DNA of 14,919 nt. Source: Amoeboaphelidium protococcarum X5 (taxonomy: Eukaryota; Fungi; Aphelidiomycota). The translations under genes and the position numbers were made by a program. The notes under the pieces were generated by a model. That model did no database searches. It was not told the origin of the DNA and worked only from the letters and a program-made list of their open reading frames with translations. The stretch spans positions 1-14,919 of the forward strand of contig JALDTO010000216.1 in the NCBI GenBank assembly GCA_023515725.1, written 5' to 3'. Shown in pieces: positions 1-14,919 of the stretch; positions within the stretch are counted from its first letter, which is position 1; each line of letters opens with the position of its first letter.

Positions 1-468
1 GAAAGATTGCAGGCACCAGAGTTCTTTGATGGTCATAGAAAATCCATTACATAGCTGGTATCACCTCCAAACTCTGCGCAATAAGTGTAGTAGCATTAAT
101 TGGCATAGCGATAGGAAATGCAGTATGGTGTACCATTGAAGCGTCAGTCAATACACATCCAAACGACGTCTTCTGTCAATGATGGCATTGACCATGCTAG
201 TAAGAAGCTACGATTGTCGCCATTGAATGAGTAAAACTTTGAAGTGTTACGTTAGCAATCTAAGAACTAGCAATAGCAATAAATGTCACCTGTAAAGGAG
301 TATGATGAATAGCTGTAGCAGCATCTCTAATCCCAATAAATGGAGTAGTAGAATAACGCGTCTATTAAATTGGCACCTTTGAAAAACTTGAGCCCTGAGG
401 GACAACCCGCTGATATGTAGCAGTAGAATGTGATGGAGCGAGTAAGAACTAGCGAACATGCTGTATGA
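1..468 (+). CDS. 3' end of an unknown Gln-rich, low-complexity protein (partial, 155 codons visible)
   Basis: Frame +1 is free of TGA from position 1 to TGA 466-468. It has 20 TAA/TAG codons mixed with 12 CAA/CAG codons in Q-runs (e.g. AAC TAG CAA TAG CAA TAA ATG = NQQQQQM). AT-rich sequence follows the stop. No recognisable domain. Confidence 0.8.
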
Positions 469-703
469 CTCTGAAATAAGTTAATAATTGAGCTTTTGTA
501 ATTTAATAATAGTATATGACTTGACTTTCGCTTCTTCCATACCCCTTAAGTAGGCCGCCACTCATTCACGCCAACTTTCAACAGGGACAAGTAACGCTGC
601 GAGCCCCGCGTAGGCGATCGCTGTACCAAAACTGTAAAAGCTTGTAGACAAAAATTTTCATGATTTATATTAGATAAGTGTTCTCTCTCATAACGAATTC
701 ATA

Positions 704-1550
704 ATGATTCTTTTAATTCTTGGCAAGGAGAATCTTAATCTTGAGGATTACGTTTAATCATGGTAGATCGTACTGATCGTCCTGCTCTCCCTCGCCAACC
801 TTTTGCAATCTATATCTCATCTACCGTAAGAATTTTGTAATGACCAAATGTATGACATTCAATTACTCCATGTGTAGATAGCTTATTGTGAATTTAAAAT
901 CAAAGAGCTCTCAGGCCTTGTCAGATGGATTCCTTTTCTTTGGATTGATTCATGGCATCTCGCTCTGTTGTTGGTAAGGCTTGAGATCTGGCTTTAATAT
1001 CTACCTGCTTGCGCCGATAATTTATACATTTTTCGCGGGGGCTCTTGCTTCGTAGAGAATATATCATTAATTTCCTAGTGTACCAAGTCTTAAGAGTAAG
1101 TCTAATGGGAAATTGTTTAACTCGCTGGCCGCGGAATAGTTGGTGTAAGTTGTGCCAAAGTACGTAATGCAGTACTTTGCGCTTATCATTGCGTGCTACT
1201 CTGCTCTGATTTTGCGCCTCGACGGTACTTTCGTCACTCTTTTTGTTTATCTTCCGACGCTGACTATGCTGCAATTTTATCATCAAGTCAAGTATATCAG
1301 GTTATCTGGACCAGAATTGAACGCGTCGAGGATGATTTACATTCTGACATTCGCATCAAATTTACTATCGCTGGCAGCTCTCATAGTAGTCACGTCACTG
1401 CGACCTTCAATGCTTTGCATCATATGCTGGGTCTTATTCAGTTTGAATCTGCTCCCGCCTTTGCTATCATCTATCATTATTCTGCGTTAACTCCATATTG
1501 TTGACAAAGGGCGTTACGATTTGATGCGCGAAGAGTTAATCACGCATTGA
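704..1550 (+). CDS. PQ-loop repeat (PQLC/cystinosin-like) multi-pass membrane protein, join(704..825,878..1550), 264 aa
   Basis: With TAR=Gln and a 52-nt intron it reads MILLILGKENLNLEDYVQSWQIVLIVLLSLANLLQSISHLPQLIVNLKSKSSQALSDGFLFFGLIHG, matching the PQ-loop pattern TM-LPQ-x3-N-x3-KS-x-(G/A)LS. Several more hydrophobic segments follow, including track ORF 1152..1490. Ends at TGA 1548-1550. Confidence 0.75.
826..877 (+). other. Spliceosomal intron, 52 nt, phase 2
   Basis: GTAAGA...TGTGTAG. Removal gives CC|A TAG = Pro-Gln of the PQ motif and joins two otherwise out-of-frame coding segments. Confidence 0.8.
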
Positions 1551-1653
1551 AACAATATTTAACAAAAATTATAATTGAAACATGATGGTCATGACTAATA
1601 TTAAAATCAACTTACCAAATTAATCAATTAATTACATCATTAAATATTCACTT

Positions 1654-2604
1654 TCAAATAAACTCGCCCTAACGAATCCAAACATTAAGTCCGTACTTTT
1701 CAGCATTGCCAATAATTGGACTACCACCGTGCTAAGTGGCACGATCTTCAACCTAGTTATCATCAGTATTGTACCAGAAGGCGGCATCTCCCACAACAGC
1801 AGGAACATCCACGTTGATTTGGGGGAAAGATGTTGCTCCTCCGTGCTTCTCCATGTCAACAGTGTTCAAGTAAGCGAAAATGGTGATTTCTCTCTGCCCA
1901 CCGCGCTTCAGCTCTTAATCTGCGCCAGGGAATGCAACATCAAACCAATCGTAATGGGGCTTATATTGCTGGCCTTCGCGATACCATACCACTTGCAATG
2001 GCTCGATATTATGCACAGGCTTATCAACAAACATTGAGATTCTCTCCTCAATGCACTTCACAACCTTGTCGTGTGACCTTTCCAAGTGAGCACTTGAACT
2101 AGTTCTGATTTCCGATATTCTCGTATCATCACTATCAGATACGATTGTGCTCCTTTTAAACAATGGTCTGGCTGCCTCAATCAAGTGCTGAGACTCACCG
2201 CGCGTCAGTATCTTGCTCAGGTACATCATGAAAGGCTTACGACGCATTATGTTGACACCAAATTTGTAATTGCGATCGCACACATACTAATCCATGAACA
2301 CGGTATCATTGAAAGATCCGTCAGCATTCCAACTACCCAAAGGATCTACTACGCCTTGAATCTCAGCTAGCTGCTCTGAATGGGCACTCTGCATGATTTT
2401 AGCAAGCTCCACCTAAGCGCGACGATTTAGCCATTGAGGTAAATGATAATAGTGAGCAGCAAAGGTCAGAATGAGAGCTAGAATGGCAACAGCGATATAT
2501 CCAGAAGACCAACCACGTCTCGTAGTCTTTGTTTCAACGCGTAACGACTAAGGCAAGCTATCATGTTTATTAACAGACTTGGATCGTGATCTTAATTTTC
2601 CCAT
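1654..2604 (-). CDS. Prolyl 4-hydroxylase (Fe(II)/2-oxoglutarate dioxygenase), type II membrane-anchored, copy 1, 316 aa
   Basis: ATG 2604 to TGA 1654-1656 is uninterrupted with TAR=Gln. N-terminal TM (YIAVAILALILTFAAHYY). Motifs include RTSSSAHL, EPLQVVWYREGQQYKPHYDWF (HxD), GGQREITIFAYLN, GGATSFP, GDAAFWYN, HGGSPII (distal His) and EKYGLNVWIR (2OG-binding Lys). Confidence 0.92.
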
Positions 2605-3011
2605 AATTTTATAAAGTGTTACGCGTGTAAATATAGGCAAAGTAATCAAAAAGTCAAACAATACAGAATGGATAAAAAGATGGTGGATGATCGAGAGTCA
2701 CCGCGATCAGTCTGTAATCACTAGACGCTATCTGATTGGATGACCTTGGGTGTTTGACTTGGCAAAAATGAAGAGCGGCTGTATGGACTGATGATATTAA
2801 ACAGTGAGCACTTTGCATCTGAAGTGTTGTACATAGAAAAGCTATTAGTGTTAGTGCAGTTGTTTGGTACTGGTTTTGCTGATGTAACTTCATTTGACAT
2901 TAAGTTAAATAAAGGTCTTTGTCTGTAATAAAACACGGCGACAATCTTATAATGACTGAAAATCAGAGCTAATAGAATTTTGATGCTCAAGACTACGATT
3001 AATAAAATTAA

Positions 3012-4094
3012 ATGGAAGAGGCAGTTTAAGTAAATTATGCTGCCTAGACTAAATCTTTGAATAATGGGCGCTCTAGAATGTAGAGGAAGAAATTATAATA
3101 GTATTATCTGCGATAAAGCGCGATACAATCTGGAATGCAAGATGTCGATCTATTGCAAAGGGGCGAATTAACTGTAGATTCTACAGAGGAAGATGCTCTG
3201 GCAAGGAGGGCTTTGATTCTGAGTTTCGCTGCCAACATTGTCTTGTTGGGTGTCAGAGTTGCCGTTGCAGTGCTCTCTGGATCGCTGTCTTTGATTGTTG
3301 CTCTGATGGATGCAGTGCTGGACGTGTTATCTAGTTCATTCATGTTTTGGGCTGCAAAGTAAGCTAATTCAGTGGACATTTATCGATATCCAGTTGGGAA
3401 GCATCGCTATGAGTCACTTGGAGTTGTTATATTCAGCACCATTATGGGAACCGCTGCTTTCACTTTAATCGTCGAAGGTGTGCGATAGTTGATTGAGCCT
3501 CACGATGGTCTGACCGAGACTTTAAATAGTCAATGGCTCGTTGTCGGCTTCACTATCTTTGTGGTCGCCTTCAAATTTCTGTTGTATCTCTACTGTCGAA
3601 GGTCAAGAAGTGCAGCGGTTTAGGCATTTGCCACAGATCATTTGAACGATGTGTTTGTCAATTCATTATCCCTTGTCGGTGCTCTGTTAGGCGCGTATGT
3701 CGCGTGGTAAGCTGATCCTAGTATAGCTATTGCTTTGGCTTGTTACGTTCTATTCAGCTGGAGTAGGCAAGCATATGGGCAGGTTCGATCTCTGGTGGGT
3801 ATCGCTGCACCGCACGAGTTTTTGCAAAAGCTCACATACTTGGCCACGGTGCATCATGCTGAGTAGATTGTGGCAGTGGATACTGTTCGTGCATACACAA
3901 TTGGCGAAATGTATCTGGCAGAGGTGGACATTGTTCTGCCTGGGGATATGACTCTGAAAGAAGCGCATGATATTGGAGAGGACTTGCAAATCAAAATTGA
4001 ATCACTTCCTGAGGTTGGTCGCGCCTTTGTGCATCTCGATTATGAAGGTACCCACAGACCAGAGCATTAAAACGCATTAAATAAATAAAACTGA
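3012..4094 (+). CDS. Cation diffusion facilitator, Mn-CDF (MTP8-11-like) metal transporter, 360 aa
   Basis: Single frame from ATG 3012 to TGA 4092-4094. Motifs include [16 protein letters not shown] (TM2 DxxxD), [23 protein letters not shown] (TM5 DxxxD) and the C-terminal VDTVRAY...EVDIVLP...[35 protein letters not shown]. Confidence 0.93.
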
Positions 4095-4153
4095 AAGCAG
4101 ATTAATGAATTTAAATGGTGTATATTAAATATAATGATTTTTACTATGTAATT

Positions 4154-5335
4154 TCACCATAAATATCTACTCTACTTGATGTTATCTGGTGTATGTAAAT
4201 CGCGTAATGTATCGCACAGATCTTGTACCAGAGGATCCTGAGAGCTCTCAACGTTGAACAAACCAGATTGAGCCTAAGCCAATCTCTAGCTTCTCTCCTG
4301 CCTTTGCTTCAGCTCCAAGTTAACCCGATCGGTACTGTAATCTTGATCAGTGTAGAGAAGTGATGGAAAAGTCGAGATTCTATGGCTATCCGCGGATGAT
4401 TCCACATCGGCATTATCTGCATCACTTTATGCATCTTCGAAATCAGAGTTCTCTGCTTCAGCCTTAACATCTTTAATAGATTGGAGGTGATTAGTCTCAT
4501 CTTGCATACTCGGTCTCTAGTAGTGGACCCAAACCTTGACCCCAACAACACCACTTCTCAGCAAAACTTTACTGAATCCATAATCAATCAGAGCTGATGC
4601 ATCTTGCTTTGGGCATGATCCTAAGATAAGATCAGACTTGGAGGCCATCTCCTCACCTTTCGGACGACCACTTATACGCATACGCACTCCCAACACTGGC
4701 ATCTCAGTCATGCCAGGCTACAAAGCACGTCGCGGTAACTTTGACTCTTTGAGACCGGGTATCATTTTGGAAACCTTATCGAAAATCATAGTGGAACCGA
4801 CGCGTTTCTTCAACATCTCACACGCCACCTGGGCCATAATCTCAGCATTTCCTAAAGGTGAATCAAGCTGAATAATATCCAGCTTAGTTTTGACGCGTCC
4901 AGTACGCAAATTATCATCTCTGGCGCGCCCAGATGTACCAGGTGCTTAAAATTGACCAAATACCTTACTCAGCGATCCTTCAATCTAAGACCAGTTGATC
5001 TTCTGCGCATCTTTATCATTGTAAACGAATAGCCGTACCAAATTACCAGCGACTGCTCTATAAACCAGCGGTGTGGAGATATACACACTTTTCTCATGCA
5101 GGTATCCTTCAATAAACTACTTAAGCTTCAAATGCTATATATTGTATGATGCATAATGAGCACTCATCGACGCGCCTTCAAGCGGAACGAACATGTTGTT
5201 GTAAAATGGACGCGCGTAATTTCTATCAATAGGGATATTACTCTATTAATTAAGGCGCATTATTATAGGATTCTTTTCCTAAGATGCCCATCTTATTGAC
5301 TAGATTACTCGCACAGCAGATATCTACTTGTTCAT
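4154..5335 (-). CDS. rps3: Mitochondrial/bacterial-type ribosomal protein S3 (uS3m), nucleus-encoded, 393 aa
   Basis: ATG 5335 to TGA 4154-4156 in one frame. The S3 C-terminal domain reads GVRMRISGRPKGEEMA...GSCPKQDASALIDYG...SGVVGVKVWV. The N-terminal SQEKNPIIMRL resembles the GQKxNPxxxRL start of bacterial/organellar S3 and is preceded by a short presequence-like peptide. Confidence 0.85.
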
Positions 5336-5557
5336 TGTAAGACGACTTGATAATGGTTTGATATCGTAGCCCAATAAATAAGAAAGTCTGATGAATTAAA
5401 GAACCAGCGATAGAATCTTGCAGAGAATCTCACTCGGTGCAATTTAAAGAAACTCGCTGATAGAAAATCAAAAACTATACACTTATCAGTAATACTACAA
5501 TTAAATTAACCTGTATTCAACATCAATTACATTTACTTGGGGAAAAATTCAAATCAT

Positions 5558-6487
5558 TCAGTCAAAGGAGCCTTGGCGAATCCAAATATTTAATCCAAAC
5601 TTCTCACCATCGCCAATAATAGGACTTCCGCCGTGCTTGGTCAGAGGATCTTCCTTCTGATCAGCATCAGTGTTAAACCAGAACGCAGCATCACCCAGTC
5701 TTGCAGGGACATCGACATCAATCTCTGGGAAAGAAGTAGCACCACCGTGTTTCTCCATATCGACAGTGTTTAAATAGGCAAAGATGGTGATTTCTCTCTA
5801 ACCACCGCGAGTCAGCTCATTGTCACCTCCAGAGCCATCGCGTTCGAACCAGTCATAGTGAGGCTCATACTTTTAACCTTCGCGGTACCAGACAACCTGC
5901 AATGGTTCAATATTTGGGACAGGCTTATTGACAAATCGAGATACACGCTACTCAATACACTTGACCACCTTATCGTGAGATCTCTGTAGGAAGGCACTAT
6001 GGCTAGTACGACCTTCATGCACATAATTCTCATCACCGACGACAGTGCTGCGAACAAACAGCGGTCTTGCGACTTCAATCAAATGCTGCGCTTCACCAGG
6101 AGTCAACAAATCGCGCAAGTACATCATGAATGGCTTACGGCGCATCAGATTGACACCGAAAGTAAAATTCTCGTTACACTTGTATCTGTGAGTGAACACC
6201 AGATCATTAAAAGAGCCATCATCATTCCAACTGCCAACAGGATCAACAAGAGCAGTCATTGACGTAGCTGTTTCAGGCGCAGCATAGAGAGCCAGTTTAG
6301 CCAACTGCAACTTGACATTTCTACTAATCGCCTGAGGGATCTAGTAGTAATTCACCATGGTCATCAGAGCGAATACAGCCACTGCAGTGTAGATATAGCC
6401 AGCGAAATTTCTCCAGAAGCCACCTTAGTTGGCAGCATAGGCCACAGAGACACCAGGCGACTATGAGCGTGATCTTGATCTTCCCAT
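5558..6487 (-). CDS. Prolyl 4-hydroxylase, type II membrane-anchored, copy 2, 309 aa
   Basis: ATG 6487 to TGA 5558-5560. Collinear paralog of 1654..2604 (VDPxGSWNxDGSFND, FGVNxMRRKPFMMYL, EPLQVVWYREG, PHYDWF, GGQREITIFAYLN, HGGSPIIG, EKFGLNIWIRQG). Confidence 0.92.
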
Positions 6488-7185
6488 TTTTCTAAAATTT
6501 AAATGCTCAGATAATATTTAGAGAGTTGTCGCAGCAAAGTTATTTAAAATGTTAAATTTGAAAATGAAAAGTTATAGAGTTGCAAGTAATAATGTTATCG
6601 CTCAGAGAATTAAACCAATTAAAAGTAGCCGCTGTGATTGGTCAAGACTGTGAGGCTGAAATCTTCTAGTGAGATCGCTCTCTGGTTACATGAATCAAAA
6701 GTATCTAGTCTGATATTTCTGATATAGAGCAAATACCAGTCGCTGTATATGTGCATATGAATTTAAATTCAGTAGAATGTTGATTTAATGAATTGATCTT
6801 TTAATGAAAAGGAAGCGATTTCAGCCAGCGTGTTCATTTCAGGGATACTTAACGCGTACGTCAGCGATTATCGTCATTCACACCTTCCCATTTTACCAAA
6901 CAAGAAGTGCTACTATAAGTTGAGCTTTTATTACCAAATTTAAGTAGATTTAGGTTTTAAGCTTTTGTAATTAAGGGTTTTTAAATATTTTGCGTATGAC
7001 AAGTGATAAACGTTACTTACACAATGGTCAAGGAGAATATTGGGAGCGACAGAGTCTTAAAAATAGGCCTAGCCTCTTTCCATCTTATCTGCCCCAAGTA
7101 TACGCCCAGCCCATAATTACGTAATACAGACAGCAAATATAAACGCTATTGTTTATCACGATTATATAATTTATAAAATATATAA

Positions 7186-9777
7186 ATGAGCCTTAGATCT
7201 GCGATAATGGATATTGAAAGCTAACAGCACCCTGCTTCGGAGATTTATCATCATAAAAGTCGCTTCTCATTGCCGACAGGTCACCAGGACATGGTCAGAT
7301 CTGTAAGTGTCTCCCCTGAGCGGCCTGGAAAGCGGCCCACTGAGTCATATAGTGCTATATAATATTTTTCCCGATTAAAGGCCTCCATATAGCGATATGA
7401 TAAAGTATACATGCGCGGATGGCTTACTCCTATTCTGATGTCAGTCATTTGCTGTACTGTTTTCTGCTTGTCGTTATTTTTATCATCCATATCGATAGTC
7501 TACCGGTATCAATCTATATATCCTGGAAATGGAGTAATTGCTGGTGTCTGGATGCTGATATTAGAATATTATAGAGTGCAAAAGTCACGATAGGGAGTGA
7601 CAGTGAGAATGCGTAAACAATTAGATCGCAGATCACGGCTATATCAAGTAGTGTGCATCTCCTCTATGTTCATCACGTATTTCATTTATTACGCAGTGTC
7701 AACTGATCCGTTGTCGAGTATAATATTTTCAGCTATCTTATTCGGAGAAGCGGGTATCATTGTCGGAACTATGAGCTACGTAACTCACAAATTGTAGAAG
7801 AGCTATCGCCTCACAAGTCGCAGAGTGGCTTTTGCGTTGTTTTTGACTTTAGGCGTCGGTGCGACTATCAGTGCTCTGATTGCTGCGGCGTATCTGTCTT
7901 CTGGATCACAAGAGCCTTATGCATTCAGTTCTTATTTTGGTCGATGGCTTCTGAGTGATTCTCTAATCAAGCTGATTGTGATACCGTTCATCCTATCGCT
8001 GGACTTTTCTCTAGTGACCATTTAGAATATACGTGTATATAAGTGGCGAATTTTGCAAGTTTTGGTCTATTGTGCTTGTACTGTTTGTATGCAGATTTTC
8101 TTGCCTGCGCTTCTGGCATAGAATGCTCTGTTCTAAGGCAGAGTCAACAGCGATTTTGCTATATATGTTTCCTTTCCACTGGTTTTGGTTTGTGGTTCAT
8201 TGATGGGCAGTTTTGGATCTACGCTTGCGATCCTGGCACTCACTGTCAGTTTGGTTAATTAGCTTGGTGATCCTTCTATATATTATTCAGGTATGCGTCT
8301 CTTGGATATTCCCGGTTTCCGTTTGATTGCTAGAATGCAAATCTTTATCGTAATAATTCTGCTCACTACTACAGCTTTTAACATTACACAGTTTGAGAAG
8401 AATGAAGCTCTCTAACAAGCTCTAGAGTCAAAATTGATGGCGGAATAGACTAATAAGATGAAGACGATGTTCATGTCATTTCTCTGTCATGAACTGCGTA
8501 ATCCTCTCCATGCAATCACTAACATTATAGAGTTTATGAAGGAGGATTCTGGTATCCAACAAAAGGAGTAACTAGAAGAGGGTCTGATGTAATCTGCTAA
8601 TTATATGAGTCGCCTCATAAATGATGTACTTGATTCTGGAAAGTTTGAAGCTGGCAAAGTGACCTTAGAAAGTCTTCCCGTGGATGTAAAGTCCATAACG
8701 CGGCACATTATCCGACCTATGGAAGAATTGGTGAAGAAGAAGTCTATTACCTTTTAGACTTGTATAGACGACACCTTACCTGATGAAGTCATGCTTGACT
8801 CCATGCGATATCAGTAAATCATTTAAAATTTGCTCTCCAATGCTTACAAGTTTACGCCCGTTGGTGGTGAAATATCATTTTCTTTGAAATTGATGAATGA
8901 AATGAGTAGAGACGTCGATGACCTTGGCACCAGAGTTCTCAGTATTAATGTCAAAGATTCTGGAATTGGTCTATCTCCAGAATAATTGCAATACTTGTTT
9001 GTGCCATACACGCAAGCATCGCTTTCTACAACTAGATAATACGGAGGAACCGGGCTCGGTCTGTCAATCATTCAGCAAATCGTTGATTTGATGCGTGGAT
9101 CCATCAACGTTGACAGTTCTCCTGGCATGGGCACAAGTTTTACTATCAACCTTCCGCTTGCTGTTGAATCTGCTGTGGATGTTCCTGATGATGCGATGCT
9201 TTAGTAATCTGAAAATCTGCAAATGTAGAGTCAGGCGGCATAATGGATTTAGGATGTTTCAAAAAGCGATTCTGCTTAAATACCTGTTACACTTACAAAT
9301 AGTCATATAGTAAATGATACTCCATAGCCTATTTTGGAGCCATCACCTTAGACTGCACCTAGCATTATCACGCCTCCTAAACCGGTTCGAGCTCTTGTTG
9401 TCGATGACGCTGGCATAAATCGAATGATTTTACAGAAGCAATTGCAGTAATTGGGCGTTCAAGACGTGGTGGCTTGTGAAAATGGCCTGGAAGCGTGCGA
9501 TCAATTGAAGAATGCTCATTTTGACATCGTATTTCTGGATCTACACATGCCAGTTATGGATGGATCTGAAGCTATTAAAGTGATCAGAGATGAGCTCCAT
9601 CTAGGAAAAGATATTCTCCCTGTAGTGGCTGTTACCGGAAACCATGTCACAGACACAGAGTCTGCTAGCAAGTTCAACTTAGAAGCGTTCAATCAAATCG
9701 CGTCCAAGCCGTTCCGTAAAGAGGATTGCCGTAAAATTTTGGTACAGTACAACCTGATTTCCCAAGGTACAGTCTGA
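7186..9777 (+). CDS. Hybrid sensor histidine kinase 1: multi-TM MASE1-like sensor, HisKA, HATPase_c, receiver; 863 aa from ATG 7186
   Basis: Frame +1 has no TGA until 9775-9777. About 8 hydrophobic segments. H-box [10 protein letters not shown] (His 8488-8490), N-box [18 protein letters not shown]1 DSGIG, G2 GGTGLGL. Receiver LVVDD...[11 protein letters not shown] (Asp 9538-9540)...VAVTG...KPF. The start is uncertain because an upstream exon is possible. Confidence 0.93.
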
Positions 9778-10083
9778 TGTGAATAAATTAACAATGAATT
9801 AGATTTAAAATAAAATAAAATTGATTATGTTTGAATTTAAAATTTGACTTTTAACCACAGTACCTGATGTGTCTATCCTCGCAGTTTAAATCTCCGATGA
9901 TCCAATCTGAGGGATCGGCGATTGACTCATCGGCCGGCGATGAATCACAATTGGGGGGCAGCGTTGGTGTAAAAGATCGCATGCACATTCATCAACCGAA
10001 ATGAGTAAAAGTAAATTCTACACGGAGGTTCACAGATATTCATTCATCTCGATTGTTGACTGCTTGTATTATTATCGCCCAAA

Positions 10084-12900
10084 ATGCTACTAAATGACGA
10101 CGAAGAAAGGCAGAGTTGCCGCACCTATGAGATCAATGGATCGGCAGCTGTCCTCACTGAATCTAGTGGTGGACAGACATAATAGCAGTAGTAGTAAATT
10201 CCTCTCAAGCAGATCAATATGAAGCATGATTGTATCATCTCCGATACGTCATTACGCAATACAATGCCTAAATGGGAGGTGAAAATAAGAGAATGGTAAA
10301 GAAGATACCATGCTGCCGATGCAAGGTGTTACTACTGGCTAAATCCATTCGTGGTGGCTGTAATTTCTGCGTTCTTCTTTGTACTGCTCTCCGTAATGGC
10401 ATCCTATTTTTTATTTCATCAGTTCAATTACTCCTTCCCGATAAATGCCGTCATTAGTGCCAGCTGGCTGAAGATTAGAGAAGTATTTCTGCGGGCGGAG
10501 CTGCGTGCCACAACGGATCTTGAGAAGAAGTAGATTCGGAATCGTGGCTATCGAACACAAGGTCTCTCGATTTTGTTTATGCTCGTGGCTTTTTACATTA
10601 ATTTGTCTCTGTATAACCTATGGTATATATCTTTATTTTATACGCTGCTCATATTTTTGGAGGATGTTGGTATTGTGCTCAGTGTTATTTACATTGGATG
10701 TCCTAAGATTAATGGGCGCCGCACATATGCTAAATTGACGTGTCGCCGTACTTGCATTACGCTATTAATCTCGGTGCTAGTCTCGGTGGGTATTGTCGCT
10801 GTCCTGATTGCAGTGACAGTTTTATATATAAGAGGATACTCAAATGCGAGTGTCGGCGTAATTATTGGGCAGTGGACATCATACGACTCTCTATTCAAGC
10901 TGATTGTTATTCCATTCGTTTTATCTATCCACTTTTCCATAAAGACAATCAAGAAATTTAAGACTTATAAAATAAGGGCTCTGCTATTGCTATTAAACTG
11001 CACTTTCATCATTCTGATGTAGTATTATCTTCCTAGCCTCTTGTAGTAAGCTGGATTGTTCACTGGGCGTTCTGCTTACGATGCCGCAGAGTATCTGTCA
11101 TTCCCATTCATAATCTTTAGTGGATTTTTGATGCAGAATTTTGGATCATCGTTATCGATTCTAGTCCTAGCTATCACCGCCGCGTCTAATACTATTTATG
11201 GCGAAGATGGATAATCATAGCAGTCTCCTTCTCAACGGCGTCTATCAGATTTTCAAATCTAGAATTTGATACGACTGCAGATCTTTCTATTTGTGATGAT
11301 CGTCACTAGTATGACATTCGATATAATTCAGTATGAGAAAGCGCGTGCTTTAAAGCGTGCAATTGATGCTAAACTGGCCCAGGAGAAGGCCAATGTTTAA
11401 AAGTCTATTTTTATGAGCTTTCTCTGTCATGAACTGAGAAATCCACTTCATTCGATTACAAATATGGTCTAGTTTTTGGAAGAAGATTGTACTAGTCCCT
11501 CCAACGGTGGCCCGTCTTTCAATCAATAGATCGTGCACGGCGATCAGGTTAAGGAGAAGAGAGAGATTACAGACGCTATCAGTATCGCTGCCAAGTATAT
11601 GTCTGATTTGATTAATGACGTGTTGGACACTGGCAAGTTTGAAGCTGGTAAAGTTAGACTCGAAAAGCTGCCTGCTAATGTAAAACAGATCTTGACCTCC
11701 ATTCTAGTGCCTATAAAAGAGCAAGTGCGGGCGAAGAATATCTCTCTAAGCGTTTGCATATCTGATGCCATTCCGGATTATTTAGAGACTGACTCCACTA
11801 GATTTTAGTAAATTATATCTAATCTTCTATCTAATGCTTATAAATTCACTGCTCCTGGTGGTAAGATTACTTGCTAAATGTATTGTCTCACTCCGTCAAA
11901 GTAGTACGATCAAAAATTGCCTGCTGATGCTTTCAGAGATCTGCACATCAAAGTGATTGATACGGGTATTGGAATGTCTCAAGAAACGTTGGATAATCTC
12001 TTTGTGCCGTATGTGCAAGCATCCGTGTCCACCTCGCGAGAATATGGCGGTAGTGGGTTGGGAATGTCTATAATTAAACAGATCATTGATCTAATGAACG
12101 GAAGTATATCTATTTCCAGTGAAGAAGGAGTTGGGTCGTGTTTTAGTGTTGTTATTCCTCTAAAAATAGCCAGCCCACCACCTTCACTTGACACGTTACG
12201 CAACAAGATGTCTACTATCAATATGTAGGATGTATGTATGAGCCCATTACCTTCTGCTTAAGAGATTGAGTTGAAGCCTCTGCAAAAATTAAAGACTGAG
12301 ATTCCTACAAGTCCATTGCCTTAGATATAGTCGTCTGATCTCGTGGTGACCAACTCTAATAAAGCTGTAGATGGTAATGACACTGCACCTGTCTTATAGC
12401 CGCGCAGTAGCTCAACATTAACACCGGCTTAATCTGCGAATGTGTTATTTCAGGACTAGGTGTAGCCTGACTAAAAGTAATAGGTGAAATTGGTCGTGGT
12501 TGATGATTCATTGATAAACCGCAAGATTATGGTGAAAATGTTGAATTCCTTAGGATTCAAGAATATAGATCAGTATGAGAATGGCCTAGAGGTTTGTAAT
12601 GCTCTCGAAATAGATTCAAATGTAGCCTTGGTCTTTATGGATCTACTGATGCCTGTCATGGATGGATCTGAAGCTGTTCTGCGAATACGTAATAATCTTC
12701 ATCTGGACAAGTAGAAGCTACCCGTTGTAGCGGTGACTGGAAACTTCATTGCCTCATCTTAGACTAATGGTAATGGAGATGGCGTCGCGGATGATGGCAG
12801 TCAAGTTGATTAGGGATTAAAAGAGTTCAATTTGATAGTTGGCAAGCCTTTCGTCAAGGCTGATTGTGTTAAAGTAATGGAGAAGTTTAATCTGCTTTGA
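10084..12900 (+). CDS. Hybrid sensor histidine kinase 2, same architecture, 938 aa
   Basis: First ATG after the in-frame TGA at 10057, open to TGA 12898-12900. TM region is homologous to HK1 (DSLFKLIVIPFVLS vs [14 protein letters not shown]). H-box [10 protein letters not shown] (His 11428-11430), [28 protein letters not shown]. Receiver VVVDD...FMDLLMPVMDG (Asp 12640-12642)...KPF. Confidence 0.93.
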
Positions 12901-13199
12901 CCCATACGCGTTAATTGGGCTCTTCTTTACCATGAATATGTTTGCCTCACACGATAAAAGAATAAATGCATTTTGTTTAGGTACATCTATAATTAATATT
13001 TATCCATCTTTGATTCTATTATTATCGCTGATGATGCTTATGTCAGTAATCTCTTCTAATCGCTTCGATGACCCCTCTTACGTCAATTATAGTTATTGCG
13101 CTTGCTGTTGCGATATCCTTTTATCTCAACTAATATTAAAGAGATATTCTTTCATATTTTAGTAGCAACTAGAATAATCAGCATTAATTAAAAGAAGCG

Positions 13200-14147
13200 A
13201 TGACATCAAGAAAAGTACTAAAGGCTATATTGAGCCGTGAGCAGGGTGAAGGTGTTGGCGCCAAGGTTCGTCGATCTATTGGACGCCCAGAGTTGCGTAA
13301 CTTTGATCCCTTCCTGATGCTGGATGAATTCTCAGTTGGTCCGCCAAGTGGTTTTCCAGACCATCCACATCGTAAGTTGTTCTTACTTAGCAATTTTTAA
13401 TTAATCATCATATATTTAACGTATTTTAGTGTAGGTGGATTTGAAACAGTCACGTATTTGCTGAGTGGTCGATTCGCGCACGAGGACTTTGCCGGGCATA
13501 AGGGTGAAATTGGTCCTGGTGATTTGTAATGGATGACAGCTGGCAGAGGTATTGTGCATGCTGAGATGCCATTGCAACAGTCTCATGGCCTCCAATTGTG
13601 GGTCAACCTGCCCAAGGTTGAGAAGATGTGTGAGCCGCGTTATCAAGAACTGAAAGCTAAGCAGATTCCTTCAGCATTTCCGTTTGGCCCTGATAGTAAA
13701 GTGGAAATCAAAGTGATAGCAGGCGAAAGTTTTGGAGTCAGTAGTCCAGTGTATACAAAGACTCCTGTGTACTATTTGGATGTTCAGGTTAAGGATGGGG
13801 CCGCTGAATCGTTTGTGTAGCAACTACCGCCTGGATGGAATTCATTCATTTACACGCTGACTGGTAAAATCAAAGTTGGTGAGAATGAGACTGTATGCGA
13901 ACCTCATAACACCGTGGTACTCAGTAATGAGGAAGGCCAGACTTGCGTCAAATTTACTCCGACAGGCGAGGCAGCCCATTTCGTAGTCATTGCTGGCAAA
14001 CCTCTGAATGAACCCGTTGTGCAGCATGGTCCATTCGTGATGACTACTTAACAGGAGATTCAAGAGACGTTTGTTGATTATCAGTACGGGCGTAATGGGT
14101 TTGAACGCGCACCTTCCTTCAAAAGTTCCATATCAAAGTCACACTGA
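13200..14147 (+). CDS. Pirin (bicupin iron-binding protein), join(13200..13371,13435..14147), 294 aa
   Basis: Motifs EQGEGVGAKVRRSIG, DPFLMLDEF, GFPDHPHRGFETVTY (across the intron), GDLQWMTAGRGIVHAEMP, GLQLWVNLP and EPVVQHGPFVM. Ends at TGA 14145-14147. Confidence 0.95.
13372..13434 (+). other. Spliceosomal intron, 63 nt, phase 1
   Basis: GTAAGT...GTGTAG, AT-rich. Removal restores the conserved pirin HPHR-GFETVTY motif. Confidence 0.92.
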
Positions 14148-14444
14148 TATTATTGCACTTTGGTAGGTGATTGATCATAAGATGAATATGAATAAAGCAT
14201 TTAAACCGCTTATTGACAAATTTAGTACTTTACTCTTACACATTGTCTTTTTAAAACGCGCCCTGAACAGTCAAGATGTTTTGTACCGTTAAATGTTTCA
14301 GCCCATTCATTCATTATACGAAACGGGGTGTCTCTTTCTGACCAGTTCCGCCGCATCGTGCTGTTGATGTGAAACGGCCGCGGTTTCTCTTTTGTTGAAA
14401 CAGCATCGACCAAAACGTTGTGACAATTCCCCATTGCTCTTTGT

Positions 14445-14464
14445 CCTTCCTTCCTTCCTTCCTT
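14445..14464 (+). repeat. (CCTT)5 microsatellite / pyrimidine tract
   Basis: Five perfect CCTT units about 90 nt upstream of the last gene. Confidence 0.85.
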
Positions 14465-14549
14465 GTACTGAAACTGTTACTTGAATTGTATTTTTCATAA
14501 CGTTATATCTATAACTACTACTACTTCCTATTATCTAATTAATTATTGA

Positions 14550-14919
14550 ATGAGAATGCCTACCAGACGTGGTAAGTATTGTTACAATTTCGTTTTAATA
14601 TTGATATAGGCTCCCGCAAACGGACTAATGTAGCTAGAGAAGAGGTTGAGGCTGTTGAGGCCCAGAATGCTGTTGGTCAAGTATCTCCTGCAAAGAAGGG
14701 ACGTAAAGCTGCTGCTGCTGCTGCTTCCCTTGGTTCTTCTCCAGCTGCCAAGAAGCAGAAGGCAGAGGCTCTGCCACAGTCTCCAGAGAAGAAGCAAAAG
14801 AAGACCCCGGCAAAGAAGGATGCTCGTGAGGCTGGAGCTGCTTCAGAGTACAAGGAACAGTTTGGTTCAGTTATGAGTGAAATTGACCAGTTTGGCAACA
14901 AGATTCAGAGACAGGTACT
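14550..14919 (+). CDS. 5' part of a basic Lys/Ala-rich, probably nuclear or nucleolar protein, join(14550..14571,14610..>14919); possibly Rpf1/Brix-like
   Basis: Reads MRMPTRRGSRKRTNVAREEVEAVEAQNAVGQVSPAKKGRKAAAAAASLGSSPAAKKQK...SEIDQFGNKIQRQV (start at ATG 14550 or 14556). Has NLS-like basic clusters and S/T-P-x-K motifs. The terminal NKIQRQ only weakly recalls the Rpf1 N-terminal NKxKRQ motif. Confidence 0.75.
14572..14609 (+). other. Spliceosomal intron, 38 nt, phase 1
   Basis: GTAAGT...GATATAG, AT-rich. Joins the ATG exon in frame to the long open frame (G|GC = Gly). Confidence 0.8.
14708..14725 (+). repeat. (GCT)6 coding repeat, poly-Ala
   Basis: Six GCT codons in frame in the last gene. 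Confidence 0.85.

Follow-up and report, generated by a model that had tools for sequence, protein, structure and literature searches.

In the nuclear DNA of the aphelid Amoeboaphelidium protococcarum, a parasite of algae, TAA and TAG almost certainly function as ordinary glutamine codons and TGA as the sole stop codon (NCBI table 6). In the window, the whole stretch of 14,919 nt analysed here, there is very little doubt that both codons are interchangeable with CAA and CAG. TAA and TAG (TAR) lie in frame across intact genes, are present in mRNA, are exchanged with CAR at a neutral rate and occupy conserved Gln columns. The initial annotation had reached the same reading, which is now supported by three independent tests (codon swaps between locus copies, homologue columns and an RNA sequencing run), none of which depends on gene annotation; the swap rate in duplicated gene copies provides a particularly tidy annotation-free confirmation.

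In sequence, the window exactly matches the reverse complement of the deposited contig JALDTO010000216.1 of GCA_023515725.1, and the product of one of its genes (g6) clusters with proteins named A. protococcarum, including a sister protein from GCA_023515725.1. The UAR-to-Gln reassignment in this species is already known, having been published since 2013 and being present in public annotation; credit for it goes to Karpov et al. 2013, Protist 164:195 (through citations in PMC5304391, PMC6299283 and PMC11687900), and the reassignment described there, as represented in the citing papers, shows no code difference from that in the window. The initial annotation had considered the code to be new if its source organism was not known to use it, a proposal that fails because the source is A. 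protococcarum, which was on the annotation's own list of users; thus, the code itself adds nothing new. The NCBI gene models of GCA_023515725.1 already give Gln at TAR, although this follows from the table selected by the depositors and does not count as independent evidence. The practical weight of the reassignment is that a standard-code or table-11 reading splits the genes of the A. protococcarum genome and mimics pseudogenes.

Ten gene models were considered in the window:

g1, 1..468, + strand: 3' end of a gene of about 573 aa with no assigned function; 6 TAA, 14 TAG; TGA at 466-468; full-length NCBI models exist in sister copies.
g2, 704..1550, + strand, exons 704-825 and 878-1550: PQ-loop membrane protein, 264 aa; 5 TAA, 4 TAG.
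g3, 1654..2604, - strand: prolyl 4-hydroxylase (P4H)-like 2OG-Fe(II) oxygenase, 316 aa; 1 TAA, 6 TAG.
g4, 2952..4094, + strand: cation-diffusion-facilitator metal transporter; 11 TAA, 7 TAG; start uncertain (NCBI start 3012).
g5, 4154..5335, - strand: bacterial-type ribosomal protein S3, probably mitochondrial uS3m; 3 TAA, 12 TAG.
g6, 5558..6487, - strand: second P4H-like gene, 309 aa; 2 TAA, 4 TAG.
g7, 7186..9777, + strand: membrane hybrid histidine kinase (HisKA, HATPase_c, receiver), 863 aa; 14 TAA, 13 TAG.
g8, 10084..12900, + strand: second hybrid histidine kinase, 938 aa; 12 TAA, 22 TAG.
g9, 13200..14147, + strand, exons 13200-13371 and 13435-14147: pirin, 294 aa; 2 TAA, 1 TAG; splice present in RNA contigs.
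g10, 14550..14919, + strand, putative intron 14572-14609: 5' part of a gene of about 323 aa with no assigned function; 0 TAR.

These models depart only in minor points from the NCBI annotation, in which g1 and g2 are merged and both g4 and g5 start later. The PQ-loop assignment of g2 derives from a weak match to PF04193 (E 0.029), and its spliced model agrees with the 264-aa NCBI model of a sister copy. The claim that the PQ-motif Gln is encoded by TAG 879-881 stands once the gene is spliced, but not for the unspliced frame, because intron 826-877 interrupts the Pro codon.

The ten models comprise 4,022 codons, among which TAA occurs 56 times, TAG 83, CAA 68, CAG 66 and internal TGA not at all. 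Judged against positional base frequencies, TAA and TAG appear at expected rates (65 and 74 expected, respectively), whereas approximately 32 internal TGA codons would be expected. The longest TGA-free frame extends over 946 codons, whereas 200 second-order Markov simulations gave 304 on average and never more than 512. All nine gene ends listed in the initial annotation are indeed TGA on their respective strands (9/9), an observation that is partly circular where the frames are themselves defined by TGA. Independent support for TGA at gene ends comes from three other sources. The products of g3 and g6 stop exactly 5 residues beyond their terminal N-x-W-I-R motif, which is also where most P4H homologues end. 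When the window was compared with other copies, the terminal TGA was conserved in every case (24 of 24). Finally, a poly(A) tail begins after position 9831, at a distance of 54 nt from the g7 TGA.

The comparison of the window with three other copies of the locus shows that first-position C/T swaps affect CAR/TAR at 45 of 273 sites (16.5%), a rate close to that of the Leu YTR codons (48/307, 15.6%; P=0.82) and far above that of non-synonymous sites (15/1120, P=2e-21), the non-synonymous boxes reaching only 0-2%. The distinct changes that involve TAR (n=96) include 47 to CAR and 14 between TAA and TAG, while TGA is involved in none of the 1,069 changes among copies.

The statement that TAR falls on family-conserved Gln was borne out in non-aphelid homologues, where five such columns are 85-99% Gln; four of them face TAA (85-99%) and one faces TAG (86%). 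The five internal codons named for this purpose are TAA or TAG as claimed, and the 14 codons cited overall are all correct. TAA encodes the N-box Gln of both kinases (8815-8817 in g7 and 11809-11811 in g8), and the pirin TAA 13527-13529 occupies a 98% Gln column and is CAA in a sister copy. The two g6 codons, TAA 5875-5873 and TAG 5800-5798, fall in columns with 85-86% Gln, and all six TAR codons of this gene are Gln in the public protein. Column enrichment was computed after masking both Gln and TAR, and the residue with the greatest enrichment was then Gln, both opposite TAA (5.9-fold) and opposite TAG (2.5-fold), with values of 6.4 and 4.6 for CAA and CAG, respectively; the TAG signal from homologues is modest alone, as it includes a single strongly conserved column. 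An apparent Ala at TAG 12811 (95% Ala column) was rejected as a misalignment, the column being inside a receiver-domain insertion. Within the window, TAR is opposite Gln, the commonest residue, at 4 of 13 positions of the g3/g6 P4H pair, and it faces Gln three times in the g7/g8 kinase pair, whose divergence is too great for the comparison to be informative. A kinase piece used to scan metagenomes returned no aphelid-like match (best 55% identity), and the loci obtained were used as outgroup columns.

It has to be considered whether the in-frame TAR codons might reflect pseudogenes, sequencing errors or UAR-to-CAR editing of mRNA under the standard code, under which the longest ORF in the window indeed does not exceed 163 codons. 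The probability of such an explanation is negligible. The absence of internal TGA and the excess of synonymous over non-synonymous changes among copies (752 versus 317 when scored with table 6) argue against gene decay, and the stretch recurs in sequencing runs from several studies. The presence of UAR in mature mRNA is indicated by sequencing run X6, which behaves as poly(A) RNA, as judged from poly(A), a splice joint and intergenic bins that are empty, and which shows only 18 T>C places overall, although the TAR codons it covers number about 53. Its poly(A)-tailed contig (8299-9831) carries 3 differences over the 18 TAR codons it covers in g7; C-to-U/U-to-C editing therefore does not explain TAR, and editing is refuted for this gene. 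A split meaning of the kind known from Iotanema, rhizarian exLh and some ciliates, in which TAA and TAG differ and, for instance, one denotes Gln while the other denotes Glu, Lys, Leu or stop, is hardly more credible. It would be consistent with the pooled raw frequencies in the TAG columns of distant homologues, where Gln (0.10) ranks no higher than Ala (0.13) or Glu (0.10), but it is strongly disfavoured by the locus copies, in which CAG/TAG swaps are exactly as numerous as CAA/TAA swaps (18 each), compared to 3 each for GAG/TAG and AAG/TAG. TAA/TAG swaps occur at 10% of sites, within the range of synonymous third-position changes, and TAG is opposite Gln at three P4H paralogue sites as well as in the 86% column.

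A context-dependent code, in which TAR would encode Gln inside genes and also act as stop near mRNA 3' ends or be incompletely read through, as in Condylostoma or Blastocrithidia, is very unlikely. The gene ends examined number only nine and were read from DNA alone, and two genes make little use of TAR (3 of 16 Gln codons in g9 and 0 of 9 in g10). However, no gene ends in TAR, and TAR is undepleted in the last 30 codons (9/270, 3.3%, versus 130/3642, 3.6%, elsewhere; P=1.0). TAR sits 2, 5, 6 and 8 codons upstream of a TGA, those at 2 and 8 being TAA codons of g4, and two codons close to gene ends, TAG 1671 (g3) and TAA 4068 (g4), correspond to CAG in other copies. TGA is likewise the last codon of all 11 additional NCBI models checked in the fetched loci, though they were called with table 6. 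There is a slim chance that the reassignment to Gln is incomplete, with UAA and UAG read less efficiently than CAA and CAG, some residual termination and avoidance of TAR by certain genes. The TAR share of Gln codons is 3/25 in g9 and g10 together versus 136/248 elsewhere, a post-hoc contrast to which the truncated g10 contributes 110 visible codons free of TAR. If this were the case, codon capture would still be under way in a close relative of Fungi.

By analogy with ciliates and hexamitids, where decoding is established, the reading of UAA and UAG as Gln would require tRNA-Gln species with the anticodons UUA and CUA, which would descend from tRNA-Gln(UUG/CUG) and presumably be charged by glutaminyl-tRNA synthetase, as well as a UGA-specific eRF1 that would no longer recognize UAR. 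ARAGORN and Rfam searches of the window and of loci L001-L003 detected no RNA genes, and hence no tRNA, and neither the window nor any fetched locus contains an eRF1 gene. Among the papers searched, none characterizes the decoding tRNAs, the eRF1 or the glutaminyl-tRNA synthetase that a relative of Fungi with the table-6 code would use, and the single metaproteome paper retrieved makes no mention of the code.

In Iotanema UAG encodes Gln, while in rhizarian exLh it encodes Leu. These two, together with Condylostoma and Blastocrithidia, share with A. protococcarum the use of stop codons as sense codons. Unlike split or context-dependent UAR codes, that of A. protococcarum has both TAR codons acting as Gln, with no depletion near gene ends. 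The same assignments, with TGA as sole stop, constitute table 6 as used by Tetrahymena, Paramecium, hexamitine diplomonads, Ulvophyceae and Streblomastix (PMC11687900, PMC5304391). The A. protococcarum code differs from the ciliate, dasycladacean and Hexamita code in its independent origin, within Opisthokonta, and the related aphelid Paraphelidium tribonemae has kept the standard code (PMC6299283).

The window has a GC content of 40.9% and is densely packed with genes, and its longest open frame under the standard code spans at most 163 codons. When TGA is taken as the sole stop, open frames of 926 and 947 codons are obtained, whereas second-order Markov simulations (200 in all) gave longest TGA-free frames with a mean length of 304 codons and a maximum of no more than 512. 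The ten gene models (4,022 codons) contain 56 TAA, 83 TAG, 68 CAA and 66 CAG codons and, as the initial annotation had reported, no internal TGA. The counts expected from positional base frequencies are 65 TAA, 74 TAG and about 32 TGA; since TAA and TAG (TAR) are near expectation and TGA is absent, only TGA is excluded from the frames. Checking individual codons upheld TGA at all nine gene ends named in that annotation, and TAA or TAG at all five internal positions. Stop-free pieces matched the Pfam families 2OG-Fe(II) oxygenase, cation-efflux transporter, ribosomal protein S3 and pirin, the kinase domains HisKA, HATPase_c and receiver, and, weakly, PQ-loop. Database queries consisted of stop-free pieces inside single exons or of protein identifiers from tool results; joined (read-through or spliced) models were used only for local counting and for alignment to already fetched sequences.

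Three more copies of the locus, one in GCA_023515725.1 (90.6% identity) and two in GCA_023515745.1 (95.3% and 96.5%), fit the genome-wide duplications described for A. protococcarum (PMC10608142). An annotation-free comparison of 4,021 aligned codons across the copies, yielding 1,069 distinct alternative codons, revealed first-position C/T swaps at 45 of 273 CAR/TAR sites (CAR, CAA or CAG; 16.5%), compared with 48 of 307 sites in the synonymous Leu box (15.6%; P=0.82) and 15 of 1,120 in six non-synonymous boxes (P=2e-21), the sites being partly dependent because the copies are related, and the control boxes being drawn from the same alignments. Between copies, CAA/TAA and CAG/TAG were exchanged 18 times each and TAA/TAG 14 times; single-step changes to each Glu or Lys codon numbered 2–4 apiece. 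No change involving TGA was found among the 1,069 alternative codons, and the terminal TGA was conserved in 24/24 copy comparisons. Reads of the public run X10 carry CAA/TAA differences at 8416, 8983 and 8989, in agreement with the copy swaps.

The prolyl 4-hydroxylase-like (P4H) genes g3 and g6, the hybrid histidine kinases g7 and g8 and the pirin gene g9 were each aligned to 57–81 non-aphelid homologues, with Gln and TAR both masked. Gln makes up at least 50% in 19 columns, of which nine hold CAR, five TAR and five other codons. TAR does fall, as initially annotated, on the conserved Gln of pirin (13527, column 98% Gln), on the N-box Gln of both kinases (8815 and 11809, 99%) and, as TAG, on a P4H Gln (g6, 5800, 86%); a further TAR in g6 (5875) occupies a column with 85% Gln. 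Gln is the most enriched residue facing both TAA (5.9-fold) and TAG (2.5-fold). The homologue signal for TAG alone is weak because most TAG sites lie in variable linkers, a gap that the swaps between copies cover.

Context-dependent stopping would be an alternative to a plain table-6 code (UAR as Gln, TGA the only stop). TAR makes up 3.3% of the last 30 codons versus 3.6% elsewhere, and it occurs 2–8 codons ahead of TGA in g3, the cation-efflux gene g4 and the ribosomal protein gene g5, two of these sites being CAG in another copy. P4H homologues mostly terminate five residues past the last motif, as do g3 and g6, at TGA. Both the near-end use of TAR and the P4H C-termini thus point to the plain table-6 code. 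Pirin (13200-14147) and g10, a gene of unknown function (14550-14919), have TAR in 3/25 Gln codons versus 136/248 across the remaining genes (Fisher P=3e-5, contrast chosen post hoc), which may reflect TAR avoidance in some genes.

The public run X6 has no library record, but its behaviour is that of poly(A) RNA: the pirin intron 13372-13434 (GT..AG) is skipped, a loose end with poly(A) follows 9831, and intergenic stretches are uncovered. It stems from another study, under the label of a different organism, and so is not a matched DNA/RNA pair with the window. It covers about 53 TAR codons and, over the whole stretch, has 18 T>C places in all; its contig 8299-9831 shows three differences over 18 TAR codons. 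The mRNA therefore retains UAR, and editing to CAR, which the initial annotation had named as evidence that would count against its reading, does not hold for g7. The comparative evidence establishes the codon meaning, with editing absent for g7. Of the words sampled from the segment 7000-14200, 66% also occur in a biofilm metagenome from 2013; the segment is likewise present in four 2021 runs with another organism label and RNA-like behaviour, possibly infected host cultures, and, in small shares, in freshwater and sediment metagenomes.

Such decoding would involve tRNA-Gln species whose anticodons, CUA and UUA, are a single mutation from those of normal Gln tRNAs, a glutaminyl-tRNA synthetase accepting them and an altered eRF1 N-domain (PMC5304391); none of the corresponding genes occurs in the window or the three fetched copies. 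Swaps, homologue columns and transcripts confirm the initial reading of TAA/TAG as Gln and TGA as sole stop. Its suggestion of novelty, which was conditional on a source not yet known to use this code, fails: the code has already been published for A. protococcarum itself, where the reassignment is credited to Karpov et al. 2013 (PMC5304391), and it is counted among known cases (PMC11687900). PMC6299283 restates the reassignment and adds that the aphelid Paraphelidium tribonemae lacks it. The genus Amoeboaphelidium is placed in Aphelidiomycota in NCBI taxonomy.

The stop-free g6 piece led to a 309-aa database protein that agrees with the g6 model and has Gln at 6/6 TAR positions; its cluster includes three entries titled 'hypothetical protein [Amoeboaphelidium protococcarum]' and one protein from contig JALDTO010000216.1, which matches the window exactly in reverse complement. 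NCBI models on JALDTO010000216.1 equal ours in length for g3, g6, g7, g8 and g9. Within 1-1550, NCBI has a single 365-aa model that joins the 3' end of g1 (unknown function) to the PQ-loop gene g2; the two are separate genes in the sister copy of the same assembly. In copies L001 and L003, g2 is uncalled by NCBI, although its DNA is there (91% over the unspliced span).

Gene g5 codes for a ribosomal protein:

4154-5335, minus strand: nuclear rps3-type gene whose product is a ribosomal protein S3 of bacterial type (PF00189; 30S uS3 as best PDB matches)

All four copies share an ATG that lies 25 codons ahead of the start chosen by NCBI, and the extra N-terminus is basic, acid-poor and mitochondrial-targeting-peptide-like. 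The gene g5 is likely a mitochondrial rps3 transferred to the nucleus; rps3 remains in the mtDNA of many fungi. The P4H paralogues g3 and g6 lie 3 kb apart and are about 70% identical in DNA sequence across 680 bases. The membrane hybrid histidine kinases g7 and g8, whose N-termini are hydrophobic and multi-pass, stand in tandem at 7186-12900, and the best metagenome matches of the g8 ATPase piece reach only about 55% identity. In L003 (1856-6412; GCA_023515745.1, JALECJ010000011.1), synteny is lost near position 4800, within the g8 kinase past HisKA (window 11696), and the sequence runs into a RIC1-family gene with no N gap at the joint; NCBI annotates a 1500-aa HisKA-RIC1 fusion there, and the joint may reflect either a genuine rearrangement or an assembly error.
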